Counted from the first letter of the stretch, positions 1-64,000 are shown. The stretch is 64,000 nt of DNA from Myxococcales bacterium (GCA_043741435.1 JAYUBF010000264.1:381-64380), one strand, 5' to 3'. Made by a program: numbers and translations. Notes: generated by a model not told the origin, from the letters alone.

Positions 1-311
1 GGTCCCACAGGAGGTGCGACGTGAGGTCGCGTGAGCCGATTGCCAACGTCCACGCCAGCACAAGCCCGCCGACAGCCACCGCGCGACAGCTCCTCGGTGA
101 CGATGGCCATCGACATGCTGTCGAGACCCATGCCGCCATACTCGGTTGGGAAGATCAGGCCGAAGTGGCCGAGCTCGGCCATCTTGGCGATGATCGCCTG
201 CGGGATTTCTTTCTCGGCATTGTCGAGCTCGTCGACGATGGGGATGATCTCCCGCTCGACGAACTCACGAACACTGGCCCGGATTTCATGATGCTCTCGT
301 CGCACCCGCAC
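1..311 (-). pseudogene. Acyl-CoA dehydrogenase N-terminal fragment (frame runs off the window edge)
   Basis: Manual translation gives HHEIRASVREFVEREIIP...AKMAELGHFGLIFPTEYGGMGLDSMSMAIVTEELSRG, a typical ACAD N-domain. Similarity appears to stop after EELSRG (~pos 80). Not in the ORF track. Confidence 0.65.
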
Positions 312-374
312 CTCGACTCACGAAGGAACAAGATTATGGTGCAATTGCATCAAAGCTTGCAAGCCGTTCGAGTG

Positions 375-1547
375 CTAGCGGGGCTCGAACAGCGCAAAGG
401 CGCTGGTGTAGCCGTGCAAGAACGTGCGTCCACCGACTGGCGCGATCTCACCGTTGGCGAAGAAACCACCGATGGGCAGGTCACCGAACTCGTCGCGGAA
501 CAGGTCGGAGTCGTGGTCCGCGCAGCCGAACAGGTGGCGCCCTCGCCCGAGACACGAGAACAAGAGGGCGCCCACGGGATTCGCACCCTCGTCGTGTGCG
601 GCACGCAGCAATTGCTTCAGCTCCTCGGTCGCCCGCTCGGAGTCACGCAGCACGAAGTGGATCACGTCGTACTGTTTGAGCTCGGCCGCGACGCCGATGG
701 AGCCCTTCTCGGGATCGACACCGAGGAGGTTGCGGATGAGGAGGCGATCGGTGCGCACCTCGACGGACGACTTGTCCATCTCGATGCCCACGAAGAGGGA
801 GTGTCGGAAGATCTCGCGGTCACGCTCCGAGAGCGATCCATGGAGTGACTTCAGCGCGTCGACGGCGGGCTTGCCATCGAGCTCGCGGACCGCGTTTCCC
901 TCGACCGCGGTCACCACGTGCGGGCGACCGATGGGCCTACAACCTTGCGCGACGAGCGGCCGCAGGCGGAGCGCGCCGTCGATGAGCAACACCAGGGCGC
1001 CGCGTCGGTGGGCCGCACGCCCGTAGAGCATGCTGGAGCGCGGGACGGGGCCGTCGGCAGCGAGCGCGCCCAGGGTGACCGAGCTAGGCAGGAGCTGATC
1101 CATTGCCGCGATGAACGGCTCCGGCTCGATCGAGAACGGATCGACCAGCACCAGCGCGTCGGGCTGGGCGCCCGGCTCGATGCCGAGCGCGGCCGTGAGC
1201 CGTCGCTGGTTCACCAGACCGTCGTCGGTGATCTGCTCAGGATCGAGGTGCACTACACGTACTGATGCCCCTGGCAACGTGGCGGCCGTGAGCGCGAGCG
1301 CCGGCTCGATCTCTTCCTCGCGCCCGTCGCCGATCACGCCGCCCGCGGCGCAACCGAATAGCATGACGTCGGGAAACTCTGCCTGCAGGAGCTCCGGCAG
1401 GCGGCGATAGTCGTTGGGATCGTGCGCCCGCAGGAACGGGAACAAGATCGTCGGCGGCGCTGTCAGCTGCGATCGCAGCTCAGCCGCTGCTGTCGCAACC
1501 GCGGTGGAGAGCGATGCCGTGCGCACGAGGGTGGAGGCAAGCTGCAT
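375..1547 (-). CDS. FIST N/C-domain sensory protein
   Basis: Motifs GCAAGGVIG, VAQGCRPIG, LLFSCLGRG, GGFFANGEIAP, HGYTS; start placed at MQLAS. Confidence 0.9.
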   Translation of the reverse strand: MQLASTLVRTASLSTAVATAAAELRSQLTAPPTILFPFLRAHDPNDYRRLPELLQAEFPDVMLFGCAAGGVIGDGREEEIEPALALTAATLPGASVRVVHLDPEQITDDGLVNQRRLTAALGIEPGAQPDALVLVDPFSIEPEPFIAAMDQLLPSSVTLGALAADGPVPRSSMLYGRAAHRRGALVLLIDGALRLRPLVAQGCRPIGRPHVVTAVEGNAVRELDGKPAVDALKSLHGSLSERDREIFRHSLFVGIEMDKSSVEVRTDRLLIRNLLGVDPEKGSIGVAAELKQYDVIHFVLRDSERATEELKQLLRAAHDEGANPVGALLFSCLGRGRHLFGCADHDSDLFRDEFGDLPIGGFFANGEIAPVGGRTFLHGYTSAFALFEPR

Positions 1548-1709
1548 GGCGGGGCGCAATCGTACGCCCATTTCTGCCGAGCGCACCAGCCTTCGCCGTC
1601 GTGACGCGATCGCGACACGCGCGTCGTGCTTCTTCCATTTCTCGCAACAGGCGAGACGTGATCCCACGGGCCTAGCGCTCAGCACGTTCATTGCTCTTAC
1701 CGCGCGGCG

Positions 1710-2225
1710 ATGGGTCACTTCGCGTCATCTCGCCTTTTCGTGTTGAGCCTGCTGGCGCTCGGCGCGTGTGGAGCGGCTCCCACGGGCCCGGATGCGCCCG
1801 ACGCCTCGTCGTATCCGCTCACGTTGGGTGCGAACGACACTTCGGGCACCTTCGTTCCGTTCAGCGACGGACAGCATGTCGATCTCGTGGAGGGTGCCCA
1901 GGGCGGCTTCCACGTGTGGATGCGATATCGCGCGAGTGGCGCGGTGGGCACGCGTGCCGAGCTCCAACGCGTCGCGCACCGCATCGGTGACGGCGCGCTG
2001 ATCCTGCGCAGCACCTCGCAAAGTACGATCGTCGACGAATCGGATCTCATGCCGATGTTCATGTGCCCGAGCCCCGTCGGCATCAGCGTCATCGACGAGC
2101 CCATGCGCTTCGAGCTGCGCTTCGTCGACGACGACGGTCGACCCCTGTCCACCGGCATCACGACCCTCGTCCCCCATTGTCCGGAAGCCAACCGCGAATT
2201 TTGCCTGCGGATTTGCACCGGCTGA
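1710..2225 (+). CDS. Hypothetical lipoprotein
   Basis: Lipobox LGAC; segment DLVEGAQGGFHVW; Cys pairs near the C-terminus. Confidence 0.75.
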   Translation: MGHFASSRLFVLSLLALGACGAAPTGPDAPDASSYPLTLGANDTSGTFVPFSDGQHVDLVEGAQGGFHVWMRYRASGAVGTRAELQRVAHRIGDGALILRSTSQSTIVDESDLMPMFMCPSPVGISVIDEPMRFELRFVDDDGRPLSTGITTLVPHCPEANREFCLRICTG

Positions 2226-2253
2226 CCGGCCGGATGACCAGAAGGAGAACCCG

Positions 2254-3990
2254 ATGTACGCGACGAACAGAATGAAGTGGATTGCCGCCGCGCTGGCGGG
2301 ACTTTCGTTGGCCACCCAGGTGCGGACCTCGAGCGCCTGCGGTTGCTTCGCACCACCGAGCCCGATGACGCCGGTGGTGCAGGCCGGCGAACGCATCTTG
2401 TTCGCTCATGACGGGAACCAGGTCACCGCGTACATCCAGATCCAGTATCAGGGCAACGCGGCCGACTTCGGCTGGCTCGTGCCGTTACCGTCGGTGCCCA
2501 CGCTCGAGCTCGGCACCGACGAGCTCTTCACGACGCTGCAACGCACGACCAATCCACAGTACCAGATCAGCACGCAGCGCGACTATTGCGGAGGTCCCAG
2601 CAACTACTCGGTCGGCGGCTGTGGCGGGTTCGGCGATTCGGCGAGCGTGAACTACAGCACCGCCGATGCGGGCGCGTCCTTCGCCTCCGACCTGGGCGCA
2701 TTCAACCCAGCGCTGGTGGAGCAGGGGAGCATCGGCCCGTACGACTACGCGGTGCTGAAGGCCGACGACAAGACGGAGATGCTCACGTGGCTCGCCGACA
2801 ACCGCTACTACGTGCCCGATGCGACGGGGCAGGCGGTGCAGCCGTACATCCACACGGGCGCGTTCTTCCTCGCGCTCAAGCTGAAGTCGGGCGAGAACGC
2901 GGGTAGCGTAGCGCCGATCGTGCTGCGCTATGCGTCGGATCTGCCGATGATCCCGATCACGCTTACTCAGGTGGGCGCGATCCCCGACATGGGTGTGCTG
3001 GTCTGGCTGCTGGGCAACGCGCGCGCCATCCCGCGCAACTACTACCATGTCGAGCTGAACGAGATGCCGATCTGGGAGAACCTTCTCGACTATCCGAAGC
3101 AGGCCATCCGTGCGATTCACGACGCACCGCAACGCCACGCGTTCCTCACCGAGTACGCGGGTGCGAGCAGCGTAATGGACACGCAGCTCGACTATGCGGG
3201 CCGCTTCGGTGACCTCGACCTGCTGCGTACCATCACGAAGCCGGCCTACTACCTCCAGTACCTGCGCAACAACGGCTTCGCGTTCGACGCCACCTTGTTC
3301 GGCATCCTCGCGCGTTATCTGCCGATGCCGCAGGAGCTCGTCGCCCAAGGCGTGACGGCGACGGCGTTCTACCAGAACTACGACTACTACATCGGTCAGG
3401 CAGGGCCTCAGGCGGATCCGGATGCCGGCACGGCCCTCGCGTTCGATGCGATGAAGCTCACCGACGATCTCAACACGCGCATCGTGCAGCCGTCGCGAGC
3501 AGCGTCGAAGCTCTTCGATCGCTACCCGTACCTCACGCGCATGTACACGGCGCTGTCGCCGGAGGACATGAACCTCGATCCGGTGTTCAGCGAGAACCCC
3601 GATCTTCCGTCGGTGAATAACGTGCACACCGCGACCTTGCGGGTGCCTTGCAAGAGCGCCGCGTGGTTGCGCACCGAAACGGGCCGCGAGGAGCAATGGC
3701 TGAGCTCGCTCCCACCGAACAAGGTGTGGCCGGCGACGGTGCAGGTGCAGCGTCTCCGCGAAGCCGGTGCGCCCGAGGTGGTCACCGACAACGGGGCGCT
3801 CATCACGCAGACCCTCGGCACGGTGGATCACGGAAGCGCCGGCAACGAACCCGAGTCTACGGTCGCGGAAGATCATGGCGGCTGCGGGGCCTGCGATGTT
3901 CGCCGAGGCGGATCGGGGGGCGCGCTCGGCAGCTTCGCACTCGTCGGCGTCGCGATCTTGCTCGTGCGGCGCCGTCGCCGTGTGAGCTAG
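2254..3990 (+). CDS. DUF2330-family secreted protein with MYXO-CTERM-like tail
   Basis: ACGCF after the signal peptide, IQIQYQG, FGWLVPLPSVP; C-terminal GGCGAC, hydrophobic helix and RRRRR; SD AAGGAG upstream. Confidence 0.85.
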   Translation: MYATNRMKWIAAALAGLSLATQVRTSSACGCFAPPSPMTPVVQAGERILFAHDGNQVTAYIQIQYQGNAADFGWLVPLPSVPTLELGTDELFTTLQRTTNPQYQISTQRDYCGGPSNYSVGGCGGFGDSASVNYSTADAGASFASDLGAFNPALVEQGSIGPYDYAVLKADDKTEMLTWLADNRYYVPDATGQAVQPYIHTGAFFLALKLKSGENAGSVAPIVLRYASDLPMIPITLTQVGAIPDMGVLVWLLGNARAIPRNYYHVELNEMPIWENLLDYPKQAIRAIHDAPQRHAFLTEYAGASSVMDTQLDYAGRFGDLDLLRTITKPAYYLQYLRNNGFAFDATLFGILARYLPMPQELVAQGVTATAFYQNYDYYIGQAGPQADPDAGTALAFDAMKLTDDLNTRIVQPSRAASKLFDRYPYLTRMYTALSPEDMNLDPVFSENPDLPSVNNVHTATLRVPCKSAAWLRTETGREEQWLSSLPPNKVWPATVQVQRLREAGAPEVVTDNGALITQTLGTVDHGSAGNEPESTVAEDHGGCGACDVRRGGSGGALGSFALVGVAILLVRRRRRVS

Positions 3991-4024
3991 GCCTCGTGCT
4001 GTGCGTTGGCGTTGCGAGCGCGTC

Positions 4025-4333
4025 TCAGCGGACGTCACAAAATCCGTCGATACAAGCGTAGCCCTCGTCGGAACGGCAGTCCTTGTCGCTGCTACACCCA
4101 GGGTAGCAACGAGCTGAGCCACCACGGGAAATGCAGCGGATCCAGCCGATGACGGCGCAGTCGTCATCGCTGCCGCACGTCTTCGAGCAGAAACCACCAG
4201 GACCCTCGCCACAAAACAAACCCTCGCGACAGGGTTCGTTGCTGGCGCACGAATCGCCGATGCCACCGGGATAGGCTTGCCCGCAGGCAGCGATGAAGAT
4301 GGTCATTGCGAGAAGAAGGCGAGAAATCGTCAT
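4025..4333 (-). CDS. Small Cys-rich lipoprotein
   Basis: Lipobox IAAC; repeated C-x-S-x-x-D-C motifs. Confidence 0.75.
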   Translation of the reverse strand: MTISRLLLAMTIFIAACGQAYPGGIGDSCASNEPCREGLFCGEGPGGFCSKTCGSDDDCAVIGWIRCISRGGSARCYPGCSSDKDCRSDEGYACIDGFCDVR

Positions 4334-4345
4334 GGCCGCGGAGAG

Positions 4346-4361
4346 AGCAAGCTGCGAGCCA
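4346..4361 (-). promoter_or_regulatory. Putative sigma54 (-24/-12) promoter
   Basis: TGGCTCGCAGCTTGCT fits GG-N10-GC; the C is 14 nt before ATG 4333. Confidence 0.55.
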
Positions 4362-4555
4362 GCTCAGGCGCGCGGTTCAAATCCTCGATTCGGCGCCGCT
4401 GAGCCGAGCGCACGAGTGGGGGATCTGACAGGGTGTCGAGACTTCAACGCCGCGCGCCGCGTCTGTGAACCGGCGCGGATTCCGCGTGCCGTCCCGCCGG
4501 CTCTTTGCTCTCATCAACCTCGACGACCTTCTCGATCGTGTAAGCTCGCCTCGTC

Positions 4556-5626
4556 GTGGCCACCAAAAAGACTCCTGCGCCAGCGCCGCCGCGGCGGCCG
4601 AGCCCTCCGCAGCTGGAAGGGACCGCGGGCGTGCAAGCGCTCGAGGCCCTCCGCGACAGCGACGTGCAGCCGGTCTATTTCATCTACGGCAAGGAGCGCT
4701 ATCTCGTGGACCGCGCGCTCGATGCGCTGCGGAAGCGCGCTGTCGATCCGGCGATGCGAGACTTCAACTACGAGCTCTTCCAGGGCAAGGATGGCAACCC
4801 GGATCGCATCCTCAATGCGGCGCGCACGCTGCCGATGATGGCGAACCGTCGCCTCGTGCTGGTGCGCGACCTCGACGCGATGAAGGCCGATGACCAGGCC
4901 AAGCTCATCCCCTACCTCGAGGCGCCGGTGCCGGAGTGCTGCTTGGTGCTCGAGGCTGAAAAGCTCGATCAGCGCACCCGCTTCGGCTCGTCGGTGAAGA
5001 AGCTAGCAGCGTGCGTGAAGCTCGAGCCCTTGTACGAGCGCCACCTGGTGGGCTTCGTGCGCACCGAAGCACAACGTCGCGAGCTGCGCTTCGAGGCTGG
5101 CGCCGCCGAGCTGCTGTGCGACGACATCGGCGCCGACCTCGGCGCGCTCGTCGACACCGTGGAGCGACTCTCGCTGTTCGCGCGTTCGAAGGGCCAAGGC
5201 TTCGTCACGGCCGCCGACGTGGAATCGCAAACGCCCGGCGCACGTCAACGCACGGTCTTCGAGCTCGCCGATGCGGTGGGTCGTGGCGATCGCGGCCGCG
5301 CCCTGCGAATCGTCGCGACGATGATGGATGGCAAGGAGTCCGGAGTGCGCGTGGTGGCGATGCTGTCACGCCACGTGCGTCAGCTGTGGAGCGCCGACGG
5401 GCTCTTGAAGGCGCGCACGCCGAAGAGCGAGCTGGCCTCGGCGCTGGGCGTGCCGCCATTCTTCGTGGATGGAATCGCCGAGCAAGCGCGCCGCGTGGGC
5501 GCAAAAGGCGAGGCCGCCTTTCGCGGCCTGCATGATGCGCTCTTCCGGGCGGATCTCGAGCTGAAGTCATCGCGCCTCGAGGAGGCGCGGATCATGGAAC
5601 GGTTGATTCTCGAGCTTACGGCGTAG
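4556..5626 (+). CDS. holA: DNA polymerase III delta subunit
   Basis: PVYFIYGKERYL, DFNYELF, ARTLPMMANRRLVLV, TVFELADAV, DLELKSS. Confidence 0.93.
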   Translation: MATKKTPAPAPPRRPSPPQLEGTAGVQALEALRDSDVQPVYFIYGKERYLVDRALDALRKRAVDPAMRDFNYELFQGKDGNPDRILNAARTLPMMANRRLVLVRDLDAMKADDQAKLIPYLEAPVPECCLVLEAEKLDQRTRFGSSVKKLAACVKLEPLYERHLVGFVRTEAQRRELRFEAGAAELLCDDIGADLGALVDTVERLSLFARSKGQGFVTAADVESQTPGARQRTVFELADAVGRGDRGRALRIVATMMDGKESGVRVVAMLSRHVRQLWSADGLLKARTPKSELASALGVPPFFVDGIAEQARRVGAKGEAAFRGLHDALFRADLELKSSRLEEARIMERLILELTA

Positions 5627-5819
5627 CCGTCAGCTCAAGAAATCCGCCTGACTCAAGAGACCGAGCCTCGTGCTCCTTGCGGCTGGCCGATCGCTTTCGC
5701 GTGTTCGCGGCCTGGATATGTCGAGCCTCGCCACGAAAGGAGTGGCTCTTGGCGCCAGCCCGACGGAAGGCGCATTGGCCGCGCCACGCTGGGTGCGACG
5801 GGGTCGGAAAAGGTCGATC

Positions 5820-6113
5820 TCAGAACACGAACGACAGCGTCCCCACCGCCATCGCCGCGAAGCTGAGGTAGCCCACGCCGAGGTGCGCGATGGAGAGGTG
5901 GCGCTGCTCGGTGGTCCCTGGCCGCGGCGCGGAGATCGGGCCCAGCACCAGCTGCGTCACCATGCCGGCGGTCGCGATCGCCATCGAGATCTTGTGCAGC
6001 AGCGCTCGGTCCGCGCGCAATGGCTTCGGATACGGGTTTGGTGCCGCGCCTTCCGGATCCTGGTTGCTGCAGCCGATCGCTGCGAGCAGCGTGATCACCG
6101 AGAGAAAGCGCAC
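5820..6113 (-). CDS. Small membrane/lipoprotein, possibly an internally deleted relic
   Basis: Lipobox AIGC joined directly to APNPYPKPL and two hydrophobic helices; a homologous fragment lies at ~32430-32565. Confidence 0.5.
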   Translation of the reverse strand: MRFLSVITLLAAIGCSNQDPEGAAPNPYPKPLRADRALLHKISMAIATAGMVTQLVLGPISAPRPGTTEQRHLSIAHLGVGYLSFAAMAVGTLSFVF

Positions 6114-6116
6114 GCG

Positions 6117-6597
6117 TCAGTCGACCAGCACGTGGCTGTTGTAGCCGTGCGGGTTCTTCACCAGATACTTCTGGTGATAGTCCTCGGCCGCGTAGAACTT
6201 CGTGGCGGGCGTGATCTCCGTGACGATGAGGTTCTTGAACCGGCTCGACGCATCGAAGTCGCTCTTCACGCGCGTCGCCGTGCGCTGCTGTGACTCGTTC
6301 GTGAAGTAGATGGCCGACCGGTACTGCGAGCCGACGTCGTTGTGCTGGCGATCGACGGTGGTCGGATCGTGCATGCGGAAGAAGTAGTCGAGCAGCCGCT
6401 CGTACGACAGCTGCGCGGGGTCGAACACGACCTCCACCGATTCAGCGTGGCCGGTGCCTCCCGCCGACACCGCTTCGTAGCTGGGGGTATCCACGCGGCC
6501 GCCGGCGTAACCGACCTTCGTGCCGACGACGCCGGGAATCTTGCGGAGGATCTCCTCCATGCCCCAGAAGCAAGCTTGCGAGCCTGAAGAACCGCAT
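6117..6597 (-). pseudogene. msrA: Methionine sulfoxide reductase A, 5' disrupted
   Basis: CFWGMEE, VGYAGG, GHAESVEV, HDPTT, DVGSQYRSAIY, AEDYHQKY. There is no in-frame start just upstream of the catalytic Cys. ATG 6597 begins a signal-peptide-like MRFFRLASLLLG in another frame. Confidence 0.8.
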
Positions 6598-6605
6598 GAA
6601 GAGCA

Positions 6606-6668
6606 TACGTCCCTCGCGGACCTCCGGTTTCGCTGTGATCGACGAAACCGGTCGCCCCGGCCGACGTA
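6606..6668. promoter_or_regulatory. Divergent ECF-type promoter pair
   Basis: Minus strand: GAAACC-N16-CGTA (6631-6606). Plus strand: GAAACC-N15-CGTA (6644-6668). Perfect 9-bp inverted repeat CCGGTTTCG/CGAAACCGG. Confidence 0.55.
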
Positions 6669-6694
6669 TTCCCTACGTGATCGCGGTCCACACG

Positions 6695-7333
6695 ATGGAG
6701 TCCGAGCATCGGCTCGGGTACGGTGTCGCCGCCATGAGCGCCATGAGCGCCATGAGCGATGGAGCCGAGGAACCCGCGCTCGTCGACTGGATGGGTCGGT
6801 ACGCCGACGGAGAGGCCGACGCTTTCCAGTCGCTGTACCGCGCGCTCGCTCCTCGGCTGCTCGCCTATCTCGTCGGCATCCTGGCCGACCGCGCAGCATC
6901 GGAGGATGCGTTGCAGCACACCTTCATTCGCCTACATGAGTCCCGACATCTCTATGTGCGAGGGGCCGATCCGGCACCGTGGATCTTCACCATCGCGCAC
7001 CGCGTGGCGCTCGACGAGCTGCGCCGGCGAAAGCGATCGAAGGTGCGTCTTGGCGTCGCAGAGGAGAGCGTTCCCGAGCCTCGTGCGGATCTCGACGGCA
7101 GCCGCGAAGGATCCGCCGAGGTGCCGGACGAGCGCATCGAGGTCACGCTGGGTCTCCTTCACCTGCTCCCCGAGGCCCAACGAGCCGCGATCCTGCTCAC
7201 CAAGGTGGAGGGTCGCTCGTTGTCCGAGGCCGCTGCGATCACCGGCACGACCGTGACCGCGATCAAGCTGCGTGCCCACCGCGCCTACGTCACCTTGCGC
7301 AAGCTGTTCGGGAAGGATCAGGAGGTCTCTTGA
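6695..7333 (+). CDS. ECF RNA polymerase sigma factor (SigF-like)
   Basis: Region 2 (AFQSLYRALAPRL, EDALQHTFIRLH, WIFTIAHR) and region 4 (LPEAQRAAILL, IKLRAHRAY). Start ambiguous between 6695 and 6752. Confidence 0.9.
   Translation: MESEHRLGYGVAAMSAMSAMSDGAEEPALVDWMGRYADGEADAFQSLYRALAPRLLAYLVGILADRAASEDALQHTFIRLHESRHLYVRGADPAPWIFTIAHRVALDELRRRKRSKVRLGVAEESVPEPRADLDGSREGSAEVPDERIEVTLGLLHLLPEAQRAAILLTKVEGRSLSEAAAITGTTVTAIKLRAHRAYVTLRKLFGKDQEVS
6731..6757 (+). repeat. Tandem repeat (GCCATGAGC)x3
   Basis: Read directly; creates in-frame ATGs at 6734, 6743 and 6752. Confidence 0.95.
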
Positions 7334-8019
7334 GCGAGCGACCCAACGTCGTCATCACCGATGCAGGGCAGCCGTCTCCACCCGGTGCCGAGCTCGCCGC
7401 GCGCATCGCGGGGATGCGTCCCGTGGCCACGCGAAACGCGTTCCGCGAGGCGGCGTGGATCGCGGCACTCGGCCTGGGCTGGACCGTCCTGCTCGTCGCC
7501 GTGCTACATCCACGCAGCGACCTGCCGGCGCTGCCGATGTTTCGCTTCGGGCTCGGCCTCGCCAGCTGGGCAGCCGTCGCGCTGCTGGGCGTGACGATGG
7601 TCTTGCGTCCTGCGCGCGGTCAGGTGCTCCCATCGCTCGCAGCCGCCCGGCTCGCGGTGCTGTGCCTGCCGCTCGTCGCGGTCACGCTCGCGCTGCTCTT
7701 CCTGGTCGATGCGCCTTCGCGTACGCAGCACCTCGAGGGCGCGGCACGGCACGCGAAGATGCTGCACTGCTTCGCTCTCGGGATCGGCGCGGCCCTCCTC
7801 CCGCTCATTCTGTTGATCGTGGCGACTCGTCGCCTCCCGAGCGGGCACGGCTGGATCGGTGCCGGCCTCGGCGTGGCGTGCGGCGCGCTCGGAGCGCTGG
7901 TGCTGCACGTGGTGTGCCCCGTCGGTGGCGTGGCCCACGCGCTCACGGGTCACGCGAGCGCGACGTTGGCCGGCGGTCTGCTCGGTGCCCTGCTCGCGCG
8001 CGGAATCTCTTCTCGGTAA
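7330..8019 (+). CDS. nrsF: NrsF/DUF1109-family membrane anti-sigma factor
   Basis: TTG start overlaps the sigma stop, with SD GGAGG; ~6 TM helices; conserved HC...LHVVCP...H. Confidence 0.8.
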   Translation: MSERPNVVITDAGQPSPPGAELAARIAGMRPVATRNAFREAAWIAALGLGWTVLLVAVLHPRSDLPALPMFRFGLGLASWAAVALLGVTMVLRPARGQVLPSLAAARLAVLCLPLVAVTLALLFLVDAPSRTQHLEGAARHAKMLHCFALGIGAALLPLILLIVATRRLPSGHGWIGAGLGVACGALGALVLHVVCPVGGVAHALTGHASATLAGGLLGALLARGISSR

Positions 8020-8344
8020 AGGTCAGCGCTTGTTGCGGTACCCCGAGCGCGTGCCGGGGACGAGGGCGTCACACGCGCAGCTGTCGCAGCCGCGCTCCGT
8101 CGGCGTGCAGACCACGTCGGAGACGCACTTCAGGTTTCGATACTCGAGGCAGGCGTTGTAGAGCCGCCGGGCGCGGCGTTCCTGCGAGTAACAAGCAGCC
8201 TCTCGTCGAAAGTCGTAGGCCTCGGGGCACGCGGTCGACGGAGTCGGCGTCGATGAGCGTTGGGCGAACACCGCCCGAGGCCAAGGCGCAATCACCGTCA
8301 CGTTCCGCCCCGATATGTCGCACCGACGCGTCAGAAACGACCTG

Positions 8345-8902
8345 CTAGGATAGCTCCATCGAGGCAATCGAAGCGGGTGTGTGGCTTGCGGAGATCGCTC
8401 GCTGAGCGGCGGCGTCCTCGTCGAGACGCGATATCCACGCCTCTGCTTCCGCGACCTCGTCGGTGGCGAGCGCGTGCTCGACGAGCACGCCGTGTGCTTC
8501 GAGTTGGGAGAGATCGTACAGGCGTGCCAGTGCGCCGTGCAGCGCAGCGGGCGCTCTCCCCGCTGGGACGAGCTCGCGATACACCGCTGCGACGAGCTCG
8601 GCGTGGCTCGGCGGCGCATCAGCGGACAGCTGCGCGCGAACACCGCTCGAGAGGCCTTCGTAGGCGGCGCGGACCGCGTCGCCGGGAAAACCAGCTTCGA
8701 GCACGACGTTGGCAAGGCGCAGGCGGCTCAGCGGCGCGGAAGGTTGGAGCGCGTCGGCCTGCGCGCCCAGTTCTTCACGCTTCTCCTCGTCGGCGAATGC
8801 GATGCTGGTCGGAGTGCTCGTCTGTTCGTTGCCGCCAGGTCCGATGAACGGTTCTCGGCATGGACGAACCGTAGCGCGATGGGGCGCGCGATCGGTAGCC
8901 AT
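8345..8902 (-). CDS. HEPN-like helical protein or C-terminal gene relic
   Basis: LANVVLEAGFPGDAVRAAYEGL...SHAELV...EVAEAEAWI resembles the HEPN helix pattern; start uncertain. Confidence 0.4.
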   Translation of the reverse strand: MATDRAPHRATVRPCREPFIGPGGNEQTSTPTSIAFADEEKREELGAQADALQPSAPLSRLRLANVVLEAGFPGDAVRAAYEGLSSGVRAQLSADAPPSHAELVAAVYRELVPAGRAPAALHGALARLYDLSQLEAHGVLVEHALATDEVAEAEAWISRLDEDAAAQRAISASHTPASIASMELS

Positions 8903-8932
8903 CGCGTGTAGAATTTCCTGCGATCCGACGCA

Positions 8933-10384
8933 ATGGAACATCACGCGCTCGATAGGCTCAGGCGAACCCATCCCGGGTGGCGGCTCTTGTGCGCCGACCA
9001 TGCGCCGCTCATCGTCGGATTTCTCCACCGAGCCTTCATCCAGCCCAACCTGCGCGCGCTGGCACGTCCCGACCTCGTGTCGCGCCTCGAGGACTACCTG
9101 CATCACCTGAGACAGGATCTCGGCGACAGGGCGCTGCCTCGCGCCGCGGCGGCCTACCTCGACGAGTGGGCCGCCGACGATCGCGGGTGGCTGCGCAAGT
9201 ATTATGTCGCGGGCAGCGACGAGCCGCACTTCGACGTCACGCCGGCGACGGAGAAGGCGATCGAGTGGATCGCGAGCCTCGGCAAGCGAGAGTTCGTGGG
9301 TACGGAGTCGCGCCTGCTCACCGTCTTCCAGCTCTTGCGACAGATGGTCGAGGGCACCGAGCTCGACCCGGCCGTGCGCATCGCCGAGCTGGAGAAGCGC
9401 CGTGCAGACATCGACGCGGAGATCGAGGGGATCCGCGCCGGGCGGATCGTTCTCATGGACGACGTCCAGGTGAAGGATCGGTTCCTCCAGATGGCAGAGA
9501 CCGCGCGCGCACTGCTCTCGGACTTCCGTGAGGTGGAGCAGAACTTCCGTCAGCTCGATCGCGGGGTGCGCGAGCGAATCGCCACGTGGGAGGGGGGCAA
9601 GGGTGCGCTGCTCGAGGACGTATTCGGTGAGCGCGATCTCATCGCCGACTCCGATCAGGGGAAGAGCTTCAGCGCGTTCTGGGATTTTCTGATGTCGGCG
9701 TCACGTCAGGACGAGCTCACTACACTGCTCGAGGCGGTCTTCGCGCTTCCGCCGGTTCAGCGGCTCGCGCCCGACCGCAGGCTGCTGCGCGTCCACTACG
9801 ACTGGCTCGAGGCCGGCGACGCGACGCAGCGGACCGTCGCACGTCTGTCGGAGCATCTCCGGCGCTACCTCGACGATCAGGTGTGGCTCGAGAACCGCCG
9901 CATCATGCAGCTCCTCCGCGGCGTGGAGCAGCACGCGTTGGCTCTGCGCAACCAAGCTCCCGAGGGCGTGATCATGCACCTCGACGAGCCCGCGCCGGAG
10001 ATCGAGCTCTCGATGGATCGCCCGCTCTTTTCTCCGCCGCGCCGGCCGAAGATCTCGGTGCAGGACGTGCTCGATGGGGACGAACGAATCGACACCGACG
10101 CGTTGTTCGATCAGGTGTACGTGGACAAGGCGCGGCTGCGTGCGCACATACGACAGGCACTCCAAGACCGAGCGCAGATCTCGCTCGGCGAGCTCGTCGA
10201 GGCCCACCCGCTCGAGCAGGGCCTCGCCGAGCTGGTGTCCTATCTGAGCGTCGCCGCCGACGATCATCGCGCGCTCATCGAGGACTCGGAGACGCAGCGC
10301 TTCACCTGGACTGATGAAGCAGGGACCGCGCGCACGGCGAGCCTGCCGTTGGTGATCTTCGCGCGGAGAGCGGCGGACACATGA
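8933..10384 (+). CDS. jetA: Wadjet JetA (DUF3375)
   Basis: HPGWRLL..DHAPLI, GWLRKYY, FVGTESRL, SDQGKSFSAFWDFL, PLEQGLAELVSY; first of four overlapping genes. Confidence 0.92.
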   Translation: MEHHALDRLRRTHPGWRLLCADHAPLIVGFLHRAFIQPNLRALARPDLVSRLEDYLHHLRQDLGDRALPRAAAAYLDEWAADDRGWLRKYYVAGSDEPHFDVTPATEKAIEWIASLGKREFVGTESRLLTVFQLLRQMVEGTELDPAVRIAELEKRRADIDAEIEGIRAGRIVLMDDVQVKDRFLQMAETARALLSDFREVEQNFRQLDRGVRERIATWEGGKGALLEDVFGERDLIADSDQGKSFSAFWDFLMSASRQDELTTLLEAVFALPPVQRLAPDRRLLRVHYDWLEAGDATQRTVARLSEHLRRYLDDQVWLENRRIMQLLRGVEQHALALRNQAPEGVIMHLDEPAPEIELSMDRPLFSPPRRPKISVQDVLDGDERIDTDALFDQVYVDKARLRAHIRQALQDRAQISLGELVEAHPLEQGLAELVSYLSVAADDHRALIEDSETQRFTWTDEAGTARTASLPLVIFARRAADT

Positions 10385-10983
10385 GCGCTGTCGAGCCCGC
10401 TCCACCTCTCTCTCTGGCGCTCGTGTCCTTGATGAAGGGCGTCGTGTATCGAGAGGGTGATCCGCCCGCCTGGCAGGCGCTCGTACAGCTCGGCGCGCGG
10501 GTTCGCGACCACATCGCGCCGCTCGGGCTAGAGCTCATCCTCGACGAGGCGGAGGGCTACGCGTATCTACGACAGCGACAAGCAATCGAGGGCGAGCCCG
10601 AGCTCCCTCGCCTCGTGCCCCGCCGGCAGCTCAGCTACGCGCTGAGCCTCCTCCTCGCGCTCCTCCGCAAGAAGCAGGTAGAGTTCGACGCCACGAGCAG
10701 CGAGGCGCGCCTCGTCCTTCAGCGGGAGGAGATCGTGGAGGCGTATCGCATGTTCCTCCCGGACGTCGTCAACGAGGCGCGGCTCCTCGATCGACTCGAC
10801 GCGAACCTCAACAAGGTCGTCGAGATGGGCTTCCTGCGCCGGCTGCGCGGTCGCGACGATCACTTCGAGGTGAGCCGCATCTTGAAGGCCTTCGTCGATG
10901 GTCAGTGGCTCGGCGAGCTCGAGCGACGGCTGGCAGAGTACCGCGCCCACGCCGAGGGCGAAGAGGGCGAGCCGACCCCATGA
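10381..10983 (+). CDS. jetB: Wadjet JetB (DUF4194)
   Basis: [41 protein letters not shown]. Confidence 0.92.
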
Positions 10984-13900
10984 GCACTGAGCGCGCCGGC
11001 TTCCGCCTCCAGCGGCTCGAGGTCTACAACTGGGGAACCTTCGACGGGCGCGTGTGGGGGCTCGAGCCGAACGGCGACAACGCGCTCCTCACCGGCGACA
11101 TCGGCTCGGGCAAGTCGACCCTGGTCGACGCGATCACCACGCTGCTCGTCCCGCCGCAGAAGCATGCCTACAACAAGGCCGCCGGCGCGGACAGCCGGGA
11201 GCGCACGCTGCGTTCTTAGGTGCTCGGTCACTACAAGGCGGAGCGCGGTGAAGCGGGGCTCTCGGCGAAACCGGTCTCGCTGCGCGATCACAACACGTAC
11301 TCGGTCATCCTCGGTCGCTTCTTCAACGAGGGGTTTGCGCAGCACGTGACGCTTGCACAGGTCTTCTGGTGGAAGGACCTCGATGGTCCTCCCGCGCGGA
11401 TGTTCGTGGTGTCGTCGCAGCCGCTCGCGATCGCCGAGCACTTCTCGAGCTTCGGTCCCGACGTGAACGAGCTCCGCAAGCGCTTGCGGAAGCTGTCGCA
11501 CGTCGAGCTGTACGACAGCTTCCCTCCCTACGGCACCTCGTTCCGCAGATCCTTCGGGATCGAGAACGAGCAGGCGCTGGACTTGTTTCACCAGACGGTG
11601 TCGATGAAGTCAGTCGGCAACCTCACCGACTTCGTGCGGCAGCATATGCTCGAGCCCTTCGCCGTCGACAAGCGCATCGAGGGGCTCATTCATCACTTCG
11701 ATGACCTCAACCGCGCGCACGAGGCCGTGCTGAAGGCCCGGGCGCAGGTGGCGCGGCTGTCGCCCCTCGTGGAGGACTGTGATCGGTATACGCAGCTGCG
11801 TACCCAGATCGAGGGGATGCGCGATGCGCGCGAGGCGCTCCGGCCGTGGTTCGCCGAGCAGAAGCGCGACCTGCTCCTCCGGCGGCTCGACAATCTGAGC
11901 GCGGAGAGAGACAGGCTCGAGGCGCGCTTGCGGGGCCTTGGCGATCAGCAGCAGAGCAAGAAGGCCGAGCGGGACGGACTCAAGCGCGCCATCGCCGACA
12001 ACGGCGGCGATCGCGTGGAGCGCCTCGAGCGAGAGATCGAGACCAAGGAGGCGGAGCGCGACCGGCGACAGCGGCGCGGCGAGCAGTACGACGCGCTGTC
12101 ACGCGCGGCCGAGCTGCCGTCCGCCACGAGCCTCGAGCTCTTCAGCGACAATCGTCGCGCAATCGGCGCAGCGCTCGAGGTCACCGCAGGCAAGCAGGCG
12201 ACGCTCCAGAACGAGCACACCGAGGTGAAGGTGCGCTTCCGTGATGCAAAAGCGCAGCACGACGAGATCGAGGCCGAGCTCGCCTCCCTGCGACAGCGCC
12301 GCTCGAACATCCCCGCGCGGATGCTCGCACTGCGCAGCGGTCTCTGCCGAGCGCTTGAGCTCGACGAGGATGAGCTGCCCTTCGCAGGAGAGCTCATCCA
12401 GGTGCGCGAGGATGAGCGGGACTGGGAGGGCGCCATCGAGCGAGCGCTCCACGGCTTCGCACTCTCGCTCCTCATCGCCGACGAGCACTACGCCGGCGTC
12501 GCGCAATGGGTGGAGCGCACCCACCTCGGCGATCGGCTCGTCTACTATCGCGTGCGCGAGGTGAGCCCGAAGGAGCGCGTCGCCACCGGTCCGCGCTCGC
12601 TCGTTGACAAGCTGGCACTCAAGGCCGACTCGGCGTTCTACGGCTGGCTGGACCACGAGGTGGCTCACCGCTTCGACTACGCGTGCTGCGACACGTTCGA
12701 GGCGCTCCGGCGGGAGACGCGGGCGATCACGCGCGCCGGCCAGATGAAGGCGAAGGGGGAGCGACACGAGAAAGACGACCGCCACCGCATCGACGATCGC
12801 TCTCGCTTCGTCCTCGGCTGGTCGAACGAGGCCAAGATCGCGACGCTCCAGCAGCACGCAACCGCGCTCGAGCTGCAGATGCAGGCGCTCGGAGCGCGGA
12901 TCGGCGGTCTCGACGGCGAGCTCCGCGGTCTCGCCGAACGGCTGGCGACGCTCCAGAAGCTCGTGGTCTTCGAGGACTTCGGAGAGCTCGACTGGCGCTC
13001 GCCCGCCACCGAGATCGAACGGCTACAGCGCGAGCGCCGCGCGCTCGTCGAGGCGTCGGACGTGCTGCGCACGCTCGAAGCACAGCTCGCCGCGCTCGAG
13101 ACCTCGCTCGACGCCATCGAGAGGCAGATCGGCGAGGGCAACCGGGACGAGGGAGGGCTGGCTGCCAGGGAGGCGCACTCCGCCACCCAGCTCGCGGAGT
13201 GCGAGACGCTGCTCGCCGCCACTCCAGCTCACGTCAAGACCGCGCGCTTCCCGCTGCTCGAGACGATGCGAGGCGACGCGCTCTCCGATCATGTGCTCAC
13301 CGTCGAGTCCTGCGACAACCGCGAGAAGCAGATGCGCGATTGGCTGCAGACGCGCATCGACGCGGAGGACAAGAAGCTTGCGCGCTTGCGCGACGGGATC
13401 ATCGAGGCCATGAAGGGCTACGCGAGCGACTACCCGCTTGAGACGCGGGAGGTCGACGTGAACGTGGAGTCGACCGGTGAGTACCGCGCCATGCTCGATC
13501 GGCTGCGCGCCGACGATCTGCCGCGCTTCGAGCAGCGCTTCAAGGAGCTCCTCAACGAGAACACCATCCGCGAGGTTGCCGGCTTCCAGTCGCAGCTCAA
13601 CCGCGAGCGTCAGACCATCCGCGAGCGTATCGACGTCATCAATCGCTCGCTGCGGCAGATCGACTACAACCCGGGGCGCTACATCCTCCTCGAAGCGGCA
13701 CAGGGCACGGATCCGGATGTGCGTGATTTTCAGCAGTCGCTGCGCGCGTGCACCGAGGGGACGTTGACTGGATCGGACGACGACGGATACTCGGAGGCCA
13801 AGTTCCTCGAGGTCCGACGCATCATCGAGCGCTTCCGCGGCCGCGAAGGAACAACCGAGCTCGATCGGCAGTGGACGCGCAAGGTGACGGACGTCCGCAA

Positions 13901-14324
13901 CTGGTACACGTTCTCCGCGTCCGAGCGCTGGCGCGAGGACGAGAGGGAGCACGAGCACTACGCCGACTCGGGCGGCAAGTCGGGCGGGCAGAAGGAGAAG
14001 CTCGCCTACACGGTGCTCGCGGCGAGCTTGGCCTACCAGTTCGGGCTCGAGTGGGGCGCGGCTCGTTCGCGCTCGTTCCGCTTCGTGGTGATCGACGAGG
14101 CGTTCGGTCGCGGATCGGATGAATCGACGACCTACGGTCTCGAGCTGTTCCGGCGCCTGAATCTGCAGTTGCTCGTCGTCACGCCGCTGCAAAAGATCCA
14201 CATCATCGAGCCCTATGTCGCGGCGGTCGGCTTCGTGCACAACGAGCAGGGTCGCCAGTCGATGCTGCGGAACCTGACGATCGAGGAGTACCGCGCCGAA
14301 CGAGCGGCGCGCGCTGCTCCATGA
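10980..14324 (+). pseudogene. jetC: Wadjet JetC SMC-like ATPase interrupted by one in-frame TAG (11217-11219)
   Basis: LEVYNWGTF and Walker [10 protein letters not shown] lie before the stop. The same frame continues to the coiled coil, signature SGGQKEKL and Walker B VVIDEAF. Confidence 0.88.
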
Positions 14325-15502
14325 GCTGGACCACGCCCGACGACGTGAGCGCGCGGTTGCTCCGCATCTGGGACAAAGGGACGATCCTTGCCGCACCGCT
14401 CACCGGAGAGGCGGTGTTCCCGCTCAGGCTCTCACTGCGTCGCCCTGATGCGCGCGATCTCTCGGACCGCTTCGATGAGGTCCGCGGGTGGATCCGGCTG
14501 CTCGAGGATGGCAGCAAGTCGAAGCAGGGCGCGGGCTACGAGATCCAGTGGGCCGAGATCAACAGTCGTGCGCTGGGTCCGAACCGCGTGCCCGAGGCGA
14601 TCGTGATCCCGACGGAGGCGGACGCGCTCGAGCTTATCGGCAAACGCCGGCACGCTGCGCGCTTCCGGATGGTTTACGAGCTGACGATGCGGACGCTGCC
14701 GGCGCTGGCGGCGTGGGCGCGGCACCAACCGATGAAGCTGCTCGAGCACGAGGCGAGCTGGGACCGTGTGCTCGCCGTGCTCCGGTGGTTCGTCGCGCAT
14801 CCGCTGCCGGGGCTCTATCTCAGGCAGGTGGACATCGCAGGGGTCGACACGAAGTTCATCGAATCGAACCGGGGGCTCTTCACCGAGCTCCTCGACGAGA
14901 TCTTGCCGGCGGACGCGATCGTCGCGGACGCCGTCGGCGCCCAGCGGTTCGAGCAGCGCTACGGCCTACGGAGCAAGCCCCAGTCGGTGCGCTTCCGCAT
15001 CCTTGATGAGCGTCGCAACTTCCACGGCGTCTCCGACCTCTCGGTACCGTTAGAGCAGCTCCGAAGACTCGAGGCGCCGGCGCAACGCATCTTCATCACC
15101 GAGAACGACATCAACGGACTCGCCTTTCCTCCGGTTTCCGATGGGCTCGTGATCTTCGGCCTCGGCTATGGTGTCGAACGCCTCGGAGAGATCCCGTGGC
15201 TGCGCGATCGCTCGATCTACTACTGGGGCGATCTCGACACGCACGGCTTCGCGATACTCGATCGCCTGCGTGGATCGCTCGGCGACGTGCGCTCGTTGCT
15301 CATGGATCGCGAGACTCTCCTCCTGCATCGCTCCCTCTGGGTGACGGAGCATGAACAGCATCGGCGCCCGCTAACACGGCTCACCGGGCCAGAACGAGCG
15401 GTCTTCGAGGAGCTGGTGAACGACAGGCTCGGCGTGAGGGTGAGGCTCGAGCAAGAGCGCATTGCCTTCGGCAGACTGGTCGCAGCGCTTCAGGATCTTT
15501 GA
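14321..15502 (+). CDS. jetD: Wadjet JetD TOPRIM nuclease (DUF3322+DUF2220)
   Basis: MSWTTP, YLRQVDIAGVDTKFIE, ITEND, YWGDLDTHGFAIL, RLEQERI. Confidence 0.93.
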   Translation: MSWTTPDDVSARLLRIWDKGTILAAPLTGEAVFPLRLSLRRPDARDLSDRFDEVRGWIRLLEDGSKSKQGAGYEIQWAEINSRALGPNRVPEAIVIPTEADALELIGKRRHAARFRMVYELTMRTLPALAAWARHQPMKLLEHEASWDRVLAVLRWFVAHPLPGLYLRQVDIAGVDTKFIESNRGLFTELLDEILPADAIVADAVGAQRFEQRYGLRSKPQSVRFRILDERRNFHGVSDLSVPLEQLRRLEAPAQRIFITENDINGLAFPPVSDGLVIFGLGYGVERLGEIPWLRDRSIYYWGDLDTHGFAILDRLRGSLGDVRSLLMDRETLLLHRSLWVTEHEQHRRPLTRLTGPERAVFEELVNDRLGVRVRLEQERIAFGRLVAALQDL

Positions 15503-16208
15503 GCGTTTTGACCACCGCCTTGGCGGGCCACCCTGGGAACGGGCGCGGGCTTGAATAACGTCAAAGTGTAGCTGCAAGAGGACAAGTACTTCGGCTGGGA
15601 TCAAGCGCGCTTTGGAACGTGTCAACGAGAATGAGACAGCGGTCATGCGAAATCTATGAGGCGATCACCTTGGTGAGAGCCGTCTCTCGTCTTGGTCGTG
15701 AGGGTGCGACGGTGCTTGAGCGCGTCAAGGGTACAGGCGCTGCGCTCGCCGGCTCCGCCGCCGGTGACTCTCTCGCTCTTATAGGCAGAGGGGGATGGGC
15801 CGCTATCTCTTCGCACTGGCAGCGTTCGGCGGCATGGTGGTTTCGTTCCTCGCGCAGGCGATCGGCCACAAGCGAGAGAAGTCGCCGGCGCAGCGCGGTT
15901 TCGGTGTCGTCTTCGTCGTCGGGAGGGGGCGCCGACTTCTCGGCCACGCGCCGCGCGCGCGCATCCTCGACGATGCCCGCGACACACGGATCGAGGCTGA
16001 CGATCTTGACGCGCACGATTCATCCGAGCGTACGCGACGTGCGCTGCATCGCGAACACGAACAGACAGGTGCCGCCGGCTTTGTAGGAGACGGTGCTGCG
16101 TGAAAGCCCGATCCGCTGCCGGACCACCGGCGTCCGTATACGCAGCGCGGGTATGAGAGACCGATCTTCCGGAACACCCGGGCGCGGTTCACGGCAGCCC
16201 GAGAAGAG

Positions 16209-16505
16209 CTACTTCGCGGAGCGGTTCGCGGCGATGGTGAGGCGCGAGATTTTACGCGAGGCGGCCTTCGCGGCAATGACGCCCTTCTGGGCGGCCTTGT
16301 CGATCTGGCGGATCGCCTTCTTGAGCGCATCGGCTGCCTGGGCCTTGGACGCGCTCTTTCCGGCATCCTTGCCGCCGTCTTTCCCTTCAATGGCGGTGCG
16401 TGCGTGCTTGACCATGGTGCGCATGGTCGAGAGCTGCGCTTGGTTGCGCTCGCGGCGACGAAGACGTTGGCGGTTGCGCTTCTCTGCGGACTTGATGTTG
16501 GCCAA
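16209..16505 (-). CDS. rpsT: 30S ribosomal protein S20
   Basis: ANIKSAEKRNRQ...IDKAAQKGVI...ASRKISRL; TTG start. Confidence 0.97.
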   Translation of the reverse strand: MANIKSAEKRNRQRLRRRERNQAQLSTMRTMVKHARTAIEGKDGGKDAGKSASKAQAADALKKAIRQIDKAAQKGVIAAKAASRKISRLTIAANRSAK

Positions 16506-16727
16506 AGTGATGCTCTCCGATGAGTCCCGTGATTGCTGGGAGGCGTTGGGTACAAGAATCGAGCAGCCGCGTCAAGAGAAACCAAGCCCTTGAGGCTCGA
16601 CGCTGGTGCAGGTCGCCAGATGAAGCGCCTCGCCGCAAATTGGCCACACTGTGCTGTGGGAAACCTGTGGGGAACCGCGTTACGAATGCGCAACGTACTT
16701 GAAACTTGATGGGCGCAGGTCCCCTGC

Positions 16728-17552
16728 CTATTTTTTGAGCGCCTTTTCTTGCTCCGCGCGTTTTGCTTCGTTCCAGATTCGATCCATCTCCTCGAGCGAC
16801 GCATCGCGTGGATGTCTCCCGTCGCGAGCGAGCGATTCTTCGATCACGCTGAAGCGTTGCTCGAAGCGTGCGGTTGCTGCACGCAGGGCATCCTCCGGCG
16901 GCACGTCGAGCTTCGCCGACAGGCGGGAGGCCGCCAACAAGAGATCTCCCACCTCGTGTGCGATGTGCGCTGGGTCACCGCCCACCATGGCTTCTTCGAT
17001 CTCTTGCAGCTCTTCGCGGACCTTCGCGATCACGCCCGCCACATCCGGCCAATCGAAGCCCACCTTGGCAGCCTTCTCCCCGATGCGCTGCGCCCGCAGC
17101 AGGGCAGGGAGCGCAACGGGCACGCCCTCGAGCACACGCCGCGGCTTCTCCGCTCCACGCTCCTTTTGCTTCAGCTTGTCCCAGTTTTCCAGTACCTCGG
17201 TCGAGTCCTTGACCTTCTCATCCCCGAACACGTGCGGGTGGCGGAACGTCATCTTCTGCGCGATCGCACCGACCACGTCGTCGATCCCGAACTTTCCCTC
17301 GCGGGCTCGCAGCGCGGCCTGGAACACGATCTGGAACAGCAGGTCACCGAGCTCGTCGCAATGCCCGGGCGCATCGTTCGCGTCGATGGCCTCGAGCACC
17401 TCGTAGGCCTCCTCGATGAGGAACGGCTGCAGGGTCTGCAGCGTCTGCTCGCGATCCCACGGGCAACCATCCTCGGCGAGCAGGCGCTCCATGATCGTTA
17501 CCAGCTCGGGGAGCCGCGTGCCGCGTTGTCGTTCCGGTCTCTCGGTGTCCAT
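16728..17552 (-). CDS. mazG: Nucleoside triphosphate pyrophosphohydrolase MazG
   Basis: [36 protein letters not shown]. Confidence 0.96.
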
Positions 17553-17636
17553 GCGGCGGCAAAACTATCACGGCGTGCTAGGCTGATGCGTTTCGCCGCC
17601 ACCACGTCACCGCCGAGGATCCTCATCAACAAGCCT

Positions 17637-18641
17637 GTGCAACCCCCCGCTCGCACGGCGACCGGCTCCGACGCGGAGTCGGGCCAGCGCCTCGTGCTCG
17701 ACGACAACCACGCTGCGATGCAGCTCTTCGGGCAGAGCAACGAGCACCTGCGCTTGATCGAGCGCGAGCTCGGCATCTCCATCCACGCGCGCGGGAACGA
17801 GCTGCGCTTCAGCGGCCCCGATGCGCAGGTGGCCGTGGCGCGGTCGCTGCTCGAGCAGCTGTTCTCGCTGGTGAAGCGCGGGCGCGAGCTCGATCGCGCC
17901 GACATCGCGCGCGCGATGGTCATGCTCTCGCAAGATCGCGCCGCCGACGTGAGAGAGGTGTTCCAGGACACCGTCCTCGTCGCATCGCGTTCCCGCCCGA
18001 TCTCGCCGAAGGGCCTCAAGCAGAAGGCCTACGTCGACGCGATCCGGGCCCATGACATCGTGTTCGGCATCGGGCCCGCCGGCACCGGCAAGACGTACCT
18101 CGCCATGGCCATGGCGGTGAAGTCCCTGCTCGACCGCGAGTGCAAGCGCATCGTGCTGGCGCGTCCCGCCGTCGAGGCCGGTGAGAAGCTGGGCTTCTTG
18201 CCGGGCAACATGGCGGAAAAGGTGAACCCCTACCTGCGCCCGCTCTACGATGCGCTCCACGACATGATGGACTTCGAGCGTGCCGAGCAACTGGTCGAAC
18301 GCGGGGTCATCGAGGTGGCGCCGCTCGCCTTCATGCGCGGCCGCACGCTCAACGATGCCTTCGTGATCCTCGATGAGGCCCAGAATGCCACCTCCGAGCA
18401 GATGCGCATGTTCCTCACGCGCCTCGGCTTCAACTCGAAGGCCGTGATCACCGGCGACGTGACGCAAGTCGATCTCCCGTCGGGCCAACGCTCGGGGCTC
18501 GCCGAGTCCGCGACGCTCCTCACCGGCATCTCCGGCATCGCGTTCTGCTCGTTCACCGAGCTCGACGTGGTCCGTCACCCGCTCGTGCAAAAGATCATCC
18601 TCGCGTACGAGAAGCGAGATGCGGAGCGTCGTGGCGCATAG
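17637..18641 (+). CDS. phoH: PhoH-family ATPase
   Basis: [37 protein letters not shown]. Alternative start at 17586. Confidence 0.95.
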
Positions 18642-20610
18642 CGAGCTCGAGTCGCTCGCCGACCTCGCCGCCGCGATAGCCGGCGACCAGCGCTTCGCCG
18701 ATGTGGTGAAGGGGCCCGTGGTGCCCGGCGAGCTGGCCGACACCATCTCGATTCCGCTCGAGCAAGGCCGTTTGCTGTTGTGCAGCGAGAGCACCTACGG
18801 CTCGCCCGAGCGGTTCGAGGTCCTGCGCAAGTGTACCGAAGAGTCCGACAACGTCGTCATCGCGTTGTTCGGGACTGCGGAGCGCCTCAACCACGTCGCC
18901 GACCGTCAGGTCAGCGCGCAGTGCTATCTCATCACCGTGCCCATCGGTGCCGCGCGGCTCTCGAGCATCGTGCGCCAGGCGAGCGAGCTCTTGCGCTTGC
19001 GTGCACTGTCGAACGAGCGCGGGCGTGTCGCCGATCGCTTCGGTGACGAGCTCGCGCAGATCATCACCATCTCACGTGCGATCTCGTCGGAGCGAGACAT
19101 CAACAAGCTCCTCGGGCTCATCCTCGAGAAGAGTCGCTACATCACCGGCGCCGATGCCGGCTCCGTCTATATCGTGGAGGGGATGTCGCTGGCGACGAAG
19201 CGCCGCACGTTGCGCTTCATGATCTCGCAGAACGACTCCATCCACATCGACTTCCGCGAGTTCTCTCTCCCCGTCGACGAAACATCCATCGTCGGCAAGG
19301 CCGTCATCACGGGCAAGAGCATCAACATCCCCAACTTGTACGAGCTCGATCAGCCGGACAAGAACCCGTGGGGCTTCCGTCACGACAAGAGCTTCGATCG
19401 CAAGGTCGGCTACCAGGGCCGCTCGATGCTCACCGTGCCGATGGTGAAGCAGAAGGACGAGGTCATCGGGGTCATCCAGCTCATCAACCGACGTCGCCAG
19501 GGCGCGCCGGCGCAGCTGCGCACCGCGGAGGACTTCGATCGCTGGGTGGTGCCCTTCGACGAGCGGTCGGAGCAGCTGTCTTCCACGCTCGCATCGCAGG
19601 CCGGCGTCTCGCTCGAGAACACGCTGTTGTATGAAGACATCCGTCGCTTGTTCGACGGGTTCGTCACGGCGGCGGTCACGGCGATCGAATCGCGTGATCC
19701 GAGCACCTCCGGTCACTCGTATCGGGTCGCTCAGCTGACCGTCGGTCTCGCCGAGATGGTGGACAAGGAGACGAGCGGCCCCTACGCCGGCACGCACTTC
19801 GGGGCGGAGAACCTGAAGGAGATCGAGTACGCGGGCTTGCTGCACGACTTCGGCAAGGTCGGTGTGCGCGAGCAGGTCCTGATCAAGGCGAAAAAGCTGT
19901 ACGAGCCGGAGCGCGAGCTGTTGTTGTCCCGCTTCGACCTCATCCGCCGGTCCCTCGAGGTCGAGCACCTGCGTCGCAAGTTCGAGCTCGCGCAGCAGGC
20001 CGGCTGGAACGAGGCGCAGGAGCGTTTCGTCGAGCTCGACGGCGATCTGAAGAAGCGTCTCGGCGAGGTCGACAGCTACATCGAGTTCATCCTCGCGTCG
20101 AACGAGCCCACGGTCCTCGCGCAAGGCAGCTTCGAACGGCTCGAGGACATCGCACAGCAATCGTTCTTCGACGTGCGCGGGGAGCGCCGCCCGTTTCTGT
20201 TGCCGCGCGAGGTCGAGGCGCTGCGCTTGCCGCGCGGGTCGCTCACCACCGAGGAGCGTCTCGAGATCGAGAGCCACGTGGTGCATACCTACAACTTCCT
20301 CGAGACCATCCCCTGGGGCCGTCGCCTCGGTGGGATCCCCACGATCGCCGGCTCGCACCACGAGAAGCTCGACGGCACCGGCTATCCGCGGGGCCTCAAG
20401 TCGGCGGAGATCCGTGTCGAATCGAAGATGATGGCCATCGCCGACATCTTCGACGCGCTGACGGCCTCCGATCGTCCCTACAAGCGCGCGGTTCCGGTGG
20501 AGAAGGCGCTCGACATCATCGGCTCCGAAGTGCGCGGCGGGAAGTGCGATGAAGAGCTCTTCCGCATCTTCGTCGCCACCAAGATCTGGGGCCGGGTCCT
20601 TCCGACGTGA
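18631..20610 (+). CDS. GAF + HD-GYP cyclic dinucleotide phosphodiesterase
   Basis: GAF ([15 protein letters not shown]), [40 protein letters not shown]. Confidence 0.9.
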
Positions 20611-21149
20611 ATCGCCTGCACGTGCTGGTGCGCGGTCGTGGAGGTCGCACTGCGCGTGGCACTCGCACCGTCCTCGCCACGCGGCTTCGTCGGGCCATGC
20701 GCGCCGCCGGCCTCGACGGCGTCGAGCTGTCGCTGTCCCTCTCCGACGACCATGAGCTTCATCGGCTCAACCTCGCGTGGGCCGGCGAAGATCACGCGAC
20801 GGACGTGCTGTCGTTCTCGCAGCAAGAAAGTGGCTTCGCACCGTCCGCGGCAGGACGAGAGCCGCTGGGGGACGTGGTGATCTCCGTCGAGTACGCAGCG
20901 CGACAGGCTGCGGCGCGGGGTGCTGCGCTACCCGCCGAGCTGTTCCACCTCGCGGTGCATGGCCTCGTGCATCTCCTCGGCTACGATCATCGCGGCGCGC
21001 GCGAGGAGAAGATGATGTTCGGTTACGAGGAGGCCCTGCGCCGTTCAGCGCTCGGCAAGGGCCCGGTGGCGAAGATCAGCGCGCCACGTAAGGGTAGAGC
21101 GCCACCGTCGCCGTCGGCTCGGGGCCCGTCAGCACGTCGGCCGCGATGA
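20607..21149 (+). CDS. ybeY: rRNA maturation endoribonuclease YbeY
   Basis: TDVLSF, LGDVVIS, HGLVHLLGYDH. Confidence 0.94.
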   Translation: MNRLHVLVRGRGGRTARGTRTVLATRLRRAMRAAGLDGVELSLSLSDDHELHRLNLAWAGEDHATDVLSFSQQESGFAPSAAGREPLGDVVISVEYAARQAAARGAALPAELFHLAVHGLVHLLGYDHRGAREEKMMFGYEEALRRSALGKGPVAKISAPRKGRAPPSPSARGPSARRPR

Positions 21150-21423
21150 ACGATCCGCGGTAGAGCTCGGCACCGTCGGTAGACTCGCCGCGCAGGGTGA
21201 CCGCATCGTAGAGTGGGAGCTTGCTGAAGCTGACCCTATTCGGCGCGAGCATGTCGTCGCAGAGGTAGTGGTCGCGCTCCGGGCCTCGGCTCTCGACGGA
21301 GATCCCGAGCACGGCCGCGTCGGTACACGCGCGTCCGTCCGCGAACGTGATCGCGAGATAGATGGGTGGCGCAGTGCCGCTATTGCACGCGGACAGCGGC
21401 CCGAAGAGGCAGAGGGACAGCAA
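21076..21423 (-). CDS. Hypothetical lipoprotein
   Basis: Lipobox LSAC; overlaps the 3' end of ybeY. Confidence 0.55.
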   Translation of the reverse strand: MLSLCLFGPLSACNSGTAPPIYLAITFADGRACTDAAVLGISVESRGPERDHYLCDDMLAPNRVSFSKLPLYDAVTLRGESTDGAELYRGSFIAADVLTGPEPTATVALYPYVAR

Positions 21424-21465
21424 CCAGGAAAACCATGGGGATGGGCCGAACAGCGACGAATGATA

Positions 21466-21921
21466 TCACAGCCGCTTCCAGTACAAGTACTCGACGATGT
21501 CGGGCTTCACGAAGGCCGGGAGCGCGCAGCGCTGCACGTAGCCGGCGCGTTCGTAGAAACGCTGGGCACGCTGGTTGAAGTCCGAGACCAAGAGGAACAT
21601 GTGACGCGATTCTAAGGCGACGCGCTTCTCCACCTCGTCGAGCAGCGCCTGGCCACGACCACCCGACTCGTGACCCGGTGCAAGAGCGATGAGCTTCAGG
21701 TAGCCACCAACGCCGAGGCCGCCCCGCACGAGAAAGCTCGCGAAGCCGACCGGAGCGTCTCCGGTCATGCACACGAGCAATCCTTCGCCCGCATCGATCC
21801 CACGCTGAAGATCGCGAGCGAGGCCTTCCTCCGTCACACCGTAGCGAGCGAGCAGCGGCTGGTTCGCCGTGGCACGCGCGAGCGCGTCGAGGTCGGTCGT
21901 GCGCGCGTCGCGAATCTCCAT
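21466..21921 (-). CDS. GNAT acetyltransferase
   Basis: IALAPGHESGGRGQALL (motif A), NQRAQRFYERAGY (motif B). Confidence 0.9.
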   Translation of the reverse strand: MEIRDARTTDLDALARATANQPLLARYGVTEEGLARDLQRGIDAGEGLLVCMTGDAPVGFASFLVRGGLGVGGYLKLIALAPGHESGGRGQALLDEVEKRVALESRHMFLLVSDFNQRAQRFYERAGYVQRCALPAFVKPDIVEYLYWKRL

Positions 21922-21922
21922 G

Positions 21923-24028
21923 TTACGGCGTGAGGTCGTCGGCGAACGCGGGCTTCAGGTTCGACGCCACGCCCCAGCGCGTCTTCTTCCACTTGGACTG
22001 GTACGCCATCCAGAGGCCCATGGCGTCGGTCACGAAGCGGCGCGCGTACGCGTGGTCCTTCGACAGGTCCTTGTCCTCCAGCGGATCGGCGACCGCGTCG
22101 GAAAAGCGCGTATCGCCCGAGCCACCGACCCACAGCTTGTAGCGGCCGAGGCGCATCGCGTGCGCGAGCTCGTACTGGCTCGCCACCGCGCTGCGCGGGT
22201 AGCCACGACCCACGCCCTGCGCGAGGGGAATGAGCGACTCGCCCTGCGCGGCGTCGGGGATCTTCTGACCGAGCGCGTCGGCGATGGTCGGCAGAAGATC
22301 GATGGTCTCCACACCCTCGTCGACGATACCGGCGGGGAACAACGGTGGGTAGTAGATGGCGAGCGGGGTGTGGACGAGCTCCTCACGCAGCGATTGACCG
22401 TGACCGATCTTGCCGTGCTCCCAGAACTCGTCGCCGTGATCGGCCGACAGGATGATCATCGTGTCCTTCAACCGACCGCGCGCTTCGAGGAGCTTCAGCA
22501 GCTCACCGAACTGGTGATCGTTGTAGGAGATGTCCGAATCGTAGAGCGCTTTGACCCGGACCCGGTCGCGGTCGTTCAGCTTGAGCTTGCCTGCGATGAC
22601 GAGATCGAGCTGCGGATCGGAGAGCGACTTCACGTACGGTCCCGTGTAGCCCGGCTCGTCGTACTTCTCAATCCACGGCGAGTGTGCGCGCCACGACACG
22701 TGCGCGTCGATCGTGCCGATGTACATGAAGAACGGCTTCGTATCGTTCTTGGTGATCCAGCCGCCGCCTTCCTTCACGAAGTCCTCGGCCTTGAGGCCGC
22801 CACCGTCGTGGATGTGGTTCTTCAGGACATCGAAGCCCTCGCCGAAGCCCCAGCGCGCGGTGATGTAGCCGTTGCCCATGAAGCCGACGCTGTAGAGGCC
22901 CGCGGCCTTCGCGATCTCCGGGAACGTCTCGAACGAACCGGGGAGCACGGCGTTCGACGGGATGAACTTGTGCACAGACGGATAGACGCCGGTCCACTGG
23001 CTCGCGTGCGACACCCGCGACTCGTTGCCTTGCACGTAGGCCGACGAGAACAATGTCGCTTGCTGCTGGAGCCCGTCCATGATCTTGGTCTCGACGCGCG
23101 TGTGCGGGTTGAACACCTTGAACTTGTCCGCGCGCGTGGAGTCGGTCATCCAGAAGAGCACGTTGCGCGGCTTGGCGGCCTTGCTGCTGGTCGGCGCGTC
23201 GCCCTTCATCGTGAGCGCGCCGGTCTTCAGCGTGCAGCCCGCGGCGCAGTCGAGCTGCAGGCGAACGATCTCGCCGGCGAGTGGCGACAGATCGAGGGGC
23301 GTGCCGGCGGTGGTCGAGCCGCTCACGTTCTTGCCGTTGCGGGCGGAGGCCGTGACCTGCGCCACGCCGTCGACGAGGACGGCTCCACCCGCCGGAACTT
23401 GCACGTAGTACGCGAGGCCGCCCGTCGGTGGAATCGCGATGCCGGCCTTCGTGCCGACGTTGAGTGAGCCGAGGTCGGTGGCCGGCCCCCCACCGATGAG
23501 GATGCCCTCGATGGCGGCCGCGGCCTTTTGCCCGCCGAGCTTGCCGGACTGCGCGAACACCAACGTGATGCGGTTCTCACCCGTGGCGAGGGTCCCTTCG
23601 GGTAGCGGCACCGGGATCGCACCGAAGGTCTCCGGCAGGTTCACCGCAGCACCGGCCTTGCCCGCGATGCTGGCGCGTACGGTCTGCTTCGCGACCCCCT
23701 TCGCCACCAGCACCAGCCCACCGCGCTTCGCTTGCTCGGCGGTCAGCGGCACCTCGAGCACGGCTTGGGTCGTGGCGAGCGCCACGCGCCTGCCGTCTTC
23801 GGTCGCGTTCAGCTTCCAGGTGGCCGTCGGCCGCGAGAAGTGGACGTAGCGCGCCATGCTCGGCGCGCCCGCTGCGATCAACAAGCCACCTTGTCGCTGG
23901 AGGTGAGCGAGCGGGCGGTTGGCCACCAGATCGAAGACCGGATGGTCGGCGTGAGCGACGCCAGTACCGACGGTGAGAGCAGCGCTGCAGAGGAAAACGG
24001 ATCGGAACAGGCCGGGGAGGAATCGCAC
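21923..24028 (-). CDS. Secreted sulfatase-like hydrolase
   Basis: Signal peptide; NVLFWMTDSTRAD, SHASQWTG, SADHGDEF, HG..L..ELVHTPL. Confidence 0.85.
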   Translation of the reverse strand: MRFLPGLFRSVFLCSAALTVGTGVAHADHPVFDLVANRPLAHLQRQGGLLIAAGAPSMARYVHFSRPTATWKLNATEDGRRVALATTQAVLEVPLTAEQAKRGGLVLVAKGVAKQTVRASIAGKAGAAVNLPETFGAIPVPLPEGTLATGENRITLVFAQSGKLGGQKAAAAIEGILIGGGPATDLGSLNVGTKAGIAIPPTGGLAYYVQVPAGGAVLVDGVAQVTASARNGKNVSGSTTAGTPLDLSPLAGEIVRLQLDCAAGCTLKTGALTMKGDAPTSSKAAKPRNVLFWMTDSTRADKFKVFNPHTRVETKIMDGLQQQATLFSSAYVQGNESRVSHASQWTGVYPSVHKFIPSNAVLPGSFETFPEIAKAAGLYSVGFMGNGYITARWGFGEGFDVLKNHIHDGGGLKAEDFVKEGGGWITKNDTKPFFMYIGTIDAHVSWRAHSPWIEKYDEPGYTGPYVKSLSDPQLDLVIAGKLKLNDRDRVRVKALYDSDISYNDHQFGELLKLLEARGRLKDTMIILSADHGDEFWEHGKIGHGQSLREELVHTPLAIYYPPLFPAGIVDEGVETIDLLPTIADALGQKIPDAAQGESLIPLAQGVGRGYPRSAVASQYELAHAMRLGRYKLWVGGSGDTRFSDAVADPLEDKDLSKDHAYARRFVTDAMGLWMAYQSKWKKTRWGVASNLKPAFADDLTP

Positions 24029-24129
24029 GGGCTGGAGAGTAGCAACCTCGCGGCGTGTGGTAAAAAAACGCGCACGGTGGAATCGGCGCGCCTATCGAAT
24101 CCGCGTCGACAACGTCGCTGCGCCGTAGG

Positions 24130-24909
24130 CTACTTGCCCGACGCCTCGGGCTTCACCGTCGGTGCTGCTTTCGGCTTCACGGGCGTGGTGTTCGCTGCCG
24201 GCGTCGCGCCTGGCGCAGGCGGGGTGCCGGCCGCGATCGCAGGCTGCACGGGTGCGCCGCCTTGCGTGTCCGGAGTCTCCTCCGGCGCGCGCTCCCAGCG
24301 ATCGACGCGACCCGAGCCGGTGGTGTCGTAGCCGATGCGGTCGAGCTTGCCGCCTTCGTAGTACTCCCAGACGTCGACCCTGCCGTTTTGCTTCGACGAC
24401 CGCTCGATGCGCGCGAGCTTCTCGGTCTCGTAGAACTTCCACACGTCGGTCTTGCCGTCGTAGTTGGTGTCCATCTCCTGACGGATGATCTTACCGAGCT
24501 GGCGGTAGGTCTGGAGGTCGACCTTGCCGTCGAAGTCGAGGTCGAACTCCTCGTGGGCTACGTTCGAGGACGCGTCGTAGTAGACCCAGATGTCCTTCTT
24601 GCCGTCGTAGTTGAGATCGACTTCTTTGCAGGTGAGGGCGTCCACCTGCGCGCCGTTCTCGACCACCTTCACGTAGAACTTCCACACGTCCGGCTTCTTG
24701 TCGCCGTTGATGTCGAGCTCCACGACCTTCTTGCCATTCGGCTCGCACCGGCTCTTGTCGACGACGGCAGCCTCGGGCTGGTTGCCCTGGCCCGCGTTCG
24801 CTGGGGTGTTGGTGTCCTTCTTGTTTCCGGCACAAGCAGCCAGGAACAGGGGGCCCAAAAGCACTGGGGACAGGCTGATCACAGCAAGGATCTTCGAAAG
24901 GCGGCGCAT
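24130..24909 (-). CDS. Lipoprotein with repeated DxNxDGKxD (Ca-binding-like) motifs
   Basis: Lipobox LAAC; DINGDKKPD, DLNYDGKKD, DLDFDGKVD, DTNYDGKTD; Pro/Ala-rich tail. Confidence 0.85.
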   Translation of the reverse strand: MRRLSKILAVISLSPVLLGPLFLAACAGNKKDTNTPANAGQGNQPEAAVVDKSRCEPNGKKVVELDINGDKKPDVWKFYVKVVENGAQVDALTCKEVDLNYDGKKDIWVYYDASSNVAHEEFDLDFDGKVDLQTYRQLGKIIRQEMDTNYDGKTDVWKFYETEKLARIERSSKQNGRVDVWEYYEGGKLDRIGYDTTGSGRVDRWERAPEETPDTQGGAPVQPAIAAGTPPAPGATPAANTTPVKPKAAPTVKPEASGK

Positions 24910-24953
24910 GGGCGTGAGCCTACGACGGGCCCAACAGCGTCGCAAGCAGCCTG

Positions 24954-25548
24954 CTACCAGCTTGGGCGCTTGAGCGACTCACCCTGGCGACGTAGATCGC
25001 GCTCCACGAAGCTCACGAGGTCGCGCTGTCGCTTGTGATCGAGCTCGACGATGCCCTGCGTTTCCGCGGTGCGTGCTTGCAGCAGGCCGAGGTAGAGCAG
25101 GCCAATGTCGAGCTGGATGTAGCGGCCGGGCGTGACGCCACCGCCTTTGCCGACGACGATGATTCTGATCTGCGGTGTGATTGTTCAGCGCGACGGCCTT
25201 CGGGTGCGCGAGGTTCGCGAAGGACGGGGCGATGCCGATGCGTTGCCCCGGCAGCGGAGGTCGGTTGCGGTCGAAGATGTTGTAGATGACGTGGTCGAGA
25301 CCGATCTGCGCGGAGAAGTCGTGGAACGTGCCGGCGATGTGATCCTCGTCGAGCTCATGCGGTGGCTTCGGGGCATTCAGCAGGCGATCCGACTGGCCGA
25401 GGTTGAACTCCCGTGCCGAAGCGCCGTTCACCACGATGGCCTGCTTGGGCAGCTTCGGCAGGTCTGCGTCCGCCAGAATCGGTCTGCCCACCGTCACGGC
25501 CCCGGGTAATGCAAGGTGTGTACCGGATTGGCCAGATTTGGACGCCAC
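24954..25548 (-). pseudogene. Frameshifted hypothetical gene
   Basis: Coding-like codon use switches frame at ~25182 (GCG CTG AAC A ATC ACA CCG) and continues ITPQIRIIVVGKGGGVTPGRYIQLD...KRPSW to a TAG at 24954. Confidence 0.55.
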
Positions 25549-25588
25549 GAGTGACGTGATGTATGGTCATCCGTAGGGACGGCCGCCA

Positions 25589-25771
25589 ATGAGCAGAAAG
25601 AAAATCTCTACGACGGTTTACATCACGCCCGAGCAGGACGCGGCGCTCAAGAGCCTCCACCAGCAGACGAAAGTTCCCGTTGCCGAGTACATCCGACAAG
25701 GGATCGACCTCGTGCTCCACAAGTATCGCGAGTACCTCCCGGGTCAACAGTCCCTATTCGACCTCGAGTAG
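25589..25771 (+). CDS. cdbA: Ribbon-helix-helix protein, CdbA-like
   Basis: RKKISTTVYITPEQ...TKVPVAEYIRQGIDLVL matches my recollection of the myxobacterial c-di-GMP-binding nucleoid protein. The RHH fold is clear; orthology is unverified. Confidence 0.7.
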   Translation: MSRKKISTTVYITPEQDAALKSLHQQTKVPVAEYIRQGIDLVLHKYREYLPGQQSLFDLE

Positions 25772-25896
25772 CCCCCACTGTTTTGGCGGCCGCTGAGCCA
25801 CGGCTAACGGGCCGGAGTTGCTCGACGTAGCTGACGATACGACGAGCCGGAAGGCGGCCACCCGCGCTGGAATGTGGTACATCCGCGCCTCGCATC

Positions 25897-27696
25897 ATGG
25901 CCACCGACGCTAGGTTCATCCGCAACTTCTCGATCATTGCGCACATCGATCATGGCAAATCCACGCTCGCCGACCGAATCCTCGACGCGACCGGGGCACT
26001 CTCCGACCGTGAAAAGAAGGAGCAGTTCCTCGACAAGATGGAGCTCGAGCGCGAGCGGGGCATCACCATCAAGGCCCAGTCGGTGCGGCTCCACTACATG
26101 TCCGACGCGGGGCAGGAGTACCTGCTCAACCTCATCGATACGCCGGGACACGTCGACTTCGGCTACGAAGTAAGCCGCGCTCTCGGCGCTTGTGAAGGCG
26201 CGCTGCTGGTGGTCGACGCGGCGCAAGGCGTCGAAGCGCAGACGCTGGCGAACGTGTACCTCGCGCTCGACAACCACCTCGAGATCGTCCCGGTCCTCAA
26301 CAAGGTGGATCTGCCGTCGGCCGATCCAGAAGGCGTGAAGAAGCAGATCGAAGAGGTCATCGGGCTCCCCGCCGACGACGCGGTCCTGTGCTCCGCGAAG
26401 ACGGGTCTCGGCATCCACGAGGTGCTCGAAGCGATCGTGAAGCGTGTGCCGCCGCCGAAGGGCGACGTGGGCGCGCCGCTGCAGGCCCTCATCTTCGACA
26501 GCTGGTACGACAGCTACAAGGGTGTCATCTGTCTCGTGCGCGTGAAGAACGGCACCGTGAAGAAGGGCGTGCGCATCCGCCTCGTCGCCACGCAGAAGGA
26601 CCACGAGGTGCTGTCGGTCGGCGCCTTCACGCCGCACCCCGTCGAGCTGGCCGAGCTGGCGTCGGGCGACGTCGGTTTCATCATCGCCAATATCAAGGAC
26701 ATCAAGGACACGAAAATAGGCGACACCATCATCGAGGTCGATCGTCCGACCGCGGCACTGCCGGGCTTCAAACTCGCGAAGCCCATGGTCTTCGCCGGCA
26801 TCTTCCCGACGGACTCGGCGAAGTACACCGACCTTCGCGATGCGCTCGAAAAGCTCGCGCTCAACGACTCTTCGTTCACCTACGACTTCGAGACCTCTCT
26901 CGCGCTCGGCTTCGGCTTTCGCTGTGGCTTCCTCGGTCTCCTCCACATGGAGATCATCCAGGAGCGCCTAGAGCGCGAGTACGACATGGACCTCATCGTC
27001 ACGGCACCGACGGTGCGCTACCGCCTCACGCTGAACGACGGCGAGGTCAAGGAGGTGGCCAACCCGGCCGACGTCCCGGACTCGGGCAAGTACCACCACA
27101 TCGACGAGCCCATCATCGCGGGGACGATCCACCTGCCGCAGGAGTACGTCGGCAACATCATCACGCTCTGTCAGGAGCGTCGCGGCATGCAGACAGGCCT
27201 CGACTACGTGGGCGACAACCGAGTCATCGTGCGCTACGACCTGCCGCTCGCCGAGGTCGTGTTCGGCTTCTACGACAAGATGAAGACGGTCTCGCGCGGC
27301 TACGCTTCGCTCGACTACGAGATCAAAGAGTATCGCGAGGCCGATCTCGTGCGGCTCGACCTCCTGGTGAACGGCGAGAAGGTGGACGCACTTTCGATCA
27401 TCAGCCACCGCGAGCGCGCCTTCAGCCGCGGCCACGACCTGTGCGTGAAGATGAAGGAGCTCATCCATCCGCAGATGTTCGAGGTCGCGATCCAGTCGGC
27501 GATCGGCAGCAAGATCATCGCGCGCACCACCGTCAAGGCCTTGCGCAAGAACGTGACCGCGAAGTGCTACGGCGGTGATATCTCGCGCAAGCGCAAGCTC
27601 CTCGAGAAGCAGAAGGAAGGCAAGAAGCGGATGAAGCAGGTAGGCACCGTCGAGATTCCGCAAGAGGCCTTCCTGGCCGTGCTGAAAGTCGACTGA
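25897..27696 (+). CDS. lepA: Elongation factor 4
   Basis: [50 protein letters not shown]. Confidence 0.99.
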
Positions 27697-28745
27697 TGGC
27701 TTCCGGATACGAAGAGTGGAAGCAGCGGCGGCGCGCAATCCGCAGCGGTGCCATCTTGTCGCGCGAGGCGCGCCGTGGCCTTCGTCGCTACGAGCAACGC
27801 CTCACGTCCGCTGCGCAGGCCGAGATCAGGAGCGCCGTCGACAACTTCGCACGCGCCAGCCAGGGGCCCAAGACCGAGGCCGGCAACAACGCGCTCGTCG
27901 AATCGGTGAACGGACTCGACAAGGTCCTCGACGCGCACCTCTCGTTCGCCAAAAAGTCCACCGGCCGCGAGTACGCCGAAGCGATCGGCACCGCCGTGGT
28001 CATCGCGCTACTGCTGCGTGCGTTCGTGGTCGAGGCCTTCAAGATTCCGTCGGGATCCATGATCCCCACGCTGCAGGTGGGCGATCACATCTTCGTCAAC
28101 AAGTTCATCTACGGCGTGCGTGTGCCGTTCACCAACATCAAGTTCGGCACCACTGTGCGTCCGCCCAAGCGCGGTGAGGTCATCGTGTTTCGCTTCCCCG
28201 AAGATCTCGACAAGGACTTCATCAAGCGCATCGTCGGAGTGTCGGGCGATTTGATCGAGATCCGCGAGCACGTCGTCTACGTGAACAACGAGCCGGTGGA
28301 GCAGACGGCCGTCGCCGGCGACTGCGCGTACGACGACTACATCGAGCAGGACGATGAGTGGGAGAGCCGCGCCTGCCTGGCCGTGCAGGAGACTGTGGCC
28401 ACGCACCGCTACACCACGCTCTACAACAAGAGCTACGCGCAAGGCCGTACGCCGGGTGGCGAGTTTCATGGCGAGCTGGGTCCGTCGTACTCGTTCGGTC
28501 CCAAGCGCGTTCCGCCCAACAACGTGTTCGTGATGGGCGACAACCGTGACAACTCGAATGACTCGCGCTTCTGGGGCACCGTCCCCGAGGAGCTCATCAA
28601 GGGCAAGGCCATGGTCATCTGGTGGTCGCAAGGCGCGCCCGAGCACACGCAGCGCGCAGCGTGGCTCGATTGGGCCAAGTCGCTCGAGGTGGTGAAGTAC
28701 TTCTACGGCGCTCGCTACGATCGCATGTTCCAGCTGGTGAAGTGA
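27696..28745 (+). CDS. lepB: Signal peptidase I
   Basis: IPSGSMIPTL, FIKRIVG, GDNRDNSNDSRFWG; follows lepA. Confidence 0.97.
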   Translation: MASGYEEWKQRRRAIRSGAILSREARRGLRRYEQRLTSAAQAEIRSAVDNFARASQGPKTEAGNNALVESVNGLDKVLDAHLSFAKKSTGREYAEAIGTAVVIALLLRAFVVEAFKIPSGSMIPTLQVGDHIFVNKFIYGVRVPFTNIKFGTTVRPPKRGEVIVFRFPEDLDKDFIKRIVGVSGDLIEIREHVVYVNNEPVEQTAVAGDCAYDDYIEQDDEWESRACLAVQETVATHRYTTLYNKSYAQGRTPGGEFHGELGPSYSFGPKRVPPNNVFVMGDNRDNSNDSRFWGTVPEELIKGKAMVIWWSQGAPEHTQRAAWLDWAKSLEVVKYFYGARYDRMFQLVK

Positions 28746-29224
28746 TGCGCCGCGTTCTCGTTGTCACTTCGATTGTGCTCGCCGCTTGCTCGCCGAAACC
28801 TGACGCACCCAAACAGCCGGCCCATGCCGCGACGGTGACGTTGGTCGGTGAGGACGTGCCGGAAGGCGCTGCGACCCCGCTCGGCGAGGTCCTGGCCCAG
28901 CCGGACCGCTTCGCCGGTCAGACGATCGTCGTCGAGGGTGTGGTCCGCGCGGCTTGCAAGAAGAAGGGGTGCTGGATGGAGCTGTCGCCCTCCAAGGCCG
29001 ATGCCCGTGCGTGTCGCATTCGCTTCAAGGACTACGGTTTCTTCGTCCCCACCGACTCGGCCGGCGCCGAGGCCCGGCTCCGCGGCGAAGTGAAGGTCCG
29101 CTCGCTCGCCAAAGAAGAGGTCGCTCACCTCGAGAGCGAGGGCGCGACCGTGGCAAAGGCCCAAGACGGGAGCGCGAAGGCCGTGGAGATCACCGCGACC
29201 GGCGTCGTGCTCGTGCGCCAGTAG
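28745..29224 (+). CDS. DUF4920-family lipoprotein
   Basis: Lipobox LAAC; CKKKGCWM, FKDYGFFVP. Confidence 0.85.
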   Translation: MRRVLVVTSIVLAACSPKPDAPKQPAHAATVTLVGEDVPEGAATPLGEVLAQPDRFAGQTIVVEGVVRAACKKKGCWMELSPSKADARACRIRFKDYGFFVPTDSAGAEARLRGEVKVRSLAKEEVAHLESEGATVAKAQDGSAKAVEITATGVVLVRQ

Positions 29225-29229
29225 CGAAG

Positions 29230-29718
29230 ATGGCGGAACATACGCTGGAGCTCCGTGGCCTGGATCGCGCCGAGGCCTACGCACGCCTTGGGGAGACCTG
29301 CGACGCGGTCCTCGCCGGCGTCGACGATCCCGTCACCGCGATGGCCACGTTCTCGGCCTTGCTGCACCACGGCTTCGGTCATCTGTGGACGGGGTTCTAC
29401 CGCGTGGTCGAGCCCGGGCGCCTGCTCCGGGTCGGACCCTATCAAGGCACGCTCGGGTGCCTCGAGATTGCGTTCGGCCGTGGCGTGTGTGGGACCGCGG
29501 CGGCGGAGCGGCGAACGGTGGTGGTCGCCGACGTGCACGCGTTCGTCGGTCACATCACCTGCGATGCGCGCTCGGCCTCGGAGATCGTGGTGCCGGTGTT
29601 TGCGCCCGGCGGCGAGCTCATCGCGGTCCTCGACATCGACTCGTGGGTGCCAGGCGCGTTCGACGAGCGCGATCGCGCTGGCCTCGAGCAGCTGATGTCG
29701 TGGTTCGCGCGCGCCTAG
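29230..29718 (+). CDS. msrC: GAF protein, free methionine-R-sulfoxide reductase (MsrC-like)
   Basis: WTGFY, GPYQG..GC..I.FGRGVCG, HITCDARSASEIVVP, VLDIDS. Confidence 0.85.
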   Translation: MAEHTLELRGLDRAEAYARLGETCDAVLAGVDDPVTAMATFSALLHHGFGHLWTGFYRVVEPGRLLRVGPYQGTLGCLEIAFGRGVCGTAAAERRTVVVADVHAFVGHITCDARSASEIVVPVFAPGGELIAVLDIDSWVPGAFDERDRAGLEQLMSWFARA

Positions 29719-29971
29719 CCCGCGCCTTCGTACGCGATGCGCTCGATCGCGCAGTCGAGCGGTCTCAACGCAACCTGGATGGGCTCACGCGTTGCCTGAT
29801 CGTCCGCGGCTATCATCATGCGGGTCATGACGACTCCTCGTGGGGGGAACAACAAGATGTTTGCACGCAGCATGGTCTGTGCCGGCTGGCGCGTATGTCG
29901 TTGACCGGGGTTTCGAAGGCACGAGCGACACGACGCCGCGGTTCGTGCGTGAGCGCCGGGGCGAGTTGTCC

Positions 29972-31273
29972 ATGAGCGGCGACGCCAACCGCAGCGTGAT
30001 CGACTCCCTCTGTGCGGCGTTGTTCGCCAGCTCGTGGACGAAGCCGCCCGGTGCGGACGTGCTGTCGCACGTGCTCATCGCGCTGCTGGTGATCGTCGGG
30101 CTCGCCCGCATCATCGGTCGGCTGGGCCGTCGGTTCGGCCAGCCACCGGTCATCGGCGAGATCATCGCCGGCCTCCTCATCGGGCCATCGGTGCTCGGTC
30201 GCTTTGCCCCCGAGCTCACGGCGCACCTGTTCCCGAAGGCGATCGTGCCGCTCATCCAGGTCCTCGCGCAGGTCGGGGTCATCGTCTTCATGTTTCTCGT
30301 GGGCGTGGAGCTCGATCCGAGCCGGCTCCGAAAACGTGCACCGGCCGCCCTCGTCATCTCGCACGTGAGCATGGTGGTGCCCTTCGGGCTCGGCGCACTC
30401 CTCGCGCTGTATCTCTACCCGCGCTACGCACCCCACGGCGTCACGTTCACCTCGTTCACGCTGTTCGTCGGCATCTCGATGTCGGTGACGGCGTTTCCGG
30501 TGCTGGCGCGCATCCTCGCCGAGCGCAAGCTGCAGGAAACGCCGGTCGGCGTGCTATCGCTGACCTGCGCCGCGATCGACGACGTCACCGCGTGGTGCGC
30601 ACTCGCAATCGTCGTCGGGATCGTGAAGAGCGAGCTCACGCCGGCGATCACCACGATCGTGGCGGCGCTCGTTTACGTCGCCGCCATGTGGTTCGTCGTT
30701 CGTCCGCTGGTGCTGCGTGCGGCGCAGCGTGTCGAGCGACTGGGCAAGCTCTCGCAAGGCGGCATGGCCTGGGCGTTGTTGGTCGCGCTCGTCTCCGCCT
30801 ACGCCACAGAGGCGATCGGCATCCATCCGTTGTTCGGTGCGTTCGTCTTCGGTGGCTGCATCCCCCACGATAGCGTGCTGGCGAAGCAGCTGCGCGAGCG
30901 CATGGAGGACCTGGTGGTGGTGTTGCTGCTACCCACCTTCTTCGCGATCACCGGAATGCGCACGCAGATCGGGCTGATCTCCGGGGGCTCTGGCTGGGTG
31001 GCGTGTGGCCTCATCTTCCTCGTCGCGTGTTGCGGAAAGCTCGGTGGCAGCACCGTCGCCGCACGCTTCGCGGGCCTGTCGTGGAGAGATTCGGCGACCA
31101 TCGGCGCGCTCATGAACACCCGCGGCCTGATGGAGCTCGTGGTCTTGAACCTGGGCCTCGACCTAGGCGTGATCTCGCCCGAGCTGTTCGCCATGTTGGT
31201 GCTGATGGCGGTGACGACGACGTTCATGACGTCGCCCTTGCTGTCGCTGCTGCGCCGCGCGGAGACGCCGTGA
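29972..31273 (+). CDS. Cation:proton antiporter (CPA2)
   Basis: GQPPVIGEIIAG, SVTAFPVLARIL, AAIDD, LMNTRGLMELV. Confidence 0.92.
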   Translation: MSGDANRSVIDSLCAALFASSWTKPPGADVLSHVLIALLVIVGLARIIGRLGRRFGQPPVIGEIIAGLLIGPSVLGRFAPELTAHLFPKAIVPLIQVLAQVGVIVFMFLVGVELDPSRLRKRAPAALVISHVSMVVPFGLGALLALYLYPRYAPHGVTFTSFTLFVGISMSVTAFPVLARILAERKLQETPVGVLSLTCAAIDDVTAWCALAIVVGIVKSELTPAITTIVAALVYVAAMWFVVRPLVLRAAQRVERLGKLSQGGMAWALLVALVSAYATEAIGIHPLFGAFVFGGCIPHDSVLAKQLRERMEDLVVVLLLPTFFAITGMRTQIGLISGGSGWVACGLIFLVACCGKLGGSTVAARFAGLSWRDSATIGALMNTRGLMELVVLNLGLDLGVISPELFAMLVLMAVTTTFMTSPLLSLLRRAETP

Positions 31274-31392
31274 CCTTGCTCGCGCCTCTCACCTTCCGCA
31301 ATGGCCTCACGCCCGAGAATCGCGTCGTGCTGGCAGCGATGGCGAACCACCAGACCCGCGCCGATGGTCGCTGCTCGGAGGAAGAGCACGGA
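31270..31392 (+). pseudogene. NADH:flavin oxidoreductase (OYE) N-terminal relic
   Basis: LLAPLTFRNGL..ENRVVLAAMAN..ADG; GTG overlaps the upstream stop; similarity ends after ~40 aa. Confidence 0.55.
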
Positions 31393-31530
31393 TGCGCCGT
31401 TCCAAGCCTTCCTGGGCGAGCTCCAGCACGAGCGCCACCCTCGACGGCTTCCACTGGCAGCGCGCGAGCGCCTGACCCGGCGCTCGCGGGGAGCGTTGTC
31501 GGCGACGGATCGCCGTGGTACGAGCTCGCA

Positions 31531-32418
31531 ATGCTCGCGCTCCCGTCGAAGCTGCGACGCGTCGGCTCGTGGCTGACCGGCGGGCACCGCTTCACGGCGA
31601 TCGCGATGGCCGTGACGGTGTTGTACTACGTCGTCATCTGGGGGCCGTTCCAAGGCAAGGCGTCCGGCGATGGCTGGTTCGCCTTCCTGTACCTGAAGGC
31701 GATCGTGTTCCACGGGTCGCTCGACATGAAGCTGGTGGCGCCGGACTACCTGCGCTTCTTCGGTGAGAGCGGTCCAGGGCACCACATGCCGAACCGCTGT
31801 CCGGTCGGACCCACGTTCGTCTGGCTACCGTTCTATCTGATCGTGGCGATCCCCGAGCTCATCGGGATCAAGCTCGGCCTCCTCAAGATGACGTCGCACA
31901 GTGGGCAGAGCCCCGTGCACATCTGGGTCGCGGGGATCGGGACGCTCGTGTGCTTGCTCGTCGGCTGGCGCGCGCTGTTACAGCTCTACGCGCGCCACGT
32001 CGAGTCGTCCGCGGCGGAGCTCGGCGCCGCCGTCACAGTGTGGGCCACGCCGATGCTCTGGTACACCGCGCACCAGCCGTTCTACCAGCACGGCATCGCC
32101 TTCTGCATCGTGTCCGTGATGATCGAGTACTGGGACCGCACGAGAGGGCAGAGCCACTTCATGCGCTTCGTGTACCTCGGCGCGCTCGGTGGCTATGGCG
32201 TCAGCGTGCGGGCGCAAGAGCTGGTGTGGCTCGCACCGTTCGCGATCGAGTGCGCGTGGAATGTGCTGCGTGGGCCCAACCGCGGTCGCTGGTGCTACCG
32301 GTGGGGAGCAGGCTCGCGAAGCTCGAGTTCGGATCGCGCGGCGGCTGGTGGTAGCGGCGCCGAGATCCGGGTCAACTGCTGTACGACTCCGGTGATCTGC
32401 ACGCAGTACGTGCTGTAA
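31531..32418 (+). pseudogene. Membrane GT-C-like glycosyltransferase, 3' truncated
   Basis: SGDGWFAFLYL, PVGP..VWLPFY, ATPMLWY; multiple TM helices; degenerates after ~32290. Confidence 0.55.
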
Positions 32419-32429
32419 TTGCACCGGCC

Positions 32430-32565
32430 GCGCGCCCAATCCGTATCCCAAACCGCTGTGCGCCGACCGGGCGCTGCTGCACAAGATCTCGATGGCAATC
32501 GCGAGCGCAGGCATGTTGACCCAGCTGGTGCTTGGCCCGATCTCCGCGTCGCGGTCGGGCATCAC
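32430..32565 (+). repeat. Diverged inverted copy of ~5915-6050 (gene fragment)
   Basis: Translates APNPYPKPLCADRALLHKISMAIASAGMLTQLVLGPISASRSG, versus APNPYPKPLRADRALLHKISMAIATAGMVTQLVLGPISAPRPG at the first locus. Confidence 0.9.
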
Positions 32566-33194
32566 CGACGCCGGTAGGTGGGGTCACTCAGCCTCACCGG
32601 CGCCCCGCGAGGTCGCTAGATACCCAAGATCACGCGGCGAATCAACGTCGGCTCCTGGCCTCGTGGTTGCGTAGCCCAACTCGGTCGCGCATCCACTCTC
32701 ATATTCCTCTCGATGCTCGTCATGTGCCCTGCACGCGGCGAGGCAGGGCGCTTGGCGACGTGGTGGAAAGCCCGCTCGACCGCGCGGACAAAGGCAGGGC
32801 CCGCCGCGCCAGTCGCTGCACCGAGCCCGCCGGTCGTCTCCGCGCCACGGCCGCTGCGCATCTTGTCGACGGTCGAACTGGATCAGCTCGTCGCAACTAC
32901 GCTCGATCTGGCGGTGCGACGCCACGGAAGCCGGGTGGACGCGGACGTCGTCGAGCACGAGACGCGTGCGGCCGTCGATCGGTTGAGCGAGGGTGGCGTT
33001 CGGATTACGACCAATGCCAGTCACTTAGGCGGCGAGTCCCAAGTTATTCCGATCACCTATGGGGCCGGGCTCAAAGAAGGTCCTCTACGTCGGCACCGAC
33101 CGTGACATCGGCACCGTCCCTGGCAATCAGTGAATGGGCAGGGTCTACCAATGCAAAAGCCGACCTTCGATGAAGTGTCCCAGCCCGCAGTTAC

Positions 33195-33875
33195 TTAAAA
33201 GCGCAGCGCGGCGCGCATCGTCGCCGAGCCAAAGGTCGGCAGGCTCGGCGAGAACTCCACCGGGTGCTCACGGGTCAGGCCCACGCCGAGGCCGATGGCG
33301 AGGCCGGCCACCACGACGCCGCCGATCGTAGTCCAAAGCCACCAGCGCTGGTAGAGCGGCTTCGGCTCGCTGTGCTGCTCGGGTACAGACACCGGCGCCG
33401 GTACGAAACCATCGCGCTCCTGCTGCAAGGCACGAGCCCGCGCCTGGTCGATAGCGCTCTCGCTCTCAGTCGCTGGCGTGGCCTGAGCACCGACACGGTC
33501 TGGCTCCGGCTTTTGCGTCTCCACCGACGCGATATAGGCCTTTGCCACATCCGCCCCGTCACCAGAGGTCTCATGCTCGAGGTAGCGCCGGTAGGTCTCC
33601 AGTGCACCGACGCTGTCGCCGAGGCGACGCTGGGCCAGCGCTGCATTGAGGAGGAACTCGGAGATCGGCACGAGCGCAAAGGCGGACAGGTAGGCGTCTC
33701 GAGCACGCACGTAGCTGCCGATGTTGAAACAGCGAGTGCCCTCGCGATAACGCGCACGCGCGCGCTTGTAGTCGGCTGGCGAAGGATCGGCCGCGGCGAT
33801 GTTCGAGATAAAACCGAGCGCGAGCGTAAGATATAGGATCAGGTGGCACGTCTTCATCAGGTGTGTCCTCTTCAT
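33195..33875 (-). CDS. Secreted TPR protein with C-terminal membrane anchor
   Basis: Signal peptide; TPR helices (FLLNAALAQRRLG..ALETYRRYL); PLYQRWWLWT TM tail. Confidence 0.85.
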   Translation of the reverse strand: MKRTHLMKTCHLILYLTLALGFISNIAAADPSPADYKRARARYREGTRCFNIGSYVRARDAYLSAFALVPISEFLLNAALAQRRLGDSVGALETYRRYLEHETSGDGADVAKAYIASVETQKPEPDRVGAQATPATESESAIDQARARALQQERDGFVPAPVSVPEQHSEPKPLYQRWWLWTTIGGVVVAGLAIGLGVGLTREHPVEFSPSLPTFGSATMRAALRF

Positions 33876-33906
33876 CGACGGGCCCGAGCCCTCGCTCAGG
33901 CAGAGC

Positions 33907-35802
33907 TCACGGCGTAATCATGAGAGCCACGCGGTTGCTCACGCTGCCATCGGGGTTTCTGACTCCGAGGTAGAAGGTGCTCCCCGCCGGAACGCCGGTG
34001 AGATCGATGCAGCTTCCCCCGGACGTGGAGCCACTCGACGGGACCCCGGGGGTCACGCTGAGGGCCAGGGCTCCAATGGCAGATCCACCACTTACGGTAT
34101 TGAAAGCCTCCCACACCGCGCCGGTGCAGACACCATTGGCAGAGGCGAGCTGGAAGGCAGGACAGTAAAGCGATCCCGTCGTGGCCGAGGTAGGCGACAC
34201 GCTGAGGAGCTGCGGTGTGGACTTGGTGATGGTCAGCGGCAACGTGCCAGTGGTTTGGATACCGGATCCGTTCGTGACACCCACCCAGAGGTCGTAGGTT
34301 CCGATTAGGACACTGTCGGTGAGGCACACGTTGTTGAAGGAGAGATGCGTGGGGCTATCGTAGGTGAGCGCTGTGCTCGCCATCACCATCGTGCTCGTGT
34401 TCTTCCAGTAGGCGACGGAGGTTGGCCCGAAGTTGGTGCCAGAAAAAGACAAGTTCTGGCAGCCGCAAATCGGGAAGCTCGAGGGCGTGAGCGAAGAGAA
34501 CGTCGGGGCGGTAGAGATGTAGGCGCAGCTGTTGCCGGACTGCTGGTACCCACTGTTGCAGCTTGCAACCATGCAGGCGCCAAAGCCACCACCCGTCCAA
34601 CTTTGAGTGCCGGTGCCGTTGACGATGATGCAGCTGCGCGTGTTGCTGACACATGCGGTACCCTCGACGTGATAGCCGGGGTTGCAACTCGTCGGCGTGC
34701 AGGTCGAGTAGCTCATGCCAGTCCACTGCTGGGTGCCTGTGCCGTTGGGCAGCGTGCAGGCCTTGGTGTCGGTCGTGCATGTACCGGCCTCCGTATGCTG
34801 CCCCATGGGGCAGCCGGTCGTCATGCAGGCACCGAAGCCACTGCCGTTCCAGGTCTGCACGCCGGATCCGCCTGCGATGACACAAGTACGGGTGTCGCTC
34901 TCACAGAGGTTGCCTGCCAAGTGGAAGCCAGGATCGCAGTTGTTTGCTTTGCACAAACCCCATACATTGCCAGCGAAATCCTGGGTTCCGGTGCCGTGCG
35001 CAAGGGTGCAGTCGCGAGTGGTCGCGCCCGGGGCCTTGCATACCCCCTCCTGGCACTCCTCACCCGAACCACACTGTGCTGCCTGGGCGCAGGCTTCGCA
35101 GCGACCGTCGGCGTTGCAGTAGGCCGAGCGGCAGTCTTTGGCGCCGACGCAGAGAGCGCCGTCGAGGCAGCGGGGGCAGCTGCCTCCGCAATCGAGGTCG
35201 GTCTCGTCCCCGTCTTTGAATCCGTTGCCGCAGGCAGCAGGGGAACATTGACCGCGCACACAGCTGCCCGCTGCGCAGTCGCCGGGCGTGACACACGAGG
35301 CGCCGAGTGCGCACCGCTGCGTGCAACTCCCCCCACAGTCCACGTCGCCCTCGCCATGATCTCTGATCTCGTCCTCGCACAGCGCCGGCACGTCGAGCTG
35401 GATGAGCACGGTCGCGCCATGGCCACGCAGAAGTGGAACTTCGGCCTTTCCGATGGCGAGCGGTCGATGCTTGGCATCGCGCGCGATTGCGCGGACGCCA
35501 AGGCTGCCCTGTGCATCGCCCCGCGGGAGGAAAACAACACGTTCCGTGCCATCAGCAAATAGGGATCCCGCGCCGTCTACGCGCGAGCCGTAGCTCTGAT
35601 GCCCCTCGTCCGCACCCGTGATGAAGACCTCGAGCAAGGCCACCCCGGTGAGCGCGCCCGCCGCTATATTCGCCGAGGGCGATAGGGTGAGGCGCACGGC
35701 TGCGTCGTCGGAGGATCCACAGCCGCATAGGAGTGCGCAAACACCAATGGCGATCACGAGGGAGCTCGAGCGCGGGTACATCATCGTCCTCCTGGGGTTC
35801 AT
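33907..35802 (-). CDS. Cys-rich repeat lipoprotein with C-terminal Ig/IPT-like domains
   Basis: Lipobox LCGC; two DxDCGG modules; four 42-aa Cys repeats; APTFSSLTP and PQLLSVSP IPT-like starts. Confidence 0.85.
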   Translation of the reverse strand: MNPRRTMMYPRSSSLVIAIGVCALLCGCGSSDDAAVRLTLSPSANIAAGALTGVALLEVFITGADEGHQSYGSRVDGAGSLFADGTERVVFLPRGDAQGSLGVRAIARDAKHRPLAIGKAEVPLLRGHGATVLIQLDVPALCEDEIRDHGEGDVDCGGSCTQRCALGASCVTPGDCAAGSCVRGQCSPAACGNGFKDGDETDLDCGGSCPRCLDGALCVGAKDCRSAYCNADGRCEACAQAAQCGSGEECQEGVCKAPGATTRDCTLAHGTGTQDFAGNVWGLCKANNCDPGFHLAGNLCESDTRTCVIAGGSGVQTWNGSGFGACMTTGCPMGQHTEAGTCTTDTKACTLPNGTGTQQWTGMSYSTCTPTSCNPGYHVEGTACVSNTRSCIIVNGTGTQSWTGGGFGACMVASCNSGYQQSGNSCAYISTAPTFSSLTPSSFPICGCQNLSFSGTNFGPTSVAYWKNTSTMVMASTALTYDSPTHLSFNNVCLTDSVLIGTYDLWVGVTNGSGIQTTGTLPLTITKSTPQLLSVSPTSATTGSLYCPAFQLASANGVCTGAVWEAFNTVSGGSAIGALALSVTPGVPSSGSTSGGSCIDLTGVPAGSTFYLGVRNPDGSVSNRVALMITP

Positions 35803-35956
35803 CTCGATGTCTTCTTACGCGAGGTCTGCGTCGACCTTCTCGCACGCAGAGCGCACACGCTTCTTACAAAATCGTCAAACGATAGTTCATGATTACGAGA
35901 TCCCGTCGATCCAACAATCGGCCGGCTTCGATCAATTTTCTGATTCCGAGGGCCCT

Positions 35957-37945
35957 TCAGTATTCCGAAAGCCCCCAGTTCGTCGTGGCATAGGCCGGCA
36001 GCGTGGGGGCTCTCAGCGCCTGCGTGGCGTGCCAGTAGTCGATCGCGGGCTCTTTGCCAATTAGCTCGGTCGTACACGGCGCGCCGGTGGGCGTGGCAGC
36101 CGCTGGGATGTCGACGATGCTAGCGTCCGCCCGGACCAAGCGTGCGCTCCATATATACTTGCCGAGAGGCACGTCGAGCGGCAGATCCACCCAGTGCGTC
36201 TCGGTCATCGTCGATGGGATGACCGCGCTGAGCGAGCCCACGACCGCACCCGTAGGCTGGTAGACGAGCGTCAGCGTGTAACTCGTGCCCGGCTCACCAA
36301 CGACGACGGCAGGGAACGATTGACCCGCAATGGCGTAGTAAGGCAGGTCGACCGCGAACGGATAGCCCGCCGCCGGGCTGAAGACCTCGGTCTCCCCGCT
36401 GACTCGATCGACGCGGTGGAAGCGAATCCCCTTTGTCAGCAGCGTCGGAACGGGGCCAGCGAGGTCAAGGCTGGGTTGCGAGAGCGTGGCGATGATGCCA
36501 TCGAGGACCTTCGCGTGCAGGTCGTACTCCGTCGTCGCCCCACCCAGCTTGGTAAGAACCGCGGCGTGTCCACCGCGCACCAACACCTCGATCTGCGCGG
36601 TTAAACCACGCTCGACGAGCATGCGCCCGAACTGAACCTGGTGTGCGTATGGCACGATGACGTCGTGCTCACCGATACTGAGATACACTTGCGCCCCGCT
36701 CGCGGCGAGGCCGGCGAGGCTAGCCGCGCCTAGGAGGCTGTACTGAGTGTCGGCGACCACAGGGTCGCTCGTTCCGGTGAGCACCTTGAGGTTAGCCTGC
36801 CACCCAGTGAGACCGGTGAGCTCGGGGTGGCCGGCGCAGGCGGGATAGGTCCAACCGGCGCGCCACACGTCTTGTAGGCCAGTCGAAGTGCCCATGACGG
36901 GGAGCAGCCCTGGATACGTCACGCCGGCCAGGCGCATGTGCTCGCCGAGTAGCGTAGGAGGTATTATCGCTACGGTCGCAACCGTTCGATAGGGATGGGC
37001 GCCGGTGTTCGCCGCGATGGAGAGCGCGGTTAGGCCTCCACGCGAGCCCCCTACCGTGACAAGCCACCTCGCGTTGCCATGATAGCGACTGGCCACTGTA
37101 GCGATGACCTGCGCGGCCAGCTCCATCGCGTGCGGGCTCATGGTCCGGCTCGCGTACGCTCCACCCCCGTTCCACAACACACCAATCACGCCGCGCCCGC
37201 CTGCCACACCACTCTTGGCGACGAGGCGTCCAAACTCGGCGCCGTCCTGGCGGAAGACATTGCTGTTGAGATCGTAGGCCCCGTTGAACAGGATCGGATA
37301 TGTCTGCGCTGGCGCGCTCGCATCCCAGTCTGGAGGCAAGAAGACCGTGTACTGCGAATCACCTGCTTGGATCCCATGCACGACCTGGGTGATGCACGCG
37401 CGCGACAGCGGGCCGGAGCCGACCTCAGTGCCATCGGGTCGCGGTGGGGACACGTGGCGAACCGGCACGCCGGTGGTGCTGCACAATGTCTGCGCCCAGC
37501 TCCTGGCTTCGGCGTCAGGGATAGAGACGGAGCTATAGGTATCGGCTATATAGTGATCCACCGTGGGGTAGAGCCCTCGCCGGTAGACCGGGTAGCAGCC
37601 GCCCATAACATAATCTGCGGGCAGCCCGGTCGGGAGCACTAGATCGGCTTCGTCCGTTGCCATGAAGGAAAATCCACCGATCGCGCTGCTGAAGTGACTT
37701 GGCACTGGCAGCTCATGTACTAGGCCTTCACACGCTGGGTTAGTGACCGATTGGCACACGATGGGTTGATAGGCAACCGCACTGTCCGAGCTGCTAGGCT
37801 GCGCCCCATTGCCGCTCGAGTCGTCGAGGTTTGCGTCGGTCTCGGCGTCTGAATTGACCGAGTCCGTGCCTGGTCCCTCGATGCTGTTGACGCAGCCGGC
37901 GACCAAAGAAAAAGCCAGGCAGCGCACAGCTAGGGTTGAAGTCAT
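35957..37945 (-). CDS. Alpha/beta-hydrolase lipoprotein
   Basis: Lipobox VAGC; YTVFLPPDW; nucleophile GGSRGG; GEHDVIVP; GGH. Confidence 0.75.
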   Translation of the reverse strand: MTSTLAVRCLAFSLVAGCVNSIEGPGTDSVNSDAETDANLDDSSGNGAQPSSSDSAVAYQPIVCQSVTNPACEGLVHELPVPSHFSSAIGGFSFMATDEADLVLPTGLPADYVMGGCYPVYRRGLYPTVDHYIADTYSSVSIPDAEARSWAQTLCSTTGVPVRHVSPPRPDGTEVGSGPLSRACITQVVHGIQAGDSQYTVFLPPDWDASAPAQTYPILFNGAYDLNSNVFRQDGAEFGRLVAKSGVAGGRGVIGVLWNGGGAYASRTMSPHAMELAAQVIATVASRYHGNARWLVTVGGSRGGLTALSIAANTGAHPYRTVATVAIIPPTLLGEHMRLAGVTYPGLLPVMGTSTGLQDVWRAGWTYPACAGHPELTGLTGWQANLKVLTGTSDPVVADTQYSLLGAASLAGLAASGAQVYLSIGEHDVIVPYAHQVQFGRMLVERGLTAQIEVLVRGGHAAVLTKLGGATTEYDLHAKVLDGIIATLSQPSLDLAGPVPTLLTKGIRFHRVDRVSGETEVFSPAAGYPFAVDLPYYAIAGQSFPAVVVGEPGTSYTLTLVYQPTGAVVGSLSAVIPSTMTETHWVDLPLDVPLGKYIWSARLVRADASIVDIPAAATPTGAPCTTELIGKEPAIDYWHATQALRAPTLPAYATTNWGLSEY

Positions 37946-38468
37946 CTTGGGTTATTTCCTCGTTAACTTCACAGCCAGGACAAACCCTCACGGGCTGCAG
38001 GCACGGCTCATGTGGTCAGCTGGTCTCGAGTGGCCACGGGATGCTGATCTTGGCCATCCTGTGCGAGTAGGTCATCTCTGGGTTTCTACCTGTTGATAAC
38101 TGCCGCGCTTTCACTAGTATGTAACATTCACGCTAGGTTTTCCAGACCAAAACGCCTGGGTGTTCCTATTGAGTAGGCGTGCTTGGGGATTGACAAAGAT
38201 CTCGTCATCACGATCCATAGAACTACTGCGGGTACGACCTGATGAGCGCTCAGCTCGAGCGTCGAGAGCACCCTCGGCGTCAAAAACGTGAGCGCGATGG
38301 GCACCAGCGCCAGTCGCTTGTACCTCTGATGAGCTCGAGATGGCGACGATGACTGGCATGTGGCAAGGAGGAGCACGATTGCGGTGTGTTTGCTGGAATC
38401 GGATGGGGTCGCCATCGCCCTCGACTACCACGAACTACGTTGACGCACTTCCGGCCCGTGACGCGGCG

Positions 38469-39161
38469 CTACCGCGGCAGATGGCCGAGGAAGATCGTGT
38501 GACGCGGGCCACCACGCTCGAGGCGCCCTCGAGGGTGAGTGGTCTCCACCGCGAACGATGCGTGCCGCAAGCGATGCTGGAACTTCGTATCGTCCCAGGC
38601 CGACCACACCGCGAGGGTGCCACCCGGACGCAAGGCCGCGCGAGCAATCGCGAGCCCACGATCGCCATAGAGTGAATCGTTGCCGATCTGCGTGAACGCC
38701 CTCGGCCCGTTGTCGACGTCGAGGAGGATCGCGTCGAAGCGCCCGACGTGTGACGCGAGGATCTCGCCCACGTCGCCGCACTCGACCACCACGCGCGGGT
38801 CGCGCAGAGGATGATTTGCGAGCGGGCCGAGGGGACCCCGGTTCCATTCGATGACCGCGGGGATGAGCTCGGCGACGACAACGGTGGCGTCGTCGGGCAT
38901 GAGGTCGAGCGTGGCACGCAGCGTGTATCCCATTCCGAGCCCACCCACGATCACGCACGGCGCTTCGATCGACGTCAGGCGTGCGCAGCCATCGGACGCG
39001 AGGGCTTCTTCGGAACCATGCATGCGGCTCGACATGAGCGGCTTGCCATCGGCAAGAATGATGAGCTCACGACCTCGCTCGACCAGCGTGAGGTCGCTGC
39101 CCTCGGGCGTGGTGGTACGACCGAGCAGCTTCCACGGCCGTTCGCCTCGCGTGAGCTTCAC
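38469..39161 (-). CDS. Spermidine-synthase-like SAM-dependent protein
   Basis: LMSSRMHGSEEALA, GGLGMGYTL, FDAILLDVDNGP, GGTLAVWS. Confidence 0.88.
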   Translation of the reverse strand: MKLTRGERPWKLLGRTTTPEGSDLTLVERGRELIILADGKPLMSSRMHGSEEALASDGCARLTSIEAPCVIVGGLGMGYTLRATLDLMPDDATVVVAELIPAVIEWNRGPLGPLANHPLRDPRVVVECGDVGEILASHVGRFDAILLDVDNGPRAFTQIGNDSLYGDRGLAIARAALRPGGTLAVWSAWDDTKFQHRLRHASFAVETTHPRGRLERGGPRHTIFLGHLPR

Positions 39162-39230
39162 CCCGAGAGCATCATGTAAAGCCCCGCGCTTGGCTATCGC
39201 GCGAGCCGAGAACGCGGACACGGTTTGGGA

Positions 39231-39246
39231 TGGCGCCGAACCTGCA
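39231..39246 (+). promoter_or_regulatory. Putative sigma54 promoter
   Basis: TGGCGCCGAACCTGCA (GG-N10-GC); the C is 15 nt before ATG 39260. Confidence 0.5.
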
Positions 39247-39259
39247 ACGAGAGACGTCC

Positions 39260-39958
39260 ATGCTGCGTTCCCTGAAAGACCTCGAGAGCTACACGATCGC
39301 GGCAACCGATGGCGACATCGGCACGGTGGTCGACTTTCTCGTCGACGACGACCGGTGGACCGTGCGCTACCTCGTCGCGAGCACTGGCCACTTCTTCCTC
39401 GGGCGGCGTGTGCTCATCTCCCCGATCTGCTTTCGCCAGGCTGATTGGCCGACGAAAAGCTTTCACGTGCAGCTCACGATGGACAAGGTCAAGCACGCGC
39501 CCGGCATCGACGGCGACCCGTCCGTGTCGCGCCAGTACGAGACCAAGTTGTCCGAGTACTACGCGTACGCGGTGTACTGGACCGATCACGCGGTCGCCAC
39601 CGGCGACAGGCACCTGCGCAGCACGGACGAGGTCCGCGGGTATCGCGTGCAGGGCAGCGACGAGCAGCTCGGCCACGTCGAGGACTTCCTCATCGACGAC
39701 CACGCCTGGGAGGTGAAGTACTTCGTCGTCGACACCAGCTGGCTGTCCGGCGAGCGCGTGCTCGTCGCGCCGCACTGGGCGACCCGCATCAGCGCGTCGG
39801 AGCGCACGGTCTTTCTCAGCGAAACCCGCGACGCGGTCCGCGGCAGCCCTGCGTGGGATCCCCACGCCCCGATCGACAGGGCGTACGAGACGCGCCTGCA
39901 CGAGCACTATGGACGATCAAAACGCGCGAACGTCGATCCCGCAGCGACCCAGTCGTGA
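39260..39958 (+). CDS. Tandem PRC-barrel protein
   Basis: ATDGDIGTVVDFLVDDDRWTVRYLV and GHVEDFLIDDHAWEVKYFVVDT. Confidence 0.9.
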   Translation: MLRSLKDLESYTIAATDGDIGTVVDFLVDDDRWTVRYLVASTGHFFLGRRVLISPICFRQADWPTKSFHVQLTMDKVKHAPGIDGDPSVSRQYETKLSEYYAYAVYWTDHAVATGDRHLRSTDEVRGYRVQGSDEQLGHVEDFLIDDHAWEVKYFVVDTSWLSGERVLVAPHWATRISASERTVFLSETRDAVRGSPAWDPHAPIDRAYETRLHEHYGRSKRANVDPAATQS

Positions 39959-40042
39959 GACCCACGTGGGACAATTTGCCTATCGAGACCGCTTTGCACG
40001 CGCCAGCAGCCAAGGAAGCCCGCACTTCGGACCGCGTTCGGA

Positions 40043-40058
40043 TGGCATCGGGCCTGCA
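40043..40058 (+). promoter_or_regulatory. Putative sigma54 promoter
   Basis: TGGCATCGGGCCTGCA; the C is 14 nt before ATG 40071. Confidence 0.6.
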
Positions 40059-40070
40059 GCGCGCTTCGGC

Positions 40071-40448
40071 ATGAGCAAGCACGTCGCGGTCTTCATCGAC
40101 CACCGAGAAGCGCATGTGTTCCAGATCGACTCCGCCGAGATCGAGCAGACGACTGTCCGATCGCCGGCGCACGTGCACCGAAAGCACCCTACCCAAGCGC
40201 AGGGCGCCAAGGAGCACCCGGACGACGCCAAGCGCTTCTTCCACGAGCTCTGTCACTTGCTCGAGCCGGCCGAGCAGGTGCTCATCGTGGGGCCATCGAC
40301 GGCGAAGCTGGACCTCGTGCGTTACATCCACACCCACGCGCACACGCTCGAGCCCCGCATCGCAGGCATCGAGACCGTGGATCATCCCACCGATGGGCAG
40401 CTGGTCGCGTATGCAAAGCAGTACTTTGGTTTACCTGTACGGGCGTAA
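40071..40448 (+). CDS. eRF1-domain-2-like 'translational machinery' protein
   Basis: HVAVFIDHREAHVF, LIVGPSTAK, IETVDHPTDGQLVAYAKQYF. Confidence 0.8.
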   Translation: MSKHVAVFIDHREAHVFQIDSAEIEQTTVRSPAHVHRKHPTQAQGAKEHPDDAKRFFHELCHLLEPAEQVLIVGPSTAKLDLVRYIHTHAHTLEPRIAGIETVDHPTDGQLVAYAKQYFGLPVRA

Positions 40449-40477
40449 ACCCCGAGCAGCCTCACCGGAGATCGCGC

Positions 40478-41537
40478 ATGCTCCACGACTTTATCATCGA
40501 GAATCGAGCCGAGATCATTCGCCGCTGTCGGCTCAAGCTGGCGGCGCGCACCGCTCCGCGGGTGACCGACCGAGAGCTCGATCAGGGCGTCCCGTTATTC
40601 CTCGACCAATTCGTAGAGGTCGTGCGGGCAGCCTCGGGTACCACCGCTGCGATGGCGAACAGTGCTTCGCTTCACGGCGGCACGCTCCTCGGGCAAGGCT
40701 TCTCGGTCGCGCAGGTGGTGCACGACTACGGTGGCATCTGCCAGTCGATCACCGAGCTCGCCATCGAGACGAAGGCCGCGATCAGCGCACTCGAGTTCAA
40801 GACCCTCAACCTGTGCCTCGACGACTCAATCGCAGCGGCGGTGACCGAGTACGCGCGACTCCGTGCCGAAGAAGGCAGCGAGCGAACAGGTCGGCTCGCG
40901 CACGAGCTCAACGGGCTGCTGCAAACGTTGGGGATGGCCTTCGACATGCTCAAGTCGGGCGAGGTGGGGATGGGAGGCAGCACGAGCAAGATCATCGACC
41001 GCAGCCTCATCGGCATGCGCAAGCTGGTCGAGCGGGAGCTCGTGGAGGTGCGCGTCGGCTCCGATGACATCCACGCCCAGGAGGTGGTGCTCCGGGACTT
41101 CATCGAGGAGATCGAGATCACGGCGACGATGGACGCCAGGGCCTGTGGGCTCGGGCTCTCCGTCTCGTCCGTCGACAAGGACGTGACGCTCGTGGCCGAC
41201 CGTCACATCCTCTCGTCGGTGGTGTCGAACCTCCTCAGCAACGCGTTCAAGTTCACCCGTAGCGGCGGGAACGTGGCGCTACGGGTGGAAGCGGCCGATG
41301 CTCGGATCCGCATCGAGGTCGCCGACGAGTGCGGCGGGATCGTGAATGGCGACGCGGAGGCGTTGTTCCGGCCCTACGCGCAGCGGAACGAGAACCAGAC
41401 CGGCATGGGGCTCGGGCTCGCGATCTGCCGAAAGGGCGCGCGCAGCCACGGCGGCGACATCACCGTGCGCAACACCGCTGGGCACGGCTGCGTCTTCGTG
41501 CTCGACTTGCCGCGACAGGGTCCGGTGATTGCCGTGA

Positions 41538-41548
<11 letters not shown>
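40478..41548 (+). CDS. Cytoplasmic sensor histidine kinase
   Basis: LAHEL, NLLSNAFKFT, DECGG, GMGLGLAI; N-terminal HG...VVHDYG helical sensor. Confidence 0.9.
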
Positions 41549-42968
<1,420 letters not shown>

Positions 42969-43126
42969 GTACGTACCCCTCAGGCGACCAGCGGAGTCGA
43001 CCTCCGATCAGGGCACCCGTGAGCTATGCGCCGCACGGCGAGCAAGCACAAGGCGCATTCACGAATACTTCAGCTCGAACCGACAACGGACAGAACCAGC
43101 TGGCCGCCGTGCTCCTCGGGAGTGGC

Positions 43127-43465
43127 TCAGAAGGGACGAGGCGCGTGGGTTACGATCTGGACGACCGGCGCGTGTGACGAGAGGATTGCGCAGGTGCGCT
43201 CGAGGATGGCGTCCGTGGTCGCGTTGATCTCGAGACACAGGGAGCCCGCGCCTTCGTCGTCGGTGAGGCGGATCCAGCTCGTCTCGGTGCTGCCGTGCGG
43301 GTCGTCGCTCCAGACGGTGTGAACTGCCCCGTCGACCGCGTCGCTGCCATCGTGCTCGAACGCCAGCCCGAGCTCCGCGTTGGCGAGCGCCAGTGCGTGC
43401 TCGATGCGAGCGATGACGTCGGCGCGGTCGCTCGTAGGATCGAGGAGGAAGGCCCGGAATTGCAT
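43127..43465 (-). CDS. Hypothetical acidic protein, possibly truncated
   Basis: Coding-like codon use from MQFRAFLL; no family recognised. Confidence 0.4.
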   Translation of the reverse strand: MQFRAFLLDPTSDRADVIARIEHALALANAELGLAFEHDGSDAVDGAVHTVWSDDPHGSTETSWIRLTDDEGAGSLCLEINATTDAILERTCAILSSHAPVVQIVTHAPRPF

Positions 43466-43575
43466 GTCGACACCACTCGCGCTCATTGGGCAATTACACC
43501 ATGCAAAGCCGCCGGCACGGTCGAGCACCTGGCGCTCGTGCATCGCCGAGTGTTCATCGTCGATGCTCGGGATCG

Positions 43576-44127
43576 TTACGGCGTGTCGTTTAGGCAGGTG
43601 TCGTTGACGGGCTTGCAGGTGGCCGGGTTGCAGTCGGGGCTGCTCATGTTCGCGCACGTGCCGCCGAATGCGCGGGCGAACGCATCGTTGAGGCAGTTGC
43701 CGCAGGTGCCCATCGGGTCGCCGGCGCGATCGGTGAGCATGCTGCCAGGCGCGTCGAGGGTGCACTTGAAGCCACCAGCGTCGGCATTGCCGAGACAGTA
43801 GCTCCGACCGCAGTCGAGCATGTCGAGCCACGTGCTCGACACAGTGGAGGACTTCGCGTTCTTGTTGCAGGTGGTGACGCAACCCTGCAGCGTGGGGGTC
43901 GTGCCCGAGAGACAGTCGGTCATGCAGGTCGCGTAACCGGCGCAGCCGTACTTGGCGCCCATGTCCCGCGTCTTGGGTCCGTCGGCGCTCGACAGGTCGC
44001 CACCGAGGTCGATGCCGTGGACGGCGTCGTCGCCACCACACCCAACGAATGGGACGCTCGCGAGGAGCACGAAGCTAGCGATGCAGGACGCGTAGAGGAC
44101 GCGCAGGCATCTCAGCGCGTCAGCCAT
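43576..44127 (-). CDS. Cys-rich lipoprotein
   Basis: Lipobox FVGC; 17 Cys, many as CxxC/CxxxC; start overlaps the upstream stop. Confidence 0.75.
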   Translation of the reverse strand: MADALRCLRVLYASCIASFVLLASVPFVGCGGDDAVHGIDLGGDLSSADGPKTRDMGAKYGCAGYATCMTDCLSGTTPTLQGCVTTCNKNAKSSTVSSTWLDMLDCGRSYCLGNADAGGFKCTLDAPGSMLTDRAGDPMGTCGNCLNDAFARAFGGTCANMSSPDCNPATCKPVNDTCLNDTP

Positions 44128-45058
44128 CGGTGTAGCTCATCACGAGGTGCATCCAGCACTCCTCGTTCGCCGGGTTCACGTACGCGTGCGGCACGTCCGC
44201 GGAGAACACCGCCGCGTCGCCTTCTCCCAGCTCGAGCCGTTCTCCAGCGATCTCGATTTCGAGGCGGCCCGACGTAACCACGAGGTTCTCGCGTGTGCCG
44301 GGCTGGTGCGCGTCTGCTTCCTCGCGGCCGTGTGGAGCGAGCCAGAGCTCGTAGAACTCCACCTGCTTCTGCTCCCCGAACGGAAACAGCGCGCGCGAGG
44401 AGAAGCGATTGTCGGCGCTGACGAGGCGCTTGGCCTGCGCTTTGCGCAGGACGCTGGTGGTAATGCGCGCCGAGGTCGCGAGCAGCGACGAGAACGGCAC
44501 GTCGAACGCGCGCGCGATCTTCCACACCACGTTCACGCTCGGCACCGTTCGACCCAGCTCGATCTGTCCGAGGGTGGCTCGGCTGATGCCCGCGTGCTTC
44601 GCGAGGACGTCGAGCGTCATTCCGCGGTTGGTGCGGAGAACGCGGACGTTCTCGCCGACGATCGTGTCGAGTGATGGCTCCGGAGCGTCCACCTTGGCGG
44701 GCTCGTTGCCCGGAGGCGGTGCGGTTTTTTCGCGACGCGGTGGCTCGGGGACCTCGATCGGAAACCCCGCCTTGGCCCACGCCGCGGTGCCGCCCTCGAG
44801 GCTGTAGACGTCGCCGAAACCGAGGCCCTCGGCTAGCTTCGCGGCGGTGAGACTGCGCTGTCCGCGCTGACAAACGAGCAACACCTTGTCCCGCGGCAGG
44901 GCCCGCCTGGGATCGGCCTGTACCTGCGCGAGTGGCACGAGCCGCGCACCGGGTAGGTGCCCCGTCGCCCACTCGCCCGGCTCGCGCACGTCGACGATGT
45001 CGAGGCCGCCCGCCACGATGAGCGCTTGCACGTCCGTCGGTGAGAGCGTCCTCGTCAC
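44120..45058 (-). CDS. Rhodanese + XRE HTH + cupin transcriptional regulator (SutR-like fusion)
   Basis: DVREPGEW..GHLPGA, CQRGQRS, LEGGTAAW; Pro linker; HTH ISRATLGQIELG..PSVNVVWKIA; cupin H.PGTRENL, GDAAVFSADVPHAYVN. Confidence 0.9.
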   Translation of the reverse strand: MTRTLSPTDVQALIVAGGLDIVDVREPGEWATGHLPGARLVPLAQVQADPRRALPRDKVLLVCQRGQRSLTAAKLAEGLGFGDVYSLEGGTAAWAKAGFPIEVPEPPRREKTAPPPGNEPAKVDAPEPSLDTIVGENVRVLRTNRGMTLDVLAKHAGISRATLGQIELGRTVPSVNVVWKIARAFDVPFSSLLATSARITTSVLRKAQAKRLVSADNRFSSRALFPFGEQKQVEFYELWLAPHGREEADAHQPGTRENLVVTSGRLEIEIAGERLELGEGDAAVFSADVPHAYVNPANEECWMHLVMSYTDG

Positions 45059-46863
45059 GAGCGCGTCGCGCGACCACTCTGCAAGCGATGAAGCGCTGCC
45101 ACGAGCGCGTCGACGTCCTCGCACGTGTTGTACGGCGCGAACGACGCGCGCACGGAGTGCTCGACGCCGAAGCGTCGCAAGATCGGTTGTGCGCAGTGAT
45201 GCCCGGAGCGGACGGCGATCCCTTCCTTGTCGAGTAGCCCGCCGACTTCTTCGGTCTTCTGGCCGGCGAGGACGAAGGACACCACGCCGGCCTTCTCGGC
45301 AGCGGTGCCGATCATGGTGAGCCCCGGCACGGTCGCGAGCTGCTCCGTGGCGTACACGAGGAGATCGTGCTCGTGGCGGCTGACATTCTCGATGCCCACC
45401 CGGGTGAGCCAGTCGAGCGCTGCCCCGAGGCCGACCGCGTCGGCGATGTTGCCGGTCCCAGCCTCGAAGCGCGCGGGCGGGGGCTGATAGCGCGTGCGCT
45501 CGAACGTGACGTCCTCGATCATGTTGCCGCCACCTTGCCACGGCGGCATTTCTTCCAGGACTGCGCCCTTGGCGATGACCGCACCGATTCCGGTCGGGGC
45601 GAAGACCTTGTGACCGGAGAAGACGTAGAAGTCGCTGTCGAGGGCCTGCACGTCGACGCGCATGTGCGAGACGGCTTGGGCACCGTCGACGAGCACCTTT
45701 GCGCCATGCCGGTGCGCCATGTCCACGATCTGCTTGATGGGCGTGATGGTGCCGAGCGCGTTCGAGACCTGCGTGATGGAGACGATTCGTGTCCGCGGCC
45801 CGAGCAGCTTCTCGTACTCGGACAGGATGATTTGCCCGGTGTCGTCGACGGGAGCGACGCGCAGGCGTGCGCCTTTCTCGGCTGCGAGCATCTGCCAGGG
45901 TACGATGTTCGCGTGGTGCTCGAGCCATGACACCACGATCTCGTCATCGGGCCCGACGTTGCGACGACCCCAACTCTGCGCGACGAGGTTGATGCCCTCC
46001 GTGGCCCCACGCACGAAGACCACGTCGCGCACGGACGGCGCATTCACGAAGCGGCGGACCGATTCCCGCGCGCCTTCGTACGCCTCGGTGGCGCGAGTCG
46101 CCAGCGTGTGCGCGGCGCGATGGATGTTGGAGTTCTCGGTCTCGTAGAACTTGCTCAGGCGATCGATCACGGCGCGCGGCTTTTGTGTGGTCGCCGCATT
46201 GTCCAGCCACACCAGCCGCTTGCCGTTCACGCGCTGCTCCAAGATCGGAAACTCGCGGCGGATGGCGTAGGCATCGAAGGCATTGCCCGAGGTCGGCGCG
46301 AGCGCGGGCGAGGTGAGCGGGTCGAGCTCGTGGTCCGGTATTGCGAGAGGCTGGCTCGTAGGGATGGTCCCTCGCGCAGGCGCCGCCGTAACGGGAGGCG
46401 CCTCTTCCGGATCGAACAGCGGGAAGCGCAGCAAGTTCGCGAGCTCGCCCAGGGCGGATGGATGCACCCCCGCGTCGGCGAACGCGTCCAGGTTCGGCGC
46501 GCTGTGAAACGGCGACCACGACGTCGCGGGCGACGGTGCCGTCGGTGTCGCCACGGTCGACGGAATCGTGGGAACCGAGCCTGTCGCCGCCGCGGTCGGC
46601 ACGGTGGACGTGGGCACGGCCACCGGTGCTGCCGCGGCGGATGCCCCGAACAGATCGTTCGCCATGCGCGACATCACCATCGTGAGCGTGGCGGGATCCC
46701 AGTCGGGCAGCGTCGGCGCACCGGGCACACGGGCGCCTGCGAGCGCGACGCCCGGCGTCGGCACGTGGCCGGGCACCGAGTGCGCGGTCGTCGGGGATGG
46801 CGCGTGCCCGAGGAGCAGGTTCACCTCCTCGGGGGACCCACCACCCGAATCAGGCGTACTCAT
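45055..46863 (-). CDS. Encapsulin-cargo cysteine desulfurase (SufS class) with N-terminal cargo-loading region
   Basis: LDNAATTQKP, SGHKVF, FEAGT, RSGHHCA; ~195-aa Pro/Ala/Thr-rich extension containing MSRMANDLF. Confidence 0.93.
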   Translation of the reverse strand: MSTPDSGGGSPEEVNLLLGHAPSPTTAHSVPGHVPTPGVALAGARVPGAPTLPDWDPATLTMVMSRMANDLFGASAAAAPVAVPTSTVPTAAATGSVPTIPSTVATPTAPSPATSWSPFHSAPNLDAFADAGVHPSALGELANLLRFPLFDPEEAPPVTAAPARGTIPTSQPLAIPDHELDPLTSPALAPTSGNAFDAYAIRREFPILEQRVNGKRLVWLDNAATTQKPRAVIDRLSKFYETENSNIHRAAHTLATRATEAYEGARESVRRFVNAPSVRDVVFVRGATEGINLVAQSWGRRNVGPDDEIVVSWLEHHANIVPWQMLAAEKGARLRVAPVDDTGQIILSEYEKLLGPRTRIVSITQVSNALGTITPIKQIVDMAHRHGAKVLVDGAQAVSHMRVDVQALDSDFYVFSGHKVFAPTGIGAVIAKGAVLEEMPPWQGGGNMIEDVTFERTRYQPPPARFEAGTGNIADAVGLGAALDWLTRVGIENVSRHEHDLLVYATEQLATVPGLTMIGTAAEKAGVVSFVLAGQKTEEVGGLLDKEGIAVRSGHHCAQPILRRFGVEHSVRASFAPYNTCEDVDALVAALHRLQSGRATRS

Positions 46864-47755
46864 GGAAGTGATCGATGACCACGCCTTCGAGCACGCCGAG
46901 CGCGTCGTGCGTGAGCACGGCCGAGGAGCAATACAGCGAGAGCAAGTACGACGCGTGGGCCGCTTGGTTGATTCCCATGAGACGCACCGACAAGCTCGGG
47001 CTCACCTCGCCGGGAATTCCGGGCTGGAAGAGACCGATGACGCCGCGCTTCCGCTCACCCGTGCGGAGCAACAGGATGTCGCTCTTGTTGCCCTTGATGG
47101 GCAGCTTGTCGCACGGGACGATCGGGAGACCGCGCCACGTGATGAACGGTGCGCCGAACAGCGTGACCGTCGCGGGTGGCACGCCGCGACGGGTGCACTC
47201 GCGTCCGAAGGCAGCGACGGCCTTCGGGTGCGCGAGGAAGAAGCTCGGCTCCTTCCACACCGTGGAAATGAGGTTGTCGAAGTCGTCGGGCGTCGGCGTT
47301 TCCTTGCGCGGCTTGATGCGCATGTCGGGATCGACGCTCGCGAGCAGGCCGTAGCTGTGGTTGTTGATGAGCTCGTGTTCTTGCTTTTCTTTCAGCTTCT
47401 CGACGGCAAGGCTCAGCTGTTCCTTCACTTGATCGTGCGGGCTGCGAAACAGGTCCGAGATGCGCGTGGAGACCTCGATGGTCGTGGTGACCGAGCTCAG
47501 CACGTACTCGCGTGGCTGGCCGTCGTAGTCGCTGAAGCCGACGGGGAGCGGCTCGCCGGGCTCGGGGGTGCACTTCACGGCGAAGTCGTCGTCGAGGGCC
47601 TGGTTCACCCGGTACACACCGGCCTCTACCGGCGTCCAAGGCAAGAGCTGCACGAGCCAGCGCGGTGTCGCGCCACGCCACTGTGGTGGAGTCTTGGTGG
47701 TATTCGAGAGCTGCCGTGCTGCTCGTTCACCTACGTGACGCAATTGCTCGGACAT
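46850..47755 (-). CDS. Family 2A encapsulin shell protein (SrpI-like)
   Basis: AARQLSNTTKTPPQ..TPRWLVQLLPW.PVEAGVYRVN, PREY, PTPDDFD, FFLAHP, WRGLPIVPCDK, GVIGLFQ; 301 aa. Confidence 0.93.
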   Translation of the reverse strand: MSEQLRHVGERAARQLSNTTKTPPQWRGATPRWLVQLLPWTPVEAGVYRVNQALDDDFAVKCTPEPGEPLPVGFSDYDGQPREYVLSSVTTTIEVSTRISDLFRSPHDQVKEQLSLAVEKLKEKQEHELINNHSYGLLASVDPDMRIKPRKETPTPDDFDNLISTVWKEPSFFLAHPKAVAAFGRECTRRGVPPATVTLFGAPFITWRGLPIVPCDKLPIKGNKSDILLLRTGERKRGVIGLFQPGIPGEVSPSLSVRLMGINQAAHASYLLSLYCSSAVLTHDALGVLEGVVIDHFHEYA

Positions 47756-47833
47756 TGTGACCGCCCCCTGTTGAGAAGGTGGCAGCGTAGAGGACTCTCG
47801 GGTGGCCGCGCAACGCCATACTCACCGGATGAT

Positions 47834-49405
47834 TCAGTCGACCCGCCGCCACACCACGATGCCGGCGATCCGTGCGTCGATGCGATACTTCGCGGCGAGC
47901 ACGCTCGCGAGCGCGGGGTAGTGGTCGATGGGATACTTGCCGTACGACTTGTACCCAGCCGCTGCCGTGTCGAGCACCAGCGTCGGCGGACGGGTGGCGA
48001 AGTCGACGGCGAGCAGGTCCCACGCCTTCGCCACCTCGGTCTGCTTCGTCTGCACCTTCGGGTCGTCCTCCGACGGGGTCGCCGGTGACAGACCGGTGAG
48101 GTAGTTGCAGAACGTGAAGCGTGCACCGGAGAGACGATCGGCGGCGTGATAGAGCTGCGGGACGTTGCCCCACACCCACACGGTGTCGTCGGGGCGAGTG
48201 ATCTCCTGAATCGCGCGACCGATCTTGCGGTAGTCCGGATCGTCCGCGTTGAGGATCGGCTGCGAGACCGACGGCACGATGGCGATGACGAAGAACGCCA
48301 GCGCGGGTGCTGTCCACGCGGCGAGCACGGCGCGCGGGGCCCGCGTCGCCCAGTGTGCGAGGACCGGGGCACCCGTGAGCGCGAGGCACAGCTCGAGCTG
48401 TACGAAGTAGTGGCCGAAGAAGCGTCCACCGAGGGTCACGCAGGCGAAGACGAGGAGCGTGAACGGCGCGAGCCACAGCGTGGCCTCGCTTCGCGCCCGC
48501 ACGATCCGCACGAGCCCAACGGTGCCGGCGGCGTAGAACAGGAGGCCCGGGATCACGACGCCGACGAGCTGCATGCACAGCCGGGTCAACGCGCCGACCA
48601 AGCTCGGCCCTTGTGAGATGTACGTGAGGTTGAAGAGCAGGGCCCAGTCCACCACGTCGCCGAGCACGCCGCGGCTCGCGAAGTAAGCGGTGATGGCGCC
48701 GACGACGGCGAGGAACCCCGCGGCCGAGGAGGCGAGGCCAGCGAACGCGGCCACCACGTGATCGCGCATGGATGCGCCGCGCGCGATCCAGAGGAACGGC
48801 AACGCGACGGCCACCGCGATGCCTTGGTACTTGTAGGCGGTGGCCGCCGCCACGAGGGCACCGGCGAGCGCGTCGAGCACGACCCGGGCGAGGCCTTTGC
48901 GTGAGCTCGCCTCGAGCGTGGAGAGCAGAGCGAACGCCGTGGGCATGTTGAGCATGAGCTCGCCGTTCACGGCGAGACCGTCGACCGGTTGCTTGATCGT
49001 GGATGCCACCGCGTAGCTCAGCGCTGCCCAGCCTGCAGCGTCGGTCTGCGGGAAGGCTCGTCGTGCCACGCCGGCGAGCGCGAGGCAGGTGAGCAAGGCG
49101 TAGACGAGCCCGAGTGTGTGCACCGCGTGCGCGACGTGGTCCGCGGTCGCGTGGACCCCACCCACGAGCGCGCGCATCGCGGCGTAGCTGTAGGTCAGGC
49201 CCGGCGGCTTGTGGTCGACGGTGTCGTGGTACATGACACCGCCGGCCGAGACGGTGTGGGCCATCGCGTCGTAGATGGCTTCGTCGTCGGAGATGACGTC
49301 GTAGCGATACGCGGGCACGCGCGTGGCGATGCAGACGAGCACCGCGAGCACGACGAGGCCAAGCCCTCGGGGCCGTCGCGCCGTTTGCGAGCTCTCGCCG
49401 TCCAT
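47834..49405 (-). CDS. PMT/ArnT-like (GT-C) membrane glycosyltransferase
   Basis: DDEAIY, DHKPPG, NGELMLN, RFFGHYF; many TM helices. Confidence 0.85.
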   Translation of the reverse strand: MDGESSQTARRPRGLGLVVLAVLVCIATRVPAYRYDVISDDEAIYDAMAHTVSAGGVMYHDTVDHKPPGLTYSYAAMRALVGGVHATADHVAHAVHTLGLVYALLTCLALAGVARRAFPQTDAAGWAALSYAVASTIKQPVDGLAVNGELMLNMPTAFALLSTLEASSRKGLARVVLDALAGALVAAATAYKYQGIAVAVALPFLWIARGASMRDHVVAAFAGLASSAAGFLAVVGAITAYFASRGVLGDVVDWALLFNLTYISQGPSLVGALTRLCMQLVGVVIPGLLFYAAGTVGLVRIVRARSEATLWLAPFTLLVFACVTLGGRFFGHYFVQLELCLALTGAPVLAHWATRAPRAVLAAWTAPALAFFVIAIVPSVSQPILNADDPDYRKIGRAIQEITRPDDTVWVWGNVPQLYHAADRLSGARFTFCNYLTGLSPATPSEDDPKVQTKQTEVAKAWDLLAVDFATRPPTLVLDTAAAGYKSYGKYPIDHYPALASVLAAKYRIDARIAGIVVWRRVD

Positions 49406-49454
49406 GCGGCGCGGACTCTAGCCGCAACGAAGAACGCACGTATACTGTTCGCCG

Positions 49455-50063
49455 ATGAGCGGGCCCCAGGCTGCCTACCAGAAGCTCTACCGCGACGTGG
49501 TCGAGCCGACCGCGGGCGATCTCGACTTCGTGATCCATCCAAAGGGCGACGAGCAACCCGCGATCGACATACACGTCTACCGCAATCCGACGGCTTGCTA
49601 TCTCGTGACGGTGGGGATGTCGATCGAGCAGACGCCGGGGAAGGCGACCGGCCTCCAGCGCGCGGAGCTGGTGTGGAAGACGGTGGCAGCCACCTCGGAT
49701 CGCCCGACGCTGGAGCGGCTCGCACTGCTCCTGCATCGCGCCGCGATGTCGCCGTTTCGCGACAACTTCGCCATCGCCCCGGGTCACACGATCAGCGACA
49801 CCGCGTCGGGTGCGTTGCTGACGGGGCTCGGCATGTACGGCGTCATCCTCGTGCCGGCGGAGCGCAACATCCCGTTTGCCGCGGCCCTGTCGCAGGCGAT
49901 CGAGCCTGGGGAGCTGCTCGAGACCGTCGAGCTCACCAAGGAAGAGCTGGAGCGTGCGGAGCGCACTCGCGATACGCACGTGCTCATCGCTCTTGCCCGC
50001 GAGATCCGCGCCGCCCGGCCGGCGTACGACATCGGCGCCGATCGCGCGATCTACTCGTCGTAG
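49455..50063 (+). CDS. Suppressor-of-fused (SUFU)-like protein
   Basis: IDIHVY, LVTVGMS, RAELV, PGHTI, LTKEELE. Confidence 0.7.
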   Translation: MSGPQAAYQKLYRDVVEPTAGDLDFVIHPKGDEQPAIDIHVYRNPTACYLVTVGMSIEQTPGKATGLQRAELVWKTVAATSDRPTLERLALLLHRAAMSPFRDNFAIAPGHTISDTASGALLTGLGMYGVILVPAERNIPFAAALSQAIEPGELLETVELTKEELERAERTRDTHVLIALAREIRAARPAYDIGADRAIYSS

Positions 50064-50065
50064 CG

Positions 50066-50347
50066 CTACGGCGCGACGTTCACGGTGATGACCCGGCGGC
50101 GGCCGAGCGCACCCGTGAGGGCCACGAAGCCGCAGTCCGTCTTGCCGGCGCGCAGGCCCTTGATGCGGAAGCTCTCGTCCCCGGCCACCACGTCCACGAT
50201 CGAGACGTCGTCGCAAATCACCTGCGCAGGCAGAAACCCGGGGCTGAAGTCGACACCAGCACCGACCTTCACGGTCACCGTCTCGGCGTAGGCGAGGGCC
50301 GATGTCAGCGCGCACGCGAGGAGGACAGTAGCCCTGAGGTGCCTCAT
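50066..50347 (-). CDS. Small secreted Ig-like protein (pilus-formation N-terminal-like)
   Basis: Signal peptide; ICDDVSIVDV..IKGLRAGKTDC. Confidence 0.6.
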   Translation of the reverse strand: MRHLRATVLLACALTSALAYAETVTVKVGAGVDFSPGFLPAQVICDDVSIVDVVAGDESFRIKGLRAGKTDCGFVALTGALGRRRVITVNVAP

Positions 50348-50418
50348 CCATCGAGCGTCGCACGACCCGGGCTACCCACCTAGGTTTTGCACCAGGTCCT
50401 CGACTATGCTGCTTCCGC

Positions 50419-50748
50419 GTGACGCCGATTCTGCCAGACGATGGCGACACGTTCGGTCGAGGGCCGCAGCTGCGCGCGGTGCTGCCGTCCGATGCACGCC
50501 TGCGCACCGTCGTCGGTCCGGGTCGCATCGGGAAGACCACGTCGTTGCGGCGCCTGGCCACGTTGACGAGCGACACCGGCCTGCCGGTCGTCGTGTGCGA
50601 CCTCATCGGCAACTTGACCAAGCGGCTGGTGCGGCGTGGTGAGCTGCTGTTGGTGCTCGACAACCTGGAGCAGCTCGTGTCCGAAGGAGGCGTCGAGCGA
50701 ATCGCCGCATGGGTCGTCGCCGCGCCGCGCCACGGCTGCGTCTATTGA
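50419..50748 (+). pseudogene. NB-ARC/STAND ATPase relic
   Basis: Walker A VVGPGRIGKT and Walker B LLVLDNLEQL are abnormally close together; early stop. Confidence 0.6.
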
Positions 50749-51046
50749 CGGCGTCTCGCGTCGCGCTCGGGTGCCGGACGACTACGCGTGGTTGGTCCAG
50801 GTGTGGTTGACGACGGGGACGGGATTCCGAACGGAAACACCGACGCCGGAAGGTTGACCGGCACCATGCCGGCCCGCTGCGTCGAGCTCTCGGAGGCGAT
50901 CTTCTGAGCGCAGCTGGGGTCGATCGCCCGGAAGAGCGCGCGCTCGTGAAGCGGTGCGCGGACCCGGACGATTGCACAGCCAGCGTGTTGGAGCTCACGC
51001 GTGCGCTCGATGAGGCGGCAGAAGCGCTCTCCGAACCCGCGGCGCG

Positions 51047-51300
51047 AAGCATGGCCCGATCACGCGGCTCATGAGCCCATCCGACGTGGGCGAGATCATC
51101 AAGCCGTTCGTGTTCCTCGACGCCGTCGAGCTCGATCCCACGCACTTCGGCGACATGGGCCGGCACCCGCACTCCGGCATCGCCACCACGACCGTGGTGC
51201 TGACGGGCGCGGTTGGCTACGAAGAAACGACCGGCGCCAAGGGCGTGCTCTCGGCCGGTGGCGTGGAGTGGATGCAAGCGGGAAAGGGCGTGTGGCAGTG
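51047..51300 (+). pseudogene. Pirin N-terminal relic
   Basis: HGPITRLMSPSD..KPFVFLD, HPHSGIAT, GGVEWMQAGKGVW; then ends abruptly. Confidence 0.75.
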
Positions 51301-51348
51301 GTGCTTTCAGCTTGGCAGGCGACCAATGAAATGCTGTGCTGCCGCTTC

Positions 51349-53937
51349 ATGGAGATCCTCGACCTCACCGAAGCCCGCAGCCAACTTATCGACCTCGCCC
51401 GTCGGCGTTTCGGGCGCATCAGTCCCGAGCGCATCGCGGAGCACGTGATCGCTGTGAGCACGGGAGCAGATTGGCCGGTGCGCAAAGCGGCCCTCGAGGC
51501 CCTGGCGCGGCGCTACGCCTTCGCGGAGCGAGATGGGCTTCGTGTTCGCAAGTCACGTGGGCGGCGGGTGAACCTACTCGGTGATTACCAGACCGAGCGC
51601 TCCGACAAAAACAAGCGCGACTCTCGACCCTATCAGACGTCGCTACTCTCCTTCGCACCGCTGCGCACGAGTTGTTCGTGCGCGGACTTCGTGCGCAGCT
51701 CGCTCGGTCTGTGCAAGCACGGCCTCGTGGTTCTCGAATCGGTGGAGCGAGCAGGGCCCCCGCGCGCCGAATCTGCTGCACGACGTTCGCCGCCCGTCGC
51801 GGAGATCACCTGGTCGCCTGAGCACCCTCTACGAGGAGATGCAGATCGGCTCGCGCGCCTGCGGATCGCGATCTCTGTGCGGCCGATGCCTGAGGGCTTT
51901 CGTGGTGGTATCCCGCTGCACGCTGCGCTGGTCGATGCGAAGAAGCGGTTCGCGCTGATCGATTCGCTGACCGCACTGCTGCGACGCGGAGCGCACCACG
52001 TCGAACCGGCGATCACGACTCTGCTTTCCGAGGAGCGAGAGCGAGTGGTGCGCGTGCTTGCGAACCAAAATGCGCTCAAGACCAGCCTCGCGTCCCTGCC
52101 CAAGCTGAAGCGCAAGCTCTACCCGTATCAGCGCGTCGGCGTCGAGCGCTTCCTCGCGCGCGGCCGCCTGCTCCTCGCGGACGACATGGGCCTCGGAAAG
52201 ACCGCGCAGGCCATCGCCGCCTGCCATGCGCTGTTCTCCACCGGGCGAATCAAGCGAGGCCTACTCATCGTGCCCGCAGCGCTGAAGCCGCAATGGAAAC
52301 GCGAGTGGGGGGCGAGCACCGACGTACCGCTCACGCTCGTCGAAGGCGCCCCAGACGATCGCGCACGCCTGTACGCCGAGACCAAGCGTGGTTTCCTGGC
52401 GATCGGTTACGAGCAGCTCATGCGCGACTTTTCGCACGTTCAGCGCTTCGCTCCAGAGATGGTTGTGCTCGACGAGGCGCAGCGCATCAAAAACTGGGCG
52501 ACCAAGTCGGCGAGCTATGTGAAGAGCTTGGTCCCGGCGTTTCGCCTGGTATTGACCGGTACGCCGATGGAGAACCGCTTCGACGAGCTGGCCTCGCTCA
52601 TGGATTTCGTCGACGACACCGCGCTCGAGCCCAAGTGGCGCCTGGTGCCGTGGCACTCCATCGAGCGCGGCGACGGCGGCCGCGGAACCGCAGGCGCACG
52701 AAACCTCGACACCCTACGCGAGCGTCTCTCCACAAGCATGCTACGCCGCCTGCGCACCGAGGTGCTCACCCAGCTCCCCGGACGCACCGACACACGCGTG
52801 CCCGTCGAGATGAGCGATCCGCAGCGCGAGGCACACGCTGATCTTGACCAACCGATCGCGGTGCTGATGCAAAAGGCTGCACGCCGCCCGCTGCAGCAGG
52901 CCGAGTTTCTGCGGCTCATGCAGCTGCTCACCACGCAGCGGATGATCTGCAACGGGCTTGCGCAGGTCAATTTCCGCAGCGAATGGCCGCGCTGCCAGGC
53001 CAGTGCAGCCCCAAGCGCGCTGCTCGATAGTTTGTTCGCGCCGAAGCTGTCTGCATTTCGCGGGATCGTCGATCAGATCGTCGTCGGTCAGAAGCGCAAG
53101 ACCGTGGTCTTCAGTCAATGGCGCAATATGCTGCGCCTCGCCGAGTGGAGCGTGCGCGACCAGCTAGCAGCCGTAGGGTTGCGCACCGCGTTCTTCACTG
53201 GTGCCGAGTCGCCGAAGCTGCGCGAGCGGGCGATCGTCGACTTCCATGACGATCCCGACTGCGCGGTCATGTTCCTCAGCGACGCCGGCGGCGTCGGTCT
53301 GAATCTTCAACGTGCAGCGACCTGTTGCGTCAACCTCGAGCTACCGTGGAACCCGGCGGTGCTCGAGCAGCGCATCGGCCGAATCCACCGCCTGGGTCAG
53401 ACCGCGCCCATCGACGTCTATAACCTCGTCGCTGAGGACGGAATCGAGGGGCGCATCGCGACCCTGATCGCCAACAAGAAGGCGGTCTTCTCCTCGCTCT
53501 TTGATGGATCAAGTGACGAGGTGCGCTTCGAGGGCCAGTCCTCATTCCTCGACGGCATGCGCAAGCTCATGGAGCCGACGCCTCCCCCAGTTGAATCTCT
53601 AGAGGGCGCGGACGCGCTCGAGACAGGCGATGCTGTCGCAGTCACGGAGATCGAAAGCACCATAGAAGCATTGGAGCCAGGCGAGCTTGGGTCGATCGCG
53701 GATGAAAGTGCAAACTTCGGTCTATCGATCACCCAGCTTCCGGCGGGAGGCTTGCGAATCGATGCGCCACCTGCGCTCGCTGGGCCGCTCGCGCAGCTTC
53801 TCGAGTCGTTGGCCCGTTCGCTGCGCGCCGCAAGCCGGCCGCTTGGCACTTTCTCCTTGAGTCCGTCGGAGAGCGAGCCGATGGCGACACCAGAGCGCGG
53901 CTCGGATCAAAGTAGACCCCTGTTCCCACCCGAATAA
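51349..53937 (+). CDS. SWIM zinc finger + SNF2-family helicase
   Basis: CSCADF..LGLCKH, LADDMGLGKT, DEAQRIKN, LTGTPMEN, GGVGLNL, WNPAVLEQRIGRIHR. Confidence 0.93.
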   Translation: MEILDLTEARSQLIDLARRRFGRISPERIAEHVIAVSTGADWPVRKAALEALARRYAFAERDGLRVRKSRGRRVNLLGDYQTERSDKNKRDSRPYQTSLLSFAPLRTSCSCADFVRSSLGLCKHGLVVLESVERAGPPRAESAARRSPPVAEITWSPEHPLRGDADRLARLRIAISVRPMPEGFRGGIPLHAALVDAKKRFALIDSLTALLRRGAHHVEPAITTLLSEERERVVRVLANQNALKTSLASLPKLKRKLYPYQRVGVERFLARGRLLLADDMGLGKTAQAIAACHALFSTGRIKRGLLIVPAALKPQWKREWGASTDVPLTLVEGAPDDRARLYAETKRGFLAIGYEQLMRDFSHVQRFAPEMVVLDEAQRIKNWATKSASYVKSLVPAFRLVLTGTPMENRFDELASLMDFVDDTALEPKWRLVPWHSIERGDGGRGTAGARNLDTLRERLSTSMLRRLRTEVLTQLPGRTDTRVPVEMSDPQREAHADLDQPIAVLMQKAARRPLQQAEFLRLMQLLTTQRMICNGLAQVNFRSEWPRCQASAAPSALLDSLFAPKLSAFRGIVDQIVVGQKRKTVVFSQWRNMLRLAEWSVRDQLAAVGLRTAFFTGAESPKLRERAIVDFHDDPDCAVMFLSDAGGVGLNLQRAATCCVNLELPWNPAVLEQRIGRIHRLGQTAPIDVYNLVAEDGIEGRIATLIANKKAVFSSLFDGSSDEVRFEGQSSFLDGMRKLMEPTPPPVESLEGADALETGDAVAVTEIESTIEALEPGELGSIADESANFGLSITQLPAGGLRIDAPPALAGPLAQLLESLARSLRAASRPLGTFSLSPSESEPMATPERGSDQSRPLFPPE

Positions 53938-54054
53938 CCGTCTCCACGCTTGCAGCGCGTGTGCGTGCAGCCGCGGGCCAGGCAGCTCATGCCGCGATTG
54001 TGCCCCGGCATGGAGATCGTGACGTCGGCCGGGTCGCCGCGTAAAGTGCGCGCC

Positions 54055-54750
54055 ATGTCGCGAACCCTGTGTGCATCGTTGCTCCTCCTCTCGCTGGCCG
54101 CGTGTGGTGGCGGGAGCGATCTTCCGTGCGAGGGGAAGTGCGGCACGATCTCGGTCCGCGCCACCGTCGTGGACACCAACGAGCTGCCGACGACCTGCGC
54201 GGCGACCAGCGTCGCCAAGTTCTTGGTCACCCTCAAGCGAGAAGACCAAACGGTGCTCACCACGCGCGAGCTCGCGTGCGACGCGTCCACGGACTTCGGC
54301 CCCACGAGCGCCGGCTTTTTCTACGTCACCGCGCGCGCCCTCGACGCGAACCAAGTGCCACTCGCCGAGGACACGCGCACGACGACGCTGGTGATCGCGA
54401 ACGACCACGCCGACGTCGTGCTGCAGCTGGTGCCCGGGACCCCGAGCGTGCTCGGGCAAGCGTGCACCGAGAGCTGCGCGAATGCTGCGTCGTGCATCAA
54501 CGTGGCCGGCGGCACAGGAGCTTCGTTCTGCTCACCGACGTGCGGCACGGGCAGTAGCCAGGGCGCACCGGAGCATGGTGACCTTGCGTGCGTTCAAGGC
54601 TACGTGGGCGTCGGCAAGCCGAGCTGCAGCCTGTACTCGGGGACCGGCAGCAACGTCACGTGGTCGTGCGGGCTTCGTTGTGGCGACAAGGACGTCTGCC
54701 CGGACGGCATGATCTGCAAGCCGGGTAGCCCGTCGCTCTGCGTTCGGTAG
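54055..54750 (+). CDS. Cys-rich lipoprotein
   Basis: Lipobox LAAC; Cys-rich C-terminal half. Confidence 0.8.
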   Translation: MSRTLCASLLLLSLAACGGGSDLPCEGKCGTISVRATVVDTNELPTTCAATSVAKFLVTLKREDQTVLTTRELACDASTDFGPTSAGFFYVTARALDANQVPLAEDTRTTTLVIANDHADVVLQLVPGTPSVLGQACTESCANAASCINVAGGTGASFCSPTCGTGSSQGAPEHGDLACVQGYVGVGKPSCSLYSGTGSNVTWSCGLRCGDKDVCPDGMICKPGSPSLCVR

Positions 54751-54761
54751 CCTACCGTGAG

Positions 54762-54887
54762 TCAGTGCCAGAGCTCGAGCAGCCCGGGACGCTCTAGCTC
54801 GAGGTCCGTCGGCTCGAAGCGCGGTCGCACCGGGCGGGCGCTGGCTGGCGCGCTCGACAATGCGGCGAAGAGACACCACGCCACCAT
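54762..54887 (-). pseudogene. Signal peptide plus N-terminal relic of a secreted protein
   Basis: MVAWCLFAALSSAPASA-RPVRPRFEPTDLELERPG, then a stop. Confidence 0.4.
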
Positions 54888-55054
54888 CGGCTTCACGGCG
54901 AAACGGCCAGCACGAGGATGCAGTGCCACCTGCCAGTCGCTCTCGTTGTCGTCGGACGTCATCTGCGCGTGCGGAGCCAACCATGGGCGGTGCCGAAACA
55001 CCACCACCTCCGGCTCGTTCGGTGTATGGCTCGACGACCATGCAATTTGCAGCG

Positions 55055-55822
55055 ATGAACGGGTGGCTCGCGCTGGCGTTGTGCCTCGTTGCTTGCGGGT
55101 CGACCAGCGAGGAGCCCACCGACGGTGGCGCTGTCGACCTGTCCGCGACGCACTCGACCACGGACGCCGCCGCGTCCGATCCGTCCGAGCTGGGTCAAGC
55201 GATGCTGCCCGACATGGCACTCACGCCACCGCCCGACCTGGCGAGCCCGTTGTCGATCGTGGCCAACCCCTTGCCGTACGACACCGAGCGCCTCGCGCAG
55301 ATGGCGAAGTATTCGCTCGATCACTACGGCATCTCTACCTCGGTGTTGGTGCCACAGCTCGTCGTGCTGCACTTCACGGATGGCCCCACGTGGACGTCCG
55401 CCTACAACCTGTTCGCGGCCAACGAGCCGAACCGCGGCGAGATGCCGGGGACGTGCGCGCACTACATCGTGGAGCAGAACGGCACGATCCATGGACTCGT
55501 CGATCCGAGCGTGCGTTGTCGTCATGCGGTCGGTGTGAACCACGTCGCGATCGGTATCGAGATCGTGCAGGAGTCGTTGAACGAGGGCGGCGCGTGGGCC
55601 GATCAGCAGATCCTCGCTCGTCCGGCACAGATCGACGCGGTGCTGGCGCTCGTGCACTGGCTCCAAGCGAAGTACGCGATCGACTCCAACCACGTCATCG
55701 GACACGCCACGGCGAATGCGTCGCCGTTGTTCCTCGATCTCGAGGGCTGGACCAATGACCACGTGGACTGGCTCGAGCCGGACGTGGTCGAGTTTCGCAA
55801 GCGCCTCGACGCCCTGCCGTAG
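55055..55822 (+). CDS. N-acetylmuramoyl-L-alanine amidase (Amidase_2) lipoprotein
   Basis: Lipobox LVAC; VVLHFT, AHYIV..GTI, HAVGVN..IGIEI, VIGH. Confidence 0.88.
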   Translation: MNGWLALALCLVACGSTSEEPTDGGAVDLSATHSTTDAAASDPSELGQAMLPDMALTPPPDLASPLSIVANPLPYDTERLAQMAKYSLDHYGISTSVLVPQLVVLHFTDGPTWTSAYNLFAANEPNRGEMPGTCAHYIVEQNGTIHGLVDPSVRCRHAVGVNHVAIGIEIVQESLNEGGAWADQQILARPAQIDAVLALVHWLQAKYAIDSNHVIGHATANASPLFLDLEGWTNDHVDWLEPDVVEFRKRLDALP

Positions 55823-56197
55823 TCAGCCTTCGCGGATCGACTTGCCGAACGGCGCGAGCGCGAGGAACGCCAGCTTGAAGTGCTGCAGCCCAAAAGGGAT
55901 TCCGATGATGGAGACGCAGAGCGCGGCGCCGAGTGCGACGTGGCTGAGGAAGATCCAGATGCCGGCGAGCAAGAACCAGACGACATTGAGCGCGAAGCTG
56001 ATCGTGCCCGCGCCCGGGGCGTCGGCGATGGTTTTGCCGAAGGGGACGAGGCCGAGCACGGCGATCTTGAAGCACTGGAGGCCCGCGGGGATCCCGACGA
56101 TGGTGAGGCACAGGAGCACGCCCACGAGCAGGTACTCGAGGCAGATGACGAGCCCGCCACCGAGGAAGATCCAGAGGAGATTCAGCAGGAGTGACAT
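55823..56197 (-). CDS. yccF: YccF-family inner membrane protein
   Basis: NLLWIFLGG, TIVGIP.GLQCFK, IIGIPFGLQHFKLA..PFGK. Confidence 0.92.
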   Translation of the reverse strand: MSLLLNLLWIFLGGGLVICLEYLLVGVLLCLTIVGIPAGLQCFKIAVLGLVPFGKTIADAPGAGTISFALNVVWFLLAGIWIFLSHVALGAALCVSIIGIPFGLQHFKLAFLALAPFGKSIREG

Positions 56198-56252
56198 GCG
56201 TCTTCGTGTGAATGCGAACGCCGTCGCCGTGGTTGTGGGACGGCGTTCGCGA

Positions 56253-56278
56253 GAGTAGACGATGCGAGTAGACGATGC
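56253..56278 (+). repeat. 13-bp tandem duplication (GAGTAGACGATGC)x2
   Basis: Read directly; intergenic. Confidence 0.95.
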
Positions 56279-56339
56279 GCCTAGGCTAACGACAAGAAGA
56301 TAAGAACGAAGCCGAGACCTGGCCGTCTCGACGGAAAAA

Positions 56340-56708
56340 CTAGCGGCCTGCGGAGAGCGCGAAGAAGAGCGTGTTCCATTTGCCCTGCTTGGACCAGTTA
56401 CCGTCCGCCTTCTTGGCGAAGGTCGCGGTCTTGATCGCGTGCCACACGTCGGGGTGGAGGCTCATCCGCGGCGGGCCGGGCTGCTTGCCGAAGGCCTGGA
56501 TCTCGACGCGCGCCGTCTTGCCGTTCGACGAAATGTGCAGACGGTCCTTGCTGTAGTCGGTGCCGTACCTGCCGGCGTCGTGTGCCTTGAGCGCCGCGAA
56601 GCTCTTGTTGGCGGCGGCCTTGAGGTTATTGGAGACTGCGGCGGCGCTTGCGGTGCCGGCGGCACCGAACGCGAGAACGGGAACGATCAAGAGGGCGAGC
56701 GTGCGCAT
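56340..56708 (-). CDS. Small basic secreted protein
   Basis: Signal peptide ending ASA; SD AGGAG. Confidence 0.75.
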   Translation of the reverse strand: MRTLALLIVPVLAFGAAGTASAAAVSNNLKAAANKSFAALKAHDAGRYGTDYSKDRLHISSNGKTARVEIQAFGKQPGPPRMSLHPDVWHAIKTATFAKKADGNWSKQGKWNTLFFALSAGR

Positions 56709-56732
56709 GGGTTGCTCCTGTGAGTTGGGGGA

Positions 56733-56765
56733 TGCAACCTCCCTGCCGTTGCAAGGTCCGGGCCA
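56733..56765 (-). promoter_or_regulatory. Two tandem sigma54-type motifs
   Basis: TGGCCCGGACCTTGCA (56765-56750) and CGGCAGGGAGGTTGCA (56748-56733). Confidence 0.55.
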
Positions 56766-56882
56766 GCAGCGGCACGCGGTGATTTCGGTGCGTTGGCGAC
56801 GTGGAAGGTGGCTAGCGTCGCTTCGATCGCGCCTCTCAGCGGCGACCCGGCCCGCCACGTTGCGTCGACGGTGAGTACTTCG

Positions 56883-57539
56883 TCACACGGCGAGGCCGAG
56901 GTGCTCGCGCAGGTGCGCCAGTGTTTCGACGACGACCGGCGCCTCTCCGCGCAGGCGATGGATCGGGTGATGCCCCGCAGCGACGACGACGCAGTCGACC
57001 CCGAGCGCACGCGCGACCTCTAGGTCGTGGAGTGTGTCACCGACCAGCAACATCGTGTCGGGCGGGTCACCGAGAAGGTCCAGCAGCTCACGACCGCGCG
57101 CGATTTTGCTGTGTGCATGGAAGTCGTCGAGCCCGGCGATCTGCGCGAAGTGAGCACGCACGCCGAAGTGATCGAGGACCTCGAGCAGGGTGGTCTGCTG
57201 ATGCGCCGAGAGGATGGACTGGGACACGCCGGCATCAGCGACGGACTGGAGGAGCGGGCCTGCGCCCTCGTGGAGCCGCGTCTCGAGGCGGCGCGAATGG
57301 AAGCCAGAGATGAACTCATGGCTGAGCTTCTCGAACTCGCCGTCGTGGAGCGGGAGGCCGAGCCGCTCGTAGAAGAGACGAACGGGGAAGTCGAAGATGT
57401 CGTGGTAGCGCGCGCGATCGATGGGCGCATGGCCGCGGCGCGCGAGCACCCCGTTGATGACGTCGACACAGAGGTCGAGATCGTCGAGCAGGGTTCCGTT
57501 CCAGTCCCAGATCAAGTGCCGGTAGCGCCGCACCACCAT
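56883..57539 (-). CDS. HAD-family phosphatase
   Basis: WDWNGTLLDD, ILSA, VGDTLHD. Confidence 0.92.
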   Translation of the reverse strand: MVVRRYRHLIWDWNGTLLDDLDLCVDVINGVLARRGHAPIDRARYHDIFDFPVRLFYERLGLPLHDGEFEKLSHEFISGFHSRRLETRLHEGAGPLLQSVADAGVSQSILSAHQQTTLLEVLDHFGVRAHFAQIAGLDDFHAHSKIARGRELLDLLGDPPDTMLLVGDTLHDLEVARALGVDCVVVAAGHHPIHRLRGEAPVVVETLAHLREHLGLAV

Positions 57540-57662
57540 GAAGGGCCCATATCACGAGCGGTCTCGAAACTCGATACCAGTCACGCGACGCTGCTGGCGC
57601 CTGCGGGCCGCGCGGGGTCATCCGGTGCAAGGAGGTGCAAGAAGAGCTTCATGGCGGCTAGC

Positions 57663-58598
57663 CTAAAATAAGCCGGCGACGGTGATGAGCCCCTGCTCGG
57701 TGGTCACATTGCCACCGAGTCGGATGGGTGCCTTCCCTCGGTGGACGACGGGAACGATCACGCCGATCGCCGAACCGACGACTGCGCCCACGATCGTATC
57801 GGTCGCGAAGTGGCTGTCGCTCGTCACGCGCAGCATCGCGACGCAGGTTGCCCCCGCCATGCCGAGCGCCCATGCGAGGGGCGCCAGCTTGTGGTGACGA
57901 AGGGTGAGCTCGGTCGCCATCGTGCTCGCGACGACGAACGCCAGCGTCGTGTGCCCCGAGAAGAACGACAGATTCTTGTCGACGGCGCGCTCACCGTCGG
58001 TGGGGTCGTCGATGGAGAACGGGCGGCGACGCGCTGTCGCGAACCGGGTGCCCGCGTGAAGCGAGAGTGCGGTCACCGTCGCCTCGAGGATGAGGAGCGT
58101 ATCGACGCCGAAGCGCTTGGCCCAGTGCTTCCCGGGCCTGTTGCGATTCTGGTAGTTCGAGAGAAGATCGAGCCCGAGCGCAAAGACCGGGAGCGCTCCG
58201 AAGGCGAGGACGTCGGATGCGATGCCCGACGCCCCACGGTTGGCCGAGGCGAACGTGCGCATTGCCGACGAGTCGAATGCGTTGAGCGTTTCGCGGGTCT
58301 CACACCAGCGGCAGGCGGTCGGGCCGTACAAGTTCTTGAGCCCCTCGGAGGTACCCAGGATCACGCCGGCGACTATCGTGACGGGGATGTCCAGCGTCAG
58401 TACGTAGGCGAGCTCGTCCTTCGGGGCCTCGGCAGTTCGCAGTCTGTGCTTCGGGACTTTCGTCGGTCGCGACTCGTGGTCCGCTGGCTGCCCATCGGTG
58501 CCCGTTGCATCTTGCGCTTGGGCCCGGGCCCCGAGGGAGACCAGCAAGCCGAGGGTCACGAGTGAGCGGCCAAATCGATTCCAGATGCGGGGCCTCAT
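57663..58598 (-). CDS. PAP2-family phosphatase
   Basis: RRRP, SFFSGHT, RVTSDSHFATD. Confidence 0.88.
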   Translation of the reverse strand: MRPRIWNRFGRSLVTLGLLVSLGARAQAQDATGTDGQPADHESRPTKVPKHRLRTAEAPKDELAYVLTLDIPVTIVAGVILGTSEGLKNLYGPTACRWCETRETLNAFDSSAMRTFASANRGASGIASDVLAFGALPVFALGLDLLSNYQNRNRPGKHWAKRFGVDTLLILEATVTALSLHAGTRFATARRRPFSIDDPTDGERAVDKNLSFFSGHTTLAFVVASTMATELTLRHHKLAPLAWALGMAGATCVAMLRVTSDSHFATDTIVGAVVGSAIGVIVPVVHRGKAPIRLGGNVTTEQGLITVAGLF

Positions 58599-58650
58599 GC
58601 GGGGGCGACGAGAGGCGCGAAACACGGCACTTGGGGGCATCCGGGGACAT

Positions 58651-58818
58651 CTAGGCCTGGAAGGGCAGAGCGTCCATGAAGTCGTTCTTGCCGAGCACCA
58701 CGCCGCTGTTGCGCAAGATCGAGTAGGCGGTGGTGACATGGAAGTAGAAGTTGGGCACGGACAGCGACATCACCGACTGCGCGCCGGTCATCCACTTGCC
58801 TGACGACGTCGGCCATCG
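58651..58818 (-). pseudogene. DUF1993-family C-terminal relic
   Basis: PNFYFHVTTAYSILRNSGVVLGKNDF; the N-terminal part is absent. Confidence 0.8.
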
Positions 58819-60033
58819 TCATGGGAGGGGCTCCTGGGGCGCGAACAGCGTGGTTGCTAAAAGGCCGGTGACGACGCGGCACAACGCGTCGAGGCGCCGG
58901 GCGGCGCGAAGGGGCTCGATGTAAGCCAGGTCGGACCGTCCGCCAAGGCGTTGCGCGCCGTTTTCTACGGTGGCGACCCTTTCGCCGAGTGCCTGCGTGA
59001 GCTCGACGCGCAGATCGAAGCGGGTGGCGGGCAGCCAGAGCCCTTCTTGCTCCGCGAGATCCACGTAGAACCGGCCCCAGTGAACCAGCACATCATCGGG
59101 CCTCACGAACTCGTTCCACCGTTGCTGCCACTCGAGGGCCGTGCTGCCCGCGCGCAGCTCGTCCTCGGAGCGCCCCACGTGATCCACGGTGGCGGGTGCC
59201 AGCACCTTCAGGGGCGCAATGAAGTGGCGAAAGTCTGCTCCGTCGTTCTGGCGCCGCGCGGTCCAGGCAACGCTCTCCGCGGGTTGATGCCGCGGATCAT
59301 TGCGGGCCCACCCATTGGCATCCCCTTGCACGCACACGATGCGATCGGCCACGTCCCGCAGCTTCGCCGCTAGCCGCTGCACGCGAGTGGGCCGCACCGT
59401 CTTCGTGCGGGCGTGCCGCCTAGCGCCGACCTCCGACACGTAGCGCTGCTGGGTGGCCACCATCGCGCGGAACGGGCCGCGCAGTGCATCGAAGCGGTCG
59501 TCCTGCTCGAGCACCGGCAACAGCTCGGCCAGCGCCTCGATGGTGGACACGCAGAACTCGGCCGGTTGCTTCCGAATCTGGTACTCGCTCGGCCGCGCCG
59601 GAGAGAGACCGATACGTGGAAGCGATGCGATGGCCGGGTTCATGCGCAACAGCTTCTGCGCCTGGGTCCAGGTGCCATCGACGACGACGAGCGTGATCGG
59701 CGGACCGGGCGGAAGGTCGGCTGGCGCGATGGCGCCTTCTCCCGGGAACAACACGTACGCATTCTGCCGTGTCGCGTGGCGGACCACGGCGTCGTTCGAA
59801 AAATCGATGCCGATCCGCAGCGTCGATCCCGTGAGCGCGAGGTGCGCCATCCGTGCGGTGCCGATGGCGGTCCACTGCTCGCGCGGGTGCTGGAGCAGCA
59901 GCACGTGGTTCCGTGGTTTCAGCGACGGGAGGTGGGCGCAATAGCACACCGTCACCGGCCGCCGGCAACGCTCACATGAGGCACGCGGCGAGCGCACCTC
60001 GCCACCTTCGAGCTCGAGACTGCTCCGTTTCAC
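58819..60033 (-). CDS. DTW-domain tRNA aminocarboxypropyltransferase with C-terminal extension
   Basis: CERC..VCYC, LLQHPRE, VVDGTW, YQIRKQP, STIEA. Confidence 0.88.
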   Translation of the reverse strand: MKRSSLELEGGEVRSPRASCERCRRPVTVCYCAHLPSLKPRNHVLLLQHPREQWTAIGTARMAHLALTGSTLRIGIDFSNDAVVRHATRQNAYVLFPGEGAIAPADLPPGPPITLVVVDGTWTQAQKLLRMNPAIASLPRIGLSPARPSEYQIRKQPAEFCVSTIEALAELLPVLEQDDRFDALRGPFRAMVATQQRYVSEVGARRHARTKTVRPTRVQRLAAKLRDVADRIVCVQGDANGWARNDPRHQPAESVAWTARRQNDGADFRHFIAPLKVLAPATVDHVGRSEDELRAGSTALEWQQRWNEFVRPDDVLVHWGRFYVDLAEQEGLWLPATRFDLRVELTQALGERVATVENGAQRLGGRSDLAYIEPLRAARRLDALCRVVTGLLATTLFAPQEPLP

Positions 60034-62282
60034 TCCGCCGTGATCTGTACCATCTTGTCGCCCGATCCGGAGAGGGTGCCATGCCCGAGGCCGCCCTTGT
60101 CGACGGTGAGGTCGCTACCGTCCACCTTCCAGCTCTTGCCCGGATCGAGGTCGGTCACGTACACGTCGGCGCCATCGCTCTTCACGGACACCGCGACGGT
60201 GAAGCTGGCGTTGCGCACGCGCGCGCCTTGCGTGGCCGAGAACAGCGCGATGGCGTCCTTCTGGCCGGTGCGAGTCACGAGCGTTCCCTGTATGCCGTTG
60301 TCCGTGGAGGCGAGGCGAGCGGGCTTGGTGCCGAGCACTGCGTCGGCGACCTGCACGACGTTGAGGAACGTGTCCCAGGCCTGCGTGCTCTTCGGGGAGA
60401 GGCTCACGTAGAAGTGGCGCTCGGAATCCGGCGGGAACATCGACGGCCAGCTGAGCGACTTTTCGTCGACGATGGTGGCGTTTCGGTCGGTCGGGAACAG
60501 CGACGTGAGCTCGACCTGCTGGTTGCCGACGCTCCACGTGGTGCTGTCGCCCGTGATGGTGGGTTTGACGAGCGCGTGGATGATCCACTGCTTCAACGCC
60601 GGCGCGGCCATGACGCGCTCCATGTCGTCGGCTTGATAGCGATCGAGCTTGTTCGGTGCGGTCGCGCCCACCCGATCGAACACGACGACCGTGTCGACCG
60701 CGTGCGTCGTGCTCGGCAGATAGAGGAACGACCGCGTCCACTCGCTGACGAACGGATCGGGCGGCATGTAGTAGGTGGATGCGTAACGGCTGCCATCGGC
60801 GCTGCCGGCGACGTAGAAGTAGCTCCCGTCGGTGGCGGACGACTGCCCCACGACCTTGCGGTTCACCATCGCGTCGAGCCCGCCCAGCACCATGCTGCTC
60901 ACCGCGACAGGCTCGATGGAGCCACCCCCGTAGCCAATGGGGCGCGTCACCACGAAGGCGCCCTTGCGATAGAGCTGGAAGTCGCCGAACTGGTTGTTCT
61001 CGTGATCCGTGTCCATGGGTGGGCGCCGCAGATGCGCGAAGAACTGGCTGTCGCCCGTCTGCCAGCCGTCGTGCGCGAACAAGATGCCTTGGCCGGAGGC
61101 GAACTGCGACAGCGGCATCGTCTTGCGCCAATCCGCTGTCGGGCCGAGGGGATTGAAGTAGTACCAAAACCGCGCGCGATACGGCAGGTCGGTCTTGTGC
61201 TGCTCCTTGAGGTCGATGGTGAACTGCGTCGCGAGCGGCAGCATCTCCGACTTCGAGCTGAGCAGACCGGTGAACATGCCCAGCGTCTGGTACCGCCTCC
61301 ACGCCTCGAGGTCGCGCGGCTGCTCCACGTCGCCCCACTTCACGGCGTTGTCGAGGTCGGGCGTGATCTGCGAGATCTGCGAACGCACCACTTGCTCGGC
61401 GAACGGCCAGAACTCCGGGAAGTGGTCCTCGCCCGTCGCTGTGTACATTGCCTCGACGCCTTCGCCCACGAGCTGCAGTGTCTCCACGTCGTAGTACGCG
61501 CTCTCCATCCACTGTCCACCGACGGAGTAGTCCGTGATGTACTTCTGCACGGCGTTGCGCATGTTGTTGAGGTCCGTGCCCGTCGCATCGAGCCCGCCGA
61601 AGATGGGGTTCGACAAGATGGCGTCCGACTTCGGATTCCCCTTCGTCGCGATCGCCAGCAGTATGCTGCCGAAGTAGTTCCCCGTCGTCTGATCCGTATC
61701 GGTGAGCCGCACCGGCATGTTGGAGGGCATCTTCGCCAGCATCTGATCGACCCAGCTGAAGAGGATGTCCTCGGTCGCCTTGCGTTGCTCTTCGGTCAGC
61801 GCCCCTTGGATCCAGTCGTAGATGATGTCGAAGTCGATCTGCAGCTCGCGCGTGTAGTTGCCGTCGGGCTGCTTGTGCGCCTCGAGCTGCATCATCATCT
61901 GCGTGTACGCCTTCTGCGCGTACTTCACGTCGCCTGTGACCTGGTACGCCAGCGCAGCGAAGTCGCCATTGTCGCCGTACCGTGCATTCGGCGTGGCCGT
62001 ACGATCCGCAAGCGCGATCAGCTCCTGCCACTGCGGATGATTCATCGCCCGCAGCTTCTCGAGGAAGTTCTGGCGTCGACAGCTCCACAGCAATTTGGGC
62101 GCGCGCGGCGTCTTGAGCGGCAACGCGTCGCAAGGCTCCGACCCCGGCGGAAGCACCACGGAGCCATCGTTACTGGAGGACCCTCCGTCGGACACTCCAT
62201 CGCTCCCACAGCCGACCAGTGCAACTCCGACCTGCGCCACGAAAGCCACGAGCAGGGCGCGGCCAATGCCAAATATATTCAT
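60030..62282 (-). CDS. Heparinase II/III-like (polysaccharide-lyase fold) lipoprotein
   Basis: Lipobox LVGC; helical N-domain (ALAYQVTGD.KYA, GGQWMESAYY, WGD) and beta-rich C-domain (DHEN..GDFQLYRKG, VVVFDRV). Confidence 0.65.
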   Translation of the reverse strand: MNIFGIGRALLVAFVAQVGVALVGCGSDGVSDGGSSSNDGSVVLPPGSEPCDALPLKTPRAPKLLWSCRRQNFLEKLRAMNHPQWQELIALADRTATPNARYGDNGDFAALAYQVTGDVKYAQKAYTQMMMQLEAHKQPDGNYTRELQIDFDIIYDWIQGALTEEQRKATEDILFSWVDQMLAKMPSNMPVRLTDTDQTTGNYFGSILLAIATKGNPKSDAILSNPIFGGLDATGTDLNNMRNAVQKYITDYSVGGQWMESAYYDVETLQLVGEGVEAMYTATGEDHFPEFWPFAEQVVRSQISQITPDLDNAVKWGDVEQPRDLEAWRRYQTLGMFTGLLSSKSEMLPLATQFTIDLKEQHKTDLPYRARFWYYFNPLGPTADWRKTMPLSQFASGQGILFAHDGWQTGDSQFFAHLRRPPMDTDHENNQFGDFQLYRKGAFVVTRPIGYGGGSIEPVAVSSMVLGGLDAMVNRKVVGQSSATDGSYFYVAGSADGSRYASTYYMPPDPFVSEWTRSFLYLPSTTHAVDTVVVFDRVGATAPNKLDRYQADDMERVMAAPALKQWIIHALVKPTITGDSTTWSVGNQQVELTSLFPTDRNATIVDEKSLSWPSMFPPDSERHFYVSLSPKSTQAWDTFLNVVQVADAVLGTKPARLASTDNGIQGTLVTRTGQKDAIALFSATQGARVRNASFTVAVSVKSDGADVYVTDLDPGKSWKVDGSDLTVDKGGLGHGTLSGSGDKMVQITAE

Positions 62283-62395
62283 GAGCCCGCATCTTACCCC
62301 GCTCTGCTGGGGGTCCGCTGGTTCCACGCGCTCGGTCGCTGGTGTCAGTTGTCCTCATCAGGATACGGAATGATTGGTCATTTGGCGATTTCTGT

Positions 62396-62411
62396 TGGCG
62401 CGCCGCTTGCT
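62396..62411 (+). promoter_or_regulatory. Putative sigma54 promoter
   Basis: TGGCGCGCCGCTTGCT; the C is 14 nt before ATG 62424. Confidence 0.6.
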
Positions 62412-62423
62412 CCTATTCGCCGC

Positions 62424-63194
62424 ATGCGCACCCACTTGTCGATCGTCCTCATCACGTTGCTCAGCTCGTCAGTCGCCCTCGCGGACGAACCGAAGCCTTC
62501 GATCGACCTGCATGATGCCTTGCATCAGCTGAGTGCGAAGAGCGGCAACAGGGCGCGACGCTTTGGTGAGCAACTGTCACGAGAAGTCGCGACGACCAGC
62601 CCACAGAATCCCGCGGAAGCCGGGGAGCACGGTCCGACCGTGACACGCGAGATCGACGCGGTCGCGAACCTGTTCGCCAACCAGTTGCGCGCGCAGATCC
62701 GGAGGCAGGGCAACCAACTTGGGATCATGGACCAAGCCGGGACGTTCGGCGCCTACGCGGTGAAGACCTCCCAGACGGGCACTACCTTGCGCTTCGCCGT
62801 CACCGGGCCGGATGGCGTCCAGGCCCAGTTCTCGGTCGCACCAAATGGCTTCGTGCAACCGCACCGCTACGCCAAGCAACTCGAAAAAAGGGTAGACGGG
62901 CAACGCGTGACGCTGCTAATCGACGAACTTGGGGGCATGAACATGATGCGGGAAGTCGCGTCGAAGAGGAGCAGGTCCGTTCGTGTCGTGGAACGCAACT
63001 TCCAGCGCGGCAACCTGACCTTCTCCAGCGTCGAGTACCAGCCGGGCACAATCGGCCAGGAACACCAGAAACCCACCTACGGGTGGAGCAAGTCAAACGG
63101 CCGCGCACCCCTCGCCCGTGTAGGCAACGAGCTAAAGCCCGGCCAGATGCCCGGCGTGACCAAGCTCGGCATCCGCGGTCGCGCCGGCCGCTAG
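62424..63194 (+). CDS. Hypothetical secreted protein
   Basis: Signal peptide MRTHLSIVLITLLSSSVALA; the genuine 3' part of ORF 59853..63194. Confidence 0.7.
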   Translation: MRTHLSIVLITLLSSSVALADEPKPSIDLHDALHQLSAKSGNRARRFGEQLSREVATTSPQNPAEAGEHGPTVTREIDAVANLFANQLRAQIRRQGNQLGIMDQAGTFGAYAVKTSQTGTTLRFAVTGPDGVQAQFSVAPNGFVQPHRYAKQLEKRVDGQRVTLLIDELGGMNMMREVASKRSRSVRVVERNFQRGNLTFSSVEYQPGTIGQEHQKPTYGWSKSNGRAPLARVGNELKPGQMPGVTKLGIRGRAGR

Positions 63195-63201
63195 GCTACA
63201 T

Positions 63202-63837
63202 TCAGTGCCCCTTCCAGTAGCGGATCTTACCTACGTCCGCGTGCACGAACTGCGAGACGGGGTAGTAGCCCACGCCGCCCAGCTTCTGCTTGCGCACGAA
63301 GGCGAGCAGCTTCGGCGTCGGGATCGTCGGCAAGCGGAAGTCGACGGCGTCGCCCTTCGGGTGCGCCGAGTCGCGCGCCACCTCGTGACCCTTCTTGCGT
63401 AACATCAGTTGATACTTCGGTGCGCGAAAGCCACTCACGAGCTGCACCAGCGGCACCTTGAAGCTCGTCGCGGCTTGCCGGACGATGCGCAACAACGGCG
63501 GTGCCATCTTGGTGGCGACCTGCGTGTAGTGGCAGCGCACGAGCTGCGAGAAGGCGAGCTGTGCGTCGCGGTCGGACACCGACGAGGCCAGCGGCAGGAT
63601 CTCATCGGTCCACATGTTCTGGAGGGTCAGCGGATGCTCGGGCAGCCGCGTGGGCGTAGTGCTCTCGTGCACGTCGGTGCGCGCGGCCTTGTCGGCGAGC
63701 CAACGTGCCTTCTTGTCCATCTGCTCATCGCTGGCGTCGAGCACCATCGCAGCACGGTCCGCGAGCTCGGCCAGCGCGGGACGTGGCAGCAAGGCGAGTT
63801 GCAGCAACGCGAGCAGCAGCAATCCGAGCCGCTTCAC
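63202..63837 (-). CDS. YcbK/DUF882 peptidase M15 family protein
   Basis: VSGFRAP, SAH.KGDAVDF, GGVGYYP..FVHADVG..RYW. Confidence 0.9.
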   Translation of the reverse strand: MKRLGLLLLALLQLALLPRPALAELADRAAMVLDASDEQMDKKARWLADKAARTDVHESTTPTRLPEHPLTLQNMWTDEILPLASSVSDRDAQLAFSQLVRCHYTQVATKMAPPLLRIVRQAATSFKVPLVQLVSGFRAPKYQLMLRKKGHEVARDSAHPKGDAVDFRLPTIPTPKLLAFVRKQKLGGVGYYPVSQFVHADVGKIRYWKGH

Positions 63838-64000
63838 CGAGCGCGCCCCGAGCGATGCAGCTGCGTGAGCGGCTCGTTCATGGAGCCGGAGCGAAACCCT
63901 TCGAGATCGAGGGTGACGTAGGAAAAGCCGCAGCGCTTGCCGAGCGCGACGATGCTCTCGCGCTGCGCGAGCGCGAGAGGCAGGCTCGGGGTGTCGAGCT
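63834..64000 (-). CDS. larE: LarE-family sulfur transferase, C-terminal part
   Basis: Manual translation ...GFSYVTLDLEGFRSGSMNE...; stop overlaps the start of the next gene. Confidence 0.8.
   Translation of the reverse strand, partial: LDTPSLPLALAQRESIVALGKRCGFSYVTLDLEGFRSGSMNEPLTQLHRSGRAR

Follow-up and report, generated by a model that had tools for sequence, protein, structure and literature searches.

In the window, the 64,000-nt stretch of Myxococcales DNA analysed here, three genes on the minus strand follow one another in the order shell, desulfurase and Rhodanese-XRE HTH-Cupin gene, with overlaps of 14 and 4 nt. The features of the locus, listed in the direction of the genes, are:

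47756..47833, minus strand: 78-nt gap between an upstream membrane-protein gene and the shell start, a possible promoter region
46850..47755, minus strand: shell gene, Family 2A encapsulin, 301 aa (PF19307, NF041162)
45055..46863, minus strand: predicted cargo cysteine desulfurase gene, 602 aa (NF041166, Aminotran_5)
44120..45058, minus strand: Rhodanese-XRE HTH-Cupin fusion P0001, 312 aa (Pfam domains in one open frame)
44753..45058, minus strand: Rhodanese domain of the fusion, aa 1-102 (PF00581, 5.4e-17)
44675..44752, minus strand: Pro-rich flexible linker, aa 103-128 (pLDDT, Pro content)
44474..44674, minus strand: XRE-type HTH domain, aa 129-195 (HTH_3, 3.9e-14; HTH_31, 3.4e-12)
44132..44371, minus strand: Cupin domain, aa 230-309 (Cupin_2, 2.3e-12)
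43576..44127, minus strand: fourth ORF, 183 aa (open frame, 8-nt overlap with the fusion stop)

The shell reading frame runs from ATG at 47755 to TGA at 46850 and matches both PF19307 (SrpI-like; 1.5e-94) and the family 2A shell model NF041162 (464.4 bits, cut-off 380). The model for the family 2B shell, which has a cNMP-binding insertion, was rejected at 392 bits, under its cut-off of 400 (NF041163). The shell gene is present in a single copy across the 5.57-Mb assembly. It overlaps the desulfurase gene by 14 nt (ATGAGTACGCCTGA), and the desulfurase frame extends from ATG at 46863 to TGA at 45055. The product matches the family 2A cargo desulfurase model NF041166 (825.6 bits, cut-off 800) and Aminotran_5 (6.4e-145), with the catalytic domain at aa 218-587 and, outside the profile match, an N-terminal extension of ca. 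190 aa enriched in Pro, Ala and Thr. By profile, extension and adjacency, the 602-aa desulfurase is a predicted encapsulin cargo, and the two NCBIfam models identify the encapsulin operon as Family 2A, desulfurase type.

The desulfurase stop overlaps the start of the fusion gene by four nucleotides, GTGA. From this GTG at 45058, a start that fits because alignments of homologues begin at residue 1, a single open frame without frameshift continues to TGA at 44120. The Rhodanese match covers aa 6-96 (62.5 bits, Pfam cut-off 22.2), and the codon for the catalytic Cys63 (44872..44870) lies inside the loop CQRGQRS. In the AlphaFold model this domain has a pLDDT of 96-98, and Foldseek aligned it to solved rhodaneses with an rmsd of 1.3-2.8 Å. 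Active-site loop length separates sulfurtransferases from Cdc25-type phosphatases; the N-terminus of the fusion is a rhodanese-fold domain whose Cys opens a six-residue active-site loop, and sulfurtransferase activity is predicted. The linker is 31% Pro over aa 102-128, with pLDDT below 50 at aa 117-124; across 120 fused proteins it measures 20-50 aa (median 26), and the fraction of Pro has a median of 0.22. Downstream, HTH_3 (aa 139-190, 52.9 bits, Pfam cut-off 23), HTH_31 and HTH_19 each exceed their own Pfam cut-off, and the model places helices at 130-193. Cupin_2 matches aa 240-303 (46.9 bits, cut-off 27.2), and the codon for Cys301 is at 44158..44156. The HTH-then-cupin order is the layout of XRE-cupin transcription factors, to which this part is assigned by its Pfam matches. 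A preliminary description of this DNA had already reported the serial overlaps, the Family 2A shell and desulfurase, a third gene uniting rhodanese, XRE HTH and cupin in one frame, the CQRGQRS loop and the Pro-rich linker, and all of these were recovered.

The Rhodanese-XRE HTH-Cupin gene is the last conserved gene of the encapsulin operon. Its stop is overlapped by 8 nt (ATGGCTGA) by the fourth ORF, which was absent from the preliminary description and whose place in the operon is uncertain. The ORF encodes a Cys-rich protein with a signal peptide and a lipobox-like start (GC3 = 0.87). It has no Pfam or NCBIfam match, and tblastn across 80 genome loci found no relative. At the other end, the upstream membrane-protein gene stops at 47834. 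Within the gap that follows, hexamers picked by eye, and weak as evidence, are TTGCGC (47813..47808) and TACGCT (47789..47784), separated by an 18-nt spacer, with a G-rich, putatively ribosome-binding stretch at 47768..47761. A scan of 43300-48100 returned no sigma-70-like consensus site, and perfect inverted repeats (arms of at least 6) are absent from the 78-nt gap. The TCCG-N6-CGGA-type palindrome found upstream of some relatives has no match near the operon (two matches observed in the window, 4.7 expected). No 5+5 palindrome was common to at least six of ten upstream regions in simple searches among divergent relatives. Thus, repeat and shared-palindrome searches found no operator upstream of the shell gene.

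The fusion is a real, conserved myxobacterial protein. All of the 120 best relatives listed share the Rhodanese+HTH+Cupin architecture at 56-73% identity, and carriers include complete chromosomes, for example that of Labilithrix luteola DSM 27648 (L006). A single Logan contig of 1533 nt spans 44142-45674 with no differences, and contigs from two Logan runs cross the junction; the assembly itself may derive from these runs. The window belongs to a metagenome-assembled genome in fragments (351 contigs, 89% complete), yet an artefact of assembly or gene calling can be set aside as almost certainly wrong, given the uninterrupted frame, the shared architecture in relatives of many sources and the junction free of differences in those possibly non-independent runs. 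The fused clade is monophyletic in the tree (34 rows, SH-aLRT 92), which places it as having one origin.

The fusion is tightly linked to encapsulin operons. Thirteen fusion loci were found in genomes; two at contig ends (L008, L011) were left out, leaving 11 informative. In ten of these (L001-L007, L010, L012, L014) the desulfurase and/or shell adjoins the fusion, the desulfurase of L003 being identified by Pfam; L009 is the one fusion without adjoining encapsulin genes. Among metagenome loci, counted as informative when fused and with at least 150 nt of upstream sequence, the desulfurase lies immediately upstream in 9/9. A phylum sample of 401 genomes contained five fusion carriers, all five with a family 2A shell, compared with 15/401 genomes overall. 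Fusion and shell are adjacent on one contig in four of them; in the fifth they sit on two contig ends in the order expected. The domain-architecture and neighbourhood search that the preliminary description had proposed thus came out in favour of both a genuine fusion and its encapsulin linkage. Related operons have sulfur-assimilation genes as neighbours: a sulfate ABC transporter (L014), Sulf_transp/DUF6691 (L010, L025), a cysteine-synthase-fold PLP enzyme (L006) and an FMN reductase (L012). Stand-alone paralogs of the XRE-cupin part, at 50-55% identity, also occur in genomes free of family 2A shells and in unrelated neighbourhoods, which indicates that the XRE-cupin lineage is not dedicated to encapsulins.

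The same parts are found elsewhere as separate genes. In L024-L027 the order is shell, desulfurase, rhodanese and XRE-cupin, where a stop codon and a different reading frame separate the last two, and in L017 and L019-L022 one or more XRE-cupin genes precede shell, desulfurase and rhodanese. A further genome (G225) has the same separate parts beside sulfate ABC transporter genes, and 12 of 68 unfused XRE-cupin loci in metagenomes also carry a shell or desulfurase. The nearest relatives of the fused rhodanese domain are stand-alone rhodaneses of myxobacterial encapsulin operons (48-55% identity). This Rosetta-stone pattern marks rhodanese and XRE-cupin protein as a functional pair.

Conservation distinguishes the fused proteins from their stand-alone paralogs at two positions. 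C301 is present in 118/120 fused and 0/120 stand-alone proteins, and H243 in 115/120 and 2/120, respectively; in 115 of the 120 stand-alone proteins the XRE-cupin part has no Cys at all. The rhodanese residues C63, G66, R68 and S69 are invariant in the 120 fused proteins, and the 12 commonest loop variants all match CxxGxRS. H251, E257 and H291 of the cupin are found in every protein of both sets. Unfused encapsulin-linked XRE-cupin copies also lack C301. Three metagenome loci (L109, L112, L176) encode a fused-clade XRE-cupin protein with C301 but have neither an in-frame rhodanese nor one elsewhere on the contig, and L149 encodes a stand-alone-clade protein with Cys at the C301 position. Because the fused clade is monophyletic, C301 may have been fixed once, in which case 118/120 versus 0/120 reflects a single event and its retention rather than many independent events.

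We propose that the fusion is a one-polypeptide, sulfur-responsive transcription regulator of its own operon with the rhodanese as its sensory input, a reading to which we assign a probability of about one half. In the literature, XRE-cupin proteins figure as specialised repressors that act locally on nearby metabolic genes (PMC7901475), and desulfurase encapsulin operons are said to rise ca. 10-fold under sulfur limitation, in an account that leaves the regulator unnamed (PMC10836720). The XRE-HTH and cupin part would be a typical local regulator, most likely dimeric on DNA, controlling the operon with which it is co-transcribed; both its DNA binding and the sign of regulation are presumed. 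The rhodanese, on its flexible Pro-rich tether, would supply the sensory input. Cys63 would load sulfane sulfur from a presumed donor such as thiosulfate, persulfides of low molecular weight or sulfur drawn from the compartment, and its loaded or unloaded state would be relayed to the XRE-cupin part. Next to His243, Cys301 would most likely be the relay point, taking over the persulfide or closing a Cys63-S(n)-Cys301 bridge, and DNA binding would change as a result. A persulfide relay of this kind, from C63 to C301, is a plausible hypothesis. The sensor idea gains support from C301 in the fused clade and from loci elsewhere that encode the two parts side by side but unfused. On this evidence the fusion probably ties compartment expression to the cellular sulfur state, and the preliminary interpretation, a persulfide sensor reporting compartment output to the promoter, is partly supported as a whole.

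The strongest competing explanation, which we consider somewhat unlikely, is that one chain carries two jobs without signalling between them: the rhodanese would accept or mobilise sulfur for the operon, a role already proposed for stand-alone rhodaneses that accompany encapsulins, the cupin pocket (H251/E257/H291) would sense a small molecule or metal, and the merger of two neighbouring genes would merely fix their co-expression. Loss of the stop in an arrangement like that of L024-L027, where the rhodanese gene is followed by an adjacent, unfused XRE-cupin gene, would yield the fusion, and the triad, being invariant in fused and stand-alone proteins alike, points to a retained ancestral ligand site. 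The long, variable and disordered linker fits as well, as does the unconfident placement of rhodanese against cupin in the AlphaFold model (pTM 0.44, despite domain scores above 90). However, regulators are usually far less abundant than metabolic sulfur carriers, so that merging them would carry a cost if the two parts did not work together. Moreover, the fused clade gained and retained C301 and H243 in an otherwise Cys-avoiding family, and the fusion has been kept clade-wide at 56-73% identity.

An enzymatic instead of a regulatory role for the HTH-cupin part is very improbable: as an Fe(II) cupin like HppE or HEPD, it would act on a sulfur compound handed over by the rhodanese, much as in persulfide dioxygenase-rhodanese fusions. 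Foldseek does match the fusion to HppE, HEPD and MPnS, Fe(II) enzymes with HTH-like and cupin domains (E 2e-9 to 7e-8), and, via the rhodanese domain, to a persulfide dioxygenase-rhodanese fusion, and a 2-His-1-Glu set is invariant in its cupin. Yet identity to those enzymes is 12-15%, versus 26% to the top match, 1y9q, which is of the XRE-cupin regulator type, and HTH_3, HTH_31 and HTH_19 all exceed their Pfam cut-offs. The sister clade, with thousands of stand-alone members (5839 matches at E ≤ 0.001), has varied neighbourhoods and looks regulator-like. A role in counting compartments, in which the rhodanese docks on the shell exterior and assembled shells strip the regulator from DNA, is very improbable. 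The co-encoded rhodanese has been proposed to associate reversibly with the shell exterior (PMC8346489, PMC10836720), and the tight fusion-shell linkage would also fit, but it would be left unexplained why the catalytic loop and C301 are so strictly conserved. If the fusion is a sulfur-responsive regulator, as we favour, then expression of an encapsulin compartment would be tied to the sulfur state of the cell by a local regulator.

Literature searches gave no paper describing a Rhodanese-XRE HTH-Cupin fusion, in agreement with the preliminary impression that the architecture had not been described. The operon resembles the Family 2A operons of Synechococcus elongatus (SrpI) and Acinetobacter baumannii 118362 in its shell and N-terminally extended SufS-type desulfurase, both above NCBIfam equivalog cut-offs here, and in its co-encoded rhodanese, a feature of about half of the described operons (PMC10836720). 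The layouts set out in that account number four, composed of shell and desulfurase with rhodanese and serine acetyltransferase as options, and include no regulator; here, in contrast, the rhodanese forms the N-terminus of a predicted XRE-cupin DNA-binding protein. Stand-alone rhodanese and serine acetyltransferase, the accessories given in the preliminary description, are both named in print (PMC8346489, PMC10836720); no serine acetyltransferase was found at this operon. A published survey of encapsulin-linked rhodaneses, as described, dropped proteins longer than 200 aa (PMC10925157), so the fusion family would have been left out. The rhodanese Ab-RLD of A. baumannii is likewise encoded with a desulfurase encapsulin and is reported to carry persulfide and thiosulfate modifications and to have thiosulfate sulfurtransferase activity (PMC10925157); unlike the fusion, it is a stand-alone homodimer. 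No chain named for Ab-RLD or A. baumannii was among the 37 solved-structure matches listed (E ≤ 0.001), which is no measure of distance from Ab-RLD.

With XRE-cupin factors (Pseudomonas ErfA, PsdR and PauR, E. coli PuuR, 1Y9Q) the fusion shares HTH_3 and Cupin_2 in the same order, and 1y9q is the best solved match to aa 135-305 by sequence (E 7e-19) and the top Foldseek match. Orthology to PuuR was rejected (equivalog model 34.9 bits, cut-off 211). Unlike these factors, the fusion adds an N-terminal catalytic-type rhodanese and the clade-typical Cys301/His243, and its gene is last in the operon rather than divergent from it. SutR (YdcN) of E. coli, which the preliminary description had counted among XRE-cupin proteins, carries a cupin domain. 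The Xre family listing that includes SutR also cites a study of it in sulfur utilisation (PMC4797297).

The proposed logic is analogous to that of BigR, in which sulfane sulfur on a cysteine pair alters DNA binding and the operon includes a rhodanese-type sulfurtransferase. SqrR and CstR are, like BigR, two-cysteine persulfide-sensing repressors. BigR is described as inactivated by H2S and polysulfides, its operon encoding the sulfurtransferase/dioxygenase Blh (PMC5823870). Membership of the fusion in the ArsR or CsoR families was rejected, neither being among its Pfam and NCBIfam matches, and the resemblance is one of proposed mechanism only. The folds are unrelated, XRE-cupin here versus ArsR or CsoR types in BigR, SqrR and CstR, and in the fusion one cysteine of the pair would belong to an enzyme domain joined covalently to the regulator.

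The third gene of the encapsulin operon, a single frame joining a rhodanese, an XRE HTH and a cupin, most likely encodes a local regulator of its own operon with the tethered rhodanese as input, a reading to which we assign a probability of about 0.5. The genes concerned are as follows.

Genes of the encapsulin operon in the window, with the overlapping fourth ORF
47755 to 46850, minus strand: Family 2A encapsulin shell gene, ATG to TGA; NCBIfam family 2A equivalog, 464 bits (cut-off 380)
46863 to 45055, minus strand: cysteine desulfurase gene, ATG to TGA; family 2A cargo model, 826 bits (cut-off 800)
45058 to 44120, minus strand: fusion gene, GTG to TGA, 312 aa; Rhodanese aa 6-96, HTH_3 aa 139-190, Cupin_2 aa 240-303
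44127 to 43576, minus strand: fourth ORF (P0004), 183 aa; signal peptide, lipobox-like start, Cys-rich (17 Cys, counted by hand)

The shell scored below the cut-off of the NCBIfam family 2B model, and each of the three domains of the fusion exceeded its Pfam cut-off. All on the minus strand, the shell, desulfurase and fusion genes are arranged head to tail; the desulfurase start falls within the shell gene's final 14 nt, and the fusion start overlaps the desulfurase stop, GTGA being common to both. When the sequence was read again with Pfam and NCBIfam, the gene order, overlaps and three-domain frame given in the preliminary description held in every detail. The assembly is a metagenome-assembled genome of 5.57 Mb in 351 contigs, with a single family 2A shell. 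Judged from the names of its relatives it belongs to Myxococcota and, by kinship, to class Polyangia. P0004, which starts 8 nt inside the end of the fusion gene (ATGGCTGA) and has a GC3 of 0.87, looks like a lipoprotein; no Pfam or NCBIfam family matched it. Because none of 80 related genome loci has a relative of it next to the fusion, P0004 was ruled out as a conserved operon member and left out of the conserved system. About 0.6 kb beyond this ORF, an NtrC-type sigma-54 activator gene (Response_reg, Sigma54_activat and HTH_8; 41538-42968, minus strand) converges with a histidine kinase gene (HATPase_c; 40478-41548, plus strand). A SNF2-family helicase gene (SNF2-rel_dom and Helicase_C; 51331-53937, plus strand) apparently has no relation to the operon.

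The combination of Rhodanese, HTH and Cupin is present in all 120 of the 120 best-scoring database clusters, at 56-73% identity. These relatives come from NCBI, JGI, ENA and Logan, several of them on megabase contigs; named carriers include Nannocystis radixulma (protein P0068) and Archangium, and in Labilithrix luteola DSM 27648 (locus L006) the fusion lies on a finished chromosome. Logan contigs of two runs, which may be the source of the assembly, span 44142-45674 with both junctions included and no differences. Given the fused relatives, the finished chromosome and the contigs that read through the junctions, the assembly artefact considered in the preliminary description can be set aside. 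The only runs listed as containing 43500-48000 are two DNA runs, both from one sediment study and possibly the source of the assembly; no RNA run is among them. Clustering at 50% collapses the family into two or three full-length representatives, so it is compact, and probably myxobacterial; the best 150 matches at this level contain no other full-length fused form.

Neighbourhood analysis bears out, in other genomes, the link between the fusion and encapsulins that had been proposed from the window. Thirteen genome loci carry the fusion, two of which (L008 and L011) are cut by contig ends; at 10 of the 11 informative loci a desulfurase and/or shell directly adjoins it. The order shell-desulfurase-fusion occurs at eight genome loci. 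At L002 the desulfurase is present and the contig stops before a shell could appear, at L010 the fusion lies directly upstream of the shell, and the L003 desulfurase, missed by tblastn, was confirmed with Pfam. The sole exception is L009, where an IS200-like gene stands beside the fusion. There the fusion occupies 1609-2586 and its neighbour (2811-3422) weakly matches an IS200-like transposase (Y1_Tnp, E 6e-4); because this match lies next to the only fusion found away from an encapsulin, it suggests that the fusion has been relocated. Among metagenome loci, a desulfurase lies upstream in 9/9 fused loci with at least 150 nt of upstream sequence. In a phylum sample of 401 genomes, five encode the fusion and 15 have a family 2A shell that scores above cut-off. 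The five with the fusion are all among these 15 (5/5); in four of them fusion and shell are adjacent on the same contig, and in the fifth the two desulfurase ends lie at matching contig edges. These are counts without a statistical test, since related genomes are not independent. As side observations, a gene for an NADPH-dependent FMN reductase separates desulfurase and fusion at L012 (3000-3623), DUF2325 genes recur near two operons (L010 and L096), and Sulf_transp/DUF6691 pairs recur near two (L010 and L025).

Related encapsulin operons keep the rhodanese and the XRE-cupin as neighbours. In loci L024-L027, shell and desulfurase are followed by a rhodanese and then an XRE-cupin, these two being separated by a stop codon and a frame change. 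In L017, L019, L020 and L022 the shell is directly preceded by a tandem pair of XRE-cupin genes from different lineages, and in L021 by one; a stand-alone rhodanese follows the desulfurase in L017, L019 and L020, and in L021 and L022 it adjoins the XRE-cupin, on the other strand. Beyond the desulfurase, L010, whose fusion lies upstream of the shell, has another, divergent XRE-cupin, and in genome G225 a divergent rhodanese and an XRE-cupin precede the shell beside sulfate ABC transporter genes. A shell or desulfurase also accompanies 12 of 68 unfused XRE-cupin loci in the metagenomes. In a 78-row tree built on the XRE-cupin part, all 34 fused rows form one clade (SH-aLRT 92), the sister of which comprises all close unfused forms (SH-aLRT 93). 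The encapsulin-linked unfused copies make up their own group inside the sister clade (SH-aLRT 99), and a third, divergent encapsulin-linked lineage branches outside. The tree and the unfused loci indicate at least three lineages of XRE-cupin genes that entered family 2A operons; one of them fused to the rhodanese, once. The genome of the window (G000) also encodes a stand-alone XRE-cupin paralog (contig C103, L090:5935-6579), which shares 53% identity with aa 123-311, has Ala in place of Cys301 and is located downstream of an ECF sigma/zf-HC2 anti-sigma pair. The neighbourhoods of this paralog and of those in G135, G150 and G400 have no shared or sulfur-related context and thus yield no clue to the ligand.

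Invariant residues of the 120 fused proteins are Cys63 (the catalytic cysteine), G66, R68 and S69 in the rhodanese, and H251, E257, H291, Y293 and N295 in the cupin; the H251/E257/H291 triad is equally invariant in 120 stand-alone paralogs. Cys301 occurs in 118/120 fused proteins, whereas none of the 120 stand-alone proteins has it (A, T or S is found there). Likewise, His243 is present in 115/120 fused versus 2/120 stand-alone proteins, and Trp302 in 105/120 versus 0/120. The XRE-cupin part contains no Cys at all in 115/120 stand-alone proteins, and the encapsulin-linked unfused copies also lack Cys301; one protein of the stand-alone clade (L149) has a Cys at position 301. Because the fused clade has a single origin, the Cys301 pattern amounts to one gain followed by retention. 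Three metagenome loci encode fused-clade XRE-cupins with C301 and no rhodanese: one has a Ser-rich N-terminus (L109), in another the XRE-cupin follows in frame after about 100 aa of a protein of no recognised kind (L112), and the third (L176) is an open frame of 149 aa that encodes a cupin only. They may reflect domain loss, pseudogenes or misassembly. L138, a candidate for a divergent fusion without C301, was reassigned as a stand-alone XRE-cupin, its N-terminal match not being a rhodanese.

Each domain is modelled well by AlphaFold, the rhodanese with pLDDT values of 96-98, the HTH and cupin mostly with 82-97; the model gives no relative domain placement (pTM 0.44), and the linker and aa 212-230 are disordered. 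By the strand order in the model, residue 301 opens the last cupin strand, which in the usual jelly-roll pairing would lie against the first, ending just before His243; thus, residue 301 and His243 are probably neighbours. A specific form of the preferred reading, a relay from Cys63 to Cys301, is a tentative proposal. Cys63 would be persulfidated by thiosulfate, by persulfides or at the encapsulin shell, and would pass the sulfur to Cys301/His243 within the same dimer, which would switch DNA binding; the operon would then gauge the pool of sulfane sulfur being filled or drained by its own compartment. In this equally tentative view, the sulfurtransferase tethered to the transcription factor would serve as its receiver module. 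The main rival, rather unlikely in our estimate, is a bifunctional chain with no internal signalling. In two control-free runs that modelled the rhodanese (aa 1-105) in complex with the XRE-cupin part (aa 125-312) the score was 0.00, which carries no weight either way. Titration by the shell and an artefact are minor alternatives.

Promoter scans, inverted-repeat searches and shared-palindrome searches found no operator upstream of the shell gene. A consensus scan of 43300-48100 gave no promoter-like sites; the two terminator-like sites there are both on the wrong strand, a count not above that of shuffles. By script, no inverted repeat with arms of at least 6 lies inside the 78-nt gap before the shell start (47756-47833). 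TTGCGC-18-TACGCT was picked by eye in this gap, and relatives have, also by eye, a TA-rich hexamer (TAnnnT) at a similar place; inspection upstream of the shell gene revealed no sigma-54-type promoter. In L006, L007 and L021 a palindrome of the TCCGYTYRARCGGA type (TCCG-N6-CGGA) precedes the shell gene; it was rejected as an operator here, being not enriched in the window and absent near the operon. When all 5+5 palindromes with spacers of 0-12 were enumerated, none was common to at least 6 of 10 upstream regions; shuffles reach 3.

The architecture, which the preliminary description presented as possibly new, was not found described in the literature searched, nor was any encapsulin-linked XRE-cupin regulator; subscription papers and supplements lie outside this coverage. 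In passages of PMC10836720, desulfurase encapsulins are widespread sulfur-storage compartments, induced by sulfur limitation and with no regulator named, and their operons come in four layouts that combine shell and desulfurase with an optional rhodanese and an optional acetyltransferase. Neither these passages nor the abstract of PMC10925157 settles what the co-encoded rhodanese does; the latter paper's survey of encapsulin-linked rhodaneses excluded proteins longer than 200 aa. Surveys that filtered out long rhodaneses missed an operon class containing a predicted regulator. Since its rhodanese is fused to a predicted DNA-binding protein, the family physically joins two open questions, the encapsulin regulator and the role of the rhodanese. 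It also offers a concrete hypothesis with named residues (C63, C301 and H243) and cultured carriers (L. luteola DSM 27648 and N. radixulma). If the relay were true, the fusion would become the first regulator dedicated to a desulfurase encapsulin, persulfide sensing would be enzyme-mediated rather than via spontaneous thiol chemistry, and the stand-alone rhodaneses of other operons would signal in trans to neighbouring XRE-cupin regulators. Among solved structures, the fusion is matched best by 1y9q, a Vibrio XRE-cupin entry, and next, at 12-15% identity, by HppE, HEPD and MPnS, Fe(II) enzymes in which the cupin follows an HTH-like domain; an HppE-like enzyme is a minor alternative to the local regulator. 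The rhodanese of the fusion superposes on YgaP and other single-domain rhodaneses.
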